Assembly: GCA_965204035.1 (NCBI GenBank)
Contig: OZ241964.1
Location: 1,231,933-1,295,932 of the forward strand
Reading direction: 5' to 3'
Source: Thermodesulfobacteriota bacterium
GTDB taxonomy: Bacteria; Desulfobacterota_D; UBA1144; Nemesobacterales; Nemesobacteraceae
Length of the DNA: 64,000 nt
Shown: positions 1-64,000 of the stretch, piece by piece
Layout of the letters: every line of letters begins with the position of its first letter
How positions within the stretch are numbered: the first letter of the stretch is position 1
Translations under genes and position numbers: made by a program
Notes under the pieces: model-generated
Seen by the model: the letters and a program-made list of their open reading frames with translations, nothing else
Databases searched by the model: none
Told to the model about the DNA's origin: nothing

Positions 1-266
1 ACGCGGTGATAATGATAGGGGAAATCGGGGGATCCGACGAAGAAGAGGCGGCCGAATACATAAGCGGGAACTTCACTAAGCCCATAGCCGCATTCATCGC
101 GGGAGCCACGGCTCCCAAGGGGAAAAGAATGGGCCACGCGGGAGCCATAATTTCAGGGAGTTCGGGAAGCGCCGAGGACAAGTTCCAGGCACTCGAGCGC
201 GCCGGAGTCACTACCTGCAAGAGCCCGGCCGAGATGGGAGAAGCGCTTAAAAGCGTAATCTCGTAA
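1..266 (+). CDS. sucD: Succinyl-CoA ligase alpha subunit, C-terminal fragment (gene starts upstream of the window)
   Basis: ORF 6..266 translation ([26 protein letters not shown]...) matches the SucD C-terminus; the reading frame is open to the window edge. Confidence 0.8.
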
Positions 267-344
267 AGTCCCCAAGACTTGACTGCCACTGCGAACCCTG
301 CTTCTCACACGGGTAATCCTTAAATTGGTTATTATCTTGCCCGT

Positions 345-2876
345 ATGGAACTAAAACTTTTTGAACTCGAGATCTTCAACAACCTTCTCGGAACAATCGC
401 CGAGGAGATGGGTTCTGTTCTCGTAAGAGCGGGATTCTCTCCCAACATAAAGGAAAGAAGGGACCTTTCCTGCGCCATATTCAACTCAGACGGAGAAATG
501 ATCGCCCAGGCTGCCCATATCCCCATACACCTGGGATCAATGTCGTTTGCCGCAAGATCGGTAGCGACGGAGAATCTCTCCCCGGGAGACGTCTTCATAC
601 TTAACGATCCTTTCCGCGGCGGAACGCATCTTCCGGACGTAACGTGCGTAGCGCCAGTGTTCGTCGACGGGAAGCCCGAATTTCTGCTCGCCTCGCGAGC
701 CCACCACGCTGACATAGGGGGCGACACCCCGGGGTCCATGCCGCTTTCAACGACAATCCACGAAGAGGGAATCATAATACCCCCGACCAGGATACGGGAA
801 GAGGGAATACTGCGTGAAACCCTTCTCCGGGAAATAATCCTATCGACCAGGGATCATGAGGAAAGAGAAGGGGATCTTCGGGCGCAGATAGCCTCGCTTG
901 ATACCGGGGAGAGAAGGATGCTGGAACTGCTCGAAAAATATTCTCTTTTGAAAGTAAACCAGGCCGCTTCCAGGCTTCTTGACTACGGTGAGAGGCTCAT
1001 GAGAAACGCCATAGAGAAAATACCGGACGGCAATTATGTCTTTATTGACTACCTTGAAGACGACGGAGCGGGAACGAGGAATATACCAATACAGGTAAAA
1101 ATAGAGATAAGCGGGGACGCGGCGGCGGTCGATTTCAGAGGAAGCTCGAAAAAGGTCAAGGGATGTCTTAACGCTCCCCTCAGCGTAACCACCTCCGCGG
1201 TTCTTTACTGTTTTCAGTGTCTCTCGGGCGAAGACACGCCCCTTAACTCGGGAACCCTGAGACCGATTGAAATCAGAGTCGATGAGGACTCGATTCTTAA
1301 CGCCAGGTACCCGAGCGCGGTCGTCGGGGGAAACGTCGAGACGTCCCAGAGGATAGTGGACGTGGTGTTCGGAGCGCTCGCGGAGGCAATACCCGAAACG
1401 ATACAGGCGGCAAGCGCGGGAACGATGAGCAACCTCGCGTTCGGTTCGCCGCAAGACGCACCTTCCGATACCTCCTACGCCTACTACGAAACAATAGCCG
1501 GCGGAATGGGAGGACGGTCGGGCGCGGGAGGAGCGAACGCAGTGCACACGCACATGACAAACACGCTCAACACCCCCGTTGAGGCAATCGAGAAGGAACT
1601 TCCCGTAATGGTGGAATCATACTCCGTAAGAAAGGGGTCAGGAGGCACCGGCAGGTTTCCGGGCGGGGATGGAATCATAAGGCAGTACAGGTTCCTTGAG
1701 GACTCTCATGTATCCCTCATAACCGAGAGAAGGGAGAAGCGGCCCTGGGGAGCCCGCGGCGGAGAAGACGGAAAAAGCGGGCGAAACACGCTTGTGTCGG
1801 ATGGGGAAGAGAAAAAGCTGCCCGCGAAATGCTCTATTGCGGTAAAAGCCGGAGAAGCGGTAAGAATCGAGACTCCGGGAGGGGGAGGATGGGGAGCGCC
1901 CGTCCCGGCTAATTTTTTCACCATCGACGCTCACCAGGACATAGCCTTTCACGTGCGCCACTACAAAAGGGACTTCGAGAACCCCGAGGTTCCCTGCATG
2001 ATAACCCTGCCCGGACTCAGACAGAGCGGGGCCAGGGTTGTTTTCAACACCGTTTTCATACACCCGAAGCACAAACCCGCGGGTTCCGTCGCGGAAGCCA
2101 TGGCCCAGCTTGACGTGTACGACGGCATATACAGTGAACACTCAGAGAGCGTCTTCCAGATAAAAAACAGACGGGATGTAGACAGACTGCTGGAAGGCGA
2201 AAAAATCGGATTTTTCACTCTCATGGAGGGAGCGGACCCGATCTTGAACCCGGAACATCTTATTGAATACCAAAAAAGGGGCGTACGGGCTCTCGGCCTT
2301 TCCTGGAACAACAGGAACATCTACGCTTCCGGGCCCGAAAGCAGCGAAGGGCTATCCCCGCAGGGAAATGAGCTTCTGCGACAGATGAACGCCTTGGGCA
2401 TCACGCTTGACCTCTCCCACCTTAACGAACGCTGTTTCTGGGAAAGCGTGGAGCTAACCGAGCTCATACCCGTTGCGACCCACTCAAACTCAAGAGCGCT
2501 TGTTGATCATCCCAGGAACCTGCGTGACGAGCAGCTTTGCGCCATTTCCGAAAGAGGCGGGGTAATCGGGGTTGTGTTCTACGGAAAATTTCTAAGAAAG
2601 GCGGAGGGATGCGCCACCCTCGAAGACATATACGCCCACATAGACCACATCATAAGCGTCTGCGGCGAGAACCACGTGGGAGTGGGAACCGACATGGACG
2701 GAGCGCCGGTAAAGGATTTCCCCGAAGAGATGAGACACATATCCAAACTCCCCGCACTCCCCGAGTATCTTCTGGGCAAAGGGTATCCGAGGGGGGTTGT
2801 GGAGAAAATAATGGGAATGAACTTCCTTCGGGTAATAAAAACGAACCTCGGAAAGGTACCGGACGACATTGAGTAA
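345..2876 (+). CDS. Fusion protein: hydantoinase B/oxoprolinase (HyuB-type) N-terminal domain (~aa 1-515) plus membrane dipeptidase (peptidase M19) C-terminal domain (~aa 520-843)
   Basis: 843 aa single ORF. The N-terminal part resembles HyuB/5-oxoprolinase B subunits. After TIDAHQDIAFHV the sequence follows the renal-dipeptidase M19 pattern (ALGLSWNNRN, LDLSHLNERCFWE, ATHSNSRAL, VGVGTDMDGA). Confidence 0.7.
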   Translation: MELKLFELEIFNNLLGTIAEEMGSVLVRAGFSPNIKERRDLSCAIFNSDGEMIAQAAHIPIHLGSMSFAARSVATENLSPGDVFILNDPFRGGTHLPDVTCVAPVFVDGKPEFLLASRAHHADIGGDTPGSMPLSTTIHEEGIIIPPTRIREEGILRETLLREIILSTRDHEEREGDLRAQIASLDTGERRMLELLEKYSLLKVNQAASRLLDYGERLMRNAIEKIPDGNYVFIDYLEDDGAGTRNIPIQVKIEISGDAAAVDFRGSSKKVKGCLNAPLSVTTSAVLYCFQCLSGEDTPLNSGTLRPIEIRVDEDSILNARYPSAVVGGNVETSQRIVDVVFGALAEAIPETIQAASAGTMSNLAFGSPQDAPSDTSYAYYETIAGGMGGRSGAGGANAVHTHMTNTLNTPVEAIEKELPVMVESYSVRKGSGGTGRFPGGDGIIRQYRFLEDSHVSLITERREKRPWGARGGEDGKSGRNTLVSDGEEKKLPAKCSIAVKAGEAVRIETPGGGGWGAPVPANFFTIDAHQDIAFHVRHYKRDFENPEVPCMITLPGLRQSGARVVFNTVFIHPKHKPAGSVAEAMAQLDVYDGIYSEHSESVFQIKNRRDVDRLLEGEKIGFFTLMEGADPILNPEHLIEYQKRGVRALGLSWNNRNIYASGPESSEGLSPQGNELLRQMNALGITLDLSHLNERCFWESVELTELIPVATHSNSRALVDHPRNLRDEQLCAISERGGVIGVVFYGKFLRKAEGCATLEDIYAHIDHIISVCGENHVGVGTDMDGAPVKDFPEEMRHISKLPALPEYLLGKGYPRGVVEKIMGMNFLRVIKTNLGKVPDDIE

Positions 2877-2940
2877 CGCATCGCCGCCCTGCCTCCGCTT
2901 TACCCTTCCCTACCGCGTCTTTCCAATGGTACAGGCAAGT

Positions 2941-4188
2941 TTACTGAACAAGAAAAATGCCTTGATTCGTTTCCCTGCCGGAGATCTGTATCTCAAACAA
3001 CTTTGTCAGCAACGCGAAAGTCGCTTTGCTTTCATGATCCCTAGCGTCGATGTAAAACCAGTGCCCGTTATGTCTGGCAAAGACCGAAGCGCAGTCTCCA
3101 CCAGTTCGGGGACCTGAACAAATCATCTGAGGTTGCGTATCGCTTGATATGACTTCGAATCGCCGTCCGGCGGGACTGCAGTCCCAGCCATCTCGCTTTT
3201 CGCCCTCTTTATCGCAACTTTCGCTGTCGTTGATCTTTGAGATTCTGACTATTTCCCTGTCCCCGAGGGGCACTTTCACGTTCTGCGACAGATAGTGCAT
3301 TATTCCGAATAATGAGCGGGTTCTCACTTTTATCTCGTTTGTTTCGGGGCTGGACCTAGCTTCAGAGTCGGTCAGTATTAAAATTCCTCCTCCACCTTTA
3401 ATCTTCAGAAGATCCGTCAACTTTTTCCATTGCGGGTCACTATTGTTTTCGCACAAGCAATCAAAGTTGTTATCCAGAAAGCAGGCTATTATTTTTTTTG
3501 GCGATTCGCTTTTTTTGGTTTCGGTAGGGGAACAGATCTCATCAGGGCTGTCGGCATTGAAAAACCTTAATTTATTCTGTTGCCTCAAATCTTTTAATGC
3601 GTCAAGTATATCATCGTATTTGTTGAATTCTTCCTGTTTTGGCAAACGCTTCGGCGTAGGTCCGGATGCAAACGGGGCATTTAATGCGGGGCCGAAACGC
3701 TCAACCGCTATAGCCAGAACGCGTTCTACCGAGAACCCTGACTGGGTAAGACCAAACACTGTCTCAAGCCCCAAACGTTGATTCATGGTCGTATTCAGTT
3801 CCTTGCCTACAAGCGGACTGTATTGCAGGGTAGTTTCACGGGCACCGCCTATTCCCACCTGCCCTGAGAGACTATTTTCGTTTCCCACGCTATTGTCTAC
3901 TGAGGAGCCAAGGACGCTGGTTACCGCGCCGGTTAATGAAACCTGACTCGGCGCCTGTTTGTATTTTTCCGTTACCGTTCCGACGGTCGTAAACACGGGC
4001 GGTTCTCCATAACGCATGCGCACCAGGTTTTTAAGCATCTGGCTGTCTCTGGCCACAGCCATCTGATCAATAAAGTTGCTTTGCCATTTTTCGTTCCAAT
4101 TCATAGTCTGGCAGCCGGCCAGCGCCAAAGCGACTGACACGACAACTGCAAACAGGATAAAGGAACTGATTCTACGGTTTTTGGACAT
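2941..4188 (-). CDS. Hypothetical lipoprotein (signal peptide plus LAGC lipobox), Cys-rich central region, lower GC than its neighbours
   Basis: The N-terminus MSKNRRISSFILFAVVVSVALALAGC is a classic lipoprotein signal. No recognisable catalytic motif. The gene is AT-richer than the flanking genes. Confidence 0.6.
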   Translation of the reverse strand: MSKNRRISSFILFAVVVSVALALAGCQTMNWNEKWQSNFIDQMAVARDSQMLKNLVRMRYGEPPVFTTVGTVTEKYKQAPSQVSLTGAVTSVLGSSVDNSVGNENSLSGQVGIGGARETTLQYSPLVGKELNTTMNQRLGLETVFGLTQSGFSVERVLAIAVERFGPALNAPFASGPTPKRLPKQEEFNKYDDILDALKDLRQQNKLRFFNADSPDEICSPTETKKSESPKKIIACFLDNNFDCLCENNSDPQWKKLTDLLKIKGGGGILILTDSEARSSPETNEIKVRTRSLFGIMHYLSQNVKVPLGDREIVRISKINDSESCDKEGEKRDGWDCSPAGRRFEVISSDTQPQMICSGPRTGGDCASVFARHNGHWFYIDARDHESKATFALLTKLFEIQISGRETNQGIFLVQ

Positions 4189-4250
4189 GGTTATAGCTTA
4201 AGCTTTTAAAAATCCAAGAGCTGTTTGGATGAAAAAACCAGTGAAGGCAG

Positions 4251-4673
4251 TCAACCCAGGTTTATCCTGTACTTTCCGGGGCCGGAAATCATCAGCACCA
4301 CGTAAACGAAAAGGTATTCAATCGCGTGTGAAGCACCCTGCCATCCCGCCGCGGGTGACTCCTCCGGAAGATACAGGTGAAAGAGAACCGCTACGATCAT
4401 GTTAACGGACAGAAAAAAAGTCGCAGGCAGAAAGAAAATCCCCGCGATTATGAAAACCGAGCAGAAAGACTCGGCAAAAGCCGCCATAAAGCCCCAGAAA
4501 ACCGGATAAAAATCAATGCCGAAGGTCTGAAGTGACCCCCCGACTTTAGCCCATCTTTCGGGACCTCCGATCAGCTTTCCGTAGCCGTGAAAAATAAGCA
4601 TCGAGAAGCCGAAGCCCACTCTGAGCAGAAAAATTCCTAAATCCCAGTCCCTGTCTCTGCCGTAACTTAACAT
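4251..4673 (-). CDS. DoxX-family membrane protein
   Basis: 140 aa with four hydrophobic helices and a DoxX-like pattern (FLLRVGFGFSMLIFHGYGKL). Confidence 0.6.
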   Translation of the reverse strand: MLSYGRDRDWDLGIFLLRVGFGFSMLIFHGYGKLIGGPERWAKVGGSLQTFGIDFYPVFWGFMAAFAESFCSVFIIAGIFFLPATFFLSVNMIVAVLFHLYLPEESPAAGWQGASHAIEYLFVYVVLMISGPGKYRINLG

Positions 4674-4744
4674 GCTTTATACCTTATACTAATAAGGCTT
4701 GTTAGACAAGGTCTCCCGTGGTAAACCCCCACCAAGTGGTTTTA

Positions 4745-5545
4745 TCAAACAAGATCTTCCCCGCCGTCAACCCCTATCACGTTACCCGTGATCCAGGAGG
4801 CTTCGTCAAGAGAGAGAAGCGCGATGGCTTTTGCCACATCTTCCGGTGTCGTCAGTCTTCCTGAAGGGTTCGCCGCGAGAGCGTGGTCAATGAGCTTATC
4901 GTTTCCCGGGATCTTTCTCAGCGCTGGTGTATCTGTTACCCCGGCCATTATTGAGTTCGCGGTAATGCCGCTCGGGGCAAGTTCGACGGCAAGCTGGCGT
5001 ATGTGGGCCTCTATGGCCGCCTTTGCGGCCGATACGGCGCCGTAAGTAGGCCATACCCTGTGGCTCCCCGAACTCGTCATGGCAAATATTCTCCCGCCCT
5101 CGCCCATTAACCCTTCCATAACAAGGTCCTGGGCCCAGTAAACGATGCTGTGGGCCATAACGTCAAGTGTCATGTCAATGTTCCTGCTGTTAAGAACGTC
5201 CCTGCGTTCATCCGCAACATAGCGTTTCAGCGTCCCGAAGGCAACCGAATGTATCATCACCTTTACCCGGGAGCCATCCTGCCCCACCACGTCCTTCATG
5301 TCCGCGATGACTTCCTGCCTTTTCTCAGCGTCGGCCACGTTTACGTTATAGAACCTGACATCGCTTCCCGTGTTTTTTATCCCCTCAACTATGCCCTCCA
5401 CCTTCGCCATCGTGCCCCTTCGGTCAAGGTGCACGCCGAAAATATTCATTCCCCGGCGCGCAAGCTCAAGGCTGCAGGCCTCCCCGAAGCCGCTTGAAGA
5501 GCCGAGAACAAGCGCCCAACTGCCTTTAATAGAGTTCTCAAACAA
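4745..5545 (-). CDS. Short-chain dehydrogenase/reductase, enoyl-ACP reductase-like (FabI/FabL-type Y-x6-K active site)
   Basis: N-terminal Rossmann motif ALVLGSSSGFGEA. YGAVSAAK gives a Tyr-x6-Lys spacing typical of enoyl reductases rather than the classic YxxxK. Confidence 0.6.
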   Translation of the reverse strand: MFENSIKGSWALVLGSSSGFGEACSLELARRGMNIFGVHLDRRGTMAKVEGIVEGIKNTGSDVRFYNVNVADAEKRQEVIADMKDVVGQDGSRVKVMIHSVAFGTLKRYVADERRDVLNSRNIDMTLDVMAHSIVYWAQDLVMEGLMGEGGRIFAMTSSGSHRVWPTYGAVSAAKAAIEAHIRQLAVELAPSGITANSIMAGVTDTPALRKIPGNDKLIDHALAANPSGRLTTPEDVAKAIALLSLDEASWITGNVIGVDGGEDLV

Positions 5546-5624
5546 TCTGTGCTACCTCTCTAGATATCGAATTTAAGAAGTGGAATCGTACACGATTCCC
5601 CCTCCTTTTTCTAAACGCGACGGA

Positions 5625-7145
5625 TCACTGCAACCCCTCGTCCGTCTCCTTGCCGGAAGAAACCGCGTATTCCGAGAGTTCGGACCTCTCCGAGAAATCA
5701 GGGGGAAGTTCCTTCGAGGTTTTTATTCCTAGCTCCTTGAGATCCAAGGCTCTTTTCACGAGGTTGCCCTTGCCGTCTCGAAGACTGTTCATCGCTTTCT
5801 GATAGGCCTGATCGGACTGTTCTATGCGCTTTCCGACTTCTCCAAGATGCTCAGTGAAAGTCACGAACTTGTCGTACATCCTGCCGGCGCTCTCGGCTAT
5901 CTCCCTGGCGTTCGCGTTCTGGTACTCAAACTGCCAGATGCTGTGTATTGTTCTAAGCGTCGCGAGAAGAGTCGAGGGACAGACGATTATAACGTTCTTC
6001 TCGAAAGCCTCGGAGTAAAGATCCCTCTCGGTCTCTATGGCCAGCATGAAAGCGGATTCAAGCGGAACGAACATCAAAACGTAGTTGAGGCTCGTGATTC
6101 CGGGAATATCTTCGTATGCCTTGGAACTGAGTTCCTTTATGTGGTTTCGAAAAGAGAGAACATGCTGCCTCAGGTAATCCCCCCTCTCCTCCTCATTCTC
6201 GCAGGACATGTATCTCTCGTAAGCGGTGAGCGAGACCTTGGAGTCGATTACGACGTCTTTTCCCTCGGGAAGATGAACTATCACGTCGGGTCGGAGCGTG
6301 TTGCCGTCCCCGCCCGTGTAGCTCGGCTGTGAGTGATACTCCCTGCCCTCGGACAGGCCCGACATCTCAAGGGCCCTCTCAAGCACTATTTCCCCCCAGG
6401 CGCCCTGGGTCTGCGACTCTCCCTTGAGGGCGGTGGTGAGGTTAACGGCTTCGCGGCTCATCTGCTCGCCCAGGTTCTTGAGGTTCTCTATGTGGGCCTT
6501 GAGGGAAGCCATGTCGCTGCTCGCATCCTTGTGGGTATCGGTGACTTTCTTCTCGAAATCCTTTATCTGCTCGCGGAGGGGATTAAGCAGGGTTTCCATA
6601 TCCGTCTTGTTCTTGTCGGTGAATTTCTTGGTCGTATCCTCGAAGATCCTGTTTCCGAGGTTCTCAAACTCGTCTCCGAGCCTTTTTTTAGCTTCATCAA
6701 GAATGGACAGTTTTTCCTCGAAACCCTTTCTTTCCTGCTCTATGGTCGTGCTGAGCCTTGAGAGAAGGCTTTCTTTTTCGGTAATCTGGGAAGTGAGTTC
6801 CCTAACCTGTCTTTCGAACCCGGAAATCCTGGAATCACGATCCGCAATGGCAGTTTCTTTTTCTTTTACGCTGGATTCAAGGGAGGCTTTCTCGGCATTA
6901 ACGGTATTCGCGGCATCAACCGAGTTTTTAAGTTGTTCTTCAAGTTGAGCACTTTTGCTCCTTGTCTCTTCAAGTTCACCGCTGATGAAAGAAAGCTTGG
7001 TTTCAGCCGACTCGCGCCGGCCCCTTTCCCTAGTCAGATAGTAGGATAACGCGAGGGCAACAATCGCCATCGCTCCCAAGTGGGTAAGTAGGTCAGGGAT
7101 ATTCATTGCAGATTTTATATTGTAAACTATCCGGGCTGATAACAA
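5625..7145 (-). CDS. rmuC: DNA recombination protein RmuC
   Basis: N-terminal TM helix, long coiled-coil region, and a conserved RmuC C-terminal nuclease-like domain (GAWGEIVLERALE...RPDVIVHLPEGKDVVIDSK). Confidence 0.8.
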   Translation of the reverse strand: MLSARIVYNIKSAMNIPDLLTHLGAMAIVALALSYYLTRERGRRESAETKLSFISGELEETRSKSAQLEEQLKNSVDAANTVNAEKASLESSVKEKETAIADRDSRISGFERQVRELTSQITEKESLLSRLSTTIEQERKGFEEKLSILDEAKKRLGDEFENLGNRIFEDTTKKFTDKNKTDMETLLNPLREQIKDFEKKVTDTHKDASSDMASLKAHIENLKNLGEQMSREAVNLTTALKGESQTQGAWGEIVLERALEMSGLSEGREYHSQPSYTGGDGNTLRPDVIVHLPEGKDVVIDSKVSLTAYERYMSCENEEERGDYLRQHVLSFRNHIKELSSKAYEDIPGITSLNYVLMFVPLESAFMLAIETERDLYSEAFEKNVIIVCPSTLLATLRTIHSIWQFEYQNANAREIAESAGRMYDKFVTFTEHLGEVGKRIEQSDQAYQKAMNSLRDGKGNLVKRALDLKELGIKTSKELPPDFSERSELSEYAVSSGKETDEGLQ

Positions 7146-7208
7146 AAATCAGCCTCCACACAGACTTGTAAAAAACCGGCACGCATTTTATCAGGAGGAA
7201 GTAGATAC

Positions 7209-7490
7209 ATGACAGGTTCGAAAACCAAGCATGTTTGGACCATCGCCGAGGCCAAAGCAAAACTTTCCGAAATACTGAGGCTCGCCGAGACGGAAGGCCC
7301 GCAATGTATCGGAGTACGCAAATCCTTCATTCTGATACCCGCTAAGTTGTGGCAAGACAAAAAACCGCCTAGAAAGCATATGGGTAAATGGTTAGTTGAA
7401 AATATGCCGAGGGGGACAAACCTCCCGGTCCCCGACCGTCGCGAGCCTGAACGCGAAATCCCGTTCATTGATGAGAACGACTCCGAATGA
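7209..7490 (+). CDS. Phd/YefM-family antitoxin, upstream copy with no cognate toxin directly following
   Basis: 93 aa with a Phd-like pattern (WTIAEAKAKLSEILRLAE...GVRKSFILIPA). Own RBS GGAGGA. Paralogous to 7564..7842. Confidence 0.65.
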   Translation: MTGSKTKHVWTIAEAKAKLSEILRLAETEGPQCIGVRKSFILIPAKLWQDKKPPRKHMGKWLVENMPRGTNLPVPDRREPEREIPFIDENDSE

Positions 7491-7510
7491 TCGGGGTTGA
7501 TAATAAAACT

Positions 7511-7557
7511 CCTTTATATATACTAGACCATACTAGACTAGCATATATAAAGGAGTT
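7511..7557. promoter_or_regulatory. Perfect 13-bp inverted repeat (CTCCTTTATATAT...ATATATAAAGGAG) with an internal ACTAGAC direct repeat; candidate operator/promoter of the antitoxin-vapC operon
   Basis: Read directly at 7511-7557, immediately upstream of the RBS/ATG of the second antitoxin copy. AT-rich core could be the -10 region. Confidence 0.45.
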
Positions 7558-7563
7558 AGAACT

Positions 7564-7842
7564 ATGAACACTTCCAAAAGCCAGCATGTCTGGACTGTCG
7601 CCGAGGCCAAGGCGAAGCTTTCCGAAATATTGATGCTTGCCGAGACGGAAGGTCCGCAATGTATCGGAGTACGCAAATCCTTCATTCTGATACCCGCTAA
7701 GTTGTGGCAGGACAAAGAATCACCTAAGAAACCTATGGGTCAGTGGCTTCTTGAAAATATGTCCCGGGCAGGGGAGTTTGAAATCCCGCATAACCGAGAG
7801 TCCAAACGCAAAATCCCCTTCATAGAGGACGGTGAGGAGTGA
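7564..7842 (+). CDS. Phd/YefM-family antitoxin (VapB-like), cognate partner of downstream VapC
   Basis: 92 aa paralog of 7209..7490 with long near-identical nucleotide stretches. Its stop overlaps the GTG start of the PIN gene (GTGA). Confidence 0.75.
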   Translation: MNTSKSQHVWTVAEAKAKLSEILMLAETEGPQCIGVRKSFILIPAKLWQDKESPKKPMGQWLLENMSRAGEFEIPHNRESKRKIPFIEDGEE

Positions 7843-8261
7843 GCGGTTACATTCTGGACACCAACGTTATATCGGAACTGACCAGAAAGTACCCTGATCC
7901 AAGAGTGTCAACATTCATATCAGCGCAGAAGGAACAGCTCTGGCTGTCGCCGGTCGTTCTGCATGAGCTTGAATTCGGTCTGCAACTTCTTCCAGAGGGA
8001 AAGCGTCGTTTCGAGTTGTATAGCCTTTTATCAGAGTTCGTCTCTGGACACGAAGACCGTATTCTGCCGCTGGCAAGAAAAGAAGCGGAGTGGGCAGCGC
8101 GGTTCAGGGCACAAGCCAGAAAGTCTGGTCGCGTGCTAGACCTAGGCGACGCACTAATTGCGGGAACCGCAAAAACGCATGATCTCTCTGTAGCCACGCG
8201 AAACATCGGGGATTTTGCCGGACTGGATATCAGAATCACAAATCTCTGGGAAACGCAATAG
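7839..8261 (+). CDS. vapC: PIN-domain ribonuclease toxin VapC
   Basis: 140 aa. N-terminus ILDTNVISEL with the conserved acidic residues. Toxin-antitoxin overlap with the upstream antitoxin. Confidence 0.85.
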   Translation: MSGYILDTNVISELTRKYPDPRVSTFISAQKEQLWLSPVVLHELEFGLQLLPEGKRRFELYSLLSEFVSGHEDRILPLARKEAEWAARFRAQARKSGRVLDLGDALIAGTAKTHDLSVATRNIGDFAGLDIRITNLWETQ

Positions 8262-8383
8262 ATAACACTTTCACGGGGAAGCCTTGCTTATGAAAGGTCG
8301 CCTTCAACTTGGGGAGAAACCCTTGGCAACTGAATATAACGCTGAGAAAAATTGTGTGCTATGTTGGTATCGAGAATTTTCAA

Positions 8384-11338
<2,955 letters not shown>

Positions 11339-11444
11339 GAGGCGTGAAAATCCTCGATAATACTAACAACACGATCAATTCTGTTTCTCAGCGTTATATT
11401 CAATTGTCAAAGATCAAAAAAGCATTCGAAATTCTTTTTTTATA

Positions 11445-11517
11445 TGGAGGTGAACGGGCTCGAACCGTCGACCTCCTGCTTGCAAAGCAGGCGCTCTCCC
11501 AACTGAGCTACACCCCC
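11445..11517 (-). tRNA. tRNA-Ala(TGC) in the 16S-23S spacer (CCA not encoded)
   Basis: Reverse complement GGGGGTGTAGCTCAGTTGGGAGAGCGCCTGCTTTGCAAGCAGGAGGTCGACGGTTCGAGCCCGTTCACCTCCA forms a cloverleaf with anticodon TGC. Confidence 0.9.
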
Positions 11518-11520
11518 TAT

Positions 11521-11597
<77 letters not shown>

Positions 11598-11677
11598 CCT
11601 GTTGCTTTTTAAGCGCGGGAAATACTTTTTCGTAAAAAGCAGACGACGAGCGAAAAAAAGACAGATATCTCCGTGAA

Positions 11678-13211
<1,534 letters not shown>

Positions 13212-13394
13212 AAGAATTTAAAAAGAATTTACGGATACTGCTCTAGTTCGCCCGCTATCGTCTGCTATTAAATTTTCAAAGATCAAGTTATCAAAATGGG
13301 TGGAATATAGTACTCACCCACCGGAAATTGTCAATTTAAAAAGAACAAGAAAAACAGAACAACTTCAAACAAAAAAATGAAAGTGAGCCATCAT

Positions 13395-13432
13395 ACTAAC
13401 GGACGGTTTCGGTTTGGCAAGGGCTTGTTGAA
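13395..13432 (-). promoter_or_regulatory. Candidate rRNA operon promoter (TTGCCA, ~17 nt spacer, TAGTAT/AGTATG) on the minus strand
   Basis: The reverse complement reads TTGCCAAACCGAAACCGTCCGTTAGTATGATGG, about 190 nt upstream of the 16S 5' end. Weak hexamer matches only. Confidence 0.3.
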
Positions 13433-13486
13433 AATTTATTTTTCTGAGCCTTCCCGAGAAGGTACACTTGTTCTGGTAGGAAGCGA

Positions 13487-14404
13487 ATGTCTGTAAACCT
13501 GATCATCGCGGTAACGGATAACAAATGGTTTGAAAATCTGAGCCGCAGGACGGGTCTGGACGAGGTCAATTTCTGGACACCGTCGGAAAAACGCTTCAGG
13601 GCGTTAAGGCCGGGTGAACTGTTTCTCTTCAAGCTGCACTCTCCGCTTAACTTCATAGTCGGCGGCGGCATCTTCGCTCACGAGACTCTCATGCCGTGCA
13701 GTACGGCCTGGGATTTTTTCGGCGAAGCCAACGGCGCCGCGTCTTTCCACGAGATGCGCGCCATGATCGCCAAGTACCGCAAGGTAGACCTGGAAAAACA
13801 GAATGATTTCCAGATAGGTTGCCGGATTCTTACCCAGCCGTTTTTTCTGCCTGAAGACCGGTGGATTCAGGTTCCGCGAAGCTGGTCCCCCAGTATCATG
13901 GCATACAAGAAATACTCCACGGAAGAGTCAGAGGGCCTGGAACTCTGGAAAAAGCTAAGCAGGGAATTGGCCATTGTTCATCCCGACGAAAAAACTCCGG
14001 CGGAGCGATTGGGAAAACCCCGAATTATACGACCCCGCTTGGGTCAGGGTACGTTCCGGTCAGAAGTGGTTGACGCCTACGGGAGGCGGTGCGCGGTTAC
14101 GCGGGAGCGCACCCTTCCGGCTCTCGACGCGGCCCATATACGCCCCTACAGTGAGGGAGGGGAACACGAAATATCAAACGGCCTTCTTCTGCGCCGGGAT
14201 ATCCACAGCTTGTTTGACCGGGGCTACGTCACGGTAACGCCTGACCTCAAGTTTGAGGTCAGCAGAAAGATAAGGGAACAGTTCGAAAACGGTCGGGACT
14301 ACTATAGCCTCCGCGGCAGCAAGGTTCACGTTCCGAAGAAGTCCTTGTCTGTTCCCGAACCCGGGATTCTGGAGTGGCACAACGAGAACCGGTTCCTGGG
14401 CTAA
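13487..14404 (+). CDS. HNH endonuclease with an N-terminal PUA-like (EVE-type) domain; candidate modification-dependent (type IV-like) restriction nuclease
   Basis: The C-terminal HNH_2-type motif is readable: C..C spacing, AAHIRPYSEGGEHEISNGLLLRRDIHSLFDRG. The N-terminal ~170 aa has the W...FW...RPGELFLFK pattern of PUA-like modified-base readers. Assigned by inference. Confidence 0.55.
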   Translation: MSVNLIIAVTDNKWFENLSRRTGLDEVNFWTPSEKRFRALRPGELFLFKLHSPLNFIVGGGIFAHETLMPCSTAWDFFGEANGAASFHEMRAMIAKYRKVDLEKQNDFQIGCRILTQPFFLPEDRWIQVPRSWSPSIMAYKKYSTEESEGLELWKKLSRELAIVHPDEKTPAERLGKPRIIRPRLGQGTFRSEVVDAYGRRCAVTRERTLPALDAAHIRPYSEGGEHEISNGLLLRRDIHSLFDRGYVTVTPDLKFEVSRKIREQFENGRDYYSLRGSKVHVPKKSLSVPEPGILEWHNENRFLG

Positions 14405-14556
14405 GTAAGGATACCGGAACCGCCAATTTAGTTTTCTCGTTGTATTTTTGTGAACTAATTACCAAGCCGGAACACCGCCCCGCCTGTTCATGTCCAGATT
14501 GAGGAGTAAAGGTAATCCATACTATATATCACCGGCGTCCGGGACATATTTCGATT

Positions 14557-14796
14557 CTACCATTGTTCGTTGCCCTGAGGCGGTCCGGTATCCTGCTCCG
14601 TATGGAGATTGTCTTCTGTTATCCGGGCCAGCAGATCATCCAGACTGGGGTTTTCCCTACGAATAACCACACGGTCTCCAGACGGCACAATCTCTACTGC
14701 GGAACCTTCGTGAATACCCAACTGTTCGGCTACTGGCTTGGGGATGCGAACAGCCAGTTCCTCACCCAGCTTGGCAACATGCAACTTAGGAAGCAT
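14557..14796 (-). CDS. AbrB/MazE (SpoVT-AbrB fold) antitoxin-like protein, orphan with no adjacent toxin ORF
   Basis: 79 aa, MLPKLHVAKLGEELAVRIPKPVAEQLGIHEGSAVEIVPSGDRVVIRR is a typical swapped-hairpin barrel motif. Only ~150 bp of non-coding DNA lies downstream. Confidence 0.6.
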   Translation of the reverse strand: MLPKLHVAKLGEELAVRIPKPVAEQLGIHEGSAVEIVPSGDRVVIRRENPSLDDLLARITEDNLHTEQDTGPPQGNEQW

Positions 14797-14973
14797 CTTT
14801 TAACCCCCCTACCCTAATCCATATAAGTACATGAAAGTGGATTGTCAAATAACTTAAGGGTGATTTTACGCTTGAGACCGGCTTGTCTCTTGAATTTAGG
14901 GAATGAATACGTACAATTTTCCCTTCGAAAATACTGCGGGACAAGGAAACCCTGCTGCTACCTCCCCGAAAAC

Positions 14974-16419
14974 ATGCGAAAAGAACTTCCCAAGATAAAA
15001 ATCTATAATTCCCTCTCGCAGAAAAAAGAAGATCTCGTTCCCTTTGAGGGAGACAAGATCCGGATGTACGTGTGCGGCCCCACGGTATATGACTCAGCCC
15101 ACCTGGGACACGCCCGCTCCGCCGTGTCTTTTGACATAATACAGAGATTTCTCAGGTACGCCGGCTACGACGTGCTGTTCGCGAGGAACTACACCGACAT
15201 AGACGACAAGATAATAACCCGTGCAAACCAGGAAGGGGTAAGCTGCGATGAGATATCCGAGAAATACATAAAGGAATACAGAGAGGACATGGCTTCGATA
15301 GGGGTTGAGACTCCCGACATCGAGCCCCGGGTAACCGAGCATGTGGGGCAGATAGTAGCTCTCATAGAAAAAATAATTGAAAAAGGCTTCGCTTACCGCT
15401 CGGGCAACAACGTATTTTTCTCCGTGAGAAAATTCCCGGAATACGGAAAGCTCTCCTGCAGGTCGCTTGATCACATGCTTGAAGGCGTGAGGATAGACGT
15501 TAACGAAGAAAAGGAAGACCCTCTTGATTTCGCGCTCTGGAAGGAGTCAAAATCCGGCGAGCCCGCATGGAAAAGCCCGTGGGGAGACGGAAGGCCCGGA
15601 TGGCACATAGAGTGCTCCGTTATGAGCATGGAGTACCTGGGAACGAACTTCGAGATACATGGAGGGGGAAAGGATCTTATTTTCCCGCACCACGAAAACG
15701 AGATAGCCCAGTCAGAGGCAGCCTCCGGAGAGCCGTTTGCAAAGTACTGGCTTCATAACGGCCTGATAAGAATAAACAAGGAAAAAATGTCAAAATCCCT
15801 GGGAAACTTTTTCACGCTCTCTGAGGCCACCAAGAGATGGTCCCCCGAGGCCATAAGGCTTTTCTTCCTATCGCATCACTACCAGAACCCCGCAGATTTC
15901 TCGGAGAAAAGCATGTACGACAGCGAGGCGGCGCTTGAGAGGATATATCTCACCCTGCTGAGAGCCGCAGAAACTGGGGAAGCCAAGGGTTCCGATCCCG
16001 CACTTGAGGGTTCTATCAGGAAATTCGAGGAGGACTTTCACTCCTCGATGAGCGATAACTTTAACACCGCCGACGTGGTGGGAAATCTCTTTGACCTGAT
16101 ACGCTCGATTAACAGGTCGCTTGACTCCGTGGGAAAGACTCAAAGCGCAACCCTAGCGCTTGAGAAGATAAAGGAGATATGCGGAGTGCTCGGGGTGCTC
16201 TCAGAGGAGCCGGCCGAGTACATGGAGAGAAGAAAATCCACCGCGAATCTCTCGGACATAGACCCCTTCGAGATAGAAAAGCTCATAGAGGAGAGGAACT
16301 CGGCCAGGAAGGAGAAGAACTGGAAAAAGGCCGATGAAATAAGGGACTACCTAAGCTCCAAGGGAATCGTGCTTGAAGACCGCCCGGGCGGAACCGACTG
16401 GAAAGCGCAGAGATCCTGA
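14974..16419 (+). CDS. cysS: Cysteine--tRNA ligase
   Basis: HIGH-type motif (GPTVYDSAHLGHARS), KMSKS motif and zinc-binding Cys residues. The start was reassigned to the internal ATG at 14974 (MRKELPKIKIYNSLS), downstream of the 14842 ORF start. Confidence 0.9.
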   Translation: MRKELPKIKIYNSLSQKKEDLVPFEGDKIRMYVCGPTVYDSAHLGHARSAVSFDIIQRFLRYAGYDVLFARNYTDIDDKIITRANQEGVSCDEISEKYIKEYREDMASIGVETPDIEPRVTEHVGQIVALIEKIIEKGFAYRSGNNVFFSVRKFPEYGKLSCRSLDHMLEGVRIDVNEEKEDPLDFALWKESKSGEPAWKSPWGDGRPGWHIECSVMSMEYLGTNFEIHGGGKDLIFPHHENEIAQSEAASGEPFAKYWLHNGLIRINKEKMSKSLGNFFTLSEATKRWSPEAIRLFFLSHHYQNPADFSEKSMYDSEAALERIYLTLLRAAETGEAKGSDPALEGSIRKFEEDFHSSMSDNFNTADVVGNLFDLIRSINRSLDSVGKTQSATLALEKIKEICGVLGVLSEEPAEYMERRKSTANLSDIDPFEIEKLIEERNSARKEKNWKKADEIRDYLSSKGIVLEDRPGGTDWKAQRS

Positions 16420-16466
16420 CGCTGTTCCATGAAGAAACATCGTCTTTTCTTGCTTCGCGAAAGCTT

Positions 16467-17297
16467 GTGGAACACAGTCGGGCGAAGCGGGAAAAACACA
16501 GACAGGAGGCAACAGCTATCTGGGGAGCAATCATTGGAGACATCGCAGGTTCCATCTATGAGTGGAACCCTATCAAGACGAAGGAGTTTGAGTTCTTAAA
16601 AGACGACTGCTTCTACACCGACGACTCGGTGTGCACCGCGGCGGTCGCTGAGATCCTGCTTGACAACCTGCCCGCCGCGCCCACCCTGCAGCAGTGGTGC
16701 CGGGACCATCCGGGCCGCGGCTACGGCGGCATGTTCAGGGACTGGATCATGCTTCCTGATCCCGAGCCATATCACAGTTATGGAAACGGAGCGGCAATGC
16801 GGGTGTCGCCATCTGCCTTTCTGAATCGAAATCGTCCGCTTGAAGAGGTGCTTAAGGCCACAGACCGGGTAACCGGGGTCACTCACAACCACCCCGAGGG
16901 AATGAAGGGAGCCAGGGCCGCCACGCACGCCATCTGGCTCGCCTTTCAGAAATATGGACCGGAGCACGTACGCCGGACCATCGAACGCGAATACGGATAC
17001 GATCTCTCCAGGGCAGTCGACGAGATCCGACCTGGATACTCCTTCGATGTAACCTGCCAGGGAACCGTTCCCGAAGCTATCACGTGCGCGCTTGAATCGA
17101 CGAGTTTCGAAGACGCCATTCGAAACGCAATCTCACTTGGAGGGGACTCCGACACGCTTGCGGCGATTGCCGGACCGATTGCAGAAGCCATGCACGGGAT
17201 TCCCCATGACCTGGTGGCAATAGCGATGGACCTGCATCTCGCCAACGACCCGGACATTGTCAACGTGATGACAAGAATGTACGAGGCGGCGGTCTGA
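16467..17297 (+). CDS. ADP-ribosylglycohydrolase family protein (ARH/DraG-like)
   Basis: 276 aa with GDIAGSIYEW, YTDDS and GGDSDT motifs typical of the Mg-dependent ADP-ribosylglycohydrolase fold. Confidence 0.7.
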   Translation: MEHSRAKREKHRQEATAIWGAIIGDIAGSIYEWNPIKTKEFEFLKDDCFYTDDSVCTAAVAEILLDNLPAAPTLQQWCRDHPGRGYGGMFRDWIMLPDPEPYHSYGNGAAMRVSPSAFLNRNRPLEEVLKATDRVTGVTHNHPEGMKGARAATHAIWLAFQKYGPEHVRRTIEREYGYDLSRAVDEIRPGYSFDVTCQGTVPEAITCALESTSFEDAIRNAISLGGDSDTLAAIAGPIAEAMHGIPHDLVAIAMDLHLANDPDIVNVMTRMYEAAV

Positions 17298-17341
17298 GCT
17301 GGGAAACAGCTGGAATTTTCTCTTGGAAAACCATTTCCGGG

Positions 17342-17390
17342 CTTGCGGCAAAATGTCTCAAACAACATGTTCTTTGTTTTTTGCCGCAAG
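17342..17390. promoter_or_regulatory. 12-bp perfect inverted repeat CTTGCGGCAAAA(24 nt)TTTTGCCGCAAG; terminator of the ARH gene and/or operator of the downstream antitoxin gene
   Basis: Read directly. Lies 45 bp after the ARH stop and ~50 bp upstream of the antitoxin ATG. A second palindrome TTTGCAAA sits at 17420-17427 just before the RBS. Confidence 0.45.
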
Positions 17391-17440
17391 GTAAAAAATA
17401 GTTTATCTTTGCCATTGTCAACTTTGCAAAGAGGTACAAA

Positions 17441-17659
17441 ATGCCAAAAGTCAGCCGTAAAAGACAAATCACGCTCCCGGCCAGCCAGTGCAATCAACTT
17501 GGCATTAAGCCTGGCGATGATATTGAAACCTTCGTTGCTGATGGCCGCTTGACCATAGTTAAAAAGGTAAAAGGGTCCGCCCAGAACCTGCTGCAGCATG
17601 TCAAGGGTGATCCTTCAATAACGGATCAGGAATCCCTGGAAGACTCCTTCACTTCATGA
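17441..17659 (+). CDS. AbrB/MazE-type antitoxin (VapB-like)
   Basis: 72 aa, RQITLPASQCNQLGIKPGDDIETFVADGRLTIVKK is a SpoVT/AbrB pattern. Its stop overlaps the ATG of a PIN-like remnant (ATGA). Confidence 0.7.
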   Translation: MPKVSRKRQITLPASQCNQLGIKPGDDIETFVADGRLTIVKKVKGSAQNLLQHVKGDPSITDQESLEDSFTS

Positions 17660-17784
17660 TCGCGGTCGATACCAATGTGCTGTTGCGTTATCTGCTGAAT
17701 GATGTGACGCAGGGCTGTTCATTTCCCGATTCCTATACTTTTGATAAAGCCGCCCAGAAGCTGCAAGGGGCAAAAAAATCATAG
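17656..17784 (+). pseudogene. Truncated PIN-domain (VapC-like) toxin remnant, 42 codons
   Basis: Translation MIAVDTNVLLRYLLNDVTQGCSFPDSYTFDKAAQKLQGAKKS* has a canonical PIN N-terminus (DTNVLL..L). The reading frame stops after 42 codons, and only ~100 bp remain before the next gene. Confidence 0.55.
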
Positions 17785-17888
17785 AACGGTTGTTGGTCAC
17801 GCATCCTTCCCTGCAACTCAACCAAGTCCGACAAAGACTGGTTCAGATTAAACACACAGAGTATTGAAAAGGACCCCAGACGTCCGGG

Positions 17889-18857
17889 CTAAATATAGAT
17901 TCCCATGTATTCCATGGCCCTTTTGACGTTAGCCGGGCTCTGGGTCTCACCCCTGCAGCTGTACCAGCAGGAAGTGCACTTGGTTTTTTCGTAAAGGTCC
18001 GGCTTGTATTCGCTGTAGTGGGCGGCGACGGGCATCTCCGAGCAGCGTTTCAGGTGCCCGCTCGGGGTAACATGTATCTGGTTGAGGCCGGCCAGGCAGT
18101 CGGGGACGCTTCCCCTCTCGAAATAGCCCGGGATCTCCCTCAGGTAGTACTCGGTTGAGAGTATCGTTCCCTTCCACTTCTTTCGAAGCGCGATCAGTTC
18201 CTCTACAAGGTCGCTTACCTTCGAGAGGGCTTCCTTTTTCACGAAGTGGTCTTCGTTGTTGGTTTTCATGACCGAGTAGGAACTGAAAGATATGGCTATG
18301 CCCCACTCTCTTGCCTTTTTCGCTATCTCGACCACCTCGTCGAGGTTGTCTTCCATTATTATGGTGTTAAGCACGAGGCTTTTGTCAGGAAACCGCTCCG
18401 CCAGTTCAGGCAGGGTTTCCGAGAGTTTTTTCCAGAGGCCCGGAATGCCCCTGTATGTATCGTGCTTTTCTCCCGGAAAATCAAGGGAAACGGCGATCTG
18501 ATCCATCCCCGCGTCGAAAAGCTCTTCGGTTTTCTCTTCGTTAAGGAAATCTCCCTTGGTGACCATGGAAGTGAAAATGAATATGGAGCATCCCTTTATC
18601 TGTCTCACGATATCGGGAAGATCCTTTCTGATCATGGGTTCCCCGCCCGTGATAACAGTAACGAGGGGGTTTATCTTCTTTATTACCGGAGTGTAGTCGG
18701 AAAGACGCTCCTCGTGCTTTGTCTGCCAGTAGTCGCAGAAATCGCAGCGGGCGTTGCAAAGCTTTGTTATCTCAAGATTGAGGAGTTTCGGCCTTCCGGT
18801 GGCCTTGATGTAGAAATATTTTAGTGTGCCGTTTACGGCCTGTCTTGGATGTATCAT
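17889..18857 (-). CDS. Radical SAM protein with a C-terminal Cys-rich (SPASM/twitch-like) region
   Basis: CNARCDFCDY is a CxxxCxxC radical SAM cluster motif. GGEPMIRKD glycine-rich SAM motif. C-terminal CTSCWYSCRGE extra cysteines. Confidence 0.75.
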   Translation of the reverse strand: MIHPRQAVNGTLKYFYIKATGRPKLLNLEITKLCNARCDFCDYWQTKHEERLSDYTPVIKKINPLVTVITGGEPMIRKDLPDIVRQIKGCSIFIFTSMVTKGDFLNEEKTEELFDAGMDQIAVSLDFPGEKHDTYRGIPGLWKKLSETLPELAERFPDKSLVLNTIIMEDNLDEVVEIAKKAREWGIAISFSSYSVMKTNNEDHFVKKEALSKVSDLVEELIALRKKWKGTILSTEYYLREIPGYFERGSVPDCLAGLNQIHVTPSGHLKRCSEMPVAAHYSEYKPDLYEKTKCTSCWYSCRGETQSPANVKRAMEYMGIYI

Positions 18858-18920
18858 TAACTCTATCCTTCCCGTCTATTATAAATTATCCGCGGGATTT
18901 ACCAAACGCCTACGTAAAAC

Positions 18921-18929
18921 TGTATAATT
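18921..18929 (+). promoter_or_regulatory. Strong sigma70-like -10 element (TGTATAAT, TG-extended) upstream of the small Cys-rich protein/nnr/tsaE genes
   Basis: Perfect TATAAT at 18923-18928 preceded by TG. RBS GGGGAGG at 18944-18950. TTG start at 18959. Confidence 0.4.
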
Positions 18930-18958
18930 AATCGAGAAACCAAGGGGAGGTAAAGCAC

Positions 18959-19240
18959 TTGTCAGTAAAAACAATAGAGGTTGAAATCTACCAGTGTGAT
19001 CACGTAAGTCCCGGAGGGGAGCGATGCGAACTTTCGGGAGAAAGAAACCAGATCAAGCAGTGCGTCAGGTGCGGAATGGATATCTGCAGTCGCCACTACC
19101 AGCTGATCACGGTTAACCGAAGCGGCGGCACCCTTCTTTCCTACTACTTCTGCTTCGATCACGCAGAGGAATTCATCAACTCGCATATAGAGGACCTCGG
19201 AGACACAAGACCCACCGGAGCGGGCGGTATGGGGAAATAG
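18959..19240 (+). CDS. Small Cys/His-rich hypothetical protein (93 aa, TTG start), possible zinc-ribbon protein
   Basis: Contains CDH...C and C..C..C..H cysteine pairs. Divergent from the radical SAM gene and immediately upstream of nnr. Confidence 0.5.
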   Translation: MSVKTIEVEIYQCDHVSPGGERCELSGERNQIKQCVRCGMDICSRHYQLITVNRSGGTLLSYYFCFDHAEEFINSHIEDLGDTRPTGAGGMGK

Positions 19241-19270
19241 GCAAATCCGGGAAACCGGCCCCAGAGGACC

Positions 19271-20827
19271 ATGAAACTCTCAACCAAGCAGATCTCAAGG
19301 GAAATAGACCGAAGGACCATTGAGGAATTCGGAGTCTCGGGCGTCGTGCTGATGGAGAACGCCGGAAGAGCGGTGGCGTCGGTCATCCTCGCCGAGTGTT
19401 CCTCCGCAAAGAAAATGGCGGTTATCTGCGGCGCCGGAAACAACGCCGGGGACGGTTTTGTAATCGCGCGCCATCTTATTTCCTCGGGAAAAGAGGTAAG
19501 CGTCCACATCACGGAGAAAAAGGAACGCTACAGGGGTGACGCGAAAGCAAACCTCGACTCGCTTCTCGAGATCAGGGCCGACGTAAGGGAACTCGGCGGA
19601 AAGCTCCCCAGAATAAAAGACACCGAAGTCATAGTCGACGCCATCTTCGGTACCGGGCTCGACAGAAACGTGGAAGGTTTTTACGAAAAACTTATAAAAT
19701 TCATAAACCGCCAGAGCGCCCGGCGTGTCTCCGTGGACATACCCTCGGGACTTGACGCAGACACGGGGCGTCCTCTCGGGGCAGCGGTGCAGGCAGACGT
19801 CACGGTCACTTTCGCCCCGGCCAAGCTCGGCATGTGCATTCACCCGGGAGTGGATTACGCGGGGAAGCTCTGCGTAACGGACATAACAATTCCCAGGAAG
19901 CTCTGGGAGGATCTCCCCCTTGAACTTCTCACGTTTGAGAAATGCCGGGGACTAATAAAAAAAAGGGCCACCGATTCACATAAGGGGACCTACGGACATC
20001 TTCTCGTGCTCGCCGGCTCTCCCGGAAAAAGCGGGGCCGCGGTCCTCTCCGCCGAGGCGGCACTTCGCGCCGGAAGCGGACTCGTAACCCTGGGGGTCCC
20101 GGACAGCATATTCCCGGCCGTCGAGGAAAAGACAACAGAGGTAATGTCCGTTTCGCTCAAGGACTCAAAGGACGGGACCTTCCATCCCGGCGCGCACGAA
20201 GGGGTGCTCAGGGAACTTGAAGGGAAAAAGACGGCACTTGCCGTCGGCCCGGGGATATCGACATCCAAAGGCACGGGAAAGTTTCTTGAAAAAGTGATAA
20301 CCGGGTGCGAAGTGCCGGTTGTGCTCGACGCAGATGCCCTTAACATAATTTCAAAAGACCCCGGAATGCTCAGGAAAACAAAAATCCCCGCGGTAATAAC
20401 TCCCCACCCCGGGGAAATGGCAAGGCTCTGCGGCACAAGAACAAAACAGGTGCAGGATGACCGCGTCGGGATCTCGACCCGGTTTTCCGAAAAATACGGA
20501 TGCTACGTTGTCCTCAAGGGAGCGAGAACGGTCGTCTCCACCCCCGACGGGGAGGTGTTCATAAACCCGACCGGAAATTCCGCCATGGCCACGGCCGGAA
20601 CCGGAGACGTGCTTACGGGAATAATCGGGGGACTCGCGGCCCAGGGATACGACCCCCTTCAGTCCTGCCTGCTCGGCGTTTTCCTCCACGGCCACGCGGC
20701 CGACCTTCTTTTAGAAGAGATGGGCACCGCGGGCTTTACCGCCTCTGAAATATCACGTAAAATCCCCGCTTCAAGAAATTCCGTCATCTCATCCACGAAG
20801 GAAAGGCACTTCGCCACGGTAAGATAG
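19271..20827 (+). CDS. nnr: Bifunctional NAD(P)H-hydrate epimerase/dehydratase
   Basis: N-terminal YjeF-N domain (VLMENAGRA, CGAGNNAGDG) and C-terminal carbohydrate-kinase-like dehydratase domain (GDVLTG). Confidence 0.85.
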   Translation: MKLSTKQISREIDRRTIEEFGVSGVVLMENAGRAVASVILAECSSAKKMAVICGAGNNAGDGFVIARHLISSGKEVSVHITEKKERYRGDAKANLDSLLEIRADVRELGGKLPRIKDTEVIVDAIFGTGLDRNVEGFYEKLIKFINRQSARRVSVDIPSGLDADTGRPLGAAVQADVTVTFAPAKLGMCIHPGVDYAGKLCVTDITIPRKLWEDLPLELLTFEKCRGLIKKRATDSHKGTYGHLLVLAGSPGKSGAAVLSAEAALRAGSGLVTLGVPDSIFPAVEEKTTEVMSVSLKDSKDGTFHPGAHEGVLRELEGKKTALAVGPGISTSKGTGKFLEKVITGCEVPVVLDADALNIISKDPGMLRKTKIPAVITPHPGEMARLCGTRTKQVQDDRVGISTRFSEKYGCYVVLKGARTVVSTPDGEVFINPTGNSAMATAGTGDVLTGIIGGLAAQGYDPLQSCLLGVFLHGHAADLLLEEMGTAGFTASEISRKIPASRNSVISSTKERHFATVR

Positions 20828-20832
20828 TTCCC

Positions 20833-21327
20833 ATGGACCCCGCATTCCTACTAGAAGTAAGCAAACCCGAGCAGACTATGCTTTGCGGCGAGATAATGGG
20901 GAAGCTCATACCCCCGGGCTCGGTCGTGGGACTCACGGGAGATCTCGGCGCGGGAAAAACGGTTTTCGCCAAGGGTCTTGCCCGCGGCCTGGGAATAGAG
21001 GAGGAACCCAACAGCCCCACGTTCGTCATAATGAACTGCTACGAGGGCAGCGTGCCTCTTTTTCACTTCGATGTCTACAGGCTTTCGGGAGGCGCGGAGT
21101 TCGAGGATACGGGCTATGAGGAATTTTTCTACGGAGACGGAATTTCCGTAGTGGAATGGGCGGACAAGGTGCGGGATGTATTACCGGGAAACGCTGTTAT
21201 AATTGATATCCAATTCCCGTCCCAACGGGACGAGGAATCGAGAACAATAAAGGTTGCAGGTAAGGGAAAATGGCTCTTGTCGTTCAGAAATACGGCGGAA
21301 CAAGCGTTGCTAGCATCGAAAAAATAA
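20833..21327 (+). CDS. tsaE: tRNA threonylcarbamoyladenosine biosynthesis protein TsaE
   Basis: Walker A motif GDLGAGKT, then SPTF and the YH/D pattern of YjeE. The ORF overlaps the lysC start by 58 nt. Confidence 0.8.
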   Translation: MDPAFLLEVSKPEQTMLCGEIMGKLIPPGSVVGLTGDLGAGKTVFAKGLARGLGIEEEPNSPTFVIMNCYEGSVPLFHFDVYRLSGGAEFEDTGYEEFFYGDGISVVEWADKVRDVLPGNAVIIDIQFPSQRDEESRTIKVAGKGKWLLSFRNTAEQALLASKK

Positions 21328-22508
21328 GGCGCGTAGCCGAGCACATAGTAGCGACGAAAAAGAAGAAAAACGACGTGATCGCGGTGGTCTCCGCCATGGC
21401 GGGGGAAACCGACAGGCTGGTCGGCCTCGCAAAAGAGGTGATGGATCCCCCCGATGAAAGGGAGTTTGACGTGATAACCTCAAGCGGGGAGCAGGTATCT
21501 TCCGGCCTTGTGGCCATGACGGTAAAATCGCTCGGGCAGGACGCGATATCTTTCCAGGGACACCAGATAAGGATCACCACCGACAATATTTACTCCAAGG
21601 CGAAGATAAAATCGATTGACGACAGGAACATCCGTATTGCCCTGGGTGAAAAAAAAGCGGTCGTGGTGGCGGGATTCCAGGGAGTCGACGAGAACGGGAA
21701 TCTCACCACGCTCGGGCGGGGAGGCTCCGACCTGACCGCCGTGGCGCTCGCGGCCGTGATGGGGGCCGATGCGTGCGAGCTCTACAAGGACGATGTGGAC
21801 GGGGTTTACACCACGGATCCCGGGATCTGTCCCGACGCAAGAAAACTCAGCCGGATTTCCTATGACGAGATGCTCGAGATGGCGTCTCTGGGCTCCAAGG
21901 TGCTCCAGGCCCGCGCGGTTGAATTTGCAAAAAAATTTAAAGTGCCTATACATGTTAAGTCAACTCCAAGACCCGGGGAAGAGGGGACGTGGGTTCTGGA
22001 TGAGGAAAAAGTTATGAAATCCATGGAAGAAGTTGTGGTATCGGGAGTCTCCTACGACAGGGACCAGGCCAAGATCACCGTGACGCAGGTGCCCGACCAG
22101 CCCGGCATAGCGGCAAGGCTTTTCTCGTCGCTTGCCGATGAGAACATAGTGGTCGATATGATCGTTCAGAACGTGAGCACGGAAGGGTTTACCGACCTCA
22201 CGTTTACCGTGCCCAAGTCGGATTTCAAAAAATCAATAGAACTCTCGGAGAAGATGGCCCGGGAGCTGGGGGCAAAGCAGGTGCTCTCTGACAACCTCAT
22301 CTCCAAGGTATCCCTGGTGGGAGTGGGGATGAAGACCCACTCCGGAGTGGCTTCGCGCATGTTCAGGACGCTTGCAAACGAGGGAATTAACATTATGATG
22401 ATAAGCACTTCGGAAATAAAGATCTCCTGCGTGCTTGAGGAAAAAGACACGGAGACTGCCGTAAGGACTCTTCACAACGCCTTTAATCTTGGAAAGACCG
22501 ATGAGTAA
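21270..22508 (+). CDS. lysC: Aspartate kinase
   Basis: MALVVQKYGGTSV start, amino-acid kinase domain, and two C-terminal ACT domains. Confidence 0.9.
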   Translation: MALVVQKYGGTSVASIEKIRRVAEHIVATKKKKNDVIAVVSAMAGETDRLVGLAKEVMDPPDEREFDVITSSGEQVSSGLVAMTVKSLGQDAISFQGHQIRITTDNIYSKAKIKSIDDRNIRIALGEKKAVVVAGFQGVDENGNLTTLGRGGSDLTAVALAAVMGADACELYKDDVDGVYTTDPGICPDARKLSRISYDEMLEMASLGSKVLQARAVEFAKKFKVPIHVKSTPRPGEEGTWVLDEEKVMKSMEEVVVSGVSYDRDQAKITVTQVPDQPGIAARLFSSLADENIVVDMIVQNVSTEGFTDLTFTVPKSDFKKSIELSEKMARELGAKQVLSDNLISKVSLVGVGMKTHSGVASRMFRTLANEGINIMMISTSEIKISCVLEEKDTETAVRTLHNAFNLGKTDE

Positions 22509-24087
22509 TTCGAGAACCGTTGAGATATACGACGTGACCCTGCGCGACGGAACCCAGGGGGAGAACATATCCTTTTCCATACACGACAAGATCCGGATAA
22601 CGCAGAGACTGGATGACCTCGGGGTGCATTACATCGAGGGCGGATGGCCCGGCTCCAACGAGAGGGACAAGGGGTATTTTGAGGAAGCCAAGAAGCTGGG
22701 GCTTAAAAACGCGAGCGTCGCGGCTTTCGGAAGCACAAGACGCGCAAGGAAAAGCTGCGGGGAAGACGCGAGCATACAGGCGCTTTTGCAGGCCGAAACC
22801 CCGGTCGTGACGATTGTCGGGAAAAGCTGGGACTTCCAGGTCACAGAAGCTCTCAAAATAGAGCTTGAAGAGAACCTCGAGCTCGTACACGACTCGATCG
22901 AGTACCTGAAGCGCCACGTGGACAAGGTGTTTTTTGACGCCGAGCATTTCTTTGACGGCTGGAAGAGAAATTCCAAGTACTCGGCGAAGGTCCTTGAAAC
23001 CGCCTACGGGGCGGGGGTCGACACAGTCGTTCTCTGCGACACAAACGGCGGCTCCATGCCCTGGGACGTCGAGGGCGCCATAAGGGAAGTTAACGGCATG
23101 TTCGATAACCCGAGCCTCGGAATACACACCCATAACGACAGCGAAGTCGGAGTCGCTAACACGCTTTACGCGGTAAGGGGAGGAGCGTCCCAGGTACAGG
23201 GAACCATGAACGGCTACGGGGAGCGGTGCGGAAACGCCAATCTCTGCGCCATAATACCGAATATAGCCCTGAAGCTCGGGATGAAGTCCCTTTCCAAAAA
23301 AAACCTGAAAAAACTTTATTCCGTGTCGCATTTTATCCATGAACTCACCAATCTGCCCCCTCTTAAAAAGCAGGCGTTTGTCGGCGAAAGCGCCTTCGCC
23401 CACAAAGGGGGAATTCACGTAAGCGCCGTCATGAAGAATTCAGACACCTACGAGCACATAGAGCCCCGAAGCGTCGGCAACAGGAGGCGGGTACTGGTCT
23501 CTGACCTCTCCGGCCGGGCCAACATAGCCTACAAGGCCCAGGAACTGGGAGTGGAAATAGACCCCAAGGACGAAAGAGTTCTTGAGATACTGAACGAGCT
23601 TAAGGTTCTCGAGAACCAGGGTTACGAATTCGAGGGGGCGGACGCGTCTTTTGAGCTGCTGGTGAGAAAAACCCTCGGAACCTATAAAAAGCGGTTTTAT
23701 CTCAAGAACACCAGAACTCTGGTCGAAAAGAGAGAGGAAGACGAAGAACCGCTCTCAGAAGCGACCGCGGAAGTGCAGGTAAACGGCGTCACGGAATACA
23801 CGGTGGCAAGGGGAACAGGTCCCGTAAGCGCGATAGACAGGGCGCTTCGGAAATCGCTTGAGAAATTCTTCCCAAGTCTTAAGACCCTGCGGCTGCTGGA
23901 TTACAGGGTAAGGGTAGTGTCGAGGTCGGGCGGAACGGATTCCGTGGTGAGGGTGCTTGTCGAATCGGGAGACGGGGAGAAGACGTGGAGCACCGTGGGA
24001 GTCTCAGACAACATAGTGGAGGCAAGCTGGAAGGCCCTTGTCGACAGCATAGACTACAAGATCCTGAAAGACGAGCTAGGCACCTGA
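22501..24087 (+). CDS. cimA: (R)-citramalate synthase / 2-isopropylmalate synthase family (CimA-like)
   Basis: DRE_TIM domain (YDVTLRDGTQ, HYIEGGWPGSN) plus the LeuA-type C-terminal regulatory domain. The N-terminus resembles Geobacter-type CimA. Start assigned to the ATG at 22501, inside the 22489 ORF. Confidence 0.65.
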   Translation: MSNSRTVEIYDVTLRDGTQGENISFSIHDKIRITQRLDDLGVHYIEGGWPGSNERDKGYFEEAKKLGLKNASVAAFGSTRRARKSCGEDASIQALLQAETPVVTIVGKSWDFQVTEALKIELEENLELVHDSIEYLKRHVDKVFFDAEHFFDGWKRNSKYSAKVLETAYGAGVDTVVLCDTNGGSMPWDVEGAIREVNGMFDNPSLGIHTHNDSEVGVANTLYAVRGGASQVQGTMNGYGERCGNANLCAIIPNIALKLGMKSLSKKNLKKLYSVSHFIHELTNLPPLKKQAFVGESAFAHKGGIHVSAVMKNSDTYEHIEPRSVGNRRRVLVSDLSGRANIAYKAQELGVEIDPKDERVLEILNELKVLENQGYEFEGADASFELLVRKTLGTYKKRFYLKNTRTLVEKREEDEEPLSEATAEVQVNGVTEYTVARGTGPVSAIDRALRKSLEKFFPSLKTLRLLDYRVRVVSRSGGTDSVVRVLVESGDGEKTWSTVGVSDNIVEASWKALVDSIDYKILKDELGT

Positions 24088-24225
24088 GATTATCCCAGCG
24101 CCTGTTCCACGCTCCATCTCTTCATTACAGCCCCAGATAATACAATTTTCTCCGTCAATTAATGACAGCCTGTGCGATGCAGGGGACAGCAGACCCCAGC
24201 AGGCAGTCTCAAGCAAACAGACACG

Positions 24226-24276
24226 GAAAAATAAAAAACGGGACTATCCAGATCAGCCGATCCAGACAGTCCCGTT
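24226..24276 (-). terminator. Rho-independent terminator for the minus-strand gene 24306..25532 (8-bp stem ACGGGACT/AGTCCCGT plus U-tract)
   Basis: Read directly: the hairpin is followed on the minus strand by TTTTTTATTTTT. Confidence 0.45.
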
Positions 24277-24278
24277 CA

Positions 24279-24302
24279 CCCGCGGAAAACCCGCGTTTTT
24301 TC
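24279..24302 (+). terminator. Small GC hairpin (CGCGG-aaaac-CCGCG) plus a T6 tract, plus-strand terminator candidate downstream of the cimA-like gene
   Basis: Read directly. Together with the adjacent hairpin it forms a convergent terminator pair. Confidence 0.35.
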
Positions 24303-24305
24303 TTC

Positions 24306-25532
24306 CTACTCCCCTGCTGGCCTGCTCCTCAGACAAAGCGCGAAACACAGCGAAAATATTACCATAAACATGTTGAGCATGGCACTTCCCGCATGGCTTG
24401 CCGATGCCCCAGCAATGGCGCATCCGTCGTCGCTGCCGCCTTCTTCCATCATGTCCTCCGGATAAATACCTGAACCGAAAATAAAAGTGCCAAACCGTTC
24501 AAAGCCTTCATAGCTCCTTGCTTCAACATAGGTCAGCTTCGGAGATGTTCCGGGAGACTTGCCGGCCTCGTTAACCTCGTCTCCGGGTATAGCAGGATTG
24601 TCCCATTTATACCGCACAAAACCTCCCTTCCCATGGGCTCCGGCCACTTTAAGTATCTCCTTCTCGATGTTGACTCCGTCTTCATCAAAAACGTTACGAA
24701 AAGTGCTACCGTTAAGCTCGGGATTGTTCCCGTTAAATACTACTCTAGACGTTTCGGCGTTCATCACGAAAACATATACGGAATCGGATTTCCAGGGCGA
24801 CCCCCTGCCTTCCCTGGCATCAGCAATACACTGAATTTTATCAAGAGCTGAGCTTCCTTCGCTGAGAGCATCACCGACCTCATCCATCGCCTGTCGTACG
24901 AACCTCCTCAAATCTTCCTCTCTCTGACTTTTCTCCAACTGCGCGGCGGTTATCTCGAGACTCTCTTCTTCACATTCAAGGTGTTCTATAGCCTCGTGGT
25001 TCTCCGCATGATCAAAACCTGCGTAATAGACGTATGACTGACCAGCAGGAGCAATTGCGCATGCCCATCTCTGGGTCCCTTCAAGATCGTATGAAATACA
25101 AACTGGCCCTAGCGTTCCATGCTCTTGCTCACCAGCGCCTGGCTCATTTTCCAGCATCCTATCCAATTCGCCTATCTCGTGAACACCTGACAGGTCGCTC
25201 GCCCACAGTGATCGTAGATGCTTGCCATGACTGTAAACCTCGCCACTCAAGGTTGCAATCAGGTAGACAGATTCATGCTTCCATACCCCGTCCTTCCTCG
25301 TCTCCCTTAAAAAAGCTTCTTGCCGGCCCGAAGCCGCCGTACCCTCGCCGACATGATAACTTAAATGGTGAAGGAAATCCTCCATCGCCTTCTCGGTATT
25401 TTGTTCGTAAGCCTCTTGAGCAGTCGTTTGGGGATCTTCATGCCCCTCGTGGGCAAATGCATAGGCTACAGAAAGACAGACCAGAAACAGCGCCATACCC
25501 ACCGTAGCCGCGAGATTACCGAATCTCTTCAT
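24306..25532 (-). CDS. Exported protein with two Cache-like (extracellular sensor) repeats and a C-terminal hydrophobic anchor followed by basic residues
   Basis: Signal peptide (MKRFGNLAATVGMALFLVCLSVAYAFA). Two repeats of the SVY..ATL../RWAC..APAGQSYVYYAGF and SVYVFVMNAETSRVVFNG...KLTYVEARSYEGF type. C-terminal tail GGSDDGCAIAG...MLNMFMVIFSLCFALCLRSRPAGE. Confidence 0.5.
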   Translation of the reverse strand: MKRFGNLAATVGMALFLVCLSVAYAFAHEGHEDPQTTAQEAYEQNTEKAMEDFLHHLSYHVGEGTAASGRQEAFLRETRKDGVWKHESVYLIATLSGEVYSHGKHLRSLWASDLSGVHEIGELDRMLENEPGAGEQEHGTLGPVCISYDLEGTQRWACAIAPAGQSYVYYAGFDHAENHEAIEHLECEEESLEITAAQLEKSQREEDLRRFVRQAMDEVGDALSEGSSALDKIQCIADAREGRGSPWKSDSVYVFVMNAETSRVVFNGNNPELNGSTFRNVFDEDGVNIEKEILKVAGAHGKGGFVRYKWDNPAIPGDEVNEAGKSPGTSPKLTYVEARSYEGFERFGTFIFGSGIYPEDMMEEGGSDDGCAIAGASASHAGSAMLNMFMVIFSLCFALCLRSRPAGE

Positions 25533-26074
25533 AGCTTTCTCCTCTTGGAAAATTCAGGATAACTCAACACCCTGCAATCTGAGAATTCCTCCATCAGCCC
25601 CTTATTTTTACCGCTGACAGAGATGACCCGTCAAATCTAATTTCTCTTCCCATTAAACCAAAAGTCCGCTATAAGATCAAGTATTTTGCAAGGAGGAGAC
25701 GCTTGCGCTGTCAGGTTTTCGCGCAATACGTAACCAATAACATCTCTACTCGCGGTTTTCTCCGTTGCCGGCGGGCTTGTGGGCAACGGATTTCCCCCGG
25801 AAAATCTGCTTTATCGCAACAAGCAGGGGGGAGGTTTTTGCCCCACCCGGAAACCCTTGATATATATACATATACTCAACAGCGCAAACGCCTCTTGTTA
25901 ATAGCAAATTAAAATATCCGGTTCCTTAACAAGTGAATTCAGGCTGTGAAGATCGACCGATTCCTGTATTCTTTCCGCGCAAAAGTTTTTTCATCTTTAC
26001 CGATTTTTTGCTTTTTAACTGACTTATACCCTTGGCAGTTCTTTAGGCTTAAAGGACAAACTTAACGCCAGAGA

Positions 26075-27037
26075 TTAACCCTGCGCCCGCTTCGCACTCC
26101 CTCTTTTTATTACGGCCCCGAGATGTCTGCGGTTTCTTTCTCTGGCAAGTCTCATCTGCTTCTGTCTTTCCTCAAGCGATGAAATCCTCTCGGGAGTAAG
26201 CTTTGCGTGGCAGCGGGGACACGATATTCCCTCGCGGAATTCCTTGGATTGCCTGTCCTGCGGAGACACGGGCGCCCTGCAGTTCCTGCACGTGCTCCAG
26301 ATTCCCTTAGAAAGGTCGTGGCCGACCGAGGTGCGGTCGTCGAACACGAAACACTCCCCTTCCCAGAGGCTCTGCTCGCGCGGAACCCGCTCGAGGTAGG
26401 AAAGCACCCCTCCTTCAAGCTGATACACGCGCTGAAATCCCCTCTCGAGAAGATAGGATGTCGCTTTCTCGCACCTTATCCCGCCCGTGCAGAACATCGC
26501 AACTTCCCTGTGCTCCGCGGGGTCGAGGTTTTCCCTCACGTATTCGGGAAACTCCCTGAAGTGCCCAGTCTCGGGATTCACTGCGCCCCTGAAGGTTCCG
26601 ACGCGGTTCTCATAATCGTTCCTCGTGTCTATAACAAGCACGTCGGGGCGGCTTATAAGCTCGTTCCATTGCTCGGGCGGTACGCGCTGCCCCGAGAGGC
26701 GCTGCGGCCTTATGCCGCTTACGCCCATGGGAACCAGCTCTTTTTTGAATTTCACCTTGAGGCGGTGAAAGGGGCTTTTCTCGTTGTAACTGAGTTTGTA
26801 CCGCGCGCCCGATAGCCTCGCGTCGCTCTCAAGACAGGCAATGAGCCCCTCTATACCCCCGCGGGGACCCGCTACGGTGGCGTTTATTCCCTCAGAAGCG
26901 AGAATGAAGGTGCCGTTTATGCCGTTTTCCCCGCAGAAGGAGAGCAGGGAGTTCTTTATTTCCAGGAGGTCGTCAAGATCAACGAACTTGTAGAAGGAGA
27001 GGACCGCGACGCCTTGGCTTTCCGGCTGCCTACTCAT
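26075..27037 (-). CDS. trhO: tRNA uridine(34) hydroxylase (rhodanese-domain UPF0176/YceA family)
   Basis: Rhodanese active-site CTGGIRCEK and a C-terminal zinc-ribbon CxxC...CxxC. 320 aa is typical of TrhO. Confidence 0.75.
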   Translation of the reverse strand: MSRQPESQGVAVLSFYKFVDLDDLLEIKNSLLSFCGENGINGTFILASEGINATVAGPRGGIEGLIACLESDARLSGARYKLSYNEKSPFHRLKVKFKKELVPMGVSGIRPQRLSGQRVPPEQWNELISRPDVLVIDTRNDYENRVGTFRGAVNPETGHFREFPEYVRENLDPAEHREVAMFCTGGIRCEKATSYLLERGFQRVYQLEGGVLSYLERVPREQSLWEGECFVFDDRTSVGHDLSKGIWSTCRNCRAPVSPQDRQSKEFREGISCPRCHAKLTPERISSLEERQKQMRLARERNRRHLGAVIKRGSAKRAQG

Positions 27038-27893
27038 CCGCCCCTGCCCCGCTAAGGCTCTCCCACGTTGAGAGGTAAGCCAGAAGATGCCGGCTCCTTT
27101 CGGGGCTCTCGGCCTCTTGTTTTATCATACCGCGAAGCAGGCGCTGTTCCTCCGCGTACCGCTGCGAATCGAGGTGTCCTATCGAGTGGGCCATCCTGAG
27201 CCACAGAAGATAGGTAGTGAGAGCGTCGCACTCGTTATAAGCGACTATCTCGTCAAGTCTTCCTTCAAGCCACATCGGAGCGACCTGCTTTCCGTCTACT
27301 CCCTCCATCTTGCCCGGGATTCCGCTTACGACCGATATTTCGTGAAGAGACGGGGTGCCCTTCCCCCAGGCACTCACGCAGCGCATCAGATCGACGTTCC
27401 AGTCGCTTCCGCGGGCGAAAAAATCGGCTCCTTCCCAAGGCCTGTTCGGTCTCTGGGTGAAAAAACCGCCCCCGAGCCCGTGCTTGATCATTCTCTGGGC
27501 AAGAATCGGTATGTCGGAACCCGAGGAGTTGTACCCCACAAGCTGCGGGCGGTGCTTGTCGAGAATCCTGAAAAACTCTTCTATGATCCTTCTCTCCGAG
27601 CAATTCTCTTCAGAAGTCGGAATTGACGGAATGGAGTGAAGCTTGAGTCTTGAGACCGTTCCGTCCCTTTCTTCCTCCCGGAACACCATCGAGATGGAAA
27701 CTATTTTCGAGAGGACCGTCTTTAGAAACGGCATCGGCTCTTCCTCGGTCGCCCCGCCCTGCTGCCACATGAACTCGATCACTTCGCGGTCGGGCATATC
27801 CCCCGGAAGTCCGTACGCGGTCTTTCCCGACTCGGGGTCGGGAACCCATTCTATGTCAAAGGCAAGAACCCGGGATTTTACTTCTCTGAACAT
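27030..27893 (-). CDS. Predicted RNase H-like 3'-5' exonuclease related to the PolB exonuclease domain (COG3298/PF10108-like)
   Basis: LAFDIEW Exo I-like motif, LVGYNSSGSDIPIL Exo II-like motif, and YNECDAL Exo III (YxxxD)-like motif. The 3' end overlaps the trhO start by 8 nt. Confidence 0.6.
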   Translation of the reverse strand: MFREVKSRVLAFDIEWVPDPESGKTAYGLPGDMPDREVIEFMWQQGGATEEEPMPFLKTVLSKIVSISMVFREEERDGTVSRLKLHSIPSIPTSEENCSERRIIEEFFRILDKHRPQLVGYNSSGSDIPILAQRMIKHGLGGGFFTQRPNRPWEGADFFARGSDWNVDLMRCVSAWGKGTPSLHEISVVSGIPGKMEGVDGKQVAPMWLEGRLDEIVAYNECDALTTYLLWLRMAHSIGHLDSQRYAEEQRLLRGMIKQEAESPERSRHLLAYLSTWESLSGAGADE

Positions 27894-27902
27894 CCGCCGC
27901 GG

Positions 27903-28454
27903 TCAGCTCCTTATGTAGGTGCGCATGAAAAGTATTATCGCGAAAAGGGTCGGGACAAGCAAAAACGCCTGGGAGACAAGTATTCCCTTAAGCCTTGTTA
28001 TCTCGAACCCGCGTTCAACAACCAGGGTGTAGCGGGGTGTCTGCGAGGCGGCGCTTGCAAAAGACTCGATCACGTAACCTGTCGGCCCGGGGTTTTCAAA
28101 CTCGAATATTTTCACTCCCCTCCTTCCCATGTAGCTGTATCTTTTCTGAGAATCAGGCACCTTGAGTTCCACGCTCTCCGCATTGGAAGCTTTTCTCAGG
28201 TAAACAACTATCGAGCCCTGCTCAACGGAGTCCCCGTTTGTCTTTTCTTCCTCGAAAGCGCTTTCATACTGGTGGTAGATTGAATAAAGCCCCTTTTTCT
28301 CAAGCCGGATTGGGTGGCTTCCCGGAAAAGCGTATTCGCTAAGCGTTGAGCCGAGACCGGTAAAGCTTTTCACTACGTTATAAAAGAAAAGTCCCCCTCC
28401 GAGCAGAAACAGCACTATGCAGAAAATGTAGATTCTTCTTTTTTTGTCTTCCAT
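27903..28454 (-). CDS. Hypothetical membrane protein (N- and C-terminal TM helices flanking a ~130 aa extracytoplasmic domain)
   Basis: Hydrophobic segments IYIFCIVLFLLGGGLFFY and AFLLVPTLFAIILF. No known domain recognised. First gene of the apparent operon with the exonuclease gene and trhO. Confidence 0.5.
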   Translation of the reverse strand: MEDKKRRIYIFCIVLFLLGGGLFFYNVVKSFTGLGSTLSEYAFPGSHPIRLEKKGLYSIYHQYESAFEEEKTNGDSVEQGSIVVYLRKASNAESVELKVPDSQKRYSYMGRRGVKIFEFENPGPTGYVIESFASAASQTPRYTLVVERGFEITRLKGILVSQAFLLVPTLFAIILFMRTYIRS

Positions 28455-28589
28455 TGATTCTATACCTACTTAAGAATCCGCTTTGCGCGGATTTGAGATG
28501 CGCTTAATTATACTGCGAAAAGTTTTGAGAGCCATAATTTCTTTTTGGATACACTCAAGATTTTATTTCGAGAAGAAAAGAAATACCGT

Positions 28590-28618
28590 TTGACAAAGCG
28601 TTTTTGCTGTGGAATACT
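28590..28618 (+). promoter_or_regulatory. sigma70-type promoter of csp copy 1 (TTGACA, 17 nt spacer, TGg-AATACT)
   Basis: Read directly. The hexamers are duplicated upstream of csp copy 2. Confidence 0.5.
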
Positions 28619-28654
28619 CCCGCGGATATTAAATTTCTAGAGGTAGGTATTGTA

Positions 28655-28855
28655 ATGCAGGGAACTGTAAAATGGTTTAATAGCTCCAAAGGCTATGGAT
28701 TTATAACATCCAACGAAGTGCAGGATGATATTTTTGTTCATTACACCGCTATTGAGGGCGAGGGTTACAAGACTCTCAATGAAGGTGACGAAGTAAGCTT
28801 TGAGATCACTCAAGGTAAGAAAGGACCCACCGCAACAAACGTTGTGCCTGCTTAA
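28655..28855 (+). CDS. Cold-shock protein (CspA family), copy 1
   Basis: [17 protein letters not shown] carries the RNP1 motif and VHY/FV the RNP2 motif. 66 aa. RBS GAGGTAGG. Confidence 0.9.
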
Positions 28856-28970
28856 GAATTCGCTTTGCGCGGATTTGATATCCTCGCAGGTATACGGCGA
28901 AACACTTTGAGAACTACTGTATGTCTTCCTCCGCATCCAGGATTTTCTCTGGAGACGGAGGAGCTACAGT

Positions 28971-28999
28971 TTGACAAAGCAATACAGGTGTGGAATAAT
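28971..28999 (+). promoter_or_regulatory. sigma70-type promoter of csp copy 2 (TTGACA, 17 nt spacer, TGg-AATAAT)
   Basis: Read directly. Paralogous to the copy-1 promoter. Confidence 0.5.
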
Positions 29000-29032
29000 C
29001 CCGCAAATATTAATTCAGAGGTAGGTATTGTA

Positions 29033-29236
29033 ATGCAGGGAACTGTAAAATGGTTTAATAGCTCCAAAGGCTATGGATTTATAACATCCGACGAAGTGCA
29101 GGATGATGTTTTTGTTCATTACACCGCTATTGAGGGCGAGGGTTACAAGACTCTCAATGAGGGTGACGAAGTAAGCTTTGAGATCGTTCAAGGCAAAAAA
29201 GGACCCACCGCAACAAACGTAATAAAGACTTCCTAA
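29033..29236 (+). CDS. Cold-shock protein (CspA family), copy 2 (tandem duplicate, >90% nucleotide identity with copy 1)
   Basis: [63 protein letters not shown]. Confidence 0.9.
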
Positions 29237-29383
29237 GGGAATTCAGAATCCGGTTATTTTGTTTCCCGGGGAAAAATCCCGTTTCTTGACTGACGGGAAA
29301 GTTGCGTTTGCGGTTTGAAAATACGCGAATCATGTACTAACTTTAGTATCTGAATATTTTAGATCGCAAGGAAGGTATTTAAA

Positions 29384-30532
29384 ATGGACCTGAGCAACCA
29401 GGAGATAACAAGGTACAGCAGACACCTTATAATGCCCGAAGTCGGCATTGAGGGACAGAAAAAACTCAAAAACGCAAGGGTTCTGTGTATCGGCGCCGGA
29501 GGGCTCGGATCTCCGCTTGCTCTCTACCTCGCGGCCGCGGGGATAGGCACCCTGGGAATACTGGACTTCGACGTTGTGGATTTCAGCAACCTGCAAAGGC
29601 AGGTTATCCACAGCGAGAAGACCGTTGGCACTCCCAAGGTGGAATCCGCGAGGGACCGTCTCCTTGAGCTTAACTCCGATACAAATATCGTTACCTATAA
29701 CGAGATGCTGAATTCCGATAACGCCATGGACATAATGAAAGACTACGACGTTGTCGTTGACGGAACGGACAATTTCGCCACGAGGTATCTCACAAACGAC
29801 GCCTGCGTTTTCCTGGGAATTCCGAACGTCTACGGAAGCATCTTCAGGTTCGAGGGCCAGGTAAGCGTGTTCGACGCGAAAAGAGGCCCCTGCTACAGGT
29901 GTCTCTATCCGGAGCCCCCTCCCCCGGGACTCGTGCCGAGCTGCGCCGAAGGAGGAGTGCTTGGAATACTGCCCGGAGTTGTGGGAACCATGCAGGCAGC
30001 AGAGGTCGTAAAGCTTGTAATCGGAGAGGGAGAGCCGCTTATAGGGAGGCTTCTCTTCATTGACGTCCTCAACATGGAGCCGAGGATACTCAAGCTCAGA
30101 AAAGATCCCGACTGCCCCGTCTGCGGCGAGAACCCAACGGTGACCGAACTCATAGACTACCAGGAGTTCTGCGGCATCGGCCGGGGCGAAGAGCCTGAAG
30201 AGGAAAAACCCAAGGTCGAGGAGATAACCGTCGAGGAGTTCAGCTCCATCAAGGAAAACAAGGCCGACTTCGTTCTGATCGACGTGAGAGAGCCCCATGA
30301 GTACGAGATATGCAGCCTGGAGGGATCAAGACTCATTCCCCTGGGCGAACTCAAGGACAGGACGGACGAACTTGACCCCAAGGACGACATAGTCGTTCAC
30401 TGCCACCATGGCGGGAGAAGCATGAAGGCCGCGACTTTCCTTGTCGAGCAGGGCTTCAGCAAAGTTAAGAACCTCAAGGGCGGCATAGACGAGTGGGCTG
30501 AGAAGTACGACTCGGAAATGGCCAGGTACTGA
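29384..30532 (+). CDS. Molybdopterin/thiamin-synthase adenylyltransferase (MoeB/ThiF E1-like domain) fused to a C-terminal rhodanese domain (MoeZ/MOCS3-like sulfur-carrier activating enzyme)
   Basis: YSRHL, GAGGLGSP nucleotide-binding loop and CxxC...CxxC zinc motif of the E1 fold. C-terminal rhodanese with the CHHGGRS active-site loop. Confidence 0.8.
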   Translation: MDLSNQEITRYSRHLIMPEVGIEGQKKLKNARVLCIGAGGLGSPLALYLAAAGIGTLGILDFDVVDFSNLQRQVIHSEKTVGTPKVESARDRLLELNSDTNIVTYNEMLNSDNAMDIMKDYDVVVDGTDNFATRYLTNDACVFLGIPNVYGSIFRFEGQVSVFDAKRGPCYRCLYPEPPPPGLVPSCAEGGVLGILPGVVGTMQAAEVVKLVIGEGEPLIGRLLFIDVLNMEPRILKLRKDPDCPVCGENPTVTELIDYQEFCGIGRGEEPEEEKPKVEEITVEEFSSIKENKADFVLIDVREPHEYEICSLEGSRLIPLGELKDRTDELDPKDDIVVHCHHGGRSMKAATFLVEQGFSKVKNLKGGIDEWAEKYDSEMARY

Positions 30533-30572
30533 GGATCAGGGGTTTTAGGGAAAGGGAGGAAAACTCTTTTTC

Positions 30573-30657
30573 CTGGGCGGAGAGGGAATCGAACCCTCAC
30601 GGGCCAAAGCCCAACGGCTTTTGAGGCCGTCGCGTCTACCTATTCCGCCACCCGCCC
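30573..30657 (-). tRNA. tRNA-Leu(CAA)
   Basis: Reverse complement GGGCGGGTGGCGGAATAGGTAGACGCGACGGCCTCAAAAGCCGTTGGGCTTTGGCCCGTGAGGGTTCGATTCCCTCTCCGCCCA is a type II tRNA with a long variable arm and anticodon loop CTCAAAA. Confidence 0.8.
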
Positions 30658-30706
30658 TTAAGATAGGGGACTATTATTCTCGCTAAACCCGGAGAAATCA
30701 ACAGGG

Positions 30707-31243
30707 TCACTCCCCGAGGAAATAAAACCCGAACGCCGCTATCACTATGCAGTGATCTATGGTGCCTTCCCTTATGTATCGTTTTATTTCCCGCGGAGAG
30801 ACAAGCAGGGTTTCTATGTCTTCTGTAGTGTCAAAGGACGGTTCCGACGTCCGCTCACAGTCAGATGCGAGGAAGGTATAGCATGAGTTTGACATGAATG
30901 CGGGGTTCGGCCTGACGCACCCTATCTGCTTCCACCGGGTGGAGGCAAATCCCGTTTCCTCAAGCAGTTCCCTGCGCGCGCACTCAACGGGGCTTTCTCC
31001 CGGGTCGATCATTCCGCCCGGAATCTCAAGGGTGATCTCCCCGGTGCCGTGGCGAAACTGTTTTATAAGAACAATTTCACCGGAGTTTGTAACGGGGATA
31101 ATGTTAACCCAGTCGGGAGCGTCGATTACGTAGAAGTCGTGTGTGGCGCCGTCTTTGGGCGAGACGGTGCTTTTCTTTTTCGTCGAAAAAATTTTGTAAT
31201 CGCTGAGCGGAGTGCTTTTTTTAAGCTTCCATTTTTTCGGCAT
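30707..31243 (-). CDS. NUDIX hydrolase (ADP-ribose pyrophosphatase-like)
   Basis: Nudix box GGMIDPGESPVECARRELLEETG. Confidence 0.8.
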   Translation of the reverse strand: MPKKWKLKKSTPLSDYKIFSTKKKSTVSPKDGATHDFYVIDAPDWVNIIPVTNSGEIVLIKQFRHGTGEITLEIPGGMIDPGESPVECARRELLEETGFASTRWKQIGCVRPNPAFMSNSCYTFLASDCERTSEPSFDTTEDIETLLVSPREIKRYIREGTIDHCIVIAAFGFYFLGE

Positions 31244-31368
31244 TTCTGTATTTTAATAAACCCGATTCTCTTGTTAAACTAGAAAGAGTTTCTCACAAAC
31301 TGCGGGAAATTGCTTATAGAACTCTCGAAAGAATAATCCACGGAGTGTAATTACAACGATGATCATGG

Positions 31369-31460
31369 GGAGAGATGACCGAGTGGCCGAAGGTGCACGC
31401 CTGGAAAGCGTGTAGGGGGTTTACGCTCCCTCGTGGGTTCGAATCCCACTCTCTCCGCCA
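31369..31460 (+). tRNA. tRNA-Ser(GGA)
   Basis: GGAGAGATGACCGAGTGGCCGAAGGTGCACGCCTGGAAAGCGTGT...GGGTTCGAATCCCACTCTCTCCGCCA is a type II tRNA, near-identical in architecture to E. coli tRNA-Ser(GGA). Confidence 0.85.
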
Positions 31461-31483
31461 GATTCAGCTGGTCCCATGCACGA

Positions 31484-31837
31484 TTATTTTATAAGCTCTA
31501 TCTTGTCTTCAAGATTCGGCACAAGACACAGAAACTCAAAAGGCTCGTCGCCATCGACTTCATACCAGTGGGGCACCCCGGCAGGAATAAAGACTACGTC
31601 ATCCTTCTCGACGTTATATACATCATCTCCGATTCCAATACGTGCCTTGCCACCAAGCACATACTGCTCGTGCTCAACGGCGTTGGTATGAGCGGGGATA
31701 TCGCCTCCAGGCTGCATAACAAACTTTCTCATCGCGAAGTTCGGACCTTCCTCCGGACTGATAAGGACCTGCCTTGAAGTACCCTGCCCTGCTCCGATAA
31801 TCGTGCTTTCGACTTCTTTAACCTTCTTTACATACAT
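31484..31837 (-). CDS. Cupin-domain protein, paralog 1
   Basis: 117 aa with G(X)5HXH...E / G...P...H cupin motifs (PGGDIPAHTNAVEHEQYVL, VVFIPAGVPHWY). Confidence 0.7.
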   Translation of the reverse strand: MYVKKVKEVESTIIGAGQGTSRQVLISPEEGPNFAMRKFVMQPGGDIPAHTNAVEHEQYVLGGKARIGIGDDVYNVEKDDVVFIPAGVPHWYEVDGDEPFEFLCLVPNLEDKIELIK

Positions 31838-31957
31838 AATATTTCTATTATAGCACAGAAAAGACGGATTGTTCCATAGACACTTAGGGGGGTTATATGC
31901 AGTCCCAGCAGCCCTTAACGAGCGGGCATCGGTCTTTCCTGTCTTTTAACGGAGCGA

Positions 31958-32311
31958 CTACTCTGCGAAAACCATCTCGGTGTCTTTATTCGGCAGAACC
32001 GACAGAAGCTCAAAAGGTTCCTCTCCGTAAGCTTCATACCAGTGGGGCTCTCCGGCGGGGATAAAAACCACGTCGCCCTTTGCCACTTCATAAACCTGGT
32101 CCCCGATTCCGACCCTGGCCATGCCGGCAAGAACATACTGCTCATGCTCGGCGCCGCTTGTATGAGCGGGAATGCCGCCCCCGGGTTCAATGACAAGCTT
32201 TCTCATAGAGAAATTAGGGCCCTCCTCGGGACCTATCAGCATCTGTCTTGAAACGCCGTCTCCCGACTCCAGGACCTCGCTTTCTATATCGTCAATTCTT
32301 TTTACATGCAT
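31958..32311 (-). CDS. Cupin-domain protein, paralog 2 (tandem duplicate, ~60% aa identity to 31484..31837)
   Basis: 117 aa with the same motif layout (PGGGIPAHTSGAEHEQYVL, VVFIPAGEPHWY). Confidence 0.7.
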   Translation of the reverse strand: MHVKRIDDIESEVLESGDGVSRQMLIGPEEGPNFSMRKLVIEPGGGIPAHTSGAEHEQYVLAGMARVGIGDQVYEVAKGDVVFIPAGEPHWYEAYGEEPFELLSVLPNKDTEMVFAE

Positions 32312-32607
32312 GCGTTTTTACCTCCAACTGATTCCGACTTTTACTTATAGTATTCCATAATTTTATATACAGATAATTTATTAAAATCTTATTTGCCTTT
32401 CGTTTAATGCTGGTGAAGTCACATTAAACGGTAAACAAAACAGGAACCAAACGGAAAAGACGCTGCGGCGGAAATTCCGCCAGCCTGAATATTGCGCTGT
32501 TTTCCCCTGATACGCAACAAATTTCGCTATCCCGCATTTCTAAAAAATCGGTTTTTGTGTAGATTGATTAGACTGGACCGCAACGGTTCACCTGTTTGGA
32601 GAATAAA

Positions 32608-32700
<93 letters not shown>

Positions 32701-32721
32701 CTGGTCGCTGGTTTTGATATC

Positions 32722-34419
32722 ATGGCATACAGAGTACTTGCCCGCAAGTGGCGACCCCAGACTTTCGAAGACCTAGTCGGTCAGGAATTCCCAGCCGTAA
32801 CGCTCAGAAACTCTATCGAATCCGGGAAAATAGCCCACGCCCTCCTGTTCGCCGGCCCGAGAGGCACGGGCAAGACATCCACGGCGAGAATCGTCGCCAA
32901 GGCCGTAAACTGCGAGGAAAAAGACGGGGAGAAGTACCCCTGCTCAACCGACCAGTGCTCAATCTGCAAGGAGATATCAGAGGGGAAATCGCTTGACGTG
33001 CAGGAGATTGACGCCGCGTCGCACACGGGCGTGGCCGACGTTCGCGAGATCATAGAGAGCGTGAAATACTCCCCGGCTTCCGCGAAAAAGAAAGTCTACA
33101 TAATCGACGAAGTGCACATGCTCTCCCAGTCGGCCTTTAACGCCCTTCTCAAAATAATGGAAGAGCCCCCCGAGCACGCGATTTTCATACTGGCGACCAC
33201 CGAAGCGCACAAGGTCCCCCCGACCATCATGTCCCGCTGCCAGAGATACGACTTCAAGAAGATACCGGTCGAGAAAATAAAGGAATCCCTCGAGAAGATA
33301 ACAAAGGCGGAGGGGATAAAGATCGACACGGAAACCCTCTACCTGATCGCGAGGGAATCGGAGGGAAGCATGAGGGACTCGCTGAGCCTGCTTGACCAGC
33401 TGACGGTGTCCTTCGAAGACAAAATAACCCACACAGACGTGATAAGCCTGCTCGGCATACCGGATAACGAGTCGCTTAAAAGCATCCTTAGGGCCGTTTT
33501 CGCCAAGGAGCCGGCAAAATGCGTGGAGCTTGTGCGAAACGCCGAGTCGAAGGGAATAAGCCCGAGGAGAATGGCCCAGGACATCATCTACATGATGAGG
33601 AACCTGCTCTACCTTAAGATCTGCGGCAAGGATTTTGTTTCCGACCTGTCCCCGGATGAAAAAGACGAACTTTCGGAACTTGTAAAGAACGAATCCACAG
33701 AAACCGTGGAACTCCTTTTTAACGTAATAATCGAAGGGGGAGAGAAGATACGCGGCTCCTTTTACCCGGAAATAGTGCTTGAACTTGCGCTTGTAAAGAT
33801 GAGCACGGTCGGAAAAGTCGAAAAGATAGACGACATCCTGAAAAGGCTTGAGAGACTGTCTCCGCAGGGCTCCGGCACGGGGAAACCACCGGGTCCCCAG
33901 GGAGGACAGAGGAAAACCGCGGCGCGCGGTTCCGAGAAACGGCAGGACAAACCCGCAGAGAAAAAGAGCAGGCACGTTGAAGAAAAAGACGCGGGGGAAA
34001 ACGAAAAACCGCCAAAGCAAACACCCGCGCCCGCGACCGGGGAGCAGACCTCGGGCGGCGGTCCCGCAAAACAGGAGGTCGTTGACTTTGTGCACGGCAA
34101 AGACAAGTTTTTAGCGAGAAAGCTTGCCCAGGCACACCTCCTTGAAGTAAGCGGGAACCGGGTGAGCGTGAAATTTCTTAAAAACGGCATAAATCATGAA
34201 AAAGAGCTTAAAAAATCAAGCAAACTAAGAGATATACTAAGTGAGATGCTCGGCGCTGAGAGAGTAAGGCTCGATATAGATACCATAAACGACGAGGGGA
34301 TTAACGGAACCGGCAAAGCCTCGAGAAAGCCTGATCCCGCGGAGGACGAGATAGTTAACTACGCCATCCGGCAGTTTGACGCCAGCGTGATAAAAAGAAA
34401 AAATTTAAGCCAGGGGTGA
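32722..34419 (+). CDS. dnaX: DNA polymerase III subunit gamma/tau
   Basis: MAYRVLARKWRPQTFEDLVGQE, Walker A GPRGTGKTS, zinc module C..C...C..C, SRC motif, and a charged C-terminal tau extension. Start reassigned to the internal ATG at 32722. Confidence 0.9.
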   Translation: MAYRVLARKWRPQTFEDLVGQEFPAVTLRNSIESGKIAHALLFAGPRGTGKTSTARIVAKAVNCEEKDGEKYPCSTDQCSICKEISEGKSLDVQEIDAASHTGVADVREIIESVKYSPASAKKKVYIIDEVHMLSQSAFNALLKIMEEPPEHAIFILATTEAHKVPPTIMSRCQRYDFKKIPVEKIKESLEKITKAEGIKIDTETLYLIARESEGSMRDSLSLLDQLTVSFEDKITHTDVISLLGIPDNESLKSILRAVFAKEPAKCVELVRNAESKGISPRRMAQDIIYMMRNLLYLKICGKDFVSDLSPDEKDELSELVKNESTETVELLFNVIIEGGEKIRGSFYPEIVLELALVKMSTVGKVEKIDDILKRLERLSPQGSGTGKPPGPQGGQRKTAARGSEKRQDKPAEKKSRHVEEKDAGENEKPPKQTPAPATGEQTSGGGPAKQEVVDFVHGKDKFLARKLAQAHLLEVSGNRVSVKFLKNGINHEKELKKSSKLRDILSEMLGAERVRLDIDTINDEGINGTGKASRKPDPAEDEIVNYAIRQFDASVIKRKNLSQG

Positions 34420-34423
34420 AAAA

Positions 34424-34747
34424 ATGAAACTAGGCGGAAACATGAAGAACATCATGAAGCAGATGGGGAAGATGAAGGAGCAGATGGAGCGCCTTCAGAA
34501 CGAGGCCGGGGAAAAAACCGTGGAAGCTTCTTCCGGGGGCGGAATGGTCACGGTCACCGCGAAAGCAAAGGGGGAGATAGTATCAATAGTCGTAGAGCCC
34601 GAAATAATAAGCGAAACCGACGTTGAGATGCTCCAGGACCTTGTGATCGCCGCCGTAAACGAAGCCCTTTACAAGGGACAGGAGCTTATGAAAGACGAAG
34701 TCTCGCGCTTCACCGCCGGCATGGGACTTCCGCCGGGGCTTATCTGA
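34424..34747 (+). CDS. ybaB: Nucleoid-associated protein YbaB/EbfC
   Basis: 107 aa; MKQMGKMKEQMERLQNEAGEKTVEASSGGGMVTVT is a typical YbaB pattern. Conserved dnaX-ybaB-recR order. Confidence 0.85.
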   Translation: MKLGGNMKNIMKQMGKMKEQMERLQNEAGEKTVEASSGGGMVTVTAKAKGEIVSIVVEPEIISETDVEMLQDLVIAAVNEALYKGQELMKDEVSRFTAGMGLPPGLI

Positions 34748-34748
34748 G

Positions 34749-35354
34749 ATGCAAAGAACCGGCCTTCCCGAGCCGATCTCAAGACTTATAGAAGAGCTTT
34801 CCAAGCTTCCGGGAATCGGCGAGAAAAACGCTACACGCCTCGCATTTCACATATTCCGATCATCAGAAGGCTACGCGCGCAGTCTCTCAAGCGCGATAAT
34901 CAGCACCAAATCCGACGTAAGGATGTGCAGCAGGTGCTTTAACTTCACGGAAAAAGACCCCTGCGCGATCTGCTCCGATCCTTCAAGGGACCCGCAGACC
35001 CTCTGCGTCGTCGAAGAACCACTTGACCTGCTGGCCATAGAGAGAAGCGGGGAGTTCCGGGGGCAATACCATGTCCTCCACGGGGTGATCTCTCCCCTTG
35101 AGGGCGTGGGCCCGGAGGACCTCAGGATAAAAGAACTTCTGGCAAGGGTCGATCGCGAGGATATAAGGGAAATAATAATCGCGACCGGCACTAACGTCGA
35201 AGGCGAGGCTACCGCGGTTTACCTCTCAAGAACCATAAAGCCCCTAGGGATCAGAACCTCGAGAATAGCCTACGGAATACCCGTCGGCGGAGACATAGAG
35301 TTCATAGACGAACTCACGCTCGGCAAGGCGCTTCGGGACAGAAAGGAGATGTAG
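34749..35354 (+). CDS. recR: Recombination protein RecR
   Basis: HhH motif LPGIGEKNA, C4 zinc finger CSRCFNFTEKDPCAIC, and a Toprim domain. Confidence 0.9.
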   Translation: MQRTGLPEPISRLIEELSKLPGIGEKNATRLAFHIFRSSEGYARSLSSAIISTKSDVRMCSRCFNFTEKDPCAICSDPSRDPQTLCVVEEPLDLLAIERSGEFRGQYHVLHGVISPLEGVGPEDLRIKELLARVDREDIREIIIATGTNVEGEATAVYLSRTIKPLGIRTSRIAYGIPVGGDIEFIDELTLGKALRDRKEM

Positions 35355-35363
35355 CCCGGCGTC

Positions 35364-37019
35364 TCACCCCTCGCCCGTGGTTTTCCTGGATACGAACGCA
35401 GCTTCAAGAATCAGCCAGACGGCAAGAACGAACATTATCACCGAGAGGCTGAAAAGAAGCGTGTTATGCAGAAAATACTTAAGGTTGAAAAATATGGAGG
35501 CCGTTGTCATGGCCACCAGGAAAATCATCGGCACGAACGTGTAGATAAACGGTTTTTTCAATCTTCTCAGGTAAAGGGTAATCAGAAGCAGCGTGATTCC
35601 GGCTATCAGCTGGTTTGTAGCGCCGAAAAGAGGCCATAGCAGAAATCCTCCCGAGCCCGGCCCCTTGCCGGGAACCTGCGCGAAAAGCGCCAGGGCAAGC
35701 GGAGGCACGATGGCGAAAAACGCCCCGACATACCTGTTTTTAAGAGCCTTTATTCCGTAGGCCTCCCCCAGTTCGCCTATGACGATCCTCTGTATCCTGG
35801 CCCCGGTATCAAGTGAAGTCGCCGCGAAACTTATCACTATCACGCTTATAAGTGTGGTCCCCAGTATCTCGGGGATATGTATTGAGGTAAGAAAGGTCGA
35901 AGCCCCCATGACAAAATTCGCTATGCTGCCGCTTGATGCCGCTTCCCACGAATGATAGTGCTTAAGCCATGCGCTGCGTTCTATCCCCGCCGCGACCGCG
36001 AGAGTCGCTATCATGGCTAGCGTGCCCTCCCCCAGCATGCCCCCGTAACCCACGAATCTTGCGTGCGACATCTTGTCAAGCTGCTTTGAGGTGGTTCCGC
36101 TCGCGACAAGACCGTGGAATCCGCTTACCGCTCCGCACGCAACGGTTATGAAAAGAAACGGAAGCACTGGAAGCCCGTCGGCGGCAAAGTTAATGGCCGG
36201 GGCCTGCATCTCGGGATGCGCGACCATTATCCCGGTTATAAGTATCGCGAGACCCACGAAAAGATGGATTCCGTTTATGTAGTCCCTGGGCTGAAGAAGC
36301 ATCCACACGGGAAGAACCGATGCCACGAAGGAGTAGACCATCAGGATGATTACCCACGTCACCACCTGGCTTCCCATCACCTCGGGGATGGTCAGGGGAA
36401 CTTTGGTTCCCGCCCAGATCATGAAATAAAGAAGCGCAAGCGCGATTATTGACGGCCAGAGTATGGGAACGTTCTTCCTGTAGAAGAGAAATCCGATAAC
36501 AAGCGCCACAAGTATCTGGAAGTTCACCGGAAGCACGCTCTCGGGAAAGCTTACGAAAAGAACCGCGATCGCGTAGGCAAAAACCGCTATCACGAAAAAG
36601 ACCAGAAAGCAGACTATGAGAAGAAAAAGGGTTCTTCCCCTCGGGCTTATGAGTGTGCCGGCGAGGTCCCCGACGGATCTTCCCCTGTTTCTCGCCGAGA
36701 TGACAAGAGCGCCGAAATCATGAACGGCCCCGATGAAAATCGTTCCGAACACGACCCAGATAATCGCCGGAACCCAGCCCCAGAACACGGCTATGGCCGG
36801 CCCTATTATAGGAGCGGCACCCGCTATGGATGCGAAATGATGGCCGAAAAGAATGTGCCGGCCAGCGGGCACGTAGTCCACTCCGTCTCGCAACTGGTGG
36901 GCGGGAGTAGGCTCCCCGTCTTTTACTCCGTAGACTTTCTCGGAGATGAACTTCGAGTAATACCTGTACCCGACCAAGTAAAAAGCTATTACGACTATCG
37001 CTATTACGGCTGCGTTCAT
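35364..37019 (-). CDS. cstA: Carbon starvation protein A family transporter
   Basis: 551 aa polytopic membrane protein. N-terminal CstA signature region (YVPAGRHILFGHHFASIAGAAPIIGPAIAVFWGW). Confidence 0.75.
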   Translation of the reverse strand: MNAAVIAIVVIAFYLVGYRYYSKFISEKVYGVKDGEPTPAHQLRDGVDYVPAGRHILFGHHFASIAGAAPIIGPAIAVFWGWVPAIIWVVFGTIFIGAVHDFGALVISARNRGRSVGDLAGTLISPRGRTLFLLIVCFLVFFVIAVFAYAIAVLFVSFPESVLPVNFQILVALVIGFLFYRKNVPILWPSIIALALLYFMIWAGTKVPLTIPEVMGSQVVTWVIILMVYSFVASVLPVWMLLQPRDYINGIHLFVGLAILITGIMVAHPEMQAPAINFAADGLPVLPFLFITVACGAVSGFHGLVASGTTSKQLDKMSHARFVGYGGMLGEGTLAMIATLAVAAGIERSAWLKHYHSWEAASSGSIANFVMGASTFLTSIHIPEILGTTLISVIVISFAATSLDTGARIQRIVIGELGEAYGIKALKNRYVGAFFAIVPPLALALFAQVPGKGPGSGGFLLWPLFGATNQLIAGITLLLITLYLRRLKKPFIYTFVPMIFLVAMTTASIFFNLKYFLHNTLLFSLSVIMFVLAVWLILEAAFVSRKTTGEG

Positions 37020-37097
37020 CCAGAGTTCCCTTAAATCAGATAACCGGAGATTTTATCATTATAAAGAAAAAACCGCAGGACTGAAACCAGGCTATTC

Positions 37098-38984
37098 TCA
37101 ACTGAAATTCTTGCGCATGTGCTCGCTCACCTCATCCCACCTGCCGTAAAGAGCAGAGAGTTTCGCCTCAAGTTCGCCGAGCTGCCTTGTTCTTTCTTTC
37201 CAGTCAGTACCTTGGGGAGAAGTCTCGGGATTCGCAAGAAACCTCTCCACCTTCTCTTTTTCAATTTCACATTCCGATATCCTGCTCTCAAGATCCGAAA
37301 GAGCATTTTCCATCTGTTTTCTCGAAAGAAGCGTCCAGTTCTCCATGTTCTCTATGCCTTTTTCGCGAAGTTCCCTGTAAAGCCGGTTTCGCCGCTCCGC
37401 CTCAAGGGCTTTTGCGGTTTTCTTCCTGGGTTCGTCGTTCTGCATCTCGGCAGGCACCTTTTGGTCATCGGAGTCGCGGGCTTTTTTCTCGAGAAATTCC
37501 GAGTAATTGCCTATAAAGGTCTCGACTCCTCCCCCTTCCACATACCATGTCCTGTTCACGAGGCTGTCAATGAAATACCTGTCGTGGCTTATCAGCAAGA
37601 AGGTGCCGGAATACTCCCCGAGGGCGTGGCGAAGCACTTCCCTTGATGCCATGTCAAGATGATTTGTAGGCTCATCGAGAACCAGGAAATTGGAGCGGGA
37701 GACCAGAATCTTTAGAAGTGAGAGGCGGCTTTTCTCGCCGCCCGAGAGGACCGAGACCTTCTTGGTTATATCGGAAGCGCCGAAAAGAAACGAGCCCAGA
37801 AGCGTTCTTGCCTCGGTCTGGGAAAAAAGAGGATAAGCTCCGATGAACTCTTCGTAAACCGTGTTCCGCGGATTAAGCATCTCGTCCTGGTTCTGCGCGT
37901 AGTAGCCAAGGGTTACGTTGTGGCCTAGGCGGCTTTGGCCGGAGAAGCCCTCCACACCAGCAATCATTTTGCAGAGAGTGGTCTTCCCCTCACCGTTTTT
38001 CCCGGTAACGGCTATCCTGTCTCCTCTTTCCACGCGAAGCGCGGGGGAGTTTTGAAAAACGATATTTCTCGCGCCGCCGGGAGTTTCATACTCCTTTGAG
38101 AAATCGCTTATCTCATAAACCACTCGTCCCGCGCGCTCGGGGGCGGGGAAATCAAACTCAAGGGTTCTTCGGGTCTCCGGAGACGAGGCTTCGGGCTCCA
38201 TTTTCTCAAGCATCTTTATCCTGCTCTGCACCTGCCTTGCCTTTGAAGCCTTGTACCTGAACCGCTCTATGAAACGGCGCTGCGCCCGGAGTTTTCTCTC
38301 CTGGTTTTTGGCAGTCGCCTCGGTGACCGCGGCAATCTGCTCTTTTCTCTCAAGGTAAGAGGAATAATCGCCCCGAAACTCCCTTATCACCCCGCCTTCA
38401 AGCTCCGCTATCGTGTCAACCATGCGGTCAAGGAGATATTTGTCGTGAGATACCAGGACCACGGTTCCGCGGTAGTCCCCAAGGTACCCTTCAAGCCACT
38501 CTATGCTTTTTATGTCAAGATGGTTGGTCGGCTCATCGAGAAGAAGAACCTGGGGTTCCAGAAGAAGTATTCTCGCAAGCTCAACCCGCATTTTCCAGCC
38601 GCCCGAAAGAGAAGAGACCTTATGGGAGAGCTGCTCACCCGTAAAACCCAGTCCGAAAAGGATTTTCTCGGCTTCGTGAACAGGTTTTTCTGAACCGTCC
38701 TCGCCTTCGCCGCGGTCGCCCGCGCGGGCCGCCGAGAGCACCGTAAGATCACCCGTTTCCAGATCCATTATCTGCGGCAGATAGCCCACGGTCAGCGCGG
38801 AGGGAACCGAAGCCTGTCCTTTTTCCGGTTCCATGAGTCCCATCACGATCTCAAGCAGCGTGGTTTTACCCGAGCCGTTCGGACCTACAAGACCGTATTT
38901 TCTTCCCTTTTTTATACCCCACTCAAGGTTTCGGAAAAGTTCCTTGCCGGCGAAGGAATGACATGTGCCTGACAGACTGATCAT
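37098..38984 (-). CDS. ABC-F family ATPase (tandem ABC domains with a C-terminal coiled-coil; EttA/Uup-like translation factor)
   Basis: Two Walker A motifs (GPNGSGKTT, GKNGEGKTT), two LSGG signature motifs, no TM domain, and a charged C-terminal extension. Confidence 0.8.
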   Translation of the reverse strand: MISLSGTCHSFAGKELFRNLEWGIKKGRKYGLVGPNGSGKTTLLEIVMGLMEPEKGQASVPSALTVGYLPQIMDLETGDLTVLSAARAGDRGEGEDGSEKPVHEAEKILFGLGFTGEQLSHKVSSLSGGWKMRVELARILLLEPQVLLLDEPTNHLDIKSIEWLEGYLGDYRGTVVLVSHDKYLLDRMVDTIAELEGGVIREFRGDYSSYLERKEQIAAVTEATAKNQERKLRAQRRFIERFRYKASKARQVQSRIKMLEKMEPEASSPETRRTLEFDFPAPERAGRVVYEISDFSKEYETPGGARNIVFQNSPALRVERGDRIAVTGKNGEGKTTLCKMIAGVEGFSGQSRLGHNVTLGYYAQNQDEMLNPRNTVYEEFIGAYPLFSQTEARTLLGSFLFGASDITKKVSVLSGGEKSRLSLLKILVSRSNFLVLDEPTNHLDMASREVLRHALGEYSGTFLLISHDRYFIDSLVNRTWYVEGGGVETFIGNYSEFLEKKARDSDDQKVPAEMQNDEPRKKTAKALEAERRNRLYRELREKGIENMENWTLLSRKQMENALSDLESRISECEIEKEKVERFLANPETSPQGTDWKERTRQLGELEAKLSALYGRWDEVSEHMRKNFS

Positions 38985-39036
38985 CTCAACAGAAATAAAA
39001 AAACCTGATGCTATTTTTCAGCGATATCAACCCTGT
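38984..39036. repeat. Left copy of a ~50-bp imperfect direct repeat flanking the low-GC R-M island
   Basis: CTCAACAGAAATAAAAAAACCTGATGCTATTTTTCAGCGATATCAACCCT aligns (~85% identity) with CTCGACAAAAATAAAAAGAAACCTGATACTATTTCCCGGCGATACCCT at 42531-42580. Confidence 0.6.
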
Positions 39037-39107
39037 TCCCCGGCTGCAAGTATGGAAAAAACCTGAGTCAGAATCCAGCAACTTAATTGTGGATATGTCA
39101 GCAAGAA

Positions 39108-39371
39108 TCATGAAGGCAATCCGGTATCATCATCGTATAGGAAGTTATCGGCTTCTGCTGCGGCAACACCGTCTAGACGCTTGGTCTTGGACCCTGCTGC
39201 TATCCTTTGAATTGCGGACAGTTTTTCGGCAGGGCTTTTCTTTCCGGCCAGAAGCGGCCTTATTTCAGCCACGGGCCTGCCGTGCTTCGTAAGAATTACC
39301 TCTTCACCTGCCAAGGCCGCATTTACTAGTGCGGACAATTTCGCCTTCGCTTCACTAATAGCTATTTTCAT
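39108..39371 (-). CDS. Phd/YefM-family antitoxin-like protein with no intact partner toxin
   Basis: MKIAISEAKAKLSALVNAALAGEEVILTKHGRPVAEIRP is a Phd pattern. Start reassigned to the internal ATG at 39371. A 41-codon ORF (38986-39111) overlaps its stop as ATGA but consists largely of the direct-repeat sequence. Confidence 0.6.
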   Translation of the reverse strand: MKIAISEAKAKLSALVNAALAGEEVILTKHGRPVAEIRPLLAGKKSPAEKLSAIQRIAAGSKTKRLDGVAAAEADNFLYDDDTGLPS

Positions 39372-39617
39372 TATATACCTCTGTATATGTGGGATTTTAA
39401 CTGTTGCTTGCAATCCCACATGTTAGAACAAAAAAATTATCTTTTGGACTAAAAGTGCGGTTTCTTGAATAAGGGATGGAATTTTAAATCTGCATCTTGA
39501 ACAATTATCCACATAAGAAGTATATAGCCCATAAAAGTGGAATCCAATTCGAGGAAAGTTCTAAGAAGCACTAACCTTAATATTGAAGGTGAGTAACTGT
39601 GGTTATGTGTTATCTAG

Positions 39618-41141
39618 TTAACCTTTAGATTGTAATCTCAATGGAGCAAAGAAATGTTCAACCCATTCGGGAAGTGATTCCGTCTCTTTCACGCATCTCA
39701 CTGCTTCGGTAATTTTTTCAGTTGACATCAAAGAGAGAAAAGCCGGTGTTGGTACCAAGGCTCTGTTCAGGTCATTGGGTTCAAATTTGTCTAGAGAGTC
39801 ACCATATTTACGCATTGAAAGCGAAATAATTTCCCTTCCGGCTTGCGACAAAAAATAGAGAAACAGGTGTTCCACATAGCCTAAACCAAACAAATTGGGC
39901 TGAAACCCATGATAACAAGTCAGATTTAGTGCTCTGGTTCTGTTTAATATGATTTTGTATGCTCCACGGGAAAATACACCAAACAAAAGAGGGGATGGGC
40001 TTCTTCTCTCCGTCTTGTACCAAGGTTCTCTATTTTTCGTCAGGAAGCGCTCATGATAATTCTTGCTTTCTCCAAAACTGATGTATTCCTCGACACCCTT
40101 AGAGAGCTTTCCATTAACGGAGAAAAGATAAACAGGCTTATCCAAAGTAGCTAGATCTTCAAAATCGGAATCTTCAAAGACAGATTTTCTGATCTGCGAG
40201 CTCTTGGTAATACAAGGAATGCACTCCGTTTCAAGGTCAATGCTTTTTGCTTCTGCATTCGTAGGTTTCAGGACGAAGAACTCATTCGCCCCGGTGGCGA
40301 TTCCTCGACTGAACCTACCAAAATATTCAAGTGTTGTTGTTCGACTGCCGTCAACTTCAAACGATTTTTTCTGGAAATAAGGCAGCCATTTCTCTTTCGC
40401 ATCAAGTTGATTAAGGGAAATTTCAGAGACAGCCTCAAGCGTTTCGAATACTAATAGTTCATCAAGAGTTTTGATGTTGAAGAATTTTACCGAAGAATGC
40501 CGGGCTGCTTTGTCGTATAAGATTATCCCAACGGATGTTGTAACGTCTGGGAAGATATTTTTCTCGCAGTCAAAGCTTAGAATTCCGTAAAGATGTCCCG
40601 CTTCAGCAAGTCTTTGTTTTATCATGGTGCCGTAGCCGGTATTCAGGAATTCAAGAGGCATTATGTAGGCTAAACGACCGCAGTCAGTCAGTTCTGAAAG
40701 AGATTTTAAGAGAAAAGCAGAAGCGATATTGGTGTAACCAGAAATTCTGATTCCAAGATGGTTTTCAAATTCCTGAAAAACCAAGTCTCTGTTCAAAAAT
40801 TTCTGGAAGCGCATGTAGGGTGGATTACAGACAATACACTCGTGTTTCATATTCCAAGAGCGCAAATAATCCGCAACAAAAACAAAGTCAGATGGTTTGC
40901 CCTTATTAAGTTCCCAAAACTCAAGTATTCTGGAATCTATTTCACATGCCGTGAATTTAACTTCGGGCCGATCATTTACAGCATCATAAAACGCACCTAA
41001 GCCGAACGCAGGATCAAAAAGAGATTTTGTTCCCGAATCCAGCACCCAGTTAACCATAAAAGCCGCAACCTCACTGTGTGTAAAAAACTGCCCGAACTCC
41101 TTGCGGTGCTCGCCACCTACTTTCTCATGGTAATCAAGCAT
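39618..41141 (-). CDS. gamma-class N6-adenine DNA methyltransferase (Eco57I/TaqI-like motif order X-I-IV) with a C-terminal target-recognition region
   Basis: FGQFFTHSEV (motif X), DPAFGLGAF (motif I, AdoMet binding), CNPPY (motif IV). ~40% GC. Overlaps the upstream REase gene by 8 nt. Confidence 0.8.
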   Translation of the reverse strand: MLDYHEKVGGEHRKEFGQFFTHSEVAAFMVNWVLDSGTKSLFDPAFGLGAFYDAVNDRPEVKFTACEIDSRILEFWELNKGKPSDFVFVADYLRSWNMKHECIVCNPPYMRFQKFLNRDLVFQEFENHLGIRISGYTNIASAFLLKSLSELTDCGRLAYIMPLEFLNTGYGTMIKQRLAEAGHLYGILSFDCEKNIFPDVTTSVGIILYDKAARHSSVKFFNIKTLDELLVFETLEAVSEISLNQLDAKEKWLPYFQKKSFEVDGSRTTTLEYFGRFSRGIATGANEFFVLKPTNAEAKSIDLETECIPCITKSSQIRKSVFEDSDFEDLATLDKPVYLFSVNGKLSKGVEEYISFGESKNYHERFLTKNREPWYKTERRSPSPLLFGVFSRGAYKIILNRTRALNLTCYHGFQPNLFGLGYVEHLFLYFLSQAGREIISLSMRKYGDSLDKFEPNDLNRALVPTPAFLSLMSTEKITEAVRCVKETESLPEWVEHFFAPLRLQSKG

Positions 41142-42198
41142 CTTTAATTATTTCCTGAGAAAAAACTTCGGAATCTAGATATCCACGTCCTTCTTTGAAC
41201 GTTACGTAGAAGAGCAGTCTCCCGCGATTAAGGATCTTCAACTTGGAATAATGTTTAGGCATATCAATACGTCCCAATACTTCTTTACCTACCCGAACAT
41301 TAATTTTTATCGTGGTTTTTCTCTGATTCTTTTCATCTTTCTCAACAGAGAAGAGAGCCCCCTCGTTTTGGGGATCGGAACTGATCGTAAGAATATCCTT
41401 AAAGGGAATTATATAAGCCTTATCAAAAAACACCTGAAGATAAAAATGCCTTACACCAAAATTTTGTATCCAGCGGTTCACGAGTGCCAAATCTTCAAGC
41501 TTAGGAGTAATGCTCAAATAGTCTCTTTTATGTAACACTTTTATTTGCTCTTTCAGCAACTTCAGTAATTGGCTTATACGTTTCAAATCTTCTGACGAAG
41601 ACCATGACCTTGCGCGGAAGTCAAGTTCACAAAAAGTATCGTCCGTTGCAAACTTAATCAAATTATGCAGTTGGGGGCTTTTCTCAAGAAGAAGACCTGA
41701 CAGTGGTTCTTTCATAAGTTCTTTCTGAATACCGCGGAATTCCTTTTTTGCCTTGCGAACCCGGTCATCCATGAAGGAAGAATATTTGTTTACAAGAAAA
41801 CTGCTAGACCGAATCTCAATAGCTGCCACCGCTTTCTGGACAATGTCATCGCCGAGACTTGAGGGATCCATACCAATCAAGTCGGACCGCCTAAAAATCA
41901 AAAGATCTGGTTTCTTCCCTGTAACGTTTAACTCGTCCTGATATTTTGAGTAAAATTCCTCAAAATCCGGGTCACCGGCCGCAATATTTTCCCTTCTCCC
42001 GTAATTTACTGCACAGTAATCAATGGAGTTTTCGTTTATGGCGTTTAATACTATCTGCTCAGCCCAATCGCCCTGTTCTCTATTGGTGAGGAAATTCGAA
42101 CTAGCCAGCGTTGGTGCTCTCCCACTCATCTGAATATCCGTATCTATATCAAATGGAAGTGAGGCAATTAAGGATGCGATTGTTTCTTTGTATTTCAT
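41134..42198 (-). CDS. Putative type II restriction endonuclease (partner of the downstream MTase)
   Basis: 354 aa AT-rich ORF translationally coupled to the MTase. Possible PD-(D/E)xK-like region (KKPDLLIF...AAIEIRSS). Assignment rests mainly on operon context. Confidence 0.45.
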   Translation of the reverse strand: MKYKETIASLIASLPFDIDTDIQMSGRAPTLASSNFLTNREQGDWAEQIVLNAINENSIDYCAVNYGRRENIAAGDPDFEEFYSKYQDELNVTGKKPDLLIFRRSDLIGMDPSSLGDDIVQKAVAAIEIRSSSFLVNKYSSFMDDRVRKAKKEFRGIQKELMKEPLSGLLLEKSPQLHNLIKFATDDTFCELDFRARSWSSSEDLKRISQLLKLLKEQIKVLHKRDYLSITPKLEDLALVNRWIQNFGVRHFYLQVFFDKAYIIPFKDILTISSDPQNEGALFSVEKDEKNQRKTTIKINVRVGKEVLGRIDMPKHYSKLKILNRGRLLFYVTFKEGRGYLDSEVFSQEIIKDA

Positions 42199-42530
42199 TA
42201 CGACTTCCAGTACCGTGTATTTATTTACCTACCATCTTTGCCTTGTCAAAAATTTAGACACCCGAGAACCGACCCAGTCAGAATAGATCACCGTTCCGTT
42301 TTTTGCAAAGCCATTACTTAAGAATACAAACCCTTCCCTGTTGTTGGGTTTATATGTCACCGTATGTGGCAATTGCATTTTTCTGCCGTTAAGACAATTT
42401 GCTCTTGATATTGCTTCTCTCTTTCCCCTATCCTAGCATCTAATCAGGCAGTGTATCCAGAGCTATGGAACTCAGGGTATAGGAAATTCCCATCCGGGTT
42501 CATTCGAATGCTTGCCTAAAAAAACTCCAT

Positions 42531-42580
42531 CTCGACAAAAATAAAAAGAAACCTGATACTATTTCCCGGCGATACCCTCT
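42531..42580. repeat. Right copy of the ~50-bp imperfect direct repeat flanking the R-M island
   Basis: See the left copy at 38984-39036. Confidence 0.6.
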
Positions 42581-42600
42581 TTGCTCGCCGGTCGCGGATA

Positions 42601-43794
42601 ATGAAGGTACGAAAAAAGCTATCCAAAAAATCAACCGCATTCCAGATCTGCCATTCGATAACGGAAGTCGAAAAAAAAGAATACGACTCCATCCAGCCTG
42701 ATAACAACCCCTTTTTCGAGTTTGATTTTCTCTTCGCTCTCGAGAAATCCGGATGCGTGGGTCCCGGCACCGGATGGGAGCCGCGCCATCTTCTGCTGCG
42801 CGAGGGGAAAAAGCTCGTCGGGGCGGTTACGTTCTATCTGAAGACCGATTCCTACGGCGAGTACATATTCGACTGGCAGTGGGCGCGGGCATATCAGGAC
42901 GCGGGGCTGAGATACTATCCCAAGGCGGTCGCAGGGGTGCCGTTTACCCCGACAACCGGCCCGAGAATAATCGTTCGCGAAGACTACGATTACGAGACGT
43001 GCGCGCGGGAACTCGCAAAGAAACTGGTTGAGATATGTTCTCTTAAGAGCCTCTCTTCAATACATTTTCTGTTCGTAACAGAAGAGGAACAGGAACTGCT
43101 CTCTCACTGCGGATTCCTCTCTAGACTCACCCACCAGTACCACTGGCATAACTCGGGTTATCTCCGTTTCGATGACTTTCTCGCAGACCTCCGCTCCGGA
43201 AGAAGAAAGCAGATAAGGAAGGAAAAACGCCGCCTCGGCGATCTGGGCGTTGAGATCTCGGTGCTTGAGAAAGAACAGATACAGCGCGAGCACATAGACT
43301 TAATCTGGGAATTCTATGTGAATACTAATTCAAGAAAATGGGGAAACGCCTACCTTAACAGGGAGTTTTTCGACCTGATGTTCGAGACGTACAGGGAAAA
43401 AACCGTGCTTGTGATCGCGAAGATGGATGGCCATCCGGTAGGCGGCACAATCAACTTCAGAAAAGGCGACAAGCTCTACGGCAGGTACTGGGGATGCAGC
43501 ATCGAGGTGCCGTACCTTCACTTTGAGTGCTGCTACTACAGACCGATAGAGTTTGCCATAGACAACGGAATAAATGTCTTCGAGGCCGGAGCTCAGGGCG
43601 AGCACAAGTTCCTCCGCGGTTTTGAAGCGGTACCGGTCTACAGTTCCCACCTGTTTTTCAATCACGGGGCGCAGAGATCCATAGACAACTTCCTTCGGGG
43701 GGAAAGACCCTACATGCGCTCGCTTATCTCAGAGTACAACACACACTCCCCGCTTAAGCGGGTCCGCGGTGGCAAACCGGAAAAAATCGTATAG
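42601..43794 (+). CDS. GNAT-fold acyltransferase of the FemAB-like/COG3146 family
   Basis: 397 aa. The C-terminal half has an acyl-CoA N-acyltransferase pattern (VGGTINFRKGDKLYGRYWGC...EAGAQGEHK). Family assignment by inference. Confidence 0.5.
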   Translation: MKVRKKLSKKSTAFQICHSITEVEKKEYDSIQPDNNPFFEFDFLFALEKSGCVGPGTGWEPRHLLLREGKKLVGAVTFYLKTDSYGEYIFDWQWARAYQDAGLRYYPKAVAGVPFTPTTGPRIIVREDYDYETCARELAKKLVEICSLKSLSSIHFLFVTEEEQELLSHCGFLSRLTHQYHWHNSGYLRFDDFLADLRSGRRKQIRKEKRRLGDLGVEISVLEKEQIQREHIDLIWEFYVNTNSRKWGNAYLNREFFDLMFETYREKTVLVIAKMDGHPVGGTINFRKGDKLYGRYWGCSIEVPYLHFECCYYRPIEFAIDNGINVFEAGAQGEHKFLRGFEAVPVYSSHLFFNHGAQRSIDNFLRGERPYMRSLISEYNTHSPLKRVRGGKPEKIV

Positions 43795-43804
43795 AATACT
43801 CCCC

Positions 43805-44140
43805 ATGTCTGAGCGTGAGAATCCGACACATACAAAGGATCCTCAGCAGGTCGTCAGGGAGGATATCCGGGTAAAAAGGCCGGACATGTATATGATAGTC
43901 CTGCTGAACGACGATTACACCCCGAGGGATTTTGTAGTCTGGGTTCTCATGAAGGTGTTCTTCAAAAATGAAAACGACAGTAGGACAATAATGCTTGAAG
44001 CTCACACCAAGGGGAAAAGTGTTGTCGACTGCTATACCTACGACATAGCTACCACGAAGATAAGACAGGTAAAAGACCTGGCGGAGAAATACGAACATCC
44101 GCTGAAATGCATACTTGAAGTTCAAAAGGCGGGGAGCTGA
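43805..44140 (+). CDS. clpS: ATP-dependent Clp protease adaptor ClpS
   Basis: MYMIVLLNDDYTPRDFVVWVLMKVF...EAHTKG is a canonical ClpS core. Start assigned to the internal ATG at 43805 (MSERENPT). Followed directly by clpA. Confidence 0.85.
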   Translation: MSERENPTHTKDPQQVVREDIRVKRPDMYMIVLLNDDYTPRDFVVWVLMKVFFKNENDSRTIMLEAHTKGKSVVDCYTYDIATTKIRQVKDLAEKYEHPLKCILEVQKAGS

Positions 44141-44141
44141 C

Positions 44142-46397
44142 ATGGTAGCATCGGAAGAACTTGAGAAAACCCTTTACCGCGCCTACCAGCAGGCAAAAGA
44201 CCGCAAGCACGAGTTCATCACCCCGGAGCATATACTCCTTGAGCTCACAAGGGACAAGGTAGCCGCGGAAGTGCTGATAGAATGCGACGTCGACACCGGG
44301 CTTCTCGCGAACGATCTTGAGGAGCACCTCACCAAGAACGTTTCCTCGATCGATTCTCCCCATCTTCCCGAACCGACCTACTCGGAGGGAAGCAAGTACA
44401 TCTTCAGAGTGGCCTCTATGCACGCCGAAAGCGCGGAAAAAAAAGAAATAACCGGGGCTAACATACTGGTCGCCATGTTCAGGGTCCCCGAATCGCACGC
44501 CGTGTACTTTCTCAATCGCCAAGGACTTACCCGGTTTGCCGTTATAAAGCACATATCCCATGGAAAAGGCGAGAGCACCGAGGAACATCAGGAAAAACCC
44601 GCAACCACCAAGGAGCAGCAGAGGGAAACAAAAAAGGCCGAAACCAAAAGCCCCCTTGAGCTTTACTGCACGGACCTCATGGAAAAAGCCCAAAACGGAA
44701 GCATCGATCCCCTCATAGGAAGAGAAAAAGAGGTCCAGAGGATAATCCACATTCTCGGCAAGAGAAAGAAGAACAACCCCGTGCTCGTCGGGGACGCGGG
44801 GGTGGGAAAAACGGCGATCGTCGAAGGGGTGGCTCACCGCGTGGTTTCCGGAGAAGTCCCCGAAGCGATGAAAGACCTCAAGATACACCTTCTGAACATA
44901 GGAACCCTTACGGCCGGAACGAAATACAGGGGAGACTTTGAGGAAAGGCTTAACGCCGTCATAGACGAAACCAAGAAGGACCCGGACAACGTGCTTTTCA
45001 TAGACGAGATCCACACGGTCATAGGTGCCGGAGCGGTTTCCGGCGGAAGCCTTGACGCGTCCAACATGCTAAAGCCCGCCCTTGCCGGAGGAGACATAAA
45101 ATGCATAGGAACGACGACGCTTAAGGAATACAGGATCATCTTCGAGAAAGACCACGCGCTCTCAAGAAGATTCCAGAGAATAACCGTGGATGAGCCGTCG
45201 GTTGAGGACTGCGGAAAAATCCTGTTCGGACTTAAGCGCCATTACGAAAAGTACCATAACGTGAAATACTCCCGGGGAGCTATAAAAGCGTGCATAGAGC
45301 TCTCAGACAAGTACATAATGGACAGGAAGCTTCCGGACAAGGCGATTGACATCATGGACGAGGCCGGAGCCGCCGTGAAGCTCCGCAACCCTGATCCCGA
45401 GATAACGAGACAGGTAAAAGTGTCCGACATGGAGAAGCTGGTCGCGAAGATCGCGAAAATCCCCACCAAGTCGGTAAAGGTCGAGGACCGGAACCTCCTC
45501 CACGACCTCGGGGACAACCTAAAAGAATTCATCTACGCCCAGGACGAAGCCATAGACAAGCTCGTAAACGCCATACAGATGTCGCGCGCCGGCATAAGCG
45601 AGCCGGAAAAGCCCGTGGGCTCCTTCATGTTTTCGGGACCTACGGGGGTCGGCAAAACGGAACTCGCGAAAAAACTCGCAGAGATACTTGGAGTCGAATT
45701 CATACGCTTCGACATGAGCGAATACATGGAGAAACACACCGTCTCCCGCCTCATAGGCTCACCGCCTGGATACGTCGGCTACGACCAGGGAGGGCAGCTT
45801 ACCGAAGCCATATACAAATCTCCTCACTGCGTCCTTCTGCTTGATGAGATCGAGAAGGCGCACGAGGACATATACAACATCCTGCTTCAGGTAATGGATC
45901 ACGCGACACTCACGGATTCAAACGGAAGGAAGGTGGATTTCCGCCAGGTAATTCTGATTCTGACGACGAACACCGGCTCGAGGGAAAGCATGAACAGGAA
46001 CGTCGGGTTCGCGAAAAAAGAGTTTGAGGACAAGAGTCCGGAAGCCATAGACAGGTACTTCTCTCCGGAGTTCAGAAACAGGCTGAATGAAATCATCAGG
46101 TTTAACCCTCTTGATATAAAGATAGTGGAGAGAATAGTTGACAAGATGATCGGAGAGCTTCAGCAGAGGCTCGTTCCGAAAAAAGTGACGATCAGTCTTA
46201 CGCCGGAAGCGAGGCTTTTTCTCGCACGCAAGGGCTACGATCCCCAGCTCGGCGCAAGACCCGTGCAGAGAGTAATAAACTCCGAGGTGGCGGAACGGCT
46301 TTCAAAGGAAATCCTCTTCGGCGAACTCTCAGGCGGCGGCAAGGCGATTCTCTCCCTTGAAGAAGAACAGATAGTTCTTCGGGCGGAAACTGACTGA
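44142..46397 (+). CDS. clpA: ATP-dependent Clp protease ATP-binding subunit ClpA
   Basis: Clp_N repeats, two AAA+ modules (GDAGVGKTA and GPTGVGKTE Walker A), and the IGF-like loop region. Start reassigned to the internal ATG at 44142. Confidence 0.9.
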   Translation: MVASEELEKTLYRAYQQAKDRKHEFITPEHILLELTRDKVAAEVLIECDVDTGLLANDLEEHLTKNVSSIDSPHLPEPTYSEGSKYIFRVASMHAESAEKKEITGANILVAMFRVPESHAVYFLNRQGLTRFAVIKHISHGKGESTEEHQEKPATTKEQQRETKKAETKSPLELYCTDLMEKAQNGSIDPLIGREKEVQRIIHILGKRKKNNPVLVGDAGVGKTAIVEGVAHRVVSGEVPEAMKDLKIHLLNIGTLTAGTKYRGDFEERLNAVIDETKKDPDNVLFIDEIHTVIGAGAVSGGSLDASNMLKPALAGGDIKCIGTTTLKEYRIIFEKDHALSRRFQRITVDEPSVEDCGKILFGLKRHYEKYHNVKYSRGAIKACIELSDKYIMDRKLPDKAIDIMDEAGAAVKLRNPDPEITRQVKVSDMEKLVAKIAKIPTKSVKVEDRNLLHDLGDNLKEFIYAQDEAIDKLVNAIQMSRAGISEPEKPVGSFMFSGPTGVGKTELAKKLAEILGVEFIRFDMSEYMEKHTVSRLIGSPPGYVGYDQGGQLTEAIYKSPHCVLLLDEIEKAHEDIYNILLQVMDHATLTDSNGRKVDFRQVILILTTNTGSRESMNRNVGFAKKEFEDKSPEAIDRYFSPEFRNRLNEIIRFNPLDIKIVERIVDKMIGELQQRLVPKKVTISLTPEARLFLARKGYDPQLGARPVQRVINSEVAERLSKEILFGELSGGGKAILSLEEEQIVLRAETD

Positions 46398-46443
46398 ACT
46401 TCTCCCGGAGCGTACCCCGCGGCGGCGCGCGGCAACGAAACCC

Positions 46444-47466
46444 ATGATCTCCATACGCGAAACTGCTAACAAAATGGTCCAGTACGTGCTTCCCGAACAC
46501 TCCAACAACCACGGGACCCTGCACGGCGGAATACTTATGGACTGGATTATGCTCACGGGCAGCATCACGTCTTTTAAGTTCACAAACGGGCCCGCGGTCC
46601 TGGGAGCCACAGACAGCATAGATTTTCTTAACCCCGTAAAGATCGGGGAGATAGTAGTCCTTGAAAGCTGGGTTGAGTATGCCGGGAACTCGTCCATTGA
46701 AGTCGCGGTACGCGTGCACTCAGAAGACGGGGAGAGCGACGAAAAAAAGCTCATAACCCTCTCCTACATGGCCTTTGTCGCCGTGGACGAAAACGTAAAG
46801 CCGAGAAAGATAGAAGCAAGCCTGAGCGCGTCCAGCACGGTTGAACGGGAGCTCATAGACCGGGCGGAGGAAAGGAAGACGCAAAGGCTTCCGGAAATAA
46901 AAAAAAGGCAAAGAAACGTCTCCAACGTAGCGGATGAGACGGAAAATTCGAGGCTCATTTTCAATACCACCAAGATGGTACTCCCGGAAGACGCCTTCTA
47001 CGGGAAATTCATGTCCGTAGGGAAGCTCATGAAGTATATTGACGAGAGCGCCGCCATTTTGGCGAAAAGGTTTTCCAAGGGTGTTCTGGTTACGGGGTCC
47101 CTTGACGATCTTTTTTTCTATTCGCCGCTTAATGTCGGAAATCTGATTGAATTCAAGGCGGGCATCACCCATGTGGGAACAAGGTCGCTTGAACTGGCGA
47201 TCAAGGTTGATTCCTATGATACCCGGACCGGAGAGTCTTCCCACGCGTGCACGGCCTTTCTAACCTACGTGAAAGTCGACGAAGAAGGAAACCCCGTCCC
47301 GGTCCCCGAGTTCACTCCCGAGACTCCTTACGAAATCCGCCTCTGGAAAGAAGCGGAAAAAAGGAAAGCAAGGAGAAGAGCGAGGGTGGAGAGAGCCAGG
47401 AGTCTTGCCGATGACTACCTGAACGAATACAAAAAAGTAAGCTCGAGATCAAACAAAAAGAGTTGA
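46444..47466 (+). CDS. Acyl-CoA thioesterase with tandem hotdog (4HBT) domains
   Basis: Two repeats of the NxxGxxHGG pattern (NNHGTLHGGILMDWI and a second hotdog half), plus a basic C-terminal tail. Confidence 0.65.
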   Translation: MISIRETANKMVQYVLPEHSNNHGTLHGGILMDWIMLTGSITSFKFTNGPAVLGATDSIDFLNPVKIGEIVVLESWVEYAGNSSIEVAVRVHSEDGESDEKKLITLSYMAFVAVDENVKPRKIEASLSASSTVERELIDRAEERKTQRLPEIKKRQRNVSNVADETENSRLIFNTTKMVLPEDAFYGKFMSVGKLMKYIDESAAILAKRFSKGVLVTGSLDDLFFYSPLNVGNLIEFKAGITHVGTRSLELAIKVDSYDTRTGESSHACTAFLTYVKVDEEGNPVPVPEFTPETPYEIRLWKEAEKRKARRRARVERARSLADDYLNEYKKVSSRSNKKS

Positions 47467-47540
47467 TTGCCTTCTCCGGCGGACCTTAAGACCTGTCTTT
47501 TCTCACCCCGGAGCAAGCATACAAACACGACGGCAGAGTT

Positions 47541-48353
47541 ATGGAAGAGAGAAAAAACCAGGCAATAGGAATTTTTGATTCGGGAATAGGAGGACTTACG
47601 GTCTCAAAGGAGATAATGAATCTTCTTTGCGGGGAGAATATCGTATATCTCGGCGACACGGCCAGAGTCCCTTATGGAACGAAATCCCAAAGAACCGTAA
47701 GAAAATACGTTGAGAGCACCACTAATTTCCTCCTGTCAAAAAACATAAAGCTTCTGGTCGTGGCGTGTAACACCGCGTCTGCCTACGCGATAGAAATGCT
47801 GAAAGAAAATCTTGAAATCCCCGTGGTGGGAGTAGTGGAACCGGGAGCGAAAAGAGCCTCGGAACTCACCGCCAACGGCAAAATAGGAGTCATAGGGACC
47901 CAGGCGACAATAAAAAGCGGTTCCTACGAGAAAAAACTGCGGGAATTCTGCTCCTCCCGGGTCGAGATACACTCAAAACCCTGCCCGCTTTTCGTTCCGC
48001 TTGCCGAAGAAGGATGGGAGAATGATGAAACCGCCGTCCTTATAGCCGAGAAATATCTTGGAGACCTCAGGGAATCAGGAATAGACGTGCTGATACTCGG
48101 CTGCACGCACTACCCCATTCTTAAAAACACCATCGCCGGGGTTATGGGAGAAGGAATAAATCTCGTTGACTCGGCCGAAGAGACCGCGAAGCAGACCGAA
48201 AACATACTAAGGTCCCAAGGGCTGCTGAGAGGAGACGGCAAGGCGCGGGAGATGTCTTTTTACCTTACCGACGATTCGGAAACCTTTACCTCAATCGCGT
48301 CCAGGTTCCTCGGAAGACCCATGGAAAAAACGGAAGTCGTCGATATAGTGTGA
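47541..48353 (+). CDS. murI: Glutamate racemase
   Basis: IGIFDSGIGGLTV, the two catalytic Cys contexts (VVACNTAS, GCTHYP). Confidence 0.9.
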   Translation: MEERKNQAIGIFDSGIGGLTVSKEIMNLLCGENIVYLGDTARVPYGTKSQRTVRKYVESTTNFLLSKNIKLLVVACNTASAYAIEMLKENLEIPVVGVVEPGAKRASELTANGKIGVIGTQATIKSGSYEKKLREFCSSRVEIHSKPCPLFVPLAEEGWENDETAVLIAEKYLGDLRESGIDVLILGCTHYPILKNTIAGVMGEGINLVDSAEETAKQTENILRSQGLLRGDGKAREMSFYLTDDSETFTSIASRFLGRPMEKTEVVDIV

Positions 48354-48362
48354 CGGGGTCCG

Positions 48363-49346
48363 TTACTCGGACAAGGCTTTTTTGAGTTCCTCGGTAAGCG
48401 GGGGAAGAACCTGGAAAAGGTCTCCGCAAATTCCATAATCGGATTTCGCGAAGATCGGGGCTTCCGGATCCTTGTTTATGGAAACTATAACTTTCGATGA
48501 ACCCATGCCGGAGAAATGCTGTACCGAACCGGATATGGCGACCGCGACGTAGAGTACGGGAGACACCGCCTTTCCAGTCTGGCCGACCTGCATGTCATAT
48601 GGACAGTATCCCGCGTCGACTGCGGCTCTTGTCGCTCCCGCGGCCGCACCTAGCAGGTCCGCGAGATCGTATATGTGATTGAAGTTCTCCTCGCTCCCTA
48701 GACCCCTGCCGCCGGAAACCACCCTCTCGGCCTCGGTAAGCTCGGGCCGGTCGGATTCCTTGGTCTTCATTTCAATGACCTTGATTCTTATGTCGGCATC
48801 CGTGATCCCGGCATCTTCGTTCACCACCTGCCCCGCGCCGGCCGACTCTTCCTCCTTAAAGGAATTGGGCCTTACGGTGGCGATCATCGCGCTTCCGTCG
48901 CCGTTGAACTCCTGAGTGGATATCGCCCTGCTTGAGTGTGAATACCTTTTTATCCTAAGCCTTCCGTCATCAGTCATGCCTATGTCCACGCAGTCCATGG
49001 CAAGTCCCGAACCCACTCCCGAAGCCACCCTGGGAATGTAATCCTCGGCAAAAGCCGTGTTGCCTGAAAGTACAACCGCCGGAGAGTGTTTCTTTATAAG
49101 TTCGCAAAGGGCCTTCACGTAACCGTCGGGGTTAAAATCCCTGAGGTTGGGATTGTCAACCACGTAGATTTTCTCAGCTCCGTAGCCCGCAAGCTCAGAA
49201 GCTCTGTCCGAAACGCTGCTCCCGAGCAGCACCGCGCAGACAGGACCTCCAAGTTTTCTTCTGGCCTCGGAAAGAACCTCGAACGTCACCTTTCTTATCT
49301 GTCCGTCAGCCTTTATATCAGCAACAACCCAGATTTCACTACTCAT
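48363..49346 (-). CDS. etfA: Electron transfer flavoprotein alpha subunit
   Basis: 327 aa; FAD-binding C-terminal domain (VAVAISGSVQHFSGM, YGICGDLFQVLP). Confidence 0.85.
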   Translation of the reverse strand: MSSEIWVVADIKADGQIRKVTFEVLSEARRKLGGPVCAVLLGSSVSDRASELAGYGAEKIYVVDNPNLRDFNPDGYVKALCELIKKHSPAVVLSGNTAFAEDYIPRVASGVGSGLAMDCVDIGMTDDGRLRIKRYSHSSRAISTQEFNGDGSAMIATVRPNSFKEEESAGAGQVVNEDAGITDADIRIKVIEMKTKESDRPELTEAERVVSGGRGLGSEENFNHIYDLADLLGAAAGATRAAVDAGYCPYDMQVGQTGKAVSPVLYVAVAISGSVQHFSGMGSSKVIVSINKDPEAPIFAKSDYGICGDLFQVLPPLTEELKKALSE

Positions 49347-49401
49347 TTAATTCAAGCCTCCTAGCGATACTTTCTGATAAAGCAATCCCGGATATCCCGG
49401 A

Positions 49402-50244
49402 TTATATGACCTTCGCGTCATCTCTCAAAAGCTTAACGAGTTCCCTTGCGGACTCGGCAATCTCGTCTCCCTTGACCGTAGTCTCGTCGCTTCCCTTTAT
49501 GATCCTCAGTTTTCTCTCCACTTCGGGAACCTCAAGACTCACTGTTTTTATCTTCGCCCCTGATTTGCCCACGGCATCCCTGCTGATGCCGAGAGAACCG
49601 AAATCCACATCGTCTAGGGAAACTGTTTTCATCGGTTTTCTCTTCGCTTTCATTATGTTGGGAACGGACGCGTAGCGGGGTTCGTTCATAGCGTCGGGAC
49701 AGGTTATAAGGGCCGGGAGAGAAACCTCGACGGAAACGCTTCCGCCGTCGATCTCTTTCTGGCAGACAAGCTTTTTCTCGTCAGGCTTTACGTCAATCAC
49801 CTTGCTTACAAGCGCAAGGTGCGCAATTCCAAGTTCCTCGGCTATCTGTATACCCATCTGCACGGATTCCTCGTCGATGATCTTCATCCCCGTGAAAATA
49901 AGATCCACCCCCTCGATATTTCCAAGTTCCGACGCGACAAGCTTCGAGAGAACAAGGGAATCCACGGTCTCCCCGAGAGCCTCATCCGAGACATGCACCG
50001 CGGAATCCGCGCCCATTGCAAGCCCTTGGAGCAACGCCTGTGAAGCGCGTTGCGGGCCCGCCGTGATCAGAACAACTTCGCCCCCGTATGCTTCCTTGGT
50101 CCTGATGGCTTCCTCGACGGCAAATTCATCATAAGGATTCATGATCCATTTCATGCCTTCTGTGTCTATGGAATCGCCGGAGGAACCGACCTTTATCCTT
50201 GCTTCGGTGTCCTGCGTCTGTGTTATAAAAACCACTATCTTCAC
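49402..50244 (-). CDS. etfB: Electron transfer flavoprotein beta subunit
   Basis: MKIVVFITQTQDTEARIKV...; ETF beta signature (VDLIFTGMKIIDEESVQMG). Immediately upstream of etfA. Confidence 0.85.
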   Translation of the reverse strand: MKIVVFITQTQDTEARIKVGSSGDSIDTEGMKWIMNPYDEFAVEEAIRTKEAYGGEVVLITAGPQRASQALLQGLAMGADSAVHVSDEALGETVDSLVLSKLVASELGNIEGVDLIFTGMKIIDEESVQMGIQIAEELGIAHLALVSKVIDVKPDEKKLVCQKEIDGGSVSVEVSLPALITCPDAMNEPRYASVPNIMKAKRKPMKTVSLDDVDFGSLGISRDAVGKSGAKIKTVSLEVPEVERKLRIIKGSDETTVKGDEIAESARELVKLLRDDAKVI

Positions 50245-50683
50245 CTGATACTACCTCCATGCTGGACTGATTTAATAGAGATGAAAATCTAAGGAAAAAG
50301 CAGCGGAAAAGCTGACTCCTTAGCTAGGCGTATGATTATAAATACTAGGGAGTTGCTGTCAAGAACAGAAAACCCTCTGTAGGATAGTCACCTCCCGGAC
50401 AACTTGGGCATCGTGTTGCCGAATATGTTTCGGACCGCGCTCAGCCGTCTCCCTCCATTTAATTGGAGTATCTCAAGATCGAGTCGCTCGGTCAAGACCA
50501 AGCAAAAGCTAAGCGTTATATTAAGGGCACCTCTAAGAATTGGTTTGCAACTCGAGATTATGAACCGTGGTCTGGTCTTTTCTCTCCATTTGGGTTGCTT
50601 TTGCCTTTCAAACCGAAATCCGGTTGTCCCATGTTCCTGCATCCGGTACAGCTTTATCGCATCTACACTCGCTGCCCCGTAAT

Positions 50684-50716
50684 TTGACAAGGGGGGGGGG
50701 GGTAGTCAGTTAGAAT
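50684..50716 (+). promoter_or_regulatory. Candidate promoter with TTGACA (-35) and TAGAAT (-10) separated by a 21-nt spacer that contains a G12 homopolymer
   Basis: Read directly: TTGACA at 50684-50689, G x12 at 50691-50702, TAGAAT at 50711-50716. RBS AGAGAGG precedes the ATG at 50760. Confidence 0.45.
50691..50702. repeat. Poly-G homopolymeric tract (12 G)
   Basis: Counted directly; the only long homopolymer in the window. Confidence 0.95.
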
Positions 50717-50759
50717 AACCAGTTAGTATCAAAAACATTATGACTAGAGAGGTTTTACT

Positions 50760-52190
50760 ATGAGGACGATTCTGTCTTTGTTCGTAGCATTGCTTTTTGT
50801 TGCCGGTTGCGGGGGGTCCGATAACACAGAAACACCTTCCCCTATGTGGCAAGAAGGAGTGTTTGCTCCCAGCGACGACTTCCATCAAGTCTGCGCTGAT
50901 CCAAGTAAGGCCTATGACCAGGAAACCGCCGTCCAGGGAACATACGTGGATGAAAACAACTGGTTGCGATCGTTCACTAACGAAACCTATCTTTGGTATG
51001 ATGAAGTTGTGGACACGGACCCGGCATGCTGCAGTACGCCTGAATATTTCGAAATGATGAAGACCTTTGAGACGACTTCTTCAGGCACCCCTAAAGACCA
51101 GTTTCATTTTTCAGTAAATACCAAAGAATGGGAAGAATCACAAAGGGGTATAACGTTCGGATACGGCCTTAATCTTGCAATGACCTCAGACGGAAGAGTT
51201 TTTATAATTTATGTAGAACCCAACTCACCGGCGGACAACGCGGGGTTGAGGCGCGGTATGCGTATTCTTGAAATTGACGGTGTCCCGATTGAGCAGGTGT
51301 CCGGCTCAGCCTCGTCTAAACCTGAAAGGCGTGAGTTTACTGTTTTGAGGCTTGGAGAATCACAGCCATTCTCCGTAACTATGACGTCCAAAGAGATAAT
51401 TACAAGTCCTGTTCTGGTGGTGGACATTCTAGTTGGTAGCAATTCTGGTAGTCGGATTGGCTACATGCTTTTTAATGATCATATTGCTCCTGCAGAACCA
51501 GATTTGATATCTGCTGTAGAGCATTTCGATTCTCAAGATATTGATGATTTGGTGCTTGATCTTCGCTATAATACTGGCGGTCTCGTTTATATTGCAAGTG
51601 AGCTTGCGTTTATGATTGCCGGACCACGCGCTACTGAGAATAAACTCTTTCTAGAAACTATCTATAACGTCAAGCACCCTTCAGAACCGTCCCCGTTTCA
51701 CAGTACCAGTTCAACCGGCCTTCCTTTGCCGAGTCTTAATCTGGAGCGAGTATTCGTTTTAACCACATCTAATACCTGTTCAGCAAGCGAAGCTATAATT
51801 AATGGGTTGCGGGGTATTGATGTAGAAGTTGTTTTGATCGGCGACACTACCTGTGGTAAGCCTTACGGCTTTGTTCCGGAGGACAACTGCGGCACTACTT
51901 ACTTCACAATTCAGTTCAGGGCCGTGAACGATAAGGGGTTTGGTAGTTATGCGGACGGTTTCCAGCCAACCTGCCAAGCAATAGATGACATAAGATATCC
52001 GCTTGGTGACCGCAGAGAGACTAGTTTGAGGACAGCTCTTGATTATTTAGATTCGGACCAGTGCCCTGCTTCTCAACAGACAACCAAGCCAGAGGAGGGT
52101 GAGGCGGCGAGAGTTTCTTCAGATCAGTTGGAGCCTCCTGATATTATTGAAATATGGCCTCCCGCAATACCGAGTATGATTCCGGATTAA
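50760..52190 (+). CDS. S41-family serine peptidase (C-terminal processing/tail-specific protease-like) lipoprotein with a PDZ domain
   Basis: Lipoprotein signal with VAGC lipobox. PDZ (EPNSPADNAGLRRGMRILEIDGVPI). S41 motifs DLRYNTGG, catalytic Ser in TCSASEA, catalytic Lys in DTTCGKPYG. Lower GC than the flanking genes. Confidence 0.75.
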   Translation: MRTILSLFVALLFVAGCGGSDNTETPSPMWQEGVFAPSDDFHQVCADPSKAYDQETAVQGTYVDENNWLRSFTNETYLWYDEVVDTDPACCSTPEYFEMMKTFETTSSGTPKDQFHFSVNTKEWEESQRGITFGYGLNLAMTSDGRVFIIYVEPNSPADNAGLRRGMRILEIDGVPIEQVSGSASSKPERREFTVLRLGESQPFSVTMTSKEIITSPVLVVDILVGSNSGSRIGYMLFNDHIAPAEPDLISAVEHFDSQDIDDLVLDLRYNTGGLVYIASELAFMIAGPRATENKLFLETIYNVKHPSEPSPFHSTSSTGLPLPSLNLERVFVLTTSNTCSASEAIINGLRGIDVEVVLIGDTTCGKPYGFVPEDNCGTTYFTIQFRAVNDKGFGSYADGFQPTCQAIDDIRYPLGDRRETSLRTALDYLDSDQCPASQQTTKPEEGEAARVSSDQLEPPDIIEIWPPAIPSMIPD

Positions 52191-52579
52191 GCTAGTAGTG
52201 GCGGCAGCCGGTCACCTTTCAGACTCTAAAAAACTGCTTATTTCAGGCAATGATTAAGAGAAATTACCGGCTGTTGTCGAGAATATAACGGTCTGCTTCT
52301 TTTAAGCTTGCAAACGGTTTTATCGAAACAATCCTACAAGTTTGTCAAACGCATGTAGATGGAATCATGTGTGCAAAACGCAGAGATGCTGGTGAAAACC
52401 TGCCTCCCATCAGGTTCCCAGTTGCCTTCAGGTTACTCTGCTGAGCAAAAACTCTCAGTAGGGTAATTCACACCAATCAGCAGATCGTTTGACCCCGTGA
52501 TGTTGCCACCATATTATGGTATAGACTTATATGAAAATGAGTCGGCATGCTTTTCGATCTGAGAAAGGAGACCCCGAAG

Positions 52580-53032
52580 ATGAAAATCGCTGTTGGAAGT
52601 GATGAAAAAAACGCCCTCACCGACGAGGTAATAGAGGAGCTTCGCAAAAGAGACATGGAAGTCGAGCTCTTCGGGCCTCTCGCGGACAAAAATGAGGAAT
52701 GGACCGAAGTCGCCGAGCAGGTGGCCGAAAGGGTTTCTCAAAAAGAGTGCGATCAGGGGATCCTGTTCTGCTCGACGGGAACGGGGGTAAGCATTGCCGC
52801 GAACAAGGTCCCGGGAATAAGGGCGGCCTTATGCACGGACTCAAAGACGGCCGCGGGAGCACGCATGTGGAACGACGCGAACATACTCGCCATGAGTTTG
52901 CGTCTTGTATCCCCCGACGTAGCCAAGGAAATCCTTGACGCGTGGTTCCAGAGCGAACCTGATCCTTCTGAGAGGGAAAACATAGAGAAAGTGGCAGGAA
53001 TCGAATCAAAGTACCGCAACCGGGCGGACTGA
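52580..53032 (+). CDS. rpiB: Ribose-5-phosphate isomerase B
   Basis: MKIAVGSDEKN..., GILFCSTGTGVSIAANK is the RpiB/LacAB active-site region. Start assigned to the internal ATG at 52580. Confidence 0.85.
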   Translation: MKIAVGSDEKNALTDEVIEELRKRDMEVELFGPLADKNEEWTEVAEQVAERVSQKECDQGILFCSTGTGVSIAANKVPGIRAALCTDSKTAAGARMWNDANILAMSLRLVSPDVAKEILDAWFQSEPDPSERENIEKVAGIESKYRNRAD

Positions 53033-53039
53033 TCAGAAA

Positions 53040-54071
53040 ATGGAAAGAAAAGAAAAATACAACGTGGCGATAGCGGGAGCCACGGGCGCCGTGGGACAGG
53101 AGATGATGCAGATACTCGAGGAAAGAAATTTCCCCGTGGGAGAACTGCGCCTTCTCGCTTCTGAGCGGTCCCGAGGAAGAAAATACAGCTTCTGCGGAAG
53201 GGAGATAGCCGTTTCGGTGCTGGGCGAGGACTCCTTTCGCGGCATAGACATAGCTCTTTTTTCCGCGGGCTCCGAGAGAAGCAGAAAATACGCGGACCGC
53301 GCCGTCGCAAGCGGGGCGGTGGTTATCGACAACAGTTCGGCGTTTCGGATGGACCCAGAAATTCCCCTGGTAATACCCGAGATAAACGCCCGGGCGGCCG
53401 CGCTTCACGAAAAAAAGGGGATAGTTGCCAATCCCAACTGCACGACCGCGGTAGCCGTCATGGCGCTTAAGCCCATTCATGACGTATCAAGAATAAGAAG
53501 GGTGGTAGCGACGAGTTTTCAGGCAGTCTCGGGAGCGGGGGCCGGAGGGATAGCTGAGCTTGAAAGCCAGGTGCGAAGCTGGTCTGAGAGCGGAGAGCCC
53601 CCTAGGGAAACAAACACGTTTCCCCACCAGATAGCCTTTAACGTGATCCCGCACATAGACTCCTTTACGGAGAGCGGCTACACGAAGGAAGAAATGAAGC
53701 TTCACAACGAAACGCGCAAGATACTTGGGGATGATTCCATAGTCCTCACGGCGACGACCGTTAGGGTTCCGGTTTTCCGGTCCCACTCGGTTTCACTTAA
53801 TCTTGAGACGGAAAGAAAAGTGACAGTCGAGGAGGCAAGGGAGGCCATCAGGAATTTCCCCGGGGTCTCTCTCGTTGACGACCCGGAGAATTCCGACTAC
53901 CCGATGCCGGTTGAAAGTTCCGGGAAGGACGACTGCTTTGTCGGAAGAATCAGGGAGGACTACTCGGTCAAAAACGGTCTTTCCCTGTGGGTAAGCGGAG
54001 ACCAGCTAAGGAAGGGCGCGGCTCTTAACGCAGTGCAGATAGCGGAGCTTCTGGTCAGAAACCATGGCTGA
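53040..54071 (+). CDS. asd: Aspartate-semialdehyde dehydrogenase
   Basis: NVAIAGATGAVGQEMM NAD(P)-binding N-terminus and catalytic NPNCTT Cys motif. Confidence 0.9.
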   Translation: MERKEKYNVAIAGATGAVGQEMMQILEERNFPVGELRLLASERSRGRKYSFCGREIAVSVLGEDSFRGIDIALFSAGSERSRKYADRAVASGAVVIDNSSAFRMDPEIPLVIPEINARAAALHEKKGIVANPNCTTAVAVMALKPIHDVSRIRRVVATSFQAVSGAGAGGIAELESQVRSWSESGEPPRETNTFPHQIAFNVIPHIDSFTESGYTKEEMKLHNETRKILGDDSIVLTATTVRVPVFRSHSVSLNLETERKVTVEEAREAIRNFPGVSLVDDPENSDYPMPVESSGKDDCFVGRIREDYSVKNGLSLWVSGDQLRKGAALNAVQIAELLVRNHG

Positions 54072-54606
54072 AACAGGCATTTTCAAAAAGCTTTCGGATT
54101 TTTTTCTCGCGCCGCCGAAGATCGATTCCGACGAACTCAGGGAACTGCTCGGGGAGGACGATTCCGTGCTGCTTACGGTTCAGACCCTCAGCTGCACTTA
54201 CAAGCCGAGGGCGTGGGTAGACAGAAACACTTTTTTCAGAAGCATCCTGATGCTTACGGAAAAAAGGATCCTGCTACTTAAAAACAGTTCCAAAGTGAAC
54301 GTTCTGAGGGACATAGAATTTGACACCATAACGCATCACAAGTTTGGTTCCACCAGAAGCAAGGGACTCAAGCTTGAAATAAAGACAGTTGACGCGGAAG
54401 ACTCGATAATGTTTCACCAGCAGTACAGAAATGAGTTTGAGGAGCTTTCGGAAAAATTCGAAGAAGTGATGGCCCAGGCCATTGAACTCTCCACGGAGAC
54501 TGGAGAGACTTTTTTCTGCATGCACTGCGGAGCAAAAATTCCCGCCGCGAGCGTCTTCTGTTCTTCCTGCGGGAAGAAAGTTAAGGGACTTATGCATTCA
54601 AGTTGA
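54064..54606 (+). CDS. Hypothetical protein: bacterial PH-like domain plus C-terminal zinc ribbon (CMHCG...CSSCG)
   Basis: 180 aa. The start overlaps the asd stop by 8 nt. Two CxxCG pairs at the C-terminus. Confidence 0.5.
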   Translation: MAETGIFKKLSDFFLAPPKIDSDELRELLGEDDSVLLTVQTLSCTYKPRAWVDRNTFFRSILMLTEKRILLLKNSSKVNVLRDIEFDTITHHKFGSTRSKGLKLEIKTVDAEDSIMFHQQYRNEFEELSEKFEEVMAQAIELSTETGETFFCMHCGAKIPAASVFCSSCGKKVKGLMHSS

Positions 54607-55862
54607 CGGATTAGATTCAAGCTGTAAACCGAGTATAATGTAGTGATGATAAGAACTTACAAGTGCAGGGTGAAGCTGTCCAAAGCTGGTCACGAACGGT
54701 TGACCGGTATATTCGCAATGTCTGCGGAACTGTACAACGCGGGTTTAGAATCCCGCATTGACTGCTACAAACGGACAGGCGAAGGTCGCTCGTATTATGA
54801 CCAGTGCAAGGAACTTGTTCAGGTAAGGGCGGAGCTGCCGGAGTTTGAGTCGGTGTCCAGTATTGTGTTCCGTGGCGTGCTCTCAAGGCTTGACAAGGCG
54901 TACAAGAGGTTCTTCAAGCATGGAGGCTTTCCCCGCTTCAAGAGCCGGTATCGCTGGCGGACGATAGAGATAAATGACAAGGCATGGAGTATGCTCAAGC
55001 GGGAGGGAAACAAACTGATTCTAAAGGTCAAAGGGCTTCCCCGCATTGCGGTGAAGCCTTCCCGGGAGCTTCCCCCGAACGCCATGCTCAAGGCGATTCG
55101 GATTACCAGAAAGCCTCTGCGGACGGAAGTGGCGTTATCGTACGAATTGCCGACTCCCGAGACAAAACCAGTCAGCAGCCCCGTTGGAATAGATATGGGC
55201 ATATCGAAGCGTCTGACGCTGAGCGATGGGGGAACTGTGGAAAAACGGGAGATATACAGAAAGAAACTGATACGCCTCCAACGTTCCGTATCCCGCAAGG
55301 TGAAGGGCAGCAACAACAGGCGTAAAGCAGTGCGTCTGCTCGCAAAGGAATGGCAGAGGTTATCGGACGGGGAAAGAGATTATCTTCACCGCCTGACCAG
55401 AGAGATAGTCAGGATGTACGACTTCATAGCGGTAGAGAAACTAAGGACAAAGAACATGCTTCGCGACAAGAATTTAGCAAAGAGTATTTCCGAGCAGACC
55501 TGGGGCACTGCTATTACGCTGCTTAACGAGAAGGCTGAAAGTGCTGGCGTTGGGATGGTGGCAGTGGACCCCGAGGGAACTTCTCAGGAATGCTCTGCTT
55601 GCGGAGCAACGGTAAAGAAAGACTTGAGCGTGCGTGTCCATAAATGCGACTGTGGTTATGTCGCCGACAGGGACGTAAACGCTGCAATTAATATCCTTCA
55701 TCGAGGCATCTCGATTGCGGGCGGGAATGTTACCCGCATGGTCGGAAGGATTAAAGATAAGTCAGAAGTTGTTCTGACTCGGCCAAGAACAGTGTATGAA
55801 AGTGTCAACTTAAATACATAATTCCCAAAGTTAAGGTATAGCCTCTCGGGACGGAGAAAAAA
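54607..55862 (+). mobile_element. IS200/IS605-family (IS1341-type) insertion carrying only tnpB, with no tnpA
   Basis: The tnpB ORF fills the interval between the upstream gene stop (54606) and the dapA start (55863). The ~35 bp upstream and ~40 bp downstream would hold the LE/RE and the omegaRNA (reRNA) 3' portion. Confidence 0.55.
54643..55821 (+). CDS. tnpB: TnpB (OrfB) RNA-guided endonuclease of the IS200/IS605 family
   Basis: 392 aa. RuvC-I (VGIDMGI), RuvC-II (IAVEKL), zinc finger CSACG...CDCG, RuvC-III (DRDVNAAINI). Confidence 0.85.
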   Translation: MMIRTYKCRVKLSKAGHERLTGIFAMSAELYNAGLESRIDCYKRTGEGRSYYDQCKELVQVRAELPEFESVSSIVFRGVLSRLDKAYKRFFKHGGFPRFKSRYRWRTIEINDKAWSMLKREGNKLILKVKGLPRIAVKPSRELPPNAMLKAIRITRKPLRTEVALSYELPTPETKPVSSPVGIDMGISKRLTLSDGGTVEKREIYRKKLIRLQRSVSRKVKGSNNRRKAVRLLAKEWQRLSDGERDYLHRLTREIVRMYDFIAVEKLRTKNMLRDKNLAKSISEQTWGTAITLLNEKAESAGVGMVAVDPEGTSQECSACGATVKKDLSVRVHKCDCGYVADRDVNAAINILHRGISIAGGNVTRMVGRIKDKSEVVLTRPRTVYESVNLNT

Positions 55863-56738
55863 TTGATACACGGTTCAACAGTAGCGATAGTAACGCCGTT
55901 TAAAGACGGCGCCGTTGATTACGGACGGCTAGAAGAGTTGATAGAGTTCCAGATAGAGAGCGGAACCCACGGCATAGTTCCGGTCGGAACCACGGGGGAA
56001 TCCCCCACCCTCTCTCACGCTGAGCACGAAGAAGTAATAAAATTCACCGTGGAAACAGTAAAGGAGAGGATTCCAGTGGTCGCGGGCACGGGATCAAACA
56101 GCACAGAGGAAGCCCTGCGCCTCACGAAATTCGCGGAGCGGGCCGGCGCGGACGCGGCTCTTTTGGTAACCCCTTACTACAACAAGCCAACCCAGGAAGG
56201 AATCTACCGGCATTTCCGCACGATTGCAGACGAGACATCCATTCCACTGGTACTCTACAACGTGCCCGGGCGCACGGTCGTAAACATAGAGCCGGAGACC
56301 GTGGAGAGACTTTTTTGCGACTGCGAGAGCATAATCGGCATCAAGGAAGCCTCGGGCTCGCTTGAGCAGGCAAGCAGGATCATTTCTCTCTGCGGAGAGG
56401 ACCTGATTCTTCTCTCGGGGGACGACGCGGTTAACTATCCCCTCTTAGCGGTCGGAGGCAAGGGCTTCATAAGCGTAACGGCGAACATAGCTCCCCAAGA
56501 CGTATCGGAAATGTACAACTCCTTTGCAAGGGGGGAGCTTGAGAGGGCCAAGGAGCTTCACTGCCGCCTTCTCCCGCTCAGCAGAGTTCTCTTCGTGGAA
56601 TCAAACCCGATACCCGTAAAGGCCGCTTTGGCCGTGATGGGGAAAATAAGCCCCGAGATAAGAGCCCCTCTTTACGAGCTTTCGGGAGAAAACCTAGAGA
56701 GACTGAAAAGGGAACTTGAGAGCTACGGGCTCACGTAA
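55863..56738 (+). CDS. dapA: 4-hydroxy-tetrahydrodipicolinate synthase
   Basis: GSTVAIVTPF, GTTGESPTLS; Schiff-base Lys context (GIKEASG). Apparent TTG start immediately after the tnpB element. Confidence 0.85.
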   Translation: MIHGSTVAIVTPFKDGAVDYGRLEELIEFQIESGTHGIVPVGTTGESPTLSHAEHEEVIKFTVETVKERIPVVAGTGSNSTEEALRLTKFAERAGADAALLVTPYYNKPTQEGIYRHFRTIADETSIPLVLYNVPGRTVVNIEPETVERLFCDCESIIGIKEASGSLEQASRIISLCGEDLILLSGDDAVNYPLLAVGGKGFISVTANIAPQDVSEMYNSFARGELERAKELHCRLLPLSRVLFVESNPIPVKAALAVMGKISPEIRAPLYELSGENLERLKRELESYGLT

Positions 56739-56746
56739 CACGGAAA

Positions 56747-57349
56747 TTGTCTGAATCCGACTGCCTTTTACACACTGAAGATGGAATCCCAGTATCCGGG
56801 AGAATCGTGGCCGGCGTCGACGAAGCCGGGAGAGGATGTCTGGCCGGGCCGGTCGTGGCGGGGGCCGTAATACTTGATGAGAACCGGCCTATTCACGGAC
56901 TCAGGGATTCAAAGGCGCTTTCCGAAAAAAGGCGCAATGAGCTTTTCGAGCAAATCCGGCAAAAGGCCCTGGCTTACTCGGTCGGGATAACCGGGGCTGC
57001 GGAGATTGACCGCATAAACATCCTGCAGGCGGCGCTTTTGGCAATGGAAAAAGCCGTTCTGGACCTGGGGAAAAAACCGGACTGCATTCTCATAGACGGC
57101 AACTCGAAGACTTCTCTCCCCATCCAACAAAAAACGATAATAAAAGGTGACTCAAAGTGCGCGTCAATAGCAGCCGCTTCAATTGTCGCGAAGGTGACAA
57201 GAGACCGCATCATGACCGAGATTGAAAGTGAATATCCCGGATACGGCTTCTCCCGCCACAAGGGTTATCCCACAAAAGAACACCTCGGTGCCCTGCGAAA
57301 CCTGGGGCCCTGTCCGATACATAGAAAATCCTTTAAAGGTGTCTTATAA
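56747..57349 (+). CDS. rnhB: Ribonuclease HII
   Basis: VAGVDEAGRGCLAGPVVAGAV DE motif. 200 aa. Confidence 0.9.
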   Translation: MSESDCLLHTEDGIPVSGRIVAGVDEAGRGCLAGPVVAGAVILDENRPIHGLRDSKALSEKRRNELFEQIRQKALAYSVGITGAAEIDRINILQAALLAMEKAVLDLGKKPDCILIDGNSKTSLPIQQKTIIKGDSKCASIAAASIVAKVTRDRIMTEIESEYPGYGFSRHKGYPTKEHLGALRNLGPCPIHRKSFKGVL

Positions 57350-57405
57350 CTGATTGACATAATTATATCTTGACTTTTTCCCGCTATTGAAATGATAATA
57401 TAAGT

Positions 57406-57756
57406 ATGTCTGGAATGCTCTCAGATTTGTCTCTGCCGGACAAGCTTTATTTCAAGATAGGAGAAGTAAGCGAGATCATAGGAGTGAAGCCCTATGTTCT
57501 CAGATACTGGGAAACCGAGTTCAAAGAGGTAAGGCCTATCAGGAGGAAGTCCCAGAGACTCTACGACAAGGACACGATTTATCTCTTCCACAAGATAAAG
57601 CACCTGCTCCACGATCAGAAGTTCACCATAGCGGGGGTTCAGAAAAGACTCAGGGATGAGAAAAGCGGAAGCGGAAATATATCCCCCATTTATTCGGACA
57701 AGGCGCTGTTGCGCGAAATTCTAGATGAGTTAAAATCCCTGAAGCAGGATCTCTGA
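57406..57756 (+). CDS. MerR-family HTH transcriptional regulator (small, no effector domain)
   Basis: YFKIGEVSEIIGVKPYVLRYWETEF is a MerR-type HTH. Confidence 0.6.
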   Translation: MSGMLSDLSLPDKLYFKIGEVSEIIGVKPYVLRYWETEFKEVRPIRRKSQRLYDKDTIYLFHKIKHLLHDQKFTIAGVQKRLRDEKSGSGNISPIYSDKALLREILDELKSLKQDL

Positions 57757-57806
57757 ACGGGCCGCTTCGCGTCCTGTTCGCCTCTGATCCGGTTTCTTGT
57801 TAAATA

Positions 57807-57882
57807 CGGGGTGTGGCGCAGTTGGTAGCGCACCGGTCTGGGGGACCGGGGGTCACCGGTTCAAGTCCGGTCACCCCGACCA
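57807..57882 (+). tRNA. tRNA-Pro(GGG)
   Basis: CGGGGTGTGGCGCAGTTGGTAGCGCACCGGTCTGGGGGACCGGGGGTCACCGGTTCAAGTCCGGTCACCCCGACCA; anticodon loop CTGGGGG. Confidence 0.85.
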
Positions 57883-58004
57883 AATCAAACCCGCAAGTCA
57901 GTTTCCAACGCAAGTTCCGTTGTCCATGCGACTCTCTCAGTACGCAGGGATTGGCTGTTGCGAGAAATCCCTGATGGGTTAAAATCTAGCCGGAACTTTT
58001 TGTT

Positions 58005-58081
58005 CGGGGTGTAGCGCAGCTTGGTAGCGCACCGGCTTCGGGAGCCGGGGGTCACCGGTTCAAATCCGGTCACCCCGACCA
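58005..58081 (+). tRNA. tRNA-Pro(CGG)
   Basis: CGGGGTGTAGCGCAGCTTGGTAGCGCACCGGCTTCGGGAGCCGGGGGTCACCGGTTCAAATCCGGTCACCCCGACCA; anticodon loop TTCGGGA. Confidence 0.85.
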
Positions 58082-58090
58082 TTCCCAGAC

Positions 58091-58849
58091 ATGAAACCTA
58101 AGATACTGCTCTCAAATGATGACGGGGTGAATTCAGAAGGCCTAAAAGCGCTTGGAGAGGCCCTCTCTCACCTGGGAGAAGTCTACACCGTGGCTCCAGA
58201 CCGCGACCAGAGCGCCTCGAGTCACTCGCTTAACCTCATGAGACCTCTCAGGATCGAGGAAATTTCAGAAAGAGTGTTCTCCGTGGACGGAACTCCCACC
58301 GACTGCGTGAATCTCGCAGTGAACGGAATTCTGGGTGAGAGGAAACCCGATCTCCTGGTCTCGGGAATAAACATGGCCGCCAACCTAGGAGATGACATAA
58401 CGTATTCGGGGACCGTAAGCGCCGCCATAGAGGCGACTCTTATGAAAATCCCCGCAATAGCGGTATCGCTCGCGGCGAAAAAAGACTTTCTGTTCCAAAC
58501 CGCCGCCCACTACTCAAGGGTGGCCGCGGAATTCGTTCTTAAAGCCGGTCTTCCCGAGAACACACTGCTCAATGTGAACGTGCCCAATCTCCCTCTTGAG
58601 GAAATAAAGGGAATACGGATTACGCGCCAGGGCAAAAGGGTTTACGAGGCTCCAATAGTCGAGAATACGGATCCCAGGGGGAAGAAGTATTACTGGATAG
58701 GCGGAAACGAGCTCGATTCCCTTAGAATTGAAAACTCAGACATAGTGTCCGTTCTTGAAGGCTACGTCTCCATAACCCCGATAAAGCTCGATATGACGGA
58801 TTACGGGTACCTCGAAGAGCTCAGGGAACAACTAGAGAACCATGCTTAA
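58091..58849 (+). CDS. surE: 5'/3'-nucleotidase SurE
   Basis: ILLSNDDGVNSEGLKAL N-terminus with conserved Asp residues and GTPTDCV. Confidence 0.9.
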   Translation: MKPKILLSNDDGVNSEGLKALGEALSHLGEVYTVAPDRDQSASSHSLNLMRPLRIEEISERVFSVDGTPTDCVNLAVNGILGERKPDLLVSGINMAANLGDDITYSGTVSAAIEATLMKIPAIAVSLAAKKDFLFQTAAHYSRVAAEFVLKAGLPENTLLNVNVPNLPLEEIKGIRITRQGKRVYEAPIVENTDPRGKKYYWIGGNELDSLRIENSDIVSVLEGYVSITPIKLDMTDYGYLEELREQLENHA

Positions 58850-59423
58850 AAGCCTCTACGAATGGGTTCTGGGCTGGGCGGACAGAAAGCACGGTCCCTT
58901 CGCGCTTTCCCTGGTCTCCTTCACGGAAGCATCTTTTTTCCCCATCCCCCCCGATCCGCTTCTCATGGCTCTCTGTCTCGGAAACCCGCGGAAATCATAC
59001 CGTTTCGCTCTTTACTGCTCCGTTTTTTCCGTACTGGGAGCGGCGGCGGGGTATCTCATAGGGTACTGGGTGTGGGAACTCGTCGGGGACTTTTTCACAT
59101 CGCACATCATAACCGCAGAGGCGTTCACGATTGTAGGCGACAAGTATTCGGAGAACGCGTTTGAAGCCGTTTTGGCCGCGGCCTTCACCCCCATACCTTT
59201 TAAGGCGTTTACAGTGACGGCGGGAGTCTTCAAGGTCGACTTCCTCGCCTTCATCGCCGCCTGCGCCGTGGGAAGAACGGCCAGATTCGCGATAATCGCC
59301 TTCCTTCTTTCGGTTTTCGGAGAAAGAGTAAAATTGCTTATCGACAAATACTTCAACATATTTACGGTTATATTTTTTATACTGCTTTTGGTTGGAGTAT
59401 TGCTTCTAAAGAAGCTGGGCTGA
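58842..59423 (+). CDS. YqaA-family (DedA-related) membrane protein
   Basis: 193 aa, several TM helices, FFPIPPDPLL motif typical of the YqaA/COG1238 family. Confidence 0.6.
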   Translation: MLKSLYEWVLGWADRKHGPFALSLVSFTEASFFPIPPDPLLMALCLGNPRKSYRFALYCSVFSVLGAAAGYLIGYWVWELVGDFFTSHIITAEAFTIVGDKYSENAFEAVLAAAFTPIPFKAFTVTAGVFKVDFLAFIAACAVGRTARFAIIAFLLSVFGERVKLLIDKYFNIFTVIFFILLLVGVLLLKKLG

Positions 59424-59548
59424 AGTGTCTGGAAAAAGCTTCGCGGATATGCGGGCACGGAAAGTGATTTGCTGGCACGTAACTTGCCACATAAAAACAT
59501 ATATGTTTCATAGAAACCCGGTTTCAAACTGTATCATACGTACAGATT

Positions 59549-60577
59549 ATGAGCGCTAGAAAAGTCGTTTTAATCCCGGGAGACGGCATCGGCCCGGAAA
59601 TCGCCGAAGCGACAAAGAACGTCATTGCCGCTTCAGGAGCCAAGATCGAATGGGTCATAAGAGGAGCCGGCGTGTCGGCTCTGGAAAAGTACCGGGAAGT
59701 CCTGCCGGAAGTCACTCTGGACGCCATAAGGGAACATAAAGTCGCGCTCAAGGGCCCATGCACGACCCCCATAGGAGAGGGGTTTTCATCGGTAAACGTG
59801 GAACTGAGGAAGAAACTTGACCTGTACGCGGCCGTAAGGCCGGTACGAAACATTGAGGGCGTGAGAACCAGGTTCTCCGACGTTAACATAGTCATCGTGC
59901 GCGAGAACACCGAAGGTCTTTACAGCGGTGTTGAAAACACAGTTTCCCCCGGGGTCGTTATGAGCATGAAGGTCGCGACCGAGAGAGCGTGCGAGCGAAT
60001 CGCCAGGTGGGGTTTTGAGTACGCGAGAAAAAGGGACAGAAAGAAAGTAACCGTGTTTCACAAGGCCAATATAATGAAGATTACCGACGGGCTTTTTATC
60101 AGCAAGGCAAGGGAGGTAAGCGAACAGTACCCGGATATAGAGTATGAAGAATACATCATAGACGCGGGATGCATGAGGCTGGTTCAGGATCCGGGCATGT
60201 TTGATACGCTGCTGCTTGAAAATCTCTACGGCGACGTGATGAGTGACCTCTGCGCCGGCCTTGTCGGAGGACTCGGCGTTGTTCCCGGCGCCAATATAGG
60301 GGACGAGTACTCGGTCTTTGAAGCGGTGCACGGGTCCGCGCCGGACATAGCGGGACTCGAAATAGCAAATCCGCTCGCCCTGATAATGTCAGCGGTAATG
60401 ATGTTGAGGTATCTGGCCGATTCAGAAGGAAGAGAGGATATGAGAGAAGCGGCTGACAAGATAAAAACGGCTTACAACATAGCCCTTTCAAACGGCGACA
60501 AGACCCGGGACCTGGGAGGCGACCTCAAAACGGCCGATTTTGCCAGGGTTCTCATACAGAATATACTCAAGATATAG
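59549..60577 (+). CDS. Isocitrate/isopropylmalate dehydrogenase family enzyme (probable NAD-dependent isocitrate dehydrogenase)
   Basis: LIPGDGIGPEI, NLYGDVMSDL (metal/substrate-binding loop). 342 aa. Confidence 0.7.
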   Translation: MSARKVVLIPGDGIGPEIAEATKNVIAASGAKIEWVIRGAGVSALEKYREVLPEVTLDAIREHKVALKGPCTTPIGEGFSSVNVELRKKLDLYAAVRPVRNIEGVRTRFSDVNIVIVRENTEGLYSGVENTVSPGVVMSMKVATERACERIARWGFEYARKRDRKKVTVFHKANIMKITDGLFISKAREVSEQYPDIEYEEYIIDAGCMRLVQDPGMFDTLLLENLYGDVMSDLCAGLVGGLGVVPGANIGDEYSVFEAVHGSAPDIAGLEIANPLALIMSAVMMLRYLADSEGREDMREAADKIKTAYNIALSNGDKTRDLGGDLKTADFARVLIQNILKI

Positions 60578-60619
60578 ACAGGCTCCGCCTCGCGCGCGCC
60601 GAAATGCTGGTAAACCCCG

Positions 60620-61516
60620 ATGAACAGGAACAGAAAAGTCCCCTTTCCGGTTTTTCTTCTGATCTCAACCGTGCTGAATCTCCTGCTGATTCAGCTTCTT
60701 TTCTCAGAAATACTGCCAGACCCCGAAAGTCTTAAGGACCCGCTTGAGAGAACATACATAGAACTTATCGAGATACCGGTCAAAGAGACCGAGCCTCCCG
60801 ACAAGCCGTCAAGACTCGCTGATAAGTCTCACAGGGCGGAAAAAGAGACTACGATAGATGACACGACGAAACTCTCAAGGTCCGTGCCCCAGCCGACAAA
60901 GAAAAGCACCGTGCAAAGAAAACCCGCGGGAGCCATTCAACCCGGAGAACAGGAAAAGAGCGCGGAGAGGTTCTCTCCCGAAAAAGACCGGGTCGCCATT
61001 ATACCCGAGGGAGAAAGAAATAAACCCGAAAAAAGAAAAACCAGTCCCGACCAACCGCCCGGAAGCAACCCGAGTGCCTCCGCCTCGCAGATGGTCAATC
61101 CCAGGATAGCGGACGTTCCCTTTGACTACAACACAGAAGAGCAGCTCCTTGGAACCAAGGACGTCGAGAAGGAAATCACCGTTGATCTCAACACGACGGA
61201 ATACAAGTACATCTCCTATTTCACGAAACTGAAAGAGAGAATTTACCAGGTCTGGAAATACCCCAAGGAATCGCAGATAAGAAGGGAACAGGGAAACGTG
61301 CAGATCGTCTTCACCCTCAGAAAAGACGGATATCTTGAAAACGTGAGGATAATCCACCCCTCCGGTTTCGAGAACCTGGACAGGGAAGTGCTGCGCACAA
61401 TAAGAGTGGCTTCCCCCTACAACCCATTTCCCGAGAGCTGGGATGAAGAAAAACTCAAAATACCCGCCACCTTCGATTACAAGCTTCCGAAATGGGTAAG
61501 GAGATACTACAACTGA
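60620..61516 (+). CDS. TonB-family energy transducer (N-terminal TM anchor, Pro/Lys-rich spacer, C-terminal TonB domain)
   Basis: TM helix VFLLISTVLNLLLIQLLF, a proline-rich region, and a C-terminal YP..S...EQG.V.I.F....G.L.NV.I..PSG...LD.EVLRTIRV motif. Confidence 0.75.
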   Translation: MNRNRKVPFPVFLLISTVLNLLLIQLLFSEILPDPESLKDPLERTYIELIEIPVKETEPPDKPSRLADKSHRAEKETTIDDTTKLSRSVPQPTKKSTVQRKPAGAIQPGEQEKSAERFSPEKDRVAIIPEGERNKPEKRKTSPDQPPGSNPSASASQMVNPRIADVPFDYNTEEQLLGTKDVEKEITVDLNTTEYKYISYFTKLKERIYQVWKYPKESQIRREQGNVQIVFTLRKDGYLENVRIIHPSGFENLDREVLRTIRVASPYNPFPESWDEEKLKIPATFDYKLPKWVRRYYN

Positions 61517-61526
61517 GTCTGTGTTC

Positions 61527-62570
61527 TCAGAGAATGCGGACCTTGGTGTCGGTGGCGCCAGCTTCTTTTATCTCGCCGATAAGGTAAGCCGCTTCCGACA
61601 GATCCCGCGCGAAGGACAAAGCTTCTTCGGCCTGCTCCCGCGGCAGCACCGCTATCATTCCCACCCCGCAGTTAAACGTCGAGTACATCTCGTCGCGGCT
61701 TATGTTCCCGGTTTTCATTATCAGGTCAAAAATGGGAGCAGCTTGCCAGCTTTTGCTATCAATTGCCGCAAAAAGTCCGTCAGGAATTACCCTTGAGAGG
61801 TTTCCCGGAATCCCCCCGCCCGTCACGTGGGCAAGGGCTTTTACGTCAAATTCCGCACAGAGCCCGAGAATGGCTTCCGAGTATATGACCGTGGGTGTGA
61901 GAAGTTCCTCTCCAATGGTTTTTGAGAGACCCCGGGGCTTCGAATCAATGGAGTAGCCTCCGACATCGAAAAGCACTTTTCTCGCAAGAGAGTAGCCGTT
62001 TGAATGAAGACCGCTTGAAGCAAGCCCGATTACCGCGTCGCCGGGCCTTACCCCTGCGCCGTCAATATAAAGATCTTTCTCCACCACCCCGACACAAAAA
62101 CCCGCGAGATCAAACTCCCCCTCGGCGTAAAATCCGGGCATCTCAGCCGTCTCGCCCCCGATGAGCACGCACCCCGCCTGGACACATCCCTCGCAGATAC
62201 CTTTTACCACCGCAGCTGCCTGCCCGGAGTCAAGCTTCGAAGTAGCCAGGTAATCAAGGAAGAACAGAGGTTTCGCGCCGCACGTAATCACGTCGTTAAC
62301 GCTCATGGCGACCAGATCTATTCCTATCGTATCAAATTTGCGCGCGGAAAAAGCCGTTTTGAGTTTCGTGCCGACGCCGTCTGTGGCCGATACAAGCAGG
62401 GGCTCGCGGAAAGCATCCGTATCAAGCGGAAAAGCGCCCGCAAAACCCCCGAGCGGGCTTACTTTGCTTTTGCCGTAGGTCGACTCGACCAGAGGCCTTA
62501 TAAGCCGCACGAACCTCTCGCCTTCCTCAACGTCAACACCGGCACTTTTGTAAGTAGTCTCTTCCGACAC
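61527..62570 (-). CDS. purM: Phosphoribosylformylglycinamidine cyclo-ligase (AIR synthetase)
   Basis: MSEETTYKSAGVDVEEGERFV N-terminus; the GFAGAFPL and GGETAEMP motifs are both recognisable. Confidence 0.9.
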   Translation of the reverse strand: MSEETTYKSAGVDVEEGERFVRLIRPLVESTYGKSKVSPLGGFAGAFPLDTDAFREPLLVSATDGVGTKLKTAFSARKFDTIGIDLVAMSVNDVITCGAKPLFFLDYLATSKLDSGQAAAVVKGICEGCVQAGCVLIGGETAEMPGFYAEGEFDLAGFCVGVVEKDLYIDGAGVRPGDAVIGLASSGLHSNGYSLARKVLFDVGGYSIDSKPRGLSKTIGEELLTPTVIYSEAILGLCAEFDVKALAHVTGGGIPGNLSRVIPDGLFAAIDSKSWQAAPIFDLIMKTGNISRDEMYSTFNCGVGMIAVLPREQAEEALSFARDLSEAAYLIGEIKEAGATDTKVRIL

Positions 62571-62588
62571 GAAAAAAGAGGCCGTCTG

Positions 62589-63203
62589 TTAATTAACGAC
62601 CTTCATGGACAAAATAGACACCGTCTCGACGGGAACATCTCCCGGTCTGGTCTGAACAGCGGCGATTTTGTCAACAACTTCGATTCCCTCAACCACTTTC
62701 CCGAACACAGCATAGCCGAAATCGCGCGCGCCGTGATCAAGGAAAGAGTTGTCCCTGTGATTTATAAAAAACTGCGATGTCGCGGAGTCCACAACGGCGG
62801 TCCTGGCCATCGCTATGGTGCCGCGTTCATTTTTAAGACCGTTATCGGCCTCGTTTTTTATCGGGGCTTTAGCAGGCTTCTGCTTCATGTCCGCAGTGAT
62901 GCCACCGCCCTGTACCATGAAATTATTTATCACCCTGTGAAATATGGTGCTATCGTAAAATCCTTCTTCCACATAGGAAAGAAAATTCGCCACGGTAATC
63001 GGCGCTTCTTTTTCATAAAGCTCGAGTTTTATGTCGCCCAGCGAAGTTGAAATAAGAACCATTGGTTTTCTCCTTTCTTTCTTGCCGCTCGATTTAGCGG
63101 ACGTATTTTTGTTGTGACTGTGATCAGAATGAGAGTACCCCTCCCCAGGAAAAGCAATAAAGATAAAAACAAAGCATAGAGCGAAAACAGTTGCGTTTTT
63201 CAT
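62589..63203 (-). CDS. Cyclophilin-type peptidyl-prolyl cis-trans isomerase, secreted (signal peptide)
   Basis: Signal peptide plus a cyclophilin core ([22 protein letters not shown]). Confidence 0.85.
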
Positions 63204-63463
63204 TGGAAACCTCTGGATCGTAGATTTAAGAAGAAATGGAATTCGTTCTATCTAAAACGGGCGGCAAAAAGTTCCTCAGACACTGTGGGCTTTCTTCTTC
63301 CCGTCGCCCGTAATGATAGCACAAAGAAGTGAAACAGTGAACTTTTATTTCCCTGCCCAAGTGAGCAAAAGAGGCAGCGCCGTGTTTACAGCGTCCCCGG
63401 CTAAAGGGATAATTACCCGTGCGCTTTACACCCCGCGCGAACACCAAAAAACGGAGACAGACA

Positions 63464-64000
63464 ATGAGCAGACCCGAATTCGGAGTAATGCTGAGGCAGC
63501 AGAAAATAGATTTTGAGGATATAAAGGCCGCGGCGCAGTTATGCGACTCGACCGGATACGATTCCGTTTGGTTCTACGATCATGTTCTAGGTCAGGGAAT
63601 AATAGGCATAGACATCTATGAACCCTGGACTCTGATGTCCGCACTCTCGACAGCAACGGAGAACATTAAGCTCGGAACGATGGTGCTCTGCAACCCGTTC
63701 AGGCACCCTCCCCTGCTTGCCAAGATGGCTTCAACGCTCGATGTGATAAGCAACGGACGCCTGGAATTCGCAATAGGGGCCGGATGGTTTGAGGAGGAAT
63801 TTCGCGCTTACGGGTATCCCTTTCCCTCAACGAAAGAAAGAATAGAGATGCTGAGAGAAGCGGTGACGATACTCAAACTGATGTGGACTGATGAAACCGC
63901 CTCTTTTTCGGGCAAGCATTACAAAGTGGAAAACGCGTTTTGTAACCCCAAGCCCGTTCAGCGTCCCCACATTCCCGTATGCATCGGAGGTTCCGGAGAA
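63464..64000 (+). CDS. LLM-class (luciferase-like) flavin/F420-dependent oxidoreductase, N-terminal part (continues beyond the window)
   Basis: Frame open to the window end from the ATG at 63464. MSRPEFGVMLRQQ...GYDSVWFYDHV...LGTMVLCNPFRHPPLLAKMASTLDVISNGRLEFAIGAGW is typical of LLM proteins. Confidence 0.7.
   Translation, partial: MSRPEFGVMLRQQKIDFEDIKAAAQLCDSTGYDSVWFYDHVLGQGIIGIDIYEPWTLMSALSTATENIKLGTMVLCNPFRHPPLLAKMASTLDVISNGRLEFAIGAGWFEEEFRAYGYPFPSTKERIEMLREAVTILKLMWTDETASFSGKHYKVENAFCNPKPVQRPHIPVCIGGSGE

What the first reader, a model, noticed from the sequence alone, without database searches (positions are those of the whole stretch)
345..2876. Single-polypeptide fusion of a hydantoinase-B/5-oxoprolinase-type domain with an M19 membrane dipeptidase domain
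The 843-aa ORF switches from a HyuB/oxoprolinase-B-like N-terminal ~515 residues to a complete M19 (renal dipeptidase) domain from about residue 520. The M19 domain starts at TIDAHQDIA and contains the Zn-ligand His/Asp positions.

No hydantoinase A (HyuA) partner gene is adjacent. Both parent families act in the gamma-glutamyl cycle and glutathione turnover: 5-oxoproline ring opening and Cys-Gly dipeptide hydrolysis. The fusion could therefore channel breakdown of a cyclic amide or dipeptide metabolite. I am not aware of this architecture being characterised.
Basis: partly seen in the sequence, partly recalled or inferred. Interest (0 to 1): 0.55.

Follow-up and report, generated by a model that had tools for sequence, protein, structure and literature searches.

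The report
Fused lactamase-subunit and dipeptidase enzyme
In one branch of the uncultured Dadabacteria, two neighbouring genes have merged into a single 843-residue protein with both catalytic metal sites intact: the metal-hydrolase (B) subunit of an ATP-dependent lactam-opening enzyme and an M19 zinc dipeptidase. This points to an uncharacterised pathway linking the two activities, but the ATPase (A) subunit this enzyme type normally needs was not found nearby.

Summary
ORF 345-2876 (+) encodes 843 aa: a full-length Hydantoinase_B domain (aa 6-519, E 2.5e-201), a six-residue linker, and a full-length Peptidase_M19 domain (aa 524-832, E 5.5e-78). Both metal centres are intact.

It is not an assembly artefact. 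About 36 full-length protein clusters (74-98% identical, 840-853 aa), named Candidatus Dadabacteria where a source names them, share the fusion. They show 20 in-frame linker variants, and some lie on 0.9-2.4 Mb contigs.

In unfused relatives, hyuB and the M19 gene are adjacent at the same locus, separated by 2 nt, an 80-nt spacer, a 4-nt overlap, or a Memo-like gene. The fusion is therefore an end-to-end merger of a conserved two-gene module.

In 80 outgroup genomes (HyuB about 50% identical), none has M19 nearby and 42 have hyuA adjacent or within about 3 kb of hyuB. No HyuA is in the 64-kb window or within 10 kb in related loci. Whether one exists elsewhere in the genome could not be determined.

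Most likely function: a B-type lactam (5-oxoproline-like) hydrolase half joined to a dipeptidase for peptide or gamma-glutamyl breakdown products. The substrates are inferred only. This is a new domain architecture built from known families and is of moderate interest.

The parts
345..2876 (+). Complete fused gene (843 codons plus stop): HyuB-type domain, short linker, M19 dipeptidase domain
   Evidence: ORF list; Pfam two-domain hit; about 36 full-length fused homologue clusters
360..1901 (+). Hydantoinase_B/oxoprolinase (PF02538) domain, aa 6-519. This is the metal-dependent hydrolytic 'B' subunit type of ATP-dependent lactamases and carboxylases
   Evidence: Pfam E 2.5e-201 over the full profile; PDB sequence hits 7hk5_A E 2e-85 and 6yra_B E 2e-56; Foldseek hits 9h03_A, 6yra_B, 5l9w_A, 5m45_A
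462..704 (+). Segment holding the HyuB metal-binding tetrad: D40 (462-464), H95 (627-629), D98 (636-638), H120 (702-704)
   Evidence: Aligned to CapB D41/H99/D102/H124; invariant in alignment A1
1896..1913 (+). Fusion linker APVPAN (aa 518-523). It lies between the HyuB C-terminal GGGGWG motif and the M19 N-terminal FF(T/I)(I/V)DAH motif, and is derived from the former HyuB tail and the first M19 codons
   Evidence: Junction comparison with unfused loci; 20 in-frame linker variants among fused homologues
1914..2840 (+). Peptidase_M19 (PF01244) domain, aa 524-832: binuclear-zinc TIM-barrel dipeptidase
   Evidence: Pfam E 5.5e-78 over the full profile; PDB sequence hits 3neh/3lu2 at E about 1e-38; Foldseek TM 0.92-0.93, rmsd 1.8 A to Lmo2462
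1932..2699 (+). Segment holding the M19 metal and catalytic motif residues: H530, D532 (HxD), E628, H692, H713, R724 (HPRN motif), D783/D785
   Evidence: Motif positions, and invariance of H530, D532, E628, H692, H713, D783/D785 in the 8-sequence alignment of fused and stand-alone M19 partners. R724 lies in the HPRN motif; its first residue is Ser in L003, the R-N pair is conserved by eye. Ligand roles are assigned from established knowledge of M19 motifs, not checked residue by residue against 1ITQ here
6..266 (+). 3' end of a sucD-like gene (succinyl-CoA ligase alpha type, GHAGA motif) directly upstream. It is a conserved syntenic neighbour and is not shown to be functionally linked
   Evidence: Pfam Ligase_CoA; same gene order in L001, L002, L007, L088

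Best explanation
The gene encodes a genuine bifunctional protein. It arose in one subclade of Candidatus Dadabacteria when the stop codon and short spacer between two adjacent genes were lost. In L005 and L007 these genes abut or overlap and were probably translationally coupled. The two genes are a hyuB-type gene and an M19 dipeptidase gene, and they form a conserved two-gene module throughout the wider clade (shown).

The N-terminal half is the metal-dependent 'B' hydrolase subunit of the ATP-dependent lactamase family (5-oxoprolinase, N-methylhydantoinase, caprolactamase) with an intact Asp-His-Asp-His site. The C-terminal half is a binuclear-zinc dipeptidase with all ligand motifs intact (shown at sequence and fold level).

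Inferred mechanism:
- The HyuB half hydrolyses an activated five- or six-membered lactam, most probably 5-oxoproline.
- The lactam is activated by a HyuA-type ATPase subunit encoded elsewhere in the genome.
- The M19 half cleaves a dipeptide from the same catabolic stream.
- The best-fitting stream is gamma-glutamyl or glutathione-type breakdown, where one cyclotransferase reaction yields 5-oxoproline plus Cys-Gly.

The two activities serve one salvage pathway. The physical fusion may add stoichiometry or complex stability rather than true channelling.

Approximate confidences: real fusion derived from an operon 0.95; the two halves act in one pathway 0.7; a trans-encoded HyuA is required 0.65; the specific 5-oxoproline plus Cys-Gly assignment 0.3-0.35. 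The overall confidence given (0.5) is for the statement as a whole, including the inferred trans-HyuA, one-pathway mechanism.
For: - Full-length domain hits.
- Fusion conserved in about 36 full-length clusters, some on Mb-scale contigs, with variable in-frame linkers.
- Unfused relatives have hyuB and M19 adjacent, separated by a 2-nt gap, an 80-nt spacer, a 4-nt overlap, or a Memo gene.
- The fused M19 half is 55-61% identical to those neighbour genes, and the HyuB half 62-67%.
- 15 exact contig-length coincidences between the independent HyuB and M19 hit lists.
- In 80 outgroup loci, none has M19 within +-10 kb and 42 have hyuA close by, usually directly upstream of hyuB. The M19 association is therefore clade-specific and derived from a canonical hyuAB ancestor.
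- Metal tetrad invariant; M19 motifs invariant; both folds confirmed.
- The HyuB half keeps 92% of the 156 positions that are at least 90% conserved in HyuA-linked HyuBs, as expected for a working B subunit.
- CapAB data show this enzyme type makes no product without ATP, and lactam opening is endergonic (PMC8453981).
- The nearest non-clade relatives are HyuA-HyuB fusions with OPLAH-like architecture. Others carry a D-glutamate cyclase domain, which makes 5-oxo-D-proline.
- In a rough NJ tree the nearest clade (gammaproteobacterial) has a glutaredoxin gene (CGFS motif seen in the L056 copy) downstream of hyuB in 6 of 11 loci.
- ChaC/GGCT producing 5-oxoproline plus Cys-Gly is established biochemistry (my own knowledge).
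Against: - No HyuA was found in the window or in any related locus, and its presence elsewhere in these genomes could not be checked.
- No ChaC, GGT or glutathione-synthesis gene was seen among the window ORFs scanned with Pfam (about 44 in all, mostly of 200 aa or more).
- The closest structural relatives of the M19 half are bacterial enzymes solved with L-Xaa-D-Xaa dipeptide mimics, not Cys-Gly-specific enzymes.
- The HyuB half has clade-specific substitutions at otherwise conserved positions (P67S, N167S/K/A, Q270K, A280S, R291Q, A327V, P354Q), which may mean a different substrate.
- Enzymes acting on two parallel products are fused less often than enzymes of consecutive steps.
- The inter-domain geometry is not confidently predicted (pTM 0.61).
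Confidence: 0.5

Rival explanations
1. Consecutive-step enzyme. The HyuB half, with or without HyuA, opens a lactam that is itself part of a peptide: a cyclic dipeptide (diketopiperazine, a six-membered bis-lactam) or an N-terminal pyroglutamyl dipeptide. This yields a linear dipeptide that the fused M19 half immediately cleaves to two amino acids.
For: Fusions and tight operons usually join consecutive steps. The HyuAB family opens 5-, 6- and 7-membered lactams (PMC8453981; PMC11033972 abstract). The product of such a ring opening would be exactly an M19 substrate. The M19 half keeps the HPRN arginine R724; its assignment to the substrate's free C-terminal carboxylate is from my memory of M19 structures and was not checked here. 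Clade-specific substitutions in the HyuB half are compatible with a changed substrate.
Against: No HyuAB-type enzyme acting on diketopiperazines or pyroglutamyl peptides is known to me or turned up in the literature searches, none of which queried those substrates specifically. There is no supporting gene context such as a transporter or cyclodipeptide genes. The HyuB pocket was not modelled with any substrate.
Confidence: 0.2
2. HyuA-independent system. In this clade M19 has replaced HyuA as the partner of HyuB. The HyuB half acts as an ATP-independent metallohydrolase, and an otherwise unfavourable ring opening is pulled forward by irreversible hydrolysis of its product in the M19 site.
For: HyuA is absent from all 9 loci of the clade, while M19 is present in 9 of 9. 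In a rough NJ tree the clade groups with other HyuA-unlinked HyuBs. Several positions conserved in HyuA-linked HyuBs are changed, some shared with the other unlinked clade: P67, N167, A280, S284.
Against: 38 of 80 outgroup hyuB genes are also unlinked from hyuA in heterogeneous contexts, so non-adjacency is common and does not show absence. 92% of family-conserved positions are retained. The characterised HyuAB-type enzyme read here (caprolactamase) needs ATP and the A subunit (PMC8453981), and to my knowledge so do the others. Genome-wide absence of HyuA was not shown.
Confidence: 0.15
3. Peptidoglycan-peptide salvage. The M19 half cleaves D-amino-acid-containing dipeptides such as L-Ala-D-Glu, and the HyuB half deals with 5-oxo-(D/L)-proline formed from the released glutamate.
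For: The closest structural relatives of the M19 half were solved with L-Xaa-D-Xaa dipeptide mimics. Dadabacteria are predicted peptidoglycan degraders (PMC8115339). Related HyuBs are fused to D-glutamate cyclase.
Against: This rests purely on association. No peptidoglycan-recycling genes flank the module, and no substrate data exist for this M19 subgroup.
Confidence: 0.1
4. Artefact: two separate genes joined by a sequencing or assembly error or by a frameshift at the junction.
For: The junction falls exactly where two genes abut in relatives. One low-coverage (3x) long-read contig shows a broken gene.
Against: About 36 independent full-length fused clusters from different samples and assemblers share the fusion, some on Mb-scale contigs. 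20 different in-frame linker variants include 3-nt-multiple indels. In the 3x contig the break is inside the HyuB domain and the junction is still fused.
Confidence: 0.02

Closest known systems
Caprolactamase CapAB of Pseudomonas jessenii (PDB 6YRA) and other two-subunit HyuAB-type ATP-dependent lactamases/hydantoinases
   Same: The N-terminal half is homologous over its full length to CapB (E 2e-56; Foldseek E 1e-32). It keeps the Asp-His-Asp-His metal site that is essential in CapB.
   Different: Only about 26-30% identical. The NCBIfam caprolactamase-beta equivalog score is 250 against a cutoff of 1000. There is no adjacent A subunit, and the protein carries a C-terminal M19 domain that no characterised member has.
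Fused HyuA-HyuB enzymes: eukaryote-type 5-oxoprolinase (OPLAH) architecture and the N-methylhydantoinase of PDB 9H03/7HK5
   Same: The best solved-structure match for the HyuB half (E 2e-85; Foldseek E 2.6e-45, 32% identity). The nearest non-clade sequence relatives (44-51% identical) have this 1,150-1,300-aa architecture.
   Different: In those proteins HyuB is fused to HyuA at its N-terminus. Here HyuB has no HyuA and is fused at its C-terminus to a dipeptidase.
Bacterial M19 dipeptidases Lmo2462 (3LU2/3NEH), Sco3058 (3ID7/3S2J), Rhodobacter sphaeroides M19 (3LY0/3FDG)
   Same: The C-terminal half has the same fold (TM 0.92-0.93 and rmsd 1.8 A to Lmo2462) and the same metal-ligand motifs.
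   Different: Those are stand-alone proteins of about 310-400 aa. Identity is 24-30%. The substrate range of this subgroup is unknown.
Cys-Gly dipeptidases of family M19 (human DPEP1, 1ITQ; fungal GliJ, 5LWZ)
   Same: Same family and fold. Cys-Gly hydrolysis is the activity that would link M19 to 5-oxoprolinase in glutathione breakdown.
   Different: 21-25% identity. Nothing shows that this M19 half prefers Cys-Gly.
HyuB / D-glutamate cyclase fusions
   Same: Another C-terminal fusion of a closely related HyuB (48-49% identical within a 46-49% band) to an enzyme handling a 5-oxoproline-related metabolite.
   Different: The partner domain is PF07286, not M19. At least P0180 also carries HyuA domains.

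Membership tests
Hydantoinase B/oxoprolinase family (PF02538; B/beta subunit of ATP-dependent lactamases and carboxylases) | Full-length match to the family profile above the curated threshold | tested here: met
   670 bits against a cutoff of 26.8, profile positions 3-519 of 519
Hydantoinase B/oxoprolinase family (PF02538; B/beta subunit of ATP-dependent lactamases and carboxylases) | [quoted passage not shown] | tested here: met
   D40/H95/D98/H120 align with CapB D41/H99/D102/H124 and are invariant in 17 sequences
Hydantoinase B/oxoprolinase family (PF02538; B/beta subunit of ATP-dependent lactamases and carboxylases) | Family fold | tested here: met
   The AF2 model (pLDDT 86) matches 9h03_A, 6yra_B, 5l9w_A and 5m45_A with probability 1.00
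Hydantoinase B/oxoprolinase family (PF02538; B/beta subunit of ATP-dependent lactamases and carboxylases) | Works with a HyuA-type ASKHA ATPase subunit or domain that activates the substrate | tested here: inconclusive
   No HyuA in the 64-kb window or in related loci. 42 of 80 outgroup loci have one nearby. The rest of the genome could not be searched, and the profile search for Dadabacteria HyuA was uninformative
Caprolactamase beta subunit (NCBIfam NF050157, equivalog) | Score above the equivalog cutoff | tested here: not met
   249.8 bits against a cutoff of 1000. It is a homologue but not a caprolactamase orthologue
Eukaryote-type 5-oxoprolinase (OPLAH architecture) | HyuA and HyuB domains in one polypeptide | tested here: not met
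   Only PF02538 and PF01244 are present; there are no Hydantoinase_A domains
Eukaryote-type 5-oxoprolinase (OPLAH architecture) | ATP-dependent conversion of 5-oxo-L-proline to L-glutamate | not testable with these tools
   Needs an enzyme assay
Peptidase family M19 (membrane/renal dipeptidase; PF01244) | Full-length match to the family profile above the curated threshold | tested here: met
   262.8 bits against a cutoff of 26, profile positions 6-318 of 319
Peptidase family M19 (membrane/renal dipeptidase; PF01244) | Binuclear zinc ligand motifs (HxD, bridging Glu, two His) and catalytic Asp | tested here: met
   H530/D532, E628, H692, H713 and D783/D785 are present and invariant in 8 fused and stand-alone sequences. 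The same motifs are aligned with 3neh/3lu2. Ligand roles are assigned at motif level from established knowledge
Peptidase family M19 (membrane/renal dipeptidase; PF01244) | TIM-barrel amidohydrolase fold of M19 | tested here: met
   TM 0.92-0.93 and rmsd 1.8 A to Lmo2462; also matches Sco3058, DPEP1 and GliJ
Peptidase family M19 (membrane/renal dipeptidase; PF01244) | Dipeptide hydrolysis and substrate preference (Cys-Gly, L-Xaa-D-Xaa) | not testable with these tools
   Needs an enzyme assay

The most novel reading that the evidence does not exclude
The Dadabacteria HyuB-M19 module is a HyuA-free, ATP-independent two-site enzyme. The M19 dipeptidase has replaced the ATPase subunit as HyuB's obligate partner. 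An intrinsically unfavourable lactam ring opening, for example of a cyclic dipeptide or pyroglutamyl peptide, is driven by immediate hydrolysis of the linear dipeptide product rather than by ATP. This would be a new way of powering the HyuB catalytic module and a new route for degrading cyclic dipeptides.
Probability: 0.12. Interest if true: 0.75.

Novelty: new variant of a known kind. Interest (0 to 1): 0.42.

Why it matters
HyuB-type subunits are known only as partners of HyuA-type ATPases in 5-oxoprolinases, hydantoinases, caprolactamase and acetone/acetophenone carboxylases. Here a whole bacterial clade instead links HyuB tightly to an M19 dipeptidase, and one branch fuses them.

This gene-fusion link predicts that the two activities belong to one pathway. 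It gives a concrete, easily testable handle on two questions: the unknown physiological substrates of bacterial M19 dipeptidases, and the function of hyuB genes that lie unlinked from hyuA.

If a HyuA partner exists elsewhere, the finding is a tidy example of a salvage enzyme, probably acting on 5-oxoproline plus a dipeptide, in the streamlined genomes of abundant marine and sponge-associated bacteria. If none exists, it would reveal a new, ATP-independent mode of action for this catalytic module.

Tried and rejected
1. Assembly or frameshift artefact. Rejected on conservation and in-frame linker variation. The one broken relative (L088, 3x coverage) is broken inside the HyuB domain, not at the junction. 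P0039 (HyuB-only, 84% identical) could not be located.

2. HyuA in the window or flanks. tblastn with the HyuA halves of P0124 and P0125 found nothing. As a positive control, the same queries detected HyuA in 42 of 80 outgroup loci.

3. HyuA elsewhere in Dadabacteria. A profile of five Desulfobacterota/Acidobacteriota-type HyuAs returned only Desulfobacterales-like hits. None was labelled Dadabacteria and none shared a contig length with a fusion-bearing contig. The search was uninformative, not negative.

It was used as an outgroup set instead.

5. Literature. Nothing was found on Dadabacteria plus hydantoinase, on hydantoinase B plus membrane dipeptidase, or on the 7HK5/9H03 structure. The supplements of the Dadabacteria genome paper have no hyuA/hyuB/OPLAH entries.

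6. The structure prediction was meant to test rigid domain packing.

7. I considered citing the P. putida component A/B 5-oxoprolinase as evidence that B needs A. I dropped this because PMC8453981 suggests that enzyme may be PxpABC-type.

8. I considered sucD as a possible phosphoryl-donor partner. This has no support: the adjacency is absent in L005/L006 and interrupted in L003/L004.

9. The promoter and terminator scan of 1-3200 gave nothing above shuffle expectation.
Full report
**1. The observation**

The ORF 345..2876 on the + strand is real. It has an ATG start, encodes 843 aa, and has no internal stop.

Pfam places a full-length Hydantoinase_B/oxoprolinase domain at residues 6-519 (E 2.5e-201, profile positions 3-519 of 519). 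A full-length Peptidase_M19 domain lies at residues 524-832 (E 5.5e-78, profile positions 6-318 of 319). NCBIfam finds only sub-threshold similarity to caprolactamase beta (250 bits against a cutoff of 1000) and to acetophenone carboxylase delta. The N-terminal half is therefore a family member but not an orthologue of a named enzyme.

Against solved structures, the HyuB half matches three proteins:
- the HyuB part of a 1,288-aa N-methylhydantoinase (7hk5/9h03, E 2e-85);
- caprolactamase CapB (6yra_B, E 2e-56);
- the acetophenone carboxylase metal subunit.

The M19 half matches Listeria Lmo2462 (3neh/3lu2, E about 1e-38) and other M19 dipeptidases, including Sco3058, GliJ and human DPEP1.

An AlphaFold2 model built on a 110-sequence alignment has mean pLDDT 86. 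Foldseek confirms both folds. The M19 half superposes on Lmo2462 with TM 0.92-0.93 and rmsd 1.8 A.

**2. Both catalytic centres are intact**

The caprolactamase paper (PMC8453981) shows that CapB binds its metal through Asp41, His99, Asp102 and His124, and that alanine mutants of these residues are inactive. In the pairwise alignment these correspond to D40, H95, D98 and H120 of the window protein. All four are invariant in a 17-sequence alignment of fused, unfused and more distant HyuBs.

In the M19 half, the following are present and invariant across fused domains and stand-alone partner genes:
- the HxD pair (H530, D532);
- the bridging-Glu motif (E628);
- the two His motifs (H692, H713);
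- the GxDxDG aspartates (D783, D785).

The HPRN arginine (R724) is also present; the first residue of that motif is Ser in L003. The ligand roles are assigned from established knowledge of M19 motifs. I did not check them residue by residue against 1ITQ.

**3. Not an artefact**

The full-length search found about 36 full-length clusters of 840-853 aa that are 74-98% identical and carry both Pfam domains. They come from NCBI, ENA, JGI and Logan assemblies. Several lie on contigs of 0.9-2.4 Mb, and where a source names them they are Candidatus Dadabacteria.

Across these the linker is 3-7 residues long and varies in sequence and length, for example APVPAN, TPAT, KTNTV and AAPRAKT. It gives 20 distinct junction variants, always in frame, between the invariant GGGGWG and FF(T/I)(I/V)DAH motifs.

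One relative on a 3x-coverage long-read contig is split, but the break is inside the HyuB domain and the junction remains fused.

**4. Origin of the fusion**

The nearest unfused HyuBs are 62-67% identical. They come from Dadabacteria, 'Thermodesulfobacteriota' and 'Deltaproteobacteria' MAGs. In every locus fetched they have a stand-alone M19 gene next to them on the same strand:

| Locus | Arrangement |
|---|---|
| L002 | SucD-HyuB-M19, 80-nt spacer |
| L005/L006 | HyuB-M19, 2-nt spacer, different upstream genes |
| L007 | SucD-HyuB-M19, 4-nt overlap |
| L003 and L004 | HyuB-Memo-M19 |

Those M19 genes are 55-61% identical to the fused M19 half.

Unfused HyuB usually ends 3-5 residues after GGGGWG (31 residues in L007), and unfused M19 starts MxxFF(I/T)(V/I)DAHED. 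The fused protein simply reads through.

Independent support comes from contig lengths. 15 of the top stand-alone M19 hits lie on contigs whose lengths are identical to contigs carrying top HyuB hits.

In the exhaustive search of 1.84 billion representatives, only one representative (P0008) matches both domains. All other top hits are HyuB-only proteins, HyuA-HyuB fusions, or one stand-alone M19. A second, distant HyuB-M19 fusion scoring below about 376 bits would not have been listed.

**5. Comparison with the rest of the family**

It did give 80 loci from Acidobacteriota, Chloroflexota, Desulfobacterota, Gammaproteobacteria and other groups, whose HyuB is 43-54% identical.

tblastn with HyuA and M19 probes gave these counts for the loci probed:

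| Set | M19 fused or within +-10 kb | HyuA nearby |
|---|---|---|
| 80 outgroup loci | 0 of 80 | 42 of 80 (mostly directly upstream of hyuB; a few up to about 7 kb away or downstream) |
| Query clade (window, L001-L007) | 8 of 8 | 0 of 8 |

L088 was fetched later. It also shows the fused M19 and no HyuA, by its precomputed Pfam annotations.

The other 38 outgroup loci lack HyuA, and some of those contigs are short. Their neighbours are heterogeneous: AsnB-like, a ClC channel, PBP1A, an oxidoreductase and glutaredoxin. An unlinked hyuB is therefore common, and lack of adjacency does not show that HyuA is absent from the genome.

In a rough neighbour-joining tree the M19-linked clade is monophyletic. 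It groups with a gammaproteobacterial clade whose hyuB is also unlinked. In 6 of that clade's 11 loci a glutaredoxin gene follows hyuB; the CGFS motif and Pfam hit were checked on the L056 copy.

The M19-linked HyuBs retain 92% of the 156 positions that are at least 90% conserved in HyuA-linked HyuBs. The comparison values are 96% for other unlinked HyuBs and 87.5% for the gammaproteobacterial clade. A handful of substitutions are clade-specific: P67S, N167S/K/A, Q270K, A280S, R291Q, A327V and P354Q. This looks like a working B subunit, possibly with an altered substrate pocket, and not like a decaying one.

**6. How it most likely works**

*Shown:* a single polypeptide with two intact metallohydrolase centres, derived from a conserved two-gene module.

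*From established knowledge of the families:*
- In HyuAB-type enzymes the A subunit uses ATP to activate the lactam, and the activated intermediate passes to the metal site of the B subunit for hydrolysis.
- Caprolactamase makes no product without ATP.
- Hydrolysis of such unstrained lactams is endergonic at neutral pH (PMC8453981).
- M19 enzymes hydrolyse dipeptides, including Cys-Gly and L-Xaa-D-Xaa.

*Inferred:* the HyuB half hydrolyses an activated 5-oxoproline-like lactam supplied by a HyuA encoded elsewhere. The M19 half cleaves a dipeptide from the same catabolic stream.

The best-fitting stream is gamma-glutamyl or glutathione-type breakdown, for these reasons:
- A single cyclotransferase reaction (ChaC/GGCT) yields 5-oxoproline plus Cys-Gly (my own knowledge).
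- The nearest HyuB relatives have the OPLAH-like HyuA-HyuB architecture.
- Other close relatives are fused to D-glutamate cyclase, which makes 5-oxoproline.
- The nearest clade in the tree sits next to a glutaredoxin gene.

I rate this specific assignment at only about one in three.

The main alternatives are:
- a consecutive-step reading, in which a lactam within a peptide is opened and the resulting dipeptide is then cleaved;
- a HyuA-independent reading;
- a peptidoglycan-peptide salvage reading.

The fusion arose from genes that in some relatives abut or overlap, in genomes reported as streamlined for the marine pelagic Dadabacteria clades (PMC8115339). The fusion step itself may therefore add little beyond fixed stoichiometry. 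The model's pTM of 0.61 gives no confident inter-domain geometry, so channelling remains unsupported.

**7. What could not be settled**

I could not establish whether these genomes encode a HyuA at all.
- The window and all flanks are negative.
- The tools do not allow whole-genome scans of the Mb-scale contigs.
- A HyuA profile search returned only Desulfobacterales-type proteins.
- The published Dadabacteria analysis and its supplements contain nothing on hyuA, hyuB or OPLAH.

No ChaC, GGT or glutathione genes were seen among the window ORFs scanned with Pfam (about 44 in all, mostly of 200 aa or more).

**8. Novelty and verdict**

Both domains are ordinary members of well-known families. 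The new elements are the architecture and the clade-wide HyuB-M19 linkage that replaces the usual HyuA-HyuB linkage. Literature searches found no description of either, and databases call the protein 'hypothetical protein' or 'N-methylhydantoinase B'.

I class this as a new variant of a known kind, of moderate interest (0.42). It is a clean gene-fusion clue to an uncharacterised pathway, and it gives a specific, testable question about whether a HyuB module can work without its ATPase. So far there is no evidence for anything mechanistically unprecedented.

Noticed in passing
window 6-266 (+); L001 9022-9951; L002 9091-9960; L007 9041-9934; L088 4166-4999: The sucD-like gene (succinyl-CoA ligase alpha type, GHAGA phosphohistidine motif) directly upstream of the fused gene has no sucC next to it. 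In L001, L002 and L007 it is directly preceded by a yicC-like gene, with one further gene in between in L088, and no ATP-grasp beta subunit lies within 10 kb upstream. In most bacteria sucC and sucD are adjacent (my own knowledge).
   Followed up: partly
P0158 (763 aa) and P0180 (1026 aa), from the representative search: Other HyuB proteins 48-49% identical to this one carry a C-terminal D-glutamate cyclase domain (PF07286). P0180 also has HyuA domains. This is another uncharacterised fusion tying this part of the HyuB family to 5-oxoproline chemistry.
   Followed up: partly
L003 11575-12801 and L004 11566-12807: In some Dadabacteria a 408-413-aa Memo-like (PF01875) gene is inserted between hyuB and the M19 gene, and a conserved 153-158-aa ORF with no Pfam hit sits just upstream of hyuB.
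   Followed up: partly
L041, L056, L058, L059, L062, L078 (gammaproteobacterial loci, including Alkalilimnicola ehrlichii): A clade of hyuB genes unlinked from hyuA has a small glutaredoxin gene downstream of hyuB in 6 of 11 loci (second gene downstream in L058). PF00462 and the CGFS motif were checked on the L056 copy only.
   Followed up: partly
window 7209-7490, 7564-7842, 7839-8261 (+): Two tandem paralogous Phd/YefM-like antitoxin ORFs (93 and 92 aa, near-identical N-termini) are followed by one PIN-domain toxin gene that overlaps the second antitoxin by 4 nt. This is a VapBC-like module with a duplicated antitoxin.
   Followed up: partly
window 8389-13214 (-): A complete rRNA operon (16S 11678-13214, 23S 8389-11336) with two tRNAs in the spacer (11445-11597). 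No 5S rRNA reached the Rfam threshold in the window.
   Followed up: no
window 39618-42198 (-): A type II restriction-modification pair: an Eco57I/N6-type methylase (39618-41141) and an AccI-family endonuclease (41134-42198), overlapping by 8 nt.
   Followed up: no
window 54643-55821 (+): A TnpB-like ORF (OrfB_IS605 plus Cas12f1-like TNB domain, 392 aa) lies between the aspartate-semialdehyde dehydrogenase and DHDPS genes. No TnpA was looked for.
   Followed up: no
window 32596-34419 (+) and 32613-32710 (+): The mechanically called dnaX ORF (TTG start at 32596) overlaps the SRP RNA gene (32613-32710). The true dnaX start is probably downstream of the SRP RNA.
   Followed up: no
window 2941-4188 (-): A 415-aa ORF with a lipoprotein-like N-terminus (…LALAGCQ…) lies immediately downstream of the fused gene, convergent with it, and has no Pfam match.
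   Followed up: no
L088 5078-7605: On a 3x-coverage long-read contig the orthologous fused gene is called as two ORFs, broken inside the HyuB domain. This is most likely a frameshift error of the assembly, and it shows that such breaks occur in this data type.
   Followed up: partly

Follow-up and report, generated by a model that had tools for sequence, protein, structure and literature searches.

A probable horizontally acquired AccI-family restriction-modification operon beside a toxin-antitoxin remnant at a variable ABC-F/FemAB-like site in a Candidatus Dadabacteria chromosome

The locus described here lies between two divergently transcribed genes of a Candidatus Dadabacteria chromosome, and all positions refer to the 64,000-nucleotide stretch of DNA that was analysed (the window). 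Candidatus Dadabacteria is a little-studied, uncultured phylum, with relatives in sponge metagenomes. On the left, a minus-strand gene (37098-38984) encodes an ABC-F ATPase of 628 amino acids with the Pfam domains ABC_tran, ABC_tran_Xtn and ABC_tran_CTD; its amino acid identity is 85-97% across 25 related genomes, where it adjoins the gene found on the right. That gene (42601-43794, plus strand; hereafter Fem) encodes a FemAB-like protein with a GNAT fold (PF04339, 4.7e-142), has orthologues in 80 loci, and returned no record in an exact-protein look-up. Both genes are conserved chromosomal flanks. Between them, an earlier sequence-only reading had placed a restriction endonuclease (REase) gene, a methyltransferase (MTase) gene, a Phd-like antitoxin gene and a 41-codon ORF, and we recovered all four on the minus strand, with the same boundaries and overlaps. 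The segment from 39383 to 42527 has a GC content of 40.4%, compared with 51.8% in the remaining window; the roughly 40% that had been given for the REase and MTase genes is thus upheld, while the host value of about 57% was overstated (51-52%). GC3 in the REase and MTase genes is 40%, versus 60-65% in the flanking genes. The restriction-modification (R-M) island proper, about 3.09 kb of apparently foreign low-GC DNA (39383-42468), has no homology in 80 related loci and a match only in one near-identical strain, L081. The same strain is the sole match for the non-coding ends of the island among 88 loci and the remaining window. No mobility gene or tRNA was found next to the island, and an Rfam scan of 38800-42800 gave no match.

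The REase gene (41134-42198, minus strand) encodes 354 amino acids, of which residues 1-345 give a full-length match to the RE_AccI profile (PF09545, 1.2e-105; 354 bits against a cut-off of 22). PADLOC assigns the protein to REase_II (4e-95). It has 2261 homologues, and of the columns that do not vary among 26 family members it retains every one, PD98 and E128-I-R130 among them; in a fold search the top-ranked entry was Hjc, a PD-(D/E)XK resolvase, with a non-significant E of 0.5. The MTase gene (39618-41141, minus strand; 507 amino acids) carries the Pfam domains N6_Mtase, Eco57I and M_Eco57I_C and is assigned to MTase_II by PADLOC (7e-91). Its motifs follow the gamma order, with motif I (DPAFGLG) at residue 43 and motif IV (NPPY) at residue 106. 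The two genes are co-oriented with intact frames and overlap by 8 nt (41134-41141), the REase gene being first and the MTase gene second, and the same order of pairing was present in 5/5 homologous loci inspected. These profile and motif matches bear out both the putative REase and the gamma-class N6-adenine MTase that had been proposed from sequence alone, and on the same matches we assign the pair to the Type II systems of the AccI family.

AccI itself is a Type IIP R-M system that cuts GT^MKAC. The system found here resembles it in the full-length family match of the REase and in the co-oriented, adjoining MTase, whose motif I precedes NPPY and whose C-terminal domain is of the M_Eco57I_C type. 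It differs in that no controller gene is present in the island, and from four relatives (L083-L086) in that these have an extra upstream beta-class N6_N4 MTase; the GTMKAC specificity and the methylated base are only predicted here. Upstream of the REase gene lies a non-coding leader (42199-42468), presumably the R-M promoter region, with 59-65% identity to L081. A tblastn search of the 330 bp upstream of the REase gene gave no significant match to a second (beta-class) MTase remnant, a 49-aa ORF upstream of that gene has no family match, and no R-M controller (C) protein of the Xre-type HTH kind was found upstream of or overlapping it. Judging by family membership, the MTase would methylate an adenine within the recognition site, which would be GTMKAC if the pair shares the specificity of AccI, and the REase would cut incoming DNA at unmethylated sites. 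The pair may also stabilise itself by the killing of cells that lose it, as with other Type II pairs. GTMKAC sites are not depleted in the window (30, versus 37 +/- 6 expected), a count that is uninformative for recent acquisition. PDB sequence searches with both proteins gave no match, an exact-protein look-up of the REase returned no record, and no relative turned up when the MTase was scanned against JGI metagenome contigs. The REase had no tblastn match among 72,556 plasmids and 50,697 phage records, and so no vector was identified.

The third gene (39108-39371, minus strand) encodes an antitoxin of 87 amino acids of the Phd/YefM family (PF02604, 38.0 bits with a cut-off of 29.8; TIGR01552, 36 bits with a cut-off of 20.8). 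Its GC content of 50.4% is host-like. Like Phd/YefM-VapC modules in general, it has a Phd/YefM N-terminal domain and an ATGA stop/start overlap with a downstream toxin frame, and one relative (L007) carries at the same locus phd followed by an intact PIN (VapC) toxin of 131 amino acids. The 41-codon ORF (38986-39111, minus strand) is the remnant of such a vapC gene: homology to the toxin of L007 is limited to the first ~11 codons (39079-39111; MILADISTI... versus MIVVDTSAI...), the remainder reads through the spacer, and no other vapC-like sequence was found in the window. The locus therefore holds an antitoxin lacking an intact toxin, as the sequence-only reading had recognised. Unlike typical modules, the toxin is cut to ~11 codons here, as it is in 13 related species that keep the antitoxin, and the native phd promoter is here replaced by the R-M island. 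The antitoxin gene occupies the identical place, with no R-M genes beside it, in 13-14 related species and two metagenome contigs. The order ABC-F, spacer, vapC remnant, phd, with the same junction, is found among others in the closest genome (L001; 96% amino acid identity in the flanking genes) and in the locus with the closest phd allele (L087; 98%).

The segment with the phd, MTase and REase genes had also been described as bracketed by imperfect direct repeats. Local alignment of 38982-39028 with 42528-42576 confirms them, with a score of 53 over 47 columns at ~83-85% identity; none of 1000 shuffles reached this score, the maximum being 29. Both copies open with a CAT corresponding to the start codon of ABC-F. 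The prediction that an empty site would show one copy between the ABC-F and GNAT-fold genes is confirmed in eight related Candidatus Dadabacteria genomes, where a single spacer of 70-71 bp separates ABC-F from Fem; the repeats are therefore copies of that spacer, and a spacer of this length is also present in distant relatives (69-71% amino acid identity). Against the single-copy spacer reference, the left copy corresponds to spacer positions 1-68 (38982-39047) at 75% identity and the right copy to positions 1-106 (42528-42633) at 96%; the complete right-hand 70-bp spacer (42528-42600) is 95-96% identical to those of the eight empty-site genomes. Taken with ABC-F codons 1-21, which are functional, the left repeat covers 38920-39047. 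It is orthologous to the spacer of phd-bearing genomes devoid of R-M genes, and since these share it, the left repeat is the spacer native to the lineage that bears phd.

To the left of the right-hand spacer, and collinear with it, the repeat probably extends by a further ~60 nt (42469-42527) as a decayed duplicate of the 5' coding end of ABC-F (ABC-F'), which is absent from L081. The statistical signal is modest: its global alignment score of 14 compares with -11 +/- 7 in shuffles and was reached by 9/5000 of them; none of 82 control windows taken within the island scores above 7. The repeats are 47-66 nt long, or ~128 nt counting ABC-F'. An alignment suggesting a Fem 5' remnant in the left spacer copy was not significant and was dropped. 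The junctions of the island follow from comparison with relatives. The window is 94% identical to L001 over 38900-39382 and homology to that genome ends at 39382; homology with R-M-less genomes runs through phd and breaks off 11-15 nt beyond the upstream side of its ATG. At the other end, 42528 is where homology to empty-site genomes sets in. Between the left repeat and the MTase gene lie vapC' and phd (~340 nt), and the island replaces a 178-bp region that R-M-less genomes have upstream of phd. At the island/phd junction there is an inverted repeat of 10 bp enclosing a 15-nt loop (39387-39421, minus strand), its stem present in MFE and centroid folds; it might act as a weak terminator or as an operator-like hairpin. 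It is not followed by a T-run and the terminator scan made no call there. Promoter and terminator scans gave chance-level counts overall, with nothing convincing between the MTase gene and phd.

Among relatives the ABC-F/Fem spacer may be empty or contain phd-vapC, phd alone, or phd with the R-M genes, and in one genome (L045) it holds a staphylococcal-nuclease-like gene; a second spacer duplication in that genome was dropped as a candidate (score reached by 51/1000 shuffles). This differential filling is like that of integration hot spots for defence and selfish genes, with the difference that it occurs on a very small scale, with single genes and neither an integrase nor a tRNA anchor. We consider it probable that the locus carries an intact, horizontally acquired Type IIP R-M operon of the AccI family, inserted at a polymorphic ABC-F/FemAB-like site after the phd-vapC remnant was already in place. 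Comparison among the genomes shows a single 70-bp spacer as the ancestral state. A phd-vapC cassette was inserted near its Fem end in an older event, with an overlap of ~12 bp (CCGGTTGC); vapC was next deleted down to ~11 codons, orphan phd being kept under purifying selection in many species. Later, the R-M DNA was joined 11-15 nt upstream of phd, in place of the native phd promoter region, with the decayed ABC-F 5' fragment and then a second complete spacer of the empty-site type on its far side. The most likely route has two steps. The island may first have entered the empty site of a relative, duplicating a target of ~130 bp (the ABC-F 5' end and the spacer), and then have recombined into a phd-bearing background, with Fem and the spacer as anchor on one side and an illegitimate joint on the other.

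Insertion with long target duplication is a published class of R-M insertion, defined by REase and MTase genes in an insert of <20 kb, the lack of mobility genes, and direct repeats of >30 bp that are single-copy at the related empty site (Furuta et al. 2010, PMC2853133). The segment in the window agrees in its length, in the lack of integrase, transposase and tRNA, and in repeats of >30 bp that are single in the empty-site genomes. It departs from the class in that the left repeat is parted from the R-M genes by the older vapC' and phd and also occurs in genomes that lack R-M genes; the two repeats do not both abut the R-M insert as products of its insertion. Because the left copy is of the phd-lineage type and the right one of the empty-site type, the arrangement requires a minimum of one additional recombination event, and no genome with the R-M island in an empty-type site was found among the related loci compared. 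The duplication of the intergenic region proposed by the sequence-only reading thus holds insofar as the repeats are spacer copies, but not in having the left copy created by integration of phd together with the R-M genes. The name of Nobusato (2000) is reportedly also attached to R-M insertion with long target duplication.

The strain L081 bears on the age of the island. At the same site it carries a diverged allele (~85% amino acid identity), and in nucleotides the flanks are 95-100% identical to the window and the island only ~83%. It is the only other island copy, and its contig ends before the left junction. Relative to L081, dS is 0.63 for the REase and 0.86 for the MTase gene, compared with 0.11 for Fem and 0.05 for ClpS; dN/dS is 0.11 and 0.09, respectively. 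The divergence and the ratios of ~0.1 indicate that both genes are functional and the island long-lived. Such divergence (dS 0.6-0.9) despite near-identical host flanks, the heavy decay of ABC-F', which suggests an old duplication, and the ease of clean excision between direct repeats would all fit an island that is an old resident, deleted repeatedly, the 70-bp sites being scars of recombination between spacer copies. We regard this as unlikely: the island is missing from 80/80 species-representative loci, including distant ones with the 70-71-bp spacer, GC3 still lies 20-25 points under the host, which argues against very long residence, and phd-only genomes keep the 178-bp promoter region that is missing here and so are not simple deletion derivatives.

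The antitoxin gene invites two further readings. Its median dN/dS is 0.17 (64 pairs), versus 0.11 for flanking genes, which points to purifying selection, also in R-M-less genomes; the orphan gene has been retained under it in at least 14 Dadabacteria species since the PIN toxin was lost. It is conceivable, if rather improbable, that orphan Phd serves an independent role, for instance as an anti-addiction defence against vapBC elements that enter the cell or as a transcriptional regulator, and now lies on the R-M operon transcript, with the 70-bp spacer as an integrase-free, self-duplicating capture site for selfish and defence genes; were phd rewired in this way, the supply of antitoxin would be tied to expression of the R-M genes. 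Far less credible is the earlier view of phd, MTase and REase genes as one composite island, integrated as a unit with duplication of the spacer and with Phd as a controller or anti-addiction element. All three are read collinearly from the minus strand between two spacer copies, and phd, having lost its own promoter region, starts 246 nt downstream of the MTase gene, so that co-transcription is possible. However, 13 species genomes and two contigs with phd at the identical position and with the same spacer/vapC' junction, all R-M-less, largely refute this reading, and the host-like GC of phd and the selection on it in such genomes also speak against it. Nor does Phd look like an R-M controller: it has no HTH_3 match, its gene lies downstream and not upstream of the R-M genes, and its true partner is the PIN toxin that is intact in L007. 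Phd is thus independent of, and older than, the R-M island; the two are neighbours by accident, with at most read-through transcription of phd from the MTase gene. That the repeats resemble each other by chance, or through convergence of the promoter motifs of two genes, as their A/T-richness and mutual identity of only ~80-85% might suggest, is refuted by the alignments to related genomes (right copy 96% over 106 nt to the empty-site spacer, left copy 94% to that of L001), by the shared CAT and by a score above all shuffles.

Under the preferred reading of a later R-M arrival, the island is of an ordinary kind, a mobile defence island that arose by R-M insertion with long target duplication and has a toxin-antitoxin remnant as its neighbour, and it opens no new question. 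Type II R-M pairs that move with no dedicated mobility genes are already known from Helicobacter, Neisseria and others. The present case brings such mobility, with long target duplications and diverged alleles at one site, to Candidatus Dadabacteria, and it advises caution in annotation, since selfish genes that lie side by side within one pair of repeats may not be parts of a single element. In practical terms, methylation at a GTMKAC-type motif can be predicted for this lineage, and the small insertion hot spot may be used as a strain marker.

The intergenic region between the ABC-F gene (37098-38984, minus strand) and a FemAB_like/GNAT-fold gene (Fem; 42601-43794, plus strand) contains four ORFs, all on the minus strand. 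These are a 41-codon ORF (38986-39111), which begins as a remnant of a PIN toxin gene (vapC') and continues in frame through spacer sequence, the phd gene (39108-39371) for an 87-aa Phd/YefM-family antitoxin, a methyltransferase (MTase) gene (39618-41141; 507 aa), and a restriction endonuclease (REase) gene (41134-42198; 354 aa). There is an 8-nt overlap between the REase and MTase genes and an ATGA overlap between phd and the 41-codon ORF. Direct repeats are found beside each flanking gene (38982-39028 and 42528-42576), with a local alignment score of 53 and a maximum of 29 in 1000 shuffles. The genes, overlaps and repeats described in the sequence-only reading are real. Its low-GC segment also holds: the restriction-modification (R-M) segment has a GC content of 40.4% (GC3 40%) compared with 51.8% in the rest of the window and a GC3 of 60-65% in the flanking genes. 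The value of 51.8% does not agree with the host GC content of about 57% proposed there. The GC content of phd is host-like (50.4%).

Domain analysis supports the interpretation of this segment as an R-M island, since a gamma-class N6-adenine MTase is encoded beside a protein that matches the Pfam RE_AccI domain across its entire length (1.2e-105). The 354-aa protein is also recognized as a Type II REase by PADLOC (4e-95) and shows no deviation at the columns that are invariant in 26 family members, PD98 and E128-I-R130 among them. Its AlphaFold model (pLDDT 83.5) has no significant neighbors in the PDB, the weak top match being the PD-(D/E)XK resolvase Hjc (E = 0.5); therefore, the nuclease assignment rests on family membership. 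Homologs number more than 2000 in genomes and metagenomes, despite which none was found in 72,556 plasmid and 50,697 phage records. The 507-aa protein carries N6_Mtase, Eco57I and M_Eco57I_C domains, and has NPPY at residue 106 following motif I (DPAFGLG) at residue 43, the arrangement of gamma-class N6-adenine enzymes. The R-M locus lacks a controller gene, an integrase, a transposase and a neighboring tRNA.

A search with the Fem protein as the query gave 80 loci in species-representative genomes. Close relatives among them are Ca. Dadabacteria MAGs, labelled Thermodesulfobacteriota by NCBI; one additional relative comes from a sponge metagenome (contig L088). ABC-F and Fem are adjacent in 25 of the 80 loci, where the site occurs in several states, and R-M genes are found in none of the 80. 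Eight genomes (L002, L003, L004, L008, L012, L013, L023, L024) have an empty site with a single 70-71-bp spacer, as had been predicted from the repeats. Another 13 (L001, L005, L006, L010, L011, L014-L019, L026, L029) have the order ABC-F, spacer, vapC', phd, a 178-bp upstream region and Fem, without R-M genes. One locus (L007:9192-9880), the only one with an intact toxin among 15 phd-bearing loci, encodes phd followed by a 131-aa PIN-domain toxin (PF01850, 4e-13); on the ABC-F side its spacer is shorter and can hardly be aligned with the 70-bp one. A third type of cargo is seen in the more distant L045 (flanks 76-77% identical in amino acids), where a minus-strand gene for a staphylococcal-nuclease-like protein of 171 aa with a hydrophobic N-terminus (9197-9712; PF00565, 1e-16) has an empty-type spacer copy on its Fem side.

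The sequence-only reading had placed phd within the R-M island, possibly as its controller or anti-addiction element, and this is where it fails: phd occupies the same site in genomes of the L001 type, which lack R-M genes, and its closest allele (98%, L087) is likewise in an R-M-less context. The window is collinear with L001, the closest genome (both flanks 96% identical in amino acids, no R-M), from ABC-F through phd to 39382, 11-15 nt upstream of the phd ATG. The gene is intact in 15 of 15 sequences examined, with a median dN/dS of 0.17 (64 pairs) compared with 0.11 for ABC-F and Fem; therefore, selection maintains phd without its toxin and without R-M. On these comparisons phd is an older remnant independent of the island, which removes the basis for regarding it as an R-M controller. 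The claim that no intact toxin accompanies it was correct: the start of the 41-codon ORF (MILADISTI) resembles that of the L007 toxin (MIVVDTSAI), and DNA homology to vapC extends over only about 33 nt before the frame enters spacer sequence. The R-M insertion replaced the native 178-bp upstream region of phd and left only its ribosome-binding site, so any expression now comes from read-through of the MTase gene or from the AT-rich 246-nt spacer between the two genes, which contains a 10-bp inverted repeat (39387-39421). The dS of phd between lineages (window 39108-39371 and L001-L029) reaches 1.1-1.2, compared with 0.3-0.5 for the neighboring ABC-F and Fem genes of the same genome pairs. This 2- to 3-fold difference suggests that phd alleles have been exchanged or are older than their flanks.

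The single spacer of one empty-site genome served as the reference for mapping the locus. Genomes with phd only carry spacer positions 1-68/69 beside ABC-F and 56/57-76 beside Fem, so the phd-vapC cassette was inserted near the Fem end with an overlap of about 12 bp (CCGGTTGC). The left copy in these genomes is simply the original spacer, and the proposal that the left repeat arose together with a phd and R-M unit has to be abandoned. In the window, the left part corresponds to spacer positions 1-68 (94% identical to L001), and the Fem side has a complete spacer of the empty-site type (96% identity), which covers positions 1-76 and continues into Fem. This right copy begins at a CAT matching the ABC-F start codon, and the 59 nt to its left (42469-42527) are collinear with the first ~21 ABC-F codons (global score 14 compared with -11 ± 7 for shuffles, reached by 9 of 5000; island control windows at most 7). 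This makes the duplicated unit about 130 bp long, composed of the 5' end of ABC-F and the spacer. The duplication of the spacer is real, and phd lies outside the island. The ABC-F part of the unit has decayed; conservation of the spacer part presumably reflects its use by Fem. Both spacer copies contain an extended -10-like element on the plus strand reading toward Fem (39005-39015 and 42553-42563; TGATGCTAT and TGATACTAT), which in the left copy would point antisense into vapC'-phd; its reverse complement, TAGTAT/TAGCAT, could serve ABC-F, making the spacer a putative compact bidirectional promoter.

One other contig with the island, L081 from a Logan assembly of SRR33343653, has it in the same place beside Fem and ClpS. 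The chromosomal flank is 95-100% identical to the window in nucleotides, whereas the island is only ~83% identical (REase 86% and MTase 84% in amino acids). Corresponding dS values are 0.63 for the REase and 0.86 for the MTase gene, compared with 0.11 for Fem and 0.05 for ClpS. The two island alleles thus predate the separation of their hosts by far, which points to exchange of alleles via recombination in the flanks. A dN/dS of ~0.1 for both genes indicates purifying selection, which argues for functional genes. The L081 contig ends 130 nt beyond the MTase gene, before the left junction; its island, although homologous elsewhere, lacks about 120 bp that the window has beside the right spacer copy (42405-42527), including the decayed ABC-F fragment. 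The REases next in similarity (74-75% identity) are encoded at unrelated loci. In three loci (L083:7108-10560, L084:5201-8584, L086:2316-5820) the REase gene is immediately preceded by a second MTase gene, of the beta-class N6_N4 type, giving three genes in all; the window's island shows no trace of this additional MTase. In L082 (8001-11760) an AccI-family pair adjoins an rve-family integrase/transposase gene, with a GmrSD (Type IV restriction) gene lying a few kb away, a different mobility context, and a 709-aa database protein (P0248) with MTase and RE_AccI domains may be a fused variant or an annotation run-through.

Sequence comparison identifies the R-M island, with junctions at ~39383 and ~42468, as foreign in origin at a site that is empty in relatives. 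The phd-vapC cassette came before R-M and then lost vapC, and the right-hand spacer copy is of the empty-site type. We propose that the island would first have integrated in an empty-site relative, duplicating ~130 bp of its target. A phd-bearing chromosome would then have received the island through homologous recombination in Fem and the spacer on one side and an illegitimate event immediately upstream of phd on the other, with deletion of the phd promoter region. Insertion with long target duplication is a published class of R-M mobility (PMC2853133), which the proposed first integration fits.

The initial observation is confirmed and its interpretation partly supported. The locus combines known kinds of elements: an AccI-family Type II R-M system, movement of R-M genes accompanied by long target duplication, and the orphan antitoxin of a toxin-antitoxin module that has decayed. 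GTMKAC is not depleted within the window (30 sites compared with 37 ± 6 expected). From family membership, the MTase is predicted to methylate adenine in a GTMKAC-type site and the REase to cut unmodified DNA, and the pair may stabilize itself like other Type II systems.

Follow-up and report, generated by a model that had tools for sequence, protein, structure and literature searches.

The analyzed stretch of 64 kb (the window) originates from an uncultured marine, probably sponge-associated Candidatus Dadabacteria bacterium. The genome is streamlined, with a contig of ~2 Mb, and the phylum has no known cultured representative. Between etfB, which is located on the minus strand, and rpiB lies a gene (50760..52190, plus strand) encoding an S41 serine peptidase lipoprotein of the C-terminal-processing type with a PDZ domain and a length of 476 aa. 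This gene product had already been recognized in an earlier, sequence-only reading, and the assignment is borne out by the Pfam matches, the lipobox and the invariant catalytic motifs. Pfam Peptidase_S41 (PF03572) was matched with 48.9 bits against a cut-off of 24, and the PDZ models (PF17820/PF00595) were matched above the cut-off. The catalytic motifs S341-A-S-E (SASE) and T-C-G-K367 (TCGK) do not vary across 30 homologs. Among PDB entries the nearest is the putative S41 protease 3k50 (E 1.9e-24), and CtpB was also matched. The Pfam models, the Ser/Lys motifs and the PDB matches all place the protein in the S41 family with PDZ domain. The best NCBIfam model, S41_Gfo1087 (NF058627, GFO_1087 family), reached 179.6 bits, far under its equivalog cut-off of 455. 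The protein shares the PDZ domain and the S41 catalytic domain with its Ser/Lys motifs with the C-terminal processing peptidases (CtpA/CtpB/Prc; 3k50; NF058627), but differs from them in being lipoprotein-anchored, cysteine-rich and present in multiple paralogs. Its N-terminus MRTILSLFVALLFVAG is followed directly by C17 (codon at 50808-50810), so that the lipobox LFVAG-C17 agrees with the bacterial lipoprotein pattern [LVI][ASTVI][GAS]C. C17 and G18 are invariant across the 30 homologs. Judged from the lipobox, the protein may be exposed at the cell surface. We know of no phase-variable S41 peptidase.

The start codon is preceded at a distance of 7 nt by the RBS GAGAGG (50747..50752, plus strand), and relatives begin with ATG or GTG at an unchanged position. 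A terminator-like hairpin with a T-run is located 3' of the gene (52269..52303, plus strand), which indicates that the S41 gene is monocistronic; a promoter-like site of rpiB follows 3' of the hairpin (52489-52517). A search of Rfam over 50200-52650 gave no match at E<=1, so a riboswitch or sRNA in the long intergenic regions is unsupported. Look-ups of the exact S41 and EtfA proteins of the window returned no record, and the look-up of EtfB was the source of four more strains. A single scan of JGI metagenomes, for which the N-terminal 115 aa served as query, recovered distant relatives only and no syntenic locus.

Promoter region and G tract

The divergent intergenic region between etfB and the S41 gene (50245..50683) is native, with 91-100% identity in three syntenic strains (L008, L009 and L011). 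The promoter of etfB, TTGACA-16-TATAAT (50362..50335, minus strand), lies within it and matches the consensus at 12/12 positions, which shows that the organism uses canonical sigma-70 hexamers. On the plus strand, direct reading gives the candidate -35 hexamer TTGACA (50684-50689), a single A (50690), a homopolymer of 12 G (50691-50702), TAGTCAGT (50703-50710) and the candidate -10 hexamer TAGAAT (50711-50716). These elements are located 44-76 nt 5' of the start of the S41 gene and the spacer between the hexamers is 21 nt, as the sequence-only reading had stated. Its spacer count was right, but the letters that it quoted between the tract and the -10 hexamer skipped 'CAGT'. It was also right that no other long homopolymer occurs: G12 is the sole run of >8 nt in the window, the next longest G/C runs are C7 (at 58946) and G6, and only 0.01 exact G12 tracts are expected in dinucleotide-preserving shuffles. 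The tract thus exceeds the length of about 8 nt from which homopolymers are regarded as hypermutable simple sequence repeats (SSRs). A direct repeat (CAGTTAGAAT / CAGTTAGTAT, 13-nt spacing; 50707..50729, plus strand) overlaps the -10 candidate and may serve as a regulator site.

The 515-bp intergenic region was scored with a position weight matrix (PWM) whose hexamer weights are approximate and taken from E. coli. TTGACA/TAGAAT is the best sigma-70 pair of the plus strand, spacer penalty included, and the only strong pair 5' of the gene. In the simulation the optimum tract at this promoter is G8. A convincing sigma-54 or ECF-type promoter was not found in a search by eye, and no other candidate would leave a workable 5' UTR, since the remaining PWM candidates put the transcription start inside the RBS. 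This includes a downstream promoter (CATTAT in type A and TTAATA-18-AATATT in type B, the two promoter types described below), which was rejected for the same reason. Translational phase variation through an N-terminal extension of the ORF was likewise rejected, as an in-frame stop lies ahead of 50760 with no start codon in between, and the tract lies in no listed ORF.

Variation of the tract and recombination of the S41 gene

The etfB-S41-rpiB locus with the same tract site recurs in eight further assemblies, all from closely related strains. The tract states are G12 (window and L101), G11 (L009/L010 and L102), TTGAC followed by G11 (L008), G6AG4 (L011/L099/L103) and G5AG5 (L100). Seven distinct syntenic promoter alleles thus show five tract states, while their flanks are 91-100% identical. 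The comparison across strains that had been proposed along with the switch therefore shows a tract that is not invariant and whose length differs between strains. Conservation of the tract at this locus says little, however, given how closely the strains are related. The lengths agree between independent assemblers, both at this locus (G11 in L009 and L010, G12 in the window and L101) and at a paralogous one (G9 in L002, L003 and L012). One short Logan contig (L004) ends inside the tract; it is the sole hint of variation within a population.

Two promoter types can be distinguished. In type A, TTGACA is intact (5/5 alleles) and the spacer is 20-21 nt, as given for every uninterrupted allele at the locus. 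In type B, found in three strains, a 12-nt insertion after the tract widens the distance between TTGAC and the conserved -10-like hexamer to 32 nt, and by PWM a sigma-70 promoter is predicted at no tract length; the ORFs are intact. Here the hexamer is TTGACG or TTGATG instead of TTGACA, and the tract is interrupted in 2/3 distinct alleles. Pure tracts accompany intact TTGACA, which fits a purity that is kept only where the tract matters. The sequences aligned with the -10 candidate (TAAAAT, TAGAGT and TAATAT) retain T1, A2 and T6. A spacing of 16-18 nt, as expected for an active promoter, was seen neither among the seven distinct alleles at the locus, which are a small sample, nor in the paralog.

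This paralogous locus of another Dadabacterium (L002/L003/L012) carries TTGACA-AAATTA-G9 followed by TAGAGT, with a spacer of 15 nt and a PWM-simulated optimum of G11. The G9 length is constant across the three assemblies, which possibly stem from one study. Beside TTGACA, pure tracts of G9-G12 are kept in two paralogous loci, although the remaining upstream sequence has diverged. In ~764 kb of fetched loci of the lineage, unrelated taxa left out, G or C runs of >=9 occur at only three distinct sites, and each of these three Dadabacteria sites marks the 5' end of a gene for an exported protein. One of the other tracts is a C10 run in sister strains, next to tRNA-Pro, which lies at the 5' end of an ORF with a Tat signal and is out of frame. 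The closest paralogs (L001, L005 and L013; proteins 84-88% identical) have promoters without a G tract, and no upstream G/C tract was found in the distant family members from Gammaproteobacteria, Acidobacteriota and other Dadabacteria paralogs.

The origin of the gene is mosaic. The locus, the promoter and both intergenic flanks are 90-100% identical in the eight syntenic assemblies, and the native part includes the promoter and the initial 280 bp of the S41 gene. Up to ~51034, informative sites resemble the syntenic allele L101; between ~51050 and ~52207 they resemble the non-syntenic paralog L001, and from 52210 onward the syntenic allele again. The identity profiles concur. On this evidence the tract 51040..52208 (plus strand) is of foreign, paralogous origin and was replaced by gene-conversion-like recombination. 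It covers the PDZ and catalytic domains as well as the first ~18 nt past the stop codon. A paralog outside this locus matches it with 92-97% identity; the gene order around the matching paralog is SIR2-S41-pdxA. The whole segment 50290-52550 had been read as horizontally acquired. This cannot hold for a segment whose promoter and first 280 bp are native, but it survives in spirit for the recombinant tract. A genomic island spanning the whole segment was also rejected, as slot, promoter and flanks are present in syntenic relatives and the GC dip is modest. GC in the etfB-rpiB interval is indeed lower (0.43-0.49, compared to 0.51 in the window and 0.50-0.58 in the flanks), but the window has comparable dips at other places. 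At least three allele classes, with differing breakpoints, occur at the locus among strains whose flanks are 98-100% identical. From these comparisons the S41 gene is diversifying and is shuffled by recombination, as would fit a contingency locus.

Possible roles of the tract

The observations are consistent with the G12 tract acting as a hypermutable SSR in the core promoter of the monocistronic exported S41/PDZ lipoprotein gene, so that slippage would vary transcription; we give this reading about an even chance. Slipped-strand mispairing during replication would change the number of G's and thereby the distance and the helical phase between TTGACA (50684-89) and the TAnnnT-type -10 hexamer (50711-16). 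The altered spacing may in turn cause stochastic differences in transcription from cell to cell, either as phase or as 'volume' variation, and such differences may be of adaptive value. Since the tract length differs between related strains, an on/off switch of expression is credible, and it is plausible that the locus is a contingency locus of the kind well known in pathogens. With its 21-nt spacer, G12 is predicted to be low or OFF and G8-G9 to be optimal. The earlier proposal that a loss of 3-4 G restores the spacing would take 3-4 successive deletions and not one step, which counts against the spacer model. The proposed phase-variation switch holds up in so far as a polymorphic tract is located at the predicted promoter, but no allele shows a spacing of 16-18 nt. 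With pure tracts at 20-21 nt and the same elements 32 nt apart in type B, a simple spacer model fits only some of the alleles.

These misfits could mean that the tract is a labile but neutral relic of an ancestral promoter, with the gene expressed constitutively or via other signals and a tract length without phenotype. The optimal spacing is never among the observed lengths, type B genes are intact despite interrupted tracts and altered hexamers (TTGACG/TTGATG), and L001, L005, L013 and more distant family members do without a tract. Neutral decay does not readily explain the rarity of long G/C runs in the lineage, their location at the 5' end of a gene for an exported protein at all three sites, or the persistence of pure G9-G12 next to TTGACA in two paralogous loci despite upstream divergence; nor was an alternative promoter with a workable 5' UTR found. 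Overall, a relic appears possible, if on the unlikely side. It is unlikely, though still to be taken into account, that the tract modulates transcription otherwise than by -35/-10 spacing, either as an upstream or activator-dependent element in helical phase to the -10, or as part of a 5' UTR, acting on mRNA structure or processing. The distances from TTGAC to the -10 in type A (20-21 nt) and type B (32 nt) differ by 11-12 nt, which is about one helical turn. A canonical -35 is located 16-18 nt 5' of TAnnnT in no allele, and the direct repeat 3' of the tract could bind a regulator. Precedents are opc (PMC7864442) and the 5'-UTR-dependent SSR phase variation reported in PMC12721329; the poly-C of Bordetella fim is a further parallel. 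This support is purely geometric, as neither an activator site nor a regulator was identified, and the interrupted type B tracts argue against a continued need for a variable tract there.

Very unlikely is a role of the G tract in promoting recombination through G-quadruplex-like or other non-B DNA, by which it would help to drive allele replacement as at pilE of Neisseria gonorrhoeae. The locus is a hot spot with three allele classes, a clean conversion tract of 1.17 kb starts ~340 bp 3' of the G tract, and possible donor paralogs exist at other loci. This co-occurrence is the sole point in favor: the breakpoints vary between the allele classes, and L001 and L005 share the exchanged sequence yet lack the tract. 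In addition, a single G12 could at best form a weak two-tetrad structure. A sequencing or assembly artefact, for example a two-colour poly-G or a chimeric join, had been named beforehand as a threat to the switch. Errors in homopolymer length are common, and a short contig breaks off in the tract, but the same tract with both flanks recurs across at least nine independent assemblies, which come from several studies and two assembly pipelines, and the flanks are collinear with syntenic strains. The recurrence of the site shows that it is not an assembly artefact, although a length error of +/-1 is possible in any single assembly; the chance that G12 is an artefact is therefore close to nil.

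Comparison with known phase-variable systems

In Bordetella pertussis, the poly-C tract of fim is located between the activator site and the -10. At pilE of N. gonorrhoeae, an upstream G4 motif is needed for pilin gene conversion. The window recalls the pilE/pilS system in that a G-rich element lies 5' of an expressed gene for a surface protein, and gene conversion from paralogous copies replaces the gene body. It differs in that its tract is a single homopolymer and not a canonical four-run G4, and no silent cassettes are known in this genome.

A comparable layout is found in porA of Neisseria meningitidis and tp0126 of Treponema pallidum, where poly-G in the -35/-10 spacer sets the spacer length (PMC7864442). 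Common to them and to the window are a G run of ~9-12 nt between -35-like and -10-like hexamers, an envelope-protein gene and length differences between strains. In porA and tp0126 the common lengths bracket the 17-nt optimum and expression was measured, whereas the alleles of the window locus are 3-4 nt too long and the paralog is 2 nt too short. The type B promoter does not fit the porA/tp0126 model at all. For tprL of T. pallidum, most promoters carry 9 G's and the reporter signal was higher at 8 than at 10 G's (PMC7864442), so that a majority tract length can be non-permissive. In opc of Neisseria the poly-C overlaps the -35 (PMC7864442). The tprE/G/J/L genes, opc and fim share with the window a promoter-proximal G/C homopolymer without a simple 17-nt rule, and paralogous envelope-protein families with recombination. 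In contrast to these systems, no BvgA- or CRP-like regulator is known here, and the organism is uncultured, non-pathogenic and marine or sponge-associated.

A more far-reaching and rather improbable reading is that the S41 family of sponge-associated Dadabacteria forms a contingency system, in which poly-G tracts switch paralogs, gene conversion over at least six loci reshuffles the PDZ/catalytic body and the tract perhaps initiates recombination. If true, an animal symbiont that is uncultured and non-pathogenic would possess a system resembling antigenic variation, which would point to strong discrimination by host or phage at the symbiont surface. A literature search found no paper that joins Dadabacteria and phase variation. 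SSR contingency loci are known almost exclusively from pathogens restricted to a host, such as Neisseria, Haemophilus, Campylobacter, Helicobacter and Treponema. A promoter poly-G that varies between strains, on a recombination-shuffled exported protease, would indicate that diversifying selection acts on a surface or periplasmic protein of a sponge or marine symbiont, and would extend bet-hedging of this kind beyond such pathogens.

The S41 lipoprotein gene and its candidate promoter

Between etfB (49402-50244, minus strand, divergent upstream neighbor) and rpiB (plus strand, starting at 52547 or 52580), only one ORF is a credible gene; it lies at 50760-52190 on the plus strand and encodes a lipoprotein of 476 aa. 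Its Peptidase_S41 and PDZ domains exceed the Pfam cut-offs, a lipobox (LFVAG-C17) is located at the N-terminus and all 30 homologs compared keep SASE and TCGK unchanged. The nearest solved relative is 3k50, a putative S41 protease; the best NCBIfam model, S41_Gfo1087, scores far under its equivalog cut-off. Because a terminator-like hairpin follows the gene (52269-52303, plus strand) and rpiB has a separate promoter-like site (52489-52517), the S41 gene looks monocistronic. The segment had been described as lower in GC, which holds for its values (0.43-0.49 vs. 0.51 for the window), although similar dips occur elsewhere in the window.

The promoter coordinates of the sequence-only reading were all borne out by direct reading of the plus strand. 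The candidate -35 hexamer TTGACA (50684-50689) is followed by an A (50690), the G12 tract (50691-50702), TAGTCAGT (50703-50710) and the candidate -10 hexamer TAGAAT (50711-50716), which results in a spacer of 21 nt. A ribosome binding site, GAGAGG (50747-52), precedes the ATG at 50760. The start codon has one shared position among strains; the window, L008, L011 and L102 use ATG there, whereas L009/L010 (L009:518) and L101 use GTG. As had been claimed, no other long homopolymer is present: the G12 tract is the only one above 8 nt in the 64 kb. Dinucleotide-preserving shuffles give an expectation of 0.01 for an exact G12, and G or C runs of at least 8 nt are rare across 764 kb of fetched loci. 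The divergent etfB promoter (TTGACA-16-TATAAT, 50335-50362, minus strand) matches the sigma-70 consensus in 12 of 12 positions, hence canonical hexamers apply in this organism. A direct repeat, CAGTTAGAAT / CAGTTAGTAT, 13 nt apart (50707-50729), overlaps the -10 candidate and could be a regulator binding site; type-B alleles (see below) carry TAGTTAAT twice in its place.

Tract states and mosaic alleles among strains

An identical protein (100%) is on record on a 2.0-Mb contig. The closest relatives that have a name are MAGs, which bear the label Candidatus Dadabacteria or Thermodesulfobacteriota. Several of them are chromosome-level MAGs of a type deposited with sponge genome projects (PMC12648040), and we infer a sponge association of the organism. 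Records of close homologs and of the exact EtfB protein of the window revealed the order etfA-etfB, S41, rpiB-asd in 8 further assemblies (L008, L009, L010, L011 (= L099) and L100-L103). Since etfB and the proximal intergenic DNA are 98-100% identical to the window, these assemblies are strains of one species.

Alignment of their promoters separated two types. The type-A pattern, TTGACA-A-Gn-TAGT(C/T)AGT-TAnnnT, was found in the window and L101 (both G12, -10-like TAGAAT), in L009/L010 (G11, TAAAAT) and in L102 (G11, TAGAGT). In type B, 12 nt (TAGTTAATTAGT) are inserted immediately 3' of the tract and 2 nt are deleted further on; the insertion is preceded by TTGAC+G11 in L008, TTGAC+G5AG5 in L100 and TTGAT+G6AG4 in L011/L099/L103. 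The comparison of tract length among relatives suggested by the sequence-only reading thus gave states that differ between strains (G12, G11, G5AG5, G6AG4). Tract lengths agree across pipelines (L009 = L010 in ENA and Logan assemblies; L011 = L103) and G12 occurs in the window and L101, which stem from different data sets. This reproducibility shows that the tract is real, and an assembly artefact can practically be dismissed. A short Logan contig (L004) starts within a tract.

Identity to the syntenic strains shifts sharply along the S41 locus. Up to ~51000, L009 (a short contig, from ~50300) is 91-100% identical to the window, and the type-B strains L008 and L011 dip to 83-88% at 50701-50900. 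Between 51100 and 52200 the syntenic strains are only 57-80% identical, and from 52200 they reach 86-100%, mostly >90%. Over exactly the divergent interval L001, a paralog between SIR2 and pdxA on another contig, is 92-97% identical to the window. Informative sites place clean breakpoints at ~51035-51049 and 52206-52210, so that 51040-52208 is a gene-conversion-like recombination tract, L001-like inside and with the syntenic allele outside. As the breakpoints are clean and L101 carries another gene body behind a promoter with the hexamers and G12 of the window, the window allele arose through a ~1.17-kb replacement comprising the PDZ and catalytic domains. The gene had been called horizontally acquired; this does not apply to the whole segment, whose flanks and promoter are shared with syntenic strains, but the gene body was exchanged by recombination. 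A third allele class in the same slot is found in L102 (565 aa, 50% identical, type-A promoter). This allele (L102:780-2477, minus strand) has seven tandem PVEPME repeats directly after the lipobox, which constitute a further repeat-based source of length variation. In total, at least 3 allele classes, with protein lengths of 476, 479-482 and 565 aa and 50-68% aa identity, exist in strains with 98-100% identical flanks.

Paralogs and further variable loci

S41 paralogs are located at at least 6 different loci in related Dadabacteria genomes, and the family belongs to the flexible genome. In OZ220700.1 (L013:3108-5555), a 2.4-kb module with a gene for a lipoprotein of 160 aa and an S41 paralog lies between tandem cupin genes. 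In the window these cupin genes are direct neighbors (31484-32311), with 31838-31957 as the "empty site" between 31484-31837 and 31958-32311, both on the minus strand. About 100 nt 3' of the stop codon (GCTAGTAGTGGCGGC...) are homologous among paralogs at different loci (window 52191-52300, L001:6087-6200, L005), therefore the duplicated or mobile unit includes the 3' flank. In L001 the stretch continues with a hairpin-like CCGGCAAT..ATTGCTGG.

A homolog in L002/L003/L012 (81% identical, non-syntenic, between rnc and a phd/parE pair) has the promoter TTGACA-AAATTA-G9-TAGAGT in a 125-bp intergenic region, of which the remaining upstream sequence is little alignable to the window. The closest paralogs, L001 (88%), L005/L013 (84%), L006 (77%) and L104 (64%), lack a G tract, which was also absent upstream of the more distant family members examined. 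Directly 5' of tract-less paralogs, L104:3871-3959 and L006:3307-3395 are full-length, sub-threshold matches to the Rfam family RF02221 (sRNA-Xcc1; 36.7 and 30.9 bits, gathering score 53; E 7e-5 and 2e-3). The matches are conserved at both loci and may form a structured leader; nothing comparable was found in the window.

The sister strains L008 and L011 contain a C10 run after ATG AAA .. TTT A (L008:11344-11353, L011:11333-11342), 460-470 bp 3' of tRNA-Pro(ggg). At C10 a stop follows immediately in frame, and one additional C would lead to read-through into an RRRSF twin-arginine signal peptide, for whose ORF no other start codon is available. The species thus seems to have another candidate contingency gene with a G/C tract, here with switching at the level of translation. 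The window has other sequence in place of this region.

Possible roles of the tract

The tract is confirmed as real, polymorphic among strains and located in the candidate promoter of a gene for an exported protease under diversifying recombination, and it is hypermutable by nature. That its length modulates transcription, mainly via the geometry between TTGACA and the -10 hexamer, is the leading reading and about as likely as not. With a sigma-70 weight matrix based on E. coli hexamer frequencies, the scores of which are only indicative, TTGACA/TAGAAT is the top plus-strand pair in the 515-bp intergenic region even with the 21-nt penalty. Four features speak for the spacer model. The tract lies at -69 to -58 from the start codon, where the core promoter should be. 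The -10 candidates TAGAAT, TAAAAT, TAGAGT and TAATAT differ only at positions 3-5, and T1, A2 and T6 are kept in all aligned candidates. Pure tracts go with an intact TTGACA in type A, and a tract beside TTGACA is kept in the diverged paralogous promoter. Type B has TTGACG or TTGATG and two independent G>A interruptions. Such purity in type A vs. decay in type B would be anticipated if selection kept tracts pure only at sites where they matter. That the tract is a functionless relic is fairly unlikely, if still a serious candidate.

However, a spacer of 16-18 nt occurs in none of the observed alleles (20-21, 15 and 32 nt). The simulated optimum is G8 for type A (G11 for the L002 paralog with TAGAGT), and 3-4 deletions would be required to arrive at the optimum from G12. 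For type B the matrix gave no acceptable promoter at any simulated tract length, yet the genes are intact. The distance from TTGAC to the -10 hexamer differs by 11-12 nt between types A and B, about one helical turn, so activator phasing as in opc or fim is conceivable; overall, action through another promoter-level or 5'-UTR mechanism appears rather improbable. That the main role of the tract is recombinational, at a locus with a gene-conversion-like exchange, is very improbable.

For tprL of T. pallidum, G9 was found in most promoters and the reporter signal was stronger with G8 than with G10 (PMC7864442), which is a precedent for a non-permissive majority tract length. The porA mechanism acts through the spacer and that of opc through overlap with the -35 region (summarized in PMC7864442). 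If tract length controls the S41 promoter, the mechanism is already known from the porA, tp0126 and tpr types; different from these are the new lineage and the new class of gene.
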